Assembly (NCBI GenBank): GCA_048887225.1
Contig: JBHLJY010000040.1
Coordinates: 1-11,372 of the forward strand
Direction of reading: 5' to 3'
Length of the DNA stretch: 11,372 nucleotides
Source of the DNA: Candidatus Hodarchaeota archaeon
GTDB lineage: Archaea > Asgardarchaeota > Lokiarchaeia > Sigyniarchaeales > SOKP01
The notes beneath the pieces were generated by a model. The model was not told the DNA's origin and ran no database searches. It was given only the letters and a program-made list of their open reading frames with translations. The position numbers were made by a program, and so were the translations under genes. Below are positions 1-11,372 of this stretch, piece after piece. How positions within the stretch are numbered: position 1 is the stretch's first letter; each line of letters opens with the position of its first letter.

Positions 1-377
1 ACAAGAGCAATATATTGAAATCCTTCCTCTCCCCAAATTCCTTCAACTAGAGGAAAAGCGAGATGAACTACATTAAATCCAAATATGGTCATCAAAATTA
101 AACCTCTTATCTCTCTTGGAGCCTTCCTAAAAAGAATCAAACCAAGAAAGAGCATACCAAGACCAAAAAATATTATAATCAGCGGAATTAAAATTAATGA
201 TAGGTTGAATTCTAAGGTGCTCATTACTCTCAGAATTATTGCTGGAAGAGTTACATTGAAAATTATTTTCGCAATTACTTTACCATTCTCTTCAGTAATA
301 ATCTTGAGCTTTTTTAGTATAAATCCTATCACTATTATAGCTAAGGATAAAAGAAAAATGTAATTTACATCTGCCAT
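1..377 (-). CDS. AEC (auxin efflux carrier / malate permease-like) family transporter, N-terminal 125 aa; 3' end lies outside the window
   Basis: Manual translation from ATG at 377 is open to the window edge: MADVNYIFLLSLAIIVIGFILKKLKIITEENGKVIAKIIFNVTLPAIILR...IFGFNVVHLAFPLVEGIWGEEGFQYIAL. 'IGF.LKK', 'IFNVTLPA' and 'N...LAFPLV..IWG' match the AEC/Mem_trans N-terminal half. Absent from the ORF track because there is no stop codon in the window. Confidence 0.88.
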   Translation of the reverse strand, partial: MADVNYIFLLSLAIIVIGFILKKLKIITEENGKVIAKIIFNVTLPAIILRVMSTLEFNLSLILIPLIIIFFGLGMLFLGLILFRKAPREIRGLILMTIFGFNVVHLAFPLVEGIWGEEGFQYIAL

Positions 378-557
378 TTCTTAATCTTTTTGTTTTTTTC
401 AATATCCTAATGAAATATTTAAGATAGTTAATTGAATAATTAATCTATTATCTTTTCACTTCTTTGTACAAAAAAATGAAAAAGGCCTTATTTAACGATT
501 ACTTTTCATATATGAGTTTAAATTTCATTCAACTTCTTGAAAATAGTGAAATAAATA

Positions 558-1172
558 TTGAAATTAAAATTAAGTAAATGGCGAATAATATCAGTTATAC
601 CAGGCATTTTTGTAATTGTATCTTATTATACTTTTACATTTATCTCACTTGCGTTATGTCCGTCACCAATCAGTCCTTTAGATAATTGGTTAAGCGATTT
701 AGGGAACTCAAGCTACAATCCTAATGGTGCTATTTTCTATAATATTGGTTGTATTTTAACTGGAAGTGCGTTGTTTATCTTTTATATTGGCATGTATAAA
801 TTCTATAGAAAAGAGATTTGGCATAAAATATTAGTAATTACCAATCAAACAGTAGGAATTTGTTCAGGATTCGCCTTAATTATGCTTGGCTTATATTCCG
901 AAGACTTTATGGAACCACATATGATTTGGGCGGGTCTTTTTTTTTGGTTAAATCTAATTGTTTTAATTCTAGCAAATATAATTTTGCTTTTTCATGAAGA
1001 TTTTATGAAGCCTATCTCAATTTACGGTTTGAGTGTTGCTGGTATTAATGTTATATTCGTAATTATAACATCATTTAGTGTTTTAATTCCATTACTTGAA
1101 TGGATTACGGTTTTCACAGCACTCGGTTATGTTGGATTAATAGTTTTCAATATATATAGAAAACTAGATTAA
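558..1172 (+). CDS. DUF998-like integral membrane protein (about 5 TM helices)
   Basis: TTG start. The 'SPLDNWLSDLG' motif follows TM1, then 'FYNIGCILTG' and 'GLYSED...H' precede further hydrophobic helices, which is the DUF998/Frag1-like pattern. Confidence 0.78.
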   Translation: MKLKLSKWRIISVIPGIFVIVSYYTFTFISLALCPSPISPLDNWLSDLGNSSYNPNGAIFYNIGCILTGSALFIFYIGMYKFYRKEIWHKILVITNQTVGICSGFALIMLGLYSEDFMEPHMIWAGLFFWLNLIVLILANIILLFHEDFMKPISIYGLSVAGINVIFVIITSFSVLIPLLEWITVFTALGYVGLIVFNIYRKLD

Positions 1173-1209
1173 CTTATTTATTATTTTCTTCTCATTTTTT
1201 TAATTGAAT

Positions 1210-2160
1210 TTAAACTGGTTCAAAGGCATTTATTTTTTCTAGGAAATCTAAAATTTTAAGGTATTTTTCGTCTTTTTTCCTAATTATTTCTTCTTCACTG
1301 CGTCCCTTGTACTCGTAAAATCCTTTAGAGGTCTTTATACCAAAATGGCCCTTCTCCACTTTATCTTTAATAATAGAAATATCCAAACCCATATTTTTGA
1401 TAACATCTGATATTACATCAAGTCCAACAAAATCCATGTTTTGAACTACTCCAACAAAAGGCAATCTTATGCTAAAACTAGTTTTTACTGCTAGATCAAT
1501 CTCTTCAGGTGTGGCAATCCCTCTCATTAAAAGACCAAATACAGCAGAATTGATTGCTTGTTGAATTTTATTAACGATAAAGGCATTTGTAAATTTTTTT
1601 AAAATGATTGGGGTTTTACCAAGTTTTTTTAACAAATTGAAAGATAAATCGATTATTTCTGGAGATGTTTTGCGCCCTGCCACTATTTCAACTAAAGGTA
1701 TTATGTGCGGCGGCCTGAACCAATGCTGTATTACCAACCTTTCAGGATTTTTCACATCAACAACTTTAAAAATATTTAATTCTGAAGTGTTGCTTGCTAA
1801 AATCGTATCTTCAGAACAATATTCATCTAATTGAGAGTATACTTTCCTTTTAATTTCACGACTTTCACTCACAGCCTCTACGATTAAGTTTGCCCTTCTC
1901 GCTGTGGTCTCAAGATTTGTTGAAGGATTGATACGATTTATAATAGCAGGAATTTCATTGTGAGGGACACGCTCATATTCAGCTAGTAGATCTAGATTTA
2001 ATTTGATTTTATTAATCGCGGAATTAAGTATTTCTTGCTTTAAATCAACTAAATCAACTTCAATTCCAGATTGAGCATAAACTTGTGCGATAGAATGCCC
2101 CATCGTGCCTGCTCCGACCACCAAAACTCGCTTTATATCATTTAACTTCAAAATCACCAC
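1210..2160 (-). CDS. 3-hydroxyacyl-CoA dehydrogenase family NAD-dependent oxidoreductase (carnitine/L-gulonate dehydrogenase-like branch)
   Basis: Rossmann motif VVGAGTMG with VLVD-type acidic residue (VDLVD), EAVSE, ASNTS, catalytic His-Glu pair in QHWFRPPHIIPLVE, and C-terminal G.KT.KGFY. The start could be GTG 2160, GTG 2157 or TTG 2151. Confidence 0.9.
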   Translation of the reverse strand: MVILKLNDIKRVLVVGAGTMGHSIAQVYAQSGIEVDLVDLKQEILNSAINKIKLNLDLLAEYERVPHNEIPAIINRINPSTNLETTARRANLIVEAVSESREIKRKVYSQLDEYCSEDTILASNTSELNIFKVVDVKNPERLVIQHWFRPPHIIPLVEIVAGRKTSPEIIDLSFNLLKKLGKTPIILKKFTNAFIVNKIQQAINSAVFGLLMRGIATPEEIDLAVKTSFSIRLPFVGVVQNMDFVGLDVISDVIKNMGLDISIIKDKVEKGHFGIKTSKGFYEYKGRSEEEIIRKKDEKYLKILDFLEKINAFEPV

Positions 2161-2203
2161 TTTTTAAACAAAAAATTTTAAATATAATAATAAAAAAAAT
2201 ACG

Positions 2204-3133
2204 TTATTTTAAACCTAATACTTCTTTGGCTTCATCAACAGTAGCAGGTTCTCTACCAATCTCACGGGCAATTCTTACCATCCGTTTAACTAGTTGAGCG
2301 TTACTCTTTACTGGTTCACCTTTTTGATAATATATCGTATCTTCCAGACCAGTTCTGATATTGCCTCCCATACACATTGCTATTACCGTCGTTCTAAGAT
2401 GATATCTGCTTATAGTTACTACTTGCCAAGTAGAACCTTCAGGGATTTTGTCAACCATATGAATTAAATTACTAACTGTGGCTGGTGCGCCACCTTGAAT
2501 ACCAAGTACGAGACTAAAATGAAGTTTTTCATCCTGCTCAAATATACCTAAATCAACTAAATCCATAATATTCTCAATGTGACTTATGTCATATGCTTCA
2601 ATTTCTATACCGGCCCCAATCTCTTTACATTTTTTAATATACTTTATATTAAAATCTATAGGATTATCGAAAATAAATGCTGTTTTCATACCTCTTGTAA
2701 CCGTTCTGAATTCAAAAGTACCAGCATTTATGGTAAACATATCAGGCTGTGGATTAATATTTAATAAGTTAAGTCTTTCGTCTAATGTGGCAAATCTAAG
2801 AGCTTGACCATATCTTTTACCTGTCTTACTTACCTTAACTCCATGTTCTAAACGGACGCCTATTCCATTACCTATTTGAGTAATAATGGGACATTTTTCT
2901 TTAATTAATTTCACAGTTTTGTTATAATATTTTAGTTCGGGAGTGGCCCATTCAGCATCGTCTCTTACATGGATGTGACATACAGCTGCACCTGCTTCAT
3001 AACACTCTAAAGCATCTCGTGCTTGTTCTTCTGCAGTTATAGGTAAATTTGGATTTGCCCATTTCCCATGAGCACCGCCTGTAATTGCAACAGTTATAAT
3101 TACTTTTTCATCAGTTAGAATATTTGGTTTCAC
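2204..3133 (-). CDS. BKACE / DUF849 beta-keto acid cleavage enzyme (3-keto-5-aminohexanoate cleavage enzyme family)
   Basis: IITVAITG, NPNLPIT.EE, metal-binding HxH (CHIHVRD), NIRTGLEDT with catalytic Arg and metal-ligand Glu, SNAQLV, GREPAT..EA. GTG start. Substrate not assignable, so kce is not used. Confidence 0.93.
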   Translation of the reverse strand: MKPNILTDEKVIITVAITGGAHGKWANPNLPITAEEQARDALECYEAGAAVCHIHVRDDAEWATPELKYYNKTVKLIKEKCPIITQIGNGIGVRLEHGVKVSKTGKRYGQALRFATLDERLNLLNINPQPDMFTINAGTFEFRTVTRGMKTAFIFDNPIDFNIKYIKKCKEIGAGIEIEAYDISHIENIMDLVDLGIFEQDEKLHFSLVLGIQGGAPATVSNLIHMVDKIPEGSTWQVVTISRYHLRTTVIAMCMGGNIRTGLEDTIYYQKGEPVKSNAQLVKRMVRIAREIGREPATVDEAKEVLGLK

Positions 3134-3276
3134 TTAAAGCACAGCTCAAATTAATAATTAAATTTTCAATTTTTTAATTTAATAATAATATAGTTTTAGT
3201 AAAAATATCATTAGTTTTTATTTTTCTGATTTCTGTTTAAATTCCTAATAAAAAAGGTTTAAAAAAAATTAAGGTT

Positions 3277-4407
3277 TTAAATTCTGCGAGGAGGAGGAAT
3301 TCTTATAATTCTTTCACCTTCAATCATGGATATGGCGTTTTCTGGGCAGAAATGCGCACATAAGCCACAACCTATACAATATTCTCCTACTCTTTCAGCT
3401 TTATTATCTTCATTCAATTGTATTGAGTCAAAATGACATTTTTCTATACATGTACCACATCCCACGCATAAATCTTGATTAAATTGCGATATATAGTTAG
3501 TCGCATTAATAGTAGGAAATCTGTGTCCTGATTGACCACAGCAACATTTACAGCAGTTGCATATGCTTGTCTCGTCTCTAGTAATATCGAATCCTGGATG
3601 ATATGCTTTATGAATCAATCCCGCCTCTTCTGCATCCTTTAGAATTTTTAACGCTTCCTCTTTTGAAACTAATCTTCCAAAACCATTTTCTGACACATGG
3701 CGAGCAGATTTTCCAAAAGTAAAACAATTCTCTCTAGCATCGGTCTGTTTACATGGATCACCCAATAAGTCATTATGATGCCTGCAAAAGCAATGTCCCA
3801 CAGCGATATCATCAAATTTATTTATGAGTTCTTCGACATTTTGCGTAGGTACAACTTTCTGTTCAGGGACTTCGATACTCTCATCAACGATAATTTCAAT
3901 ATCTTTCCCGGTCTCCTTATTTTTCAATATTGGAACTGTTCGATCAATTGGTCGCTGTTTTTGCATCATAGAAATTAACATATCGTAATTATTTTGAACG
4001 AGATCGCCTAATCCATCAAGTAATTTAGCAAATAAATTTGATAGCTTCTTATTTTCCTCAGAGAATACTAGTTTCTTCATAAAAGTATATTCAAATACAC
4101 CGACATTTATTAGTGGTAATAATCGATATACCATTACTCCTTGACGATTTGGTTGATTAAACATAACACCTTTCTTTGCTAAGGCTTCTGCTTTTTTCAA
4201 AATTTCATCTTCGGGCAATTTACTACTTTCTTTTAATTGTTCCATAGTTTGGGAAATTTTCCTTCTAAATGCTAAATTAATAAAATCTAACTCATCTTCA
4301 TTTATTATATACTTCAGAATTGTTAGTAATGTTTCATTTATAGGCAGAGGAGTTCCTCCAGCTTTATTAATTATACCTGCTGCTTTTTTATATTTTGCTT
4401 CTGACAT
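3277..4407 (-). CDS. 4Fe-4S dicluster protein with N-terminal winged-helix-like region and central Cys-rich domain, function unknown
   Basis: Two ferredoxin motifs, CVGCGTCIEKC and CIGCGLCAHFCP. Central HCFCR...C-x8-C...ICNCCKCCC. N-terminal 'MEQLKESSKLPEDEILKKAEALAKKGVMF' resembles a wHTH. Confidence 0.85.
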   Translation of the reverse strand: MSEAKYKKAAGIINKAGGTPLPINETLLTILKYIINEDELDFINLAFRRKISQTMEQLKESSKLPEDEILKKAEALAKKGVMFNQPNRQGVMVYRLLPLINVGVFEYTFMKKLVFSEENKKLSNLFAKLLDGLGDLVQNNYDMLISMMQKQRPIDRTVPILKNKETGKDIEIIVDESIEVPEQKVVPTQNVEELINKFDDIAVGHCFCRHHNDLLGDPCKQTDARENCFTFGKSARHVSENGFGRLVSKEEALKILKDAEEAGLIHKAYHPGFDITRDETSICNCCKCCCGQSGHRFPTINATNYISQFNQDLCVGCGTCIEKCHFDSIQLNEDNKAERVGEYCIGCGLCAHFCPENAISMIEGERIIRIPPPRRI

Positions 4408-4531
4408 CTTATTTTAAATTTTATTTTATTATATTAATACATTTTTCATATGACTTATATTTAGATCATAAGGGATTAAGACTAAAAAATAGTAAAAAAG
4501 GGAAAAAAAATAGAGATTTATGGGTTCTAAG

Positions 4532-5572
4532 TTAATTATGATTTAGGAAAGAAGCAGCTCTTTTTATGCTTTTCTCAGCACCGCGAACAATAGATTCAAT
4601 AATATCCGAAACACTATCGATACTACCAATCGCTCCGATACTTTGACCTAAAAGAACAGCACCGTCAGTAATGTTTCCATCATATATCATTTCATAATGC
4701 TTGCCATCTTCCAATAATTTTTCAATAGTTATGCCTTGTTCTTCAGCCAGCTTCTCTTCTTTGCTAGCAACGAGACCGTGATGCTCTGAATATTTATTTT
4801 TCCATAATCTAATTGGTCCTAAGAATCCTGTTACTAGTATTGTATCCTGAGCTTTTGCGGGAGGGACAATATTTTTGTAGGCTTCATGAAATTCACTTTC
4901 TTTTGAAGCAATAAATCTGGACCCCATGGCTATTGCCCCTGCTCCCATAGCTAAAGCAGCGGCAAGCCCATCACCAGTTGCAAATCCTCCACAAGCGATA
5001 ATAGGGAAATCTGGATATTTCTGCTTGACTTGCTGTAATAGAACTAATGTGCTTATTTTTTCATATGATTGGTGCCCTCCACCTTCACCTCCAGTTATTA
5101 CCATACCATCAACATTAGAAACAACGCACTTATCTGCAAGCCATAATGCGGGCGCAACATGAAAATGTTTTATATTTGAGCCACTCTCTTTTAATGCATC
5201 CCACGCTTTGCTTTTCATTAATTTCGACGATCCAGCACTCGTCAATGCGTATAAGCATTGTTCTTTAAGCTTTGGATTCTTCAATATAAATCTTGGGATT
5301 TTATTACATAATATTTTAGCATCTATTTGCAATCTTCCTGTTCGTATATTAAAACCAAAAGGTTTGTCAGTACGTTCAATTACCCACTCCATATCAGCTC
5401 TCATTTGATCAAGACTACTCTTGCCATACATGTTTGTATGACTTAAGATCCCCAAACCTCCTGCCTCAGAGACTGCTACACACAGTTCCTTAGTATAAAA
5501 AGGTCCCATAGGCGCAGCAACAATGGGATGCTTAATCCCAAACATTTCAGTAATTTGTGTTTTAATAACCAT
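4532..5572 (-). CDS. FMN-dependent nitronate monooxygenase / FabK-like enoyl-thioester reductase family protein
   Basis: T.ITEMFGIKHPIV.APM, AVSEAGGLGIL, TDKPFGFN, GGEGGGH (catalytic His), IACGGFATG, GAGAIAMGSRF..S.E, GQSIG. Confidence 0.9.
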   Translation of the reverse strand: MVIKTQITEMFGIKHPIVAAPMGPFYTKELCVAVSEAGGLGILSHTNMYGKSSLDQMRADMEWVIERTDKPFGFNIRTGRLQIDAKILCNKIPRFILKNPKLKEQCLYALTSAGSSKLMKSKAWDALKESGSNIKHFHVAPALWLADKCVVSNVDGMVITGGEGGGHQSYEKISTLVLLQQVKQKYPDFPIIACGGFATGDGLAAALAMGAGAIAMGSRFIASKESEFHEAYKNIVPPAKAQDTILVTGFLGPIRLWKNKYSEHHGLVASKEEKLAEEQGITIEKLLEDGKHYEMIYDGNITDGAVLLGQSIGAIGSIDSVSDIIESIVRGAEKSIKRAASFLNHN

Positions 5573-5773
5573 AATTCTTCATTTTTACTTTTGATTGTAA
5601 TTATAAATAATTTATAATTGAGAAAAATTAAGAGATCATAAAAAACTTTACAATGACGATCATCAATAATAGAAAAATTTTAAATTAAAATTTATTCATT
5701 GAATTTATTTATTACTTACAACTTATCTATTTAAATTACAGCTATTTAAAATAAGTTTAAAAGGTTGGAAAAA

Positions 5774-6943
5774 ATGGTTGATATTAAAAATGTTGTTGTA
5801 GTCGGTGCAGGCCAAATGGGTAATGGAATCGGCCAAGTGGCATTAATGGCTGGCTTCAACGTCACATTAGTTGATATTAAAGACGAATTTGTTGACAAAG
5901 GGTATGCTAAAATAGAAGAAGGTATGAAAAAACTTGAAGCTAAAGGTGCCTTAGGTGAGGGCGTAACAGCAGCTAATATTATGGCAAAATGTAAAAAGAC
6001 TTTAGATTTAGCATCAGCAGTGAAGGATGCGGATATAATTATTGAGGCTGTTATCGAGAATATGGACGTTAAAAAACAAGTTTTTAAAACTTGTGACGAA
6101 AATGCTCCTACCCATTGTATTATTGCCTCAAATACTTCTACAATGTCTATAACAGAAATGGCTACCGCAACCAATAGACAAGATAAATGTATTGGGATGC
6201 ACTTCTTTAATCCTGTACCTTTAATGAGGTGTATAGAAGTAATCTATGGTGGAAAAAGTTCTGATGAAAGTGTTAATGCTGGAATAAATTTTGCGGGTAA
6301 ATTACCTTGTCTCAGAGGCGAAAGATATATTGCAAAAGTATTAAAAGATAGACCAGGATTCATTGTAAATAGGGTAACTGCCCCTGTTCAAATATATCAA
6401 AATTATATATTTGATTTGGTTGCCGAAAAAGGTATTACTTGGGAACAACTTGATAATGATTCTGGTGGACCCATGCCTACGTGTGTATTAGCAGATTTCG
6501 TCGGTATTGATACATTATATCATGTACAGAATTATTATTCTAAGACTCTCTCACCTGAATTTGCACCTGGAAAAGTAATTACGAAAATGTTCAATGAAGG
6601 GAAGCTAGGAGCAAAAACTGGACAGGGATTTTATGATTGGTCTAAAGGGCGACCAAAACCAGATAAAAAGGCTGGAAAAGCGAGATTATTTAAACTTAAA
6701 TATCCAATAGCGATAATGATAAATGAGGGATGTAGAGTCTTAGAAGAAGGAATTACTACTAGTTGGAAAGTGATCGATGATGCTTTAATGGCTGGGATGA
6801 ATATGCCTGGTCCAATGCGTCCAAACCTTAAAACTTCTGAAAAACAAGTGGAAGTTTTAAATGAACTCGTAGAAATAACAGGTAAGACATATTTTAAACC
6901 AAGCGAGCTCTTGAAATCCGGAAAATGGGTTGATATGGAATAA
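5774..6943 (+). CDS. 3-hydroxyacyl-CoA dehydrogenase with a second, degenerate C-terminal 3HCDH domain
   Basis: VVGAGQMGNGI, IEAVIEN, ASNTS, GMHFFNP..LM..IE, KDRPGFIVNR, GKLG.KTGQGFY, then a repeat 'INEG..VLEEG......ID.A...G.N.PGP'. ATG 5774 is preferred over TTG 5765 because AAGGTTGG lies 5 nt upstream. Confidence 0.92.
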   Translation: MVDIKNVVVVGAGQMGNGIGQVALMAGFNVTLVDIKDEFVDKGYAKIEEGMKKLEAKGALGEGVTAANIMAKCKKTLDLASAVKDADIIIEAVIENMDVKKQVFKTCDENAPTHCIIASNTSTMSITEMATATNRQDKCIGMHFFNPVPLMRCIEVIYGGKSSDESVNAGINFAGKLPCLRGERYIAKVLKDRPGFIVNRVTAPVQIYQNYIFDLVAEKGITWEQLDNDSGGPMPTCVLADFVGIDTLYHVQNYYSKTLSPEFAPGKVITKMFNEGKLGAKTGQGFYDWSKGRPKPDKKAGKARLFKLKYPIAIMINEGCRVLEEGITTSWKVIDDALMAGMNMPGPMRPNLKTSEKQVEVLNELVEITGKTYFKPSELLKSGKWVDME

Positions 6944-7101
6944 TCCCCTTATAATTTTTTATAACTAATTAATCAATTCTTTTTTTTCCTTAATATCATT
7001 ACCTAAAAATAACGATTATTGCTTATAAAATCCTAACTAAAATTTTTTAAATGGATTATATTTTGTTATAATAAAGAATTTGTACTGTATATTCTTTTAA
7101 T

Positions 7102-9447
7102 ATGTCAGAGAAACTACTAAATGAGCTTGTACGAGAAACTCCACATCTTTCATTAACAGTTCCGTTGTGTTATACTAAAATTCTTAAGGAAACATATGGT
7201 AAACCAATGATAATAAGGCAGGCTGAAGGCTTGAAATACACACTTGAGAGCTTACCTATAATAATTAGACCAGATGAATTAATTGTTGGGACTTTTGACG
7301 AGAAAATTCCAGTAGCAATCCCTCGCCCAGAGGCAACTGGTCTTAGAATAATGAGAGAAATCGATATTTTATCTGAAAGGTTAGTAAATCCTATAAAGGT
7401 AAATGAAGAAGATATTAAGATAATGAAAGAAGAAATTGCTCCTTTTTATGAAAATTTCAGAGTACAAAGTTATGCTAATGAACTTGCTCCAAATCATGTC
7501 TTTGAGATTCTTTATCGCGGTTTAGCTTATATATCCACTGAAGCTGGTGGAATTGCTCATGCTGTTATTGATTATCAAAGACTTATTAAAATAGGATTAA
7601 TGAAATATCTAAAATTATCGGAGGAGAATATTAAAAAATATGAGCAGTTATTAGGAATTGAACCTCGAGCTGATGAGAAAATTGCTTTTTATAAGTCAAT
7701 GAAAGTAATAATAAAAGCTATTATAGATTTTGCCAAAAAATATAGTAAAAAAGCAACAGTAATGGCAAATCAAGAAACAGATCCTTCTCGAAAAAAAGAA
7801 TTATTAAGAATCGCAGAGACATGTAACAACGTACCAGAAAATCCTGCTTCAAACTTGCACGAGGCGATTCAGTTCGTATGGTTTATTCATATGATCCTTC
7901 ACATTGAGAATTTTGAGCATGGGATTTCTTTTGGAAGGTTAGACCAATATTTATTTCAATATTATAATGGTGATTCGGAAGAAGCTGTGCGTCTTTTTAA
8001 AAATCTCATATTGAAAACAAATGAAATAATTGCATTATATGATTCCTTCGCAACTCAATATTTTGGTGGCATGGCTACCACCCAATGTATAGTTATTGGT
8101 GGTATGGATGTAGAAGGAAATGATGTTTCTAACGAATTGACTTATTTAATTTTAGATGCTCACGAAGAAGCTTCAGTAGCTAGTCCAAATATTGTAATAA
8201 GATGTCATAGTGGAACGCCAAATAAACTCTACAGAAGAGTTACCAACATAATAGCAGATGGCAAAAATATCCTCGCTCTTTATAATGATGATGTTGCGAT
8301 TAAATGCCTTTTAACTCATAAAATTCCTATAGAAGATGCGAGAAATTATGGAATTGTAGGTTGTGTTGGGTTATCTACATCAGGCTTATCTTATGATAAT
8401 ACTGGTGCTATATTTCTTAGCTTACCAAAAGCATTGGAAATTACTTTAGGAACAGATACTACTCTAGTAAGTAAATATGTTGAGACGGCTATAGATCCAA
8501 AATCTTTCAAATCTATTGATGATGTTTTAGACGCATATAGGAAGAATCTCAAAATTATAATCGAAATGGCTGTTACTGCTGCTAATGCTTATCAACAAGC
8601 ACATATAGAACTAAAACCCACACCCCTAATGTCATTAAGTATTCGAGGATGTTTTGAGGAAGGCATTGACATAAACAAAGGTTCAGCCAAATATAATTTC
8701 TCTGGGATTCATGTAACAGGCTTATCAGATCTCGTTGATTCTCTAGCAGCTATAGATTATGCCGTCTTTAAAGAAAAGGTAATAACTATAGAACAGTTAA
8801 TTCATGCTTTGAGAAAAAATTTTCGAGGTAAGAAAGAACTAAGGAATTATTTACAAAATAGGTGCCCTAAATATGGATGCGATAATGATCACGTTGATAA
8901 TTACACTGAAAAAATAGGGAAAATTCTTGTAGACTCAGTTAAGGACTTGAAGTGTGCAAGAGGAGGAGAATATCGAGCAGGAATTCATGCTATGACAACT
9001 CACGTTGGCTTTGGTATATTTACTGGTGCTCTACCTTCAGGTAGGAAAAAAGGAGAAGCTTTGACGAAAGATATTGCTCCATCATCCAGGGGTGAGAAAG
9101 CACTTACTTCCGCAATTAATAGTGCTACAAAATTAGACCACTCTCTAATAACAAATGGTTTAGCTTGTACTCTTAATATTATTCCTGAAATCGCACGAAT
9201 GGATGATGGTAAAATCTTTGAAGCATTAATCAGAAGTTATTTTGAGCGAGGGGGTTTACATTTACAATTTAATGCGATTTCTTATAATACTCTTTTAGAT
9301 GCCCAACAAAATCCTGAAATATATGGCGACTTAATGATTCGGGTATCTGGATATAGCGCTAGATTTATCGATCTACCAAAATCAGTTCAAAATGAGATTA
9401 TTCAAAGCTATTTATATGAAAATTTAGAAATTCAAGCTTCAAAATAG
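7102..9447 (+). CDS. Glycyl radical enzyme (PFL2/eliminase-type architecture, single-Cys loop), divergent, substrate unknown
   Basis: I...ELIVG, GISFGRLDQY, Cys loop IVGCVG (Cys421, nt 8362-8364), PKYG, A.PSGR, HLQFN, and glycyl loop RVSGYS (Gly750, nt 9349-9351). No CC pair, so not a canonical pyruvate formate-lyase. Confidence 0.93.
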   Translation: MSEKLLNELVRETPHLSLTVPLCYTKILKETYGKPMIIRQAEGLKYTLESLPIIIRPDELIVGTFDEKIPVAIPRPEATGLRIMREIDILSERLVNPIKVNEEDIKIMKEEIAPFYENFRVQSYANELAPNHVFEILYRGLAYISTEAGGIAHAVIDYQRLIKIGLMKYLKLSEENIKKYEQLLGIEPRADEKIAFYKSMKVIIKAIIDFAKKYSKKATVMANQETDPSRKKELLRIAETCNNVPENPASNLHEAIQFVWFIHMILHIENFEHGISFGRLDQYLFQYYNGDSEEAVRLFKNLILKTNEIIALYDSFATQYFGGMATTQCIVIGGMDVEGNDVSNELTYLILDAHEEASVASPNIVIRCHSGTPNKLYRRVTNIIADGKNILALYNDDVAIKCLLTHKIPIEDARNYGIVGCVGLSTSGLSYDNTGAIFLSLPKALEITLGTDTTLVSKYVETAIDPKSFKSIDDVLDAYRKNLKIIIEMAVTAANAYQQAHIELKPTPLMSLSIRGCFEEGIDINKGSAKYNFSGIHVTGLSDLVDSLAAIDYAVFKEKVITIEQLIHALRKNFRGKKELRNYLQNRCPKYGCDNDHVDNYTEKIGKILVDSVKDLKCARGGEYRAGIHAMTTHVGFGIFTGALPSGRKKGEALTKDIAPSSRGEKALTSAINSATKLDHSLITNGLACTLNIIPEIARMDDGKIFEALIRSYFERGGLHLQFNAISYNTLLDAQQNPEIYGDLMIRVSGYSARFIDLPKSVQNEIIQSYLYENLEIQASK

Positions 9448-9503
9448 TAATTTTGAATTAAGTAATAATATTATTTAATTTTATATTTTATTTAAGATAT
9501 TTA

Positions 9504-9511
9504 GAGATGAT
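9504..9511 (+). promoter_or_regulatory. Putative ribosome-binding site GAGATGAT for the MDR gene
   Basis: One mismatch from the archaeal-type consensus GAGGTGAT, 6 nt upstream of ATT at 9518. Confidence 0.45.
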
Positions 9512-9517
9512 TAAACT

Positions 9518-10498
9518 ATTAAGGCAGCTGTTTTTGAAGATATAAAAAAAATTGTTTATAGAGAGGATTATCCTAAACCAGTCGCTAGTCCGAATGATGC
9601 AATAATTAAAGTTCATTATTGTGGCATATGTGGAAGTGATGTGAGTAATTTTAAGTATAAAATCTACCAAACTCCGATTATAATGGGCCATGAATTTGCG
9701 GGAGAAGTTGTAGAAATTGGCGAAAATATTTCCAAAGCAAAAATAAGTGATAGAGTTGCGTGTATAAATGTTTCAACAGACGTAAGCGGAGGTCAATTAA
9801 AAGGATTGGGAATCTTCCAAAATGGTGGATTCGCTGAATATGTTAGAGTTCCAAAAAAATTTTTATTTCCAATTCCTAAAAATGTTTTAATTAAGGATGC
9901 TATTATGATCGAATCTTTTGCGAATGCAACAAGGGCTATGAAATTGTCGAAAATAAAAGAAAATCAAAATATTGCGATAATTGGAGGGGGAAATATTGGA
10001 TTGACCTTTCTTAAAACGTTCTTAATTGAAAAAAAACCTAACTATGTTATTGTTATTGAACCTCACGAATTTTTAAGAGAAAAAGCAAAAAAAATTGGCG
10101 CAACTGATGCTTTTCCCCCGAGCAAGGTGAAAATTAAAAAATTCATTAAAGCCAATGGAGAACCAACTTTTATTTTTGATTGTGTTGGAATTGAAAAGAC
10201 CTTAATAATGGCAGTGGAAATCATTAAAAGAGGGGGGACAATATTATTGGAGGGTATTCAAAGAGGAAATATTTTATTTCCTATGTTTATGATAAATTCT
10301 AAGGAAATTAATTTAAAAGGATGCTTAGGTCATGACAAACAAGATATTCTAGCAGCCATTGATTTATTTGGTAAAGGTAAGGTAGATGCTAACGAATTTA
10401 TTTCTGAAGTTGTACAGTTGAAAGATATACAAAAAGCTTTTGAGAAATTTCTCGAGCCTGGTGAGAGAAAATTTGTTAAAATTTTAATTGAGATATAA
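9518..10498 (+). CDS. Zn-dependent medium-chain dehydrogenase (MDR, threonine/sorbitol dehydrogenase-like), 326 aa; true start is 41 codons upstream of the ORF-track call
   Basis: The frame is open from just after TAA 9512-9514 and reads (I/M)KAAVFEDIKKIVYREDYPKP...IIKVHYCGICGSD, then GHEFAGEV, GGFAEY, IES, GGGNIG, VIEP, KILI. The catalytic Cys38 lies upstream of the GTG at 9641. Confidence 0.88.
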   Translation: MKAAVFEDIKKIVYREDYPKPVASPNDAIIKVHYCGICGSDVSNFKYKIYQTPIIMGHEFAGEVVEIGENISKAKISDRVACINVSTDVSGGQLKGLGIFQNGGFAEYVRVPKKFLFPIPKNVLIKDAIMIESFANATRAMKLSKIKENQNIAIIGGGNIGLTFLKTFLIEKKPNYVIVIEPHEFLREKAKKIGATDAFPPSKVKIKKFIKANGEPTFIFDCVGIEKTLIMAVEIIKRGGTILLEGIQRGNILFPMFMINSKEINLKGCLGHDKQDILAAIDLFGKGKVDANEFISEVVQLKDIQKAFEKFLEPGERKFVKILIEI

Positions 10499-10569
10499 AT
10501 AATTATTTTTAAGAAACTAATAACCCGAATTTTATCCAAGTACTCTTTTTGTCCCTGCAATTTGCCTCA

Positions 10570-10597
10570 GAATGAAATTGGTTTTTCTACTTCATTC
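10570..10597. terminator. Hairpin between convergent genes; possible terminator or 3'-end stability element
   Basis: GAATGAA (10570-10576) pairs with TTCATTC (10591-10597), with weak inner pairing around a T5 loop. It lies in the gap between two convergent stop codons. Confidence 0.25.
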
Positions 10598-10634
10598 ATA
10601 TTTATTATTTCAAAATGTTATTTATTGAAAGCTT

Positions 10635-11372
10635 TTATTTTTTAGTTAAGTACGCTAACAATACGTGGAGTCCTATTCCTATACCCCACCCTCCAATAGC
10701 GATTGGACTCCAAGGGAATTCGGGAGAGAACAATACATTAAGGAGAACTAAGTACACACTCGTGGCGATGTAAACTGTTAAATGAAGGAAAGCAGTATAG
10801 GAAAAAAAACCTTTAATTGGCTTCTTGATAATAAAAAAAATAGCCCAGTGAGCAGACACTCCAATAAGCCACCCGATCGCAGGGAAAATCAATAATAAAA
10901 GATTTTCACCTCCAGCTACAAAGTTTATGCCAATAATAACCAAACAAGTGATATAGATAAATAGATGAATTATAAAAGACCATTTCCAGAATAAAATACC
11001 TTTTGATACAGAGGGGGCTTCTTCCTTCTCAATTTCTTTCCTTTCTAATGATATATACATCAATATAAGATGAATTCCCATCCCGATACCCCATCCTAAA
11101 ATCGCAACTAGACTCCATAGGGCTCCAGGTGTGAATAAGACATTGAGAATCACTAAATATATACTTGTGACAATGTAAACTGTCAAATGAAGAAAACCTG
11201 TGTAAGATAGAAATCCTTTAATTGGTTTTTGGACGATATAGTAAAGGGCTCCGTGAGCAGCTACTCCGATCAACCATCCAAATAAAGGATGAATTAATAA
11301 TATGAGATTGATGCCTAAAGCAGCAAAATTTAAGCCAATAATAATCAAACCAGTTATATATATAATTAAATG
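10635..11372 (-). CDS. Multi-2TM-domain integral membrane protein (at least four 2TM units); 5' end lies outside the window
   Basis: The frame stays open from 11372 (HLIIYITG) into the ORF-track TTG at 11348, so that TTG is internal. There are four units of HL..Y.........N......GW.IG...H. Confidence 0.8.
   Translation of the reverse strand, partial: HLIIYITGLIIIGLNFAALGINLILLIHPLFGWLIGVAAHGALYYIVQKPIKGFLSYTGFLHLTVYIVTSIYLVILNVLFTPGALWSLVAILGWGIGMGIHLILMYISLERKEIEKEEAPSVSKGILFWKWSFIIHLFIYITCLVIIGINFVAGGENLLLLIFPAIGWLIGVSAHWAIFFIIKKPIKGFFSYTAFLHLTVYIATSVYLVLLNVLFSPEFPWSPIAIGGWGIGIGLHVLLAYLTKK
10650..11372 (-). repeat. Intragenic tandem duplication, period 405 nt (135 aa)
   Basis: 11372-11055 aligns ungapped with 10967-10650: 71 of 106 residues identical by hand count (e.g. 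KPIKGF.SYT.FLHLTVYI.TS.YLV.LNVLF). Confidence 0.92.

Follow-up and report, generated by a model that had tools for sequence, protein, structure and literature searches.

A mainly Asgard-archaeal glycyl radical enzyme clade with glycine in place of the eliminase glutamate and a recurrent BKACE neighbourhood

Background

All glycyl radical enzyme (GRE) eliminases and isomerases keep a CXE motif, the glutamate of which is hydrogen-bonded to the substrate, and none of the archaeal pyruvate formate-lyase (PFL)-like GREs has an assigned function (PMC13450708, a 2026 review). PFL-like GREs of Hermodarchaeota were taken as alkyl-/benzylsuccinate synthases, a single cysteine after a glycine being the feature used (PMC8163825), and 2-oxoacid-formate lyases were assigned to an Asgard archaeon by Imachi et al. 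2020 (PMC7015854). New GRE chemistries have largely been found via clades whose active-site motifs depart from those of known classes.

The window analysed here is a whole stretch of 11,372 nucleotides from a Candidatus Hodarchaeota archaeon (contig JBHLJY010000040.1, forward strand). It encodes a GRE with glycine two residues after the catalytic cysteine (GCVG), which a sequence-only reading had proposed as a candidate new GRE class. A literature search for this clade, or for a link between GREs and the beta-keto acid cleavage enzyme (BKACE), returned nothing relevant; a preprint on Hodarchaeales microcompartments was unrelated.

Results and discussion

Comparison with described glycyl radical enzymes

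The GRE and its radical sites are located as follows:

7102..9447, + strand: glycyl radical enzyme P0001, 781 aa, member of the GCVG clade (PF02901, PF01228)
8350..8376, + strand: Cys loop G-I-V-G-C421-V-G423-L-S, in which Gly423 replaces the CxE Glu
9340..9357, + strand: Gly loop R-V-S-G750-Y-S, the glycyl radical site
9406..9408, + strand: Ser769, in place of an Arg of the glycyl radical domain fingerprint (Arg in 95% of the clade)

In Pfam profile searches, P0001 matched PF01228 with an E-value of 1.7e-22. It passed TIGR01774, the PFL2/glycerol dehydratase subfamily model, marginally (686.2 bits; cut-off 678.2), and none of the curated equivalog models was reached in the profile search. The HypD, CutC and sulfopropanediol dehydratase equivalogs yielded 400-454 bits (cut-offs 1000-1109), the decarboxylase models 242-310 bits, and the PFL model TIGR01255 114.9 bits (cut-off 994), while E. 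coli PFL matched at 85 bits. The best match was Archaeoglobus fulgidus PFL2 (AfPFL2, PflD; 2f3o; 611 bits, 39% identity), a proposed glycerol dehydratase or methylalkylsuccinate synthase, with which the AF2 model of P0001 (pLDDT 92.9) aligned at a TM of 0.94 and an rmsd of 1.9 A. Glycerol dehydratase (GD; 1r8w, TM 0.94) and 1,2-propanediol dehydratase (PD; 5i2a, 9rco) showed the same fold (TM 0.93-0.94, 31-32% identity), and their catalytic Cys and Gly align with those of P0001. The earlier note had named clustering within a characterised GRE class as an argument against novelty; such clustering was not found, as no equivalog was passed and the closest solved structures are the functionally unassigned AfPFL2 (39%) and GD (32%).

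The PFL2-type architecture is also shared with CutC, HypD, HpyG/HpzG, IslA/IseG, HpsG/HpfG, HplG, YbiW and bacterial PflD (26-31% identity), all of which, unlike P0001, retain the CXE Glu (PMC13450708). The motif of the GRE 1,2-eliminases and isomerases (GD, PD, CutC, HypD, IslA, HpsG, HplG, YbiW, PflD) reads C421-V-G423 in P0001. Similarly, the Cys-Cys dyad of pyruvate and 2-ketobutyrate formate-lyases is missing, being G420-C421. The X-succinate synthases (BSS 4pkc/4pkf, MASS 9o8u) have a single Cys too, although they are only 24-25% identical to P0001 (219-243 bits, versus 39% and 611 bits for AfPFL2). To judge from motifs and scores, P0001 is neither a PFL, nor a canonical CxE eliminase, nor, by overall similarity, a succinate synthase.

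Integrity of the Cys and Gly loops

Re-reading of the Cys loop in the frame of the open reading frame (GGA ATT GTA GGT TGT GTT GGG TTA TCT) placed Cys421 at 8362-8364 and Gly423, encoded by GGG, at 8368-8370, in agreement with the loop noticed earlier. In the alignment, Cys421 coincides with the catalytic Cys of 1r8w (GD C433) and of 2f3o, and Gly423 with the Glu of both structures (GD E435). In the AF2 model, residues 416-419 and 423-426 form a hairpin; alignment and model agree with the GRE superfamily trait of a finger loop that brings the catalytic Cys to the Gly loop inside a 10-stranded barrel. Gly750 was read at 9349-9351, so that the Gly loop is intact within the open reading frame, as had been claimed, and R747-V-S-G750-Y corresponds to the GRE superfamily fingerprint RVxG[FWY]; Ser749 in this loop is specific to the GCVG clade and is Ala in the sister GCVE clade. 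The radical machinery of P0001 (Gly750, Cys421 and overall fold) is intact.

Gly423 was found to be a clade-wide feature. GC[VI]G occurred in 108 of 110 homologues (49-88% identity), the other two having GCVS, and the Cys-loop motif was kept in 98 of 100 full-length clade members, which carry a Ser/Thr-rich loop (G-L-S-T-S-G). The codons used for this Gly in 14 genome and about 30 metagenome loci were GGA (mostly), GGG, GGC and GGT. The close homologues therefore do not have GCVE, and the distinct cluster with a conserved C-V-G and varied Gly codons that had been expected of a new class was retrieved as one 50%-identity cluster. In addition, the placement of a Cys+2 Gly outside the characterised eliminases and isomerases was borne out by the 2026 review, in which all of these keep CXE (PMC13450708). 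In uncharacterised GREs, the Cys+2 Glu is missing not infrequently: among the 150 representatives nearest to P0001 at 50% identity clustering, about 25 are without it, and three of these are other CxG clusters.

A sequencing or assembly error at the Gly423 codon, or a decaying GRE pseudogene, could be invoked on account of GGG being one transition away from GAG, of the absence of an activase gene from the contig and of the departure of P0001 from its clade at seven of 247 conserved sites. The latter include Arg769, the terminal Arg of the glycyl radical domain fingerprint (...Qx2[IV]x2R), which is Ser769 in P0001. However, the Gly is conserved in more than 100 homologues, with four different codons and in independent assemblies, among them the 88% identical P0004, which also has GCVG; it can therefore not be ascribed to chance or to a read error. 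Moreover, the open reading frame is intact and the departures are mostly conservative and common to P0004, with residue 769 being Ser in P0004 and Ala in P0005-P0007. The clade-wide Gly and the intact frame effectively refute this explanation, the probability of which is practically nil.

Phylogeny and distribution

The GCVG clade was monophyletic (support 1.0), with a long stem (0.36), and nested in a CVE background; it formed a single 50%-identity cluster, scores falling from 811 to 615 bits at the next representative. It grouped with the AfPFL2-like sequences P0114-P0122, P0123 and P0129 (support 1.0), of which P0117 matches 2f3o at 861 bits, whereas its exact sister relationship had a support of only 0.0-0.4. 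Because the clade lies inside the A. fulgidus PFL2 group, which keeps GCVE, the tree indicates that it descends from a GCVE ancestor common with this group and that the loss of the Glu is derived. Its members are mainly Asgard (Promethearchaeota-type) archaea, with Archaeoglobi-like genomes and 'Geothermarchaeum' as outliers.

Active-site pocket

Pocket positions were mapped by sequence alignment to GD and not from coordinates. Besides the Cys loop, the following stretches were concerned:

7558..7560, + strand: His153, retained counterpart of GD His164 in the alignment (100/100 clade members, 9/9 of the sister clade)
7918..7923, + strand: His273-Gly274, counterpart of GD His281-Ser282; His273 is clade-specific (Gln in the sister clade)
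8395..8406, + strand: Asp432-Asn433-Thr434-Gly435, strand that follows the Cys loop, with Gly435 in place of GD Asp447 (T-S-S-D in the sister clade)
8974..8988, + strand: Arg625-Ala-Gly-Ile-His629; Arg625 is gained (Ile in the sister clade) and His629 replaces GD Tyr640 (Tyr in the sister clade)

Glycerol binding in GD reportedly involves H164, S282, Y339, E435, D447 and Y640, as described by O'Brien et al. in 2004. From this set, H164 alone is retained in P0001 (His153), the others being replaced by G274, T327, G423, G435 and H629, respectively, and an Arg is gained. The changes of GD E435 and D447 into Gly and of Y640 into His, the gain of His273, Asp432 and Arg625, and the Ser/Thr-rich loop all reach a conservation of 95% or more across the clade; residues 623-628 of P0001 form a strand in the AF2 model. 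AfPFL2 is likewise archaeal, its single Cys follows a Gly, and it belongs to the supported group of the tree that includes the GCVG clade. It shares His153, an E-N-x-E motif and a G-x-x-x-M-T-T strand with P0001, but differs by keeping GCVE and the Asp and Tyr corresponding to GD D447 and Y640, and by a Gln where the clade has His273. Likewise, the GCVE sister clade, related to but not including AfPFL2, is devoid of Arg625 and Asp432. The earlier suggestion that nearby residues could substitute for the Glu thus gained ground: His153, His273, Thr327, Asp432-Asn-Thr and His629 fall on GD pocket positions in the alignment, their conservation within the clade is 95% or higher, and for the most part the sister GCVE clade has other residues there.

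Compared with GD, the pocket lost two acidic and gained cationic and hydroxyl side chains; it therefore probably binds an anionic hydroxylated substrate, the anionic group being a carboxylate or, conceivably, that of a phosphate or sulfonate ester. The anion-binding Arg proposed for the clade recalls the Arg/Arg/Gln sulfonate site of C-S lyases and the phosphate sites of YbiW/PflD (PMC13450708).

Gene neighbourhood and activation

In the window, the GRE gene is accompanied by the following features:

1210..2160, - strand: HCDH1, second 3-hydroxyacyl-CoA-dehydrogenase-family protein
2204..3133, - strand: BKACE of the GRE-associated subfamily
3277..4407, - strand: Cys-rich 376-aa protein with a C-terminal 2x[4Fe-4S] ferredoxin domain
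4532..5572, - strand: NMO/FabK-like FMN oxidoreductase
5765..6943, + strand: HCDH2, 3-hydroxyacyl-CoA-dehydrogenase-family protein directly upstream of the GRE
~7019..9494, no strand: GRE insertion segment, missing in the same-genus genome G176, the cluster of which is collinear in other respects
9518..10498, + strand: Zn-dependent MDR alcohol dehydrogenase (Zn-ADH) downstream of the GRE, with ATT as apparent start codon

Relative to same-genus genomes, the GRE gene represents an insertion of about 2.5 kb. Homology to G176 ended at about 7018 and clearly resumed at about 9495; a target duplication flanking the insertion is not claimed, the right-hand similarity being weak and AT-rich. When compared with a same-genus genome that does carry a clade GRE, the GRE was 66% and the BKACE 88% identical. 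The GRE gene was thus probably acquired in the source genome by insertion into a pre-existing BKACE cluster; base composition is uninformative in this respect, because GC and GC3 of the GRE equal those of its neighbours. Synteny of the window neighbours was not conserved across 14 genome loci, except in an Archaeoglobus MAG.

A BKACE gene was located within about 4 kb of a clade GRE in four gene orders, namely in the window, in L056/L085/L087/L088 and the P0014 contig, in L027/L031, and in L032/L114; in L085, L087 and L088, BKACE-GRE is preceded by an HCDH2 homologue. The source genome holds only two BKACE genes. All GRE-linked BKACEs fell in one clade (support 1.0), apart from other Asgard paralogue groups. 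BKACEs of at least 60% identity were found in 13 of 13 GRE-positive and in 27 of 48 GRE-negative genomes of the family; this subfamily has a much wider distribution than the GRE and therefore does not need it.

Other contexts were heterogeneous. About half of the clade loci lack a BKACE and display an uninformative ELP3/GatE housekeeping context, with two proteins of about 360 aa upstream of the GRE that had no Pfam match and no Cys motifs and that may possess an RHH-like N-terminus. The stop of a LarA-type hydroxyacid racemase/epimerase gene overlaps the GRE open frame in L027 and abuts it in L031, and LarA-type genes are near the GRE in L017 and L093 as well. AFOR genes occur in L017, L027 and L031, and MFS_2 transporters and an altronate/galactarate-type dehydratase are further recurrent neighbours. 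A ROK kinase with a phosphoglucomutase, DeoC and a corrinoid methyltransferase pair hint at other substrate classes.

Concerning activation, the 376-aa Fe-S protein was considered as a GRE activase and rejected, because it has no radical-SAM motif; it yielded matches to its ferredoxin domain only. Fer4-domain proteins of similar size are found near clade GREs in L103 (tblastn) and on the P0014 contig (363 and 354 aa). Dedicated activases are encoded directly downstream of the GRE in 11 clade loci, and two activases are present elsewhere in the source genome (C17 and C4). The best match of the clade-linked activases in this genome is only 39-46% identical, so that no partner was assigned to P0001, on which one of these two would have to act in trans.

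Proposed function and alternatives

P0001 is considered, with a probability of about 0.55, to be catalytically competent and to belong to a distinct GRE subfamily, putatively as a radical lyase that acts on an anionic hydroxy compound and feeds a dehydrogenase/BKACE route. We infer from the replaced pocket residues that its chemistry differs from that of the Glu-using eliminases; substrate and chemistry of the GCVG clade are probably new. In the most likely reaction, a 1,2-elimination would yield a carbonyl product, with a His or Asp432 handling the proton instead of the Glu and with His153 possibly still protonating the leaving group. This product would enter the neighbouring 3-hydroxyacyl-dehydrogenase/BKACE module, in which a beta-keto acid and acetyl-CoA would be converted into an acyl-CoA and acetoacetate; alternatively, it may be an aldehyde handled by the adjacent Zn-ADH or by an AFOR. 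As a more tentative proposal, the GCVG clade may constitute the first archaeal-centred GRE functional class, performing a Glu-independent radical conversion of an anionic hydroxy compound (e.g., a 2,3-dihydroxy acid/aldonate into a beta-keto acid) and channelling the product to a dedicated BKACE subfamily that forms acyl-CoA and acetoacetate.

All characterised GRE eliminases use the Glu that is missing in P0001 (PMC13450708), and elimination chemistry may therefore not apply. A GRE of another kind acting on an anionic substrate, such as a decarboxylase, isomerase or C-C lyase, for which BKACE proximity would reflect common regulation or use of one carbon source instead of consecutive steps, is a doubtful alternative that would fit the lost base and the heterogeneous contexts; PAD, a decarboxylase, also lacks the Glu and depends on an essential Gln484. 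Yet, the nearest relatives all belong to the eliminase/isomerase branch, the acid His153 is retained and the decarboxylase models scored lower. Dehydration of a small neutral diol in the manner of GD and PD, with His629, His273 or Asp432 standing in for the Glu base, is rather unlikely. No characterised structures are closer to P0001 than those of GD and PD (32% and 31% identity, TM 0.94), GD His164 is conserved as His153, and the Zn-ADH directly downstream and the AFORs elsewhere would both suit an aldehyde product, but five of the glycerol-binding residues are replaced (H281 being matched by His273), a conserved Arg and a hydroxyl-rich loop are gained, GD/PD equivalog scores were not reached, and the contexts contain BKACE, LarA and transporter genes instead of diol-utilisation or microcompartment genes.

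A fumarate-adding alkyl-/benzylsuccinate synthase, as published for Hermodarchaeota (PMC8163825) and proposed for A. fulgidus PflD, is improbable. Its pocket is hydrophobic, whereas that predicted for P0001 is polar and His/Arg-rich; the overall similarity is low, and the genes nearby are of the sugar-acid, hydroxyacid and BKACE kinds rather than alkylsuccinate-processing ones. Among the neighbours identified in the window and about 60 related loci, covered systematically only for open reading frames of about 60 aa or more, none is a BSS-type small Fe-S subunit. Features that would suit such an enzyme are the single Cys with a preceding Gly, the extra ferredoxin-like clusters of the relatives' activases and the small residue at Cys+2. 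BSS has a Ser at that position, and hence no Glu, and GCVS occurs in two clade members. Finally, a pyruvate or 2-oxoacid formate-lyase, as indicated by most database names ('formate C-acetyltransferase' among the source names) and by Asgard metabolic reconstructions, including the assignment in PMC7015854, is highly improbable for a protein with Gly420 instead of the first Cys of the dyad and with PFL scores far below the cut-off.

The preferred reading, a radical lyase of a distinct subfamily, concerns a well-defined clade, with a derived Glu loss, co-varying pocket changes and dedicated activases. The specific BKACE subfamily and the hydroxyacid-related neighbours provide a pathway lead, so that substrate screening is tractable. 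Asgard metabolic reconstructions are affected, as such genes are named pyruvate/2-oxoacid formate-lyases or alkylsuccinate synthases; for the GCVG clade, the former name fails the defining test and the latter is poorly supported. If true, Glu-independent radical chemistry combined with the BKACE route would give Asgard archaea and Archaeoglobi a new radical entry into their CoA metabolism.

As a minor observation, the residue at Cys+15 in P0001, which is the spacing of the fumarate-binding Arg508 of BSS, is Ala436, based on a spacing count and not on an alignment.

Motifs and conservation of the glycyl radical enzyme

The window comprises the whole of contig C40 (11,372 bp), which belongs to a genome of 3.27 Mb with a completeness of 98%. 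Its glycyl radical enzyme (GRE; P0001) is encoded and characterized as follows:

7102-9447, + strand: GRE P0001, 781 aa, with PFL-like and Gly_radical domains
8350-8376, + strand: Cys loop G-I-V-G-C421-V-G423-L-S, read from the window sequence
8368-8370, + strand: codon GGG of Gly423, at the position of Glu in CXE enzymes
+ strand, in P0001: Gly loop R-V-S-G750-Y-S, read from the sequence

When P0001 was aligned by HMMER with glycerol dehydratase (GD; 1r8w) and with PFL2 of A. fulgidus (AfPFL2; 2f3o), Cys421 fell on the catalytic Cys and Gly423 on the Glu of both. Both loops had been described correctly by the sequence-only reading, and the radical apparatus is intact. The glycyl-radical-domain fingerprint Arg is replaced by Ser769 (9406-9408); as the 88%-identical homologue P0004 also carries Ser and P0005-P0007 carry Ala, this is a sub-lineage trait rather than an oddity of one sequence.

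The present analysis is a clade-level test of the GCVG feature. A search of 5.8 billion proteins retrieved about 110 homologues at 49-88% identity; those named (names being given for only some) were from MAGs of Promethearchaeota, Thor-, Hermod- and Heimdallarchaeota. The predicted distinct cluster with a conserved Gly at Cys+2 and varied codons was found, as GC[VI]G occurred in 108 of 110 homologues (GCVS in the other two), encoded by GGA, GGG or GGC across 14 genome loci and also by GGT among about 30 additional metagenome loci. GCVE in close homologues, named beforehand as a refutation, was not seen, matches changing to GCVE, with RVAGY, only at 47% identity or less. When 1.84 billion representatives clustered at 50% identity were searched exhaustively, the whole clade collapsed into one of them (811 bits), followed by the next one at 615 bits. 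Judged from these sequences, Gly423 is a clade-wide state and not an error. The Glu is missing outside this clade as well, in about 25 of the nearest 150 representatives, three unrelated CxG clusters among them.

A FastTree phylogeny (LG+gamma, midpoint-rooted) comprised 23 clade members, nine GCVE neighbours and 69 representatives (740-900 aa, from P0123-P0199, shorter and longer ones excluded). The GCVG/GCVS clade was monophyletic (support 1.0; stem of 0.36 substitutions per site) and nested in a GCVE group related to AfPFL2 (support 1.0), with no clear immediate sister in this tree. This indicates that the Glu loss is derived and represents a single event.

Remodelled active site

The GD pocket was mapped onto P0001 by alignment, and residues were counted in 100 clade sequences and the nine GCVE neighbours (sister clade):

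His153 (GD H164): kept in clade and sister clade
His273/Gly274 (GD H281/S282): sister clade Gln at 273
Thr327 (GD Y339): sister clade Asn
Gly423 (GD E435): sister clade Glu
Gly435 (GD D447): sister clade Asp
His629 (GD Y640): sister clade Tyr
Asp432-Asn433-Thr434, extra clade feature: sister clade T-S-S
Arg625, extra clade feature: sister clade Ile
Ser749, extra clade feature: sister clade Ala
Hydroxyl-rich L-S-T-S loop after Gly423, extra clade feature: sister clade L-A-P-F

The pocket is thus both remodelled and conserved, each mapped clade residue being at least 95% conserved among the 100 sequences. Overall, the pocket has lost two acidic residues and acquired an Arg, two His and a number of hydroxyl side chains, from which we infer an anionic substrate and proton handling by a residue other than Glu. 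The AF2 model of P0001 is of high confidence (pLDDT 92.9; pTM 0.93) and has a TM score of 0.94 to both 2f3o and 1r8w; the side-chain geometry of the pocket is a prediction from sequence.

Gene contexts and link to a BKACE subfamily

About 60 loci were surveyed. Approximately half of them shared the syntenic order ELP3 / (one or two genes) / GRE / (activase) / GatE-GatD. Relatives of P0001 possess dedicated activases; a GRE-type activase, passing TIGR02494 at 345 bits, was located immediately downstream of the GRE gene in eleven loci. In the ELP3/GatE context, L097 and L100 still contain the activase between GRE and GatE, so that the orphan state of many Asgard copies looks like a result of secondary activase loss. 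The genes directly upstream of the GRE in this context code for one or two tandem paralogous proteins of about 360 aa without Pfam family (L020:7266-8381 and 8746-9816; also L019, L021-L023, L025, L089, L094, L097, L102, L106 and L108), with a conserved N-terminal 'QQTISISPALK', which may be RHH-like.

Beta-keto acid cleavage enzyme (BKACE) genes recurred within about 4 kb of the GRE gene in four distinct orders:

Order 1: the window
Order 2: HCDH2-BKACE-x-x-GRE-MFS_2 (L056, L085, L087, L088 and the P0014 contig)
Order 3: AFOR / LarA-like-GRE-activase-HCDH-BKACE-amino-acid permease (L027 and L031, Archaeoglobi-like)
Order 4: MtaA-like-corrinoid protein-BKACE-GRE (L032 and L114, GCVS lineage)

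The GRE-linked BKACEs formed one clade (support 1.0) apart from other Asgard paralogue groups, in a tree of limited sampling without bacterial sequences. The genome under study contains just two BKACE genes. Within the family, 13 of 13 GRE-positive and 27 of 48 GRE-negative genomes encode a BKACE with 60% identity or more, these being related genomes and not independent counts. Other recurrent neighbours were LarA-family hydroxyacid racemases/epimerases (L027, L031, L017 and L093; below equivalog cut-offs), AFOR and MFS_2 transporters. L017 also encodes an altronate/galactarate-type dehydratase, accompanied by a sulfatase and an esterase; a ROK kinase and a phosphoglucomutase were found at L034, and DeoC on the P0014 contig. 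At L032:861-5994, an MtaA/CmuA-family methyltransferase and a methyltransferase-type corrinoid protein, matched best by MtgC and MtbC, precede BKACE and GRE, which hints at a methylated substrate (quaternary amine or methoxy) in the GCVS lineage.

Comparison with known classes and proposed reaction

P0001 is no pyruvate formate-lyase-type enzyme, as the Cys-Cys dyad is absent and TIGR01255 scored 115 versus a cut-off of 994. According to a 2026 review, the CXE motif is retained in all GRE eliminases and isomerases, where its Glu forms a hydrogen bond to the substrate (PMC13450708); P0001 lacks this motif, and the equivalog models scored 400-454 versus cut-offs of 1000-1109. Asgard GREs have been interpreted as X-succinate synthases on the basis of a single-Cys criterion (PMC8163825), but the GCVG clade is just 24-25% identical to BSS and MASS, and no X-succinate synthase accessory subunit occurred among the neighbour genes identified at the window and related loci. 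According to the same review, none of the archaeal PFL-like GREs has been assigned a function, that of AfPFL2 being still debated (PMC13450708). Sequence, phylogeny and gene context support the earlier proposal of a candidate new GRE class.

Mechanistically, the Cys421 thiyl would abstract hydrogen from a hydroxylated anion, which may be held by Arg625, histidines and the Ser/Thr loop. Proton transfer could be performed by a His or Asp432 in place of Glu, and His153 may still act on the leaving group. The product would be a carbonyl compound, either a beta-keto acid for BKACE, also reached in parallel via 3-hydroxyacyl-type dehydrogenases, or else an aldehyde that would be handled by AFOR or by the Zn-ADH next to the GRE. 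If a 2,3-dihydroxy acid or aldonate were eliminated to yield a beta-keto acid, BKACE, the sugar-acid genes and the LarA-type C2 epimerase would be accounted for jointly; this is speculative, with perhaps one chance in five to seven.

Probable acquisition of the gene by insertion

The genome harbours six GRE paralogues and two activases (on contigs C17 and C4), both adjoining or near another GRE; no activase was found on the whole of C40. One paralogue (L013; G000:C17:35861-38092), directly upstream of the activase C17:38167-39030, displays a second non-canonical Cys loop, G-C-V-Y-I-E, with Tyr at Cys+2.

Two genomes of the same genus hold the cluster of the window without GRE, namely G176 (2TM / ADH / HCDH2 / NMO-like / Fe-S protein / BKACE / HCDH1) and G163 (the same, with HCDH2 missing too). 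In G176, ADH directly follows HCDH2, and homology stops at about position 7018 of the window and clearly restarts at about 9495. Compared with another genome of the genus, the GRE is 66% identical to its clade GRE versus 88% for BKACE. Given this gap and these identities, we read the GRE gene as a putative insertion of about 2.5 kb acquired from another lineage; base composition was uninformative on transfer. The clade GRE is present in 13 of 61 genomes of the family sample, and none above 800 bits was found outside that family in a phylum sample of 151 genomes.

The genes for HCDH1, BKACE, the Cys-rich Fe-S protein and the NMO-like protein, divergent from HCDH2 and ADH (cluster at 1210-6943 and 9518-10498), are kept in genomes of the genus without GRE (L062 and L063), and this cluster resembles a self-contained catabolic module acting on some beta-hydroxy or beta-keto acid. 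The N-terminus of the Zn-ADH (KAAVFED...HYCGICGSD; 9507-9660) is complete and in frame from ATT at 9518, right after TAA, with ATG, GTG and TTG all absent before 9641. As ATT-AAG-GCA-GCT is conserved in G176, the ATT is likely a genuine non-canonical start. The 376-aa Fe-S protein (3277-4407, - strand) contains an N-terminal domain without family match, the Cys clusters HCFC...C...C and CNCCKCCC, and a C-terminal 2x[4Fe-4S] region. Fer4-domain proteins of similar size are encoded near clade GREs, with two genes (363 and 354 aa) on the P0014 contig and a match by tblastn at L103.
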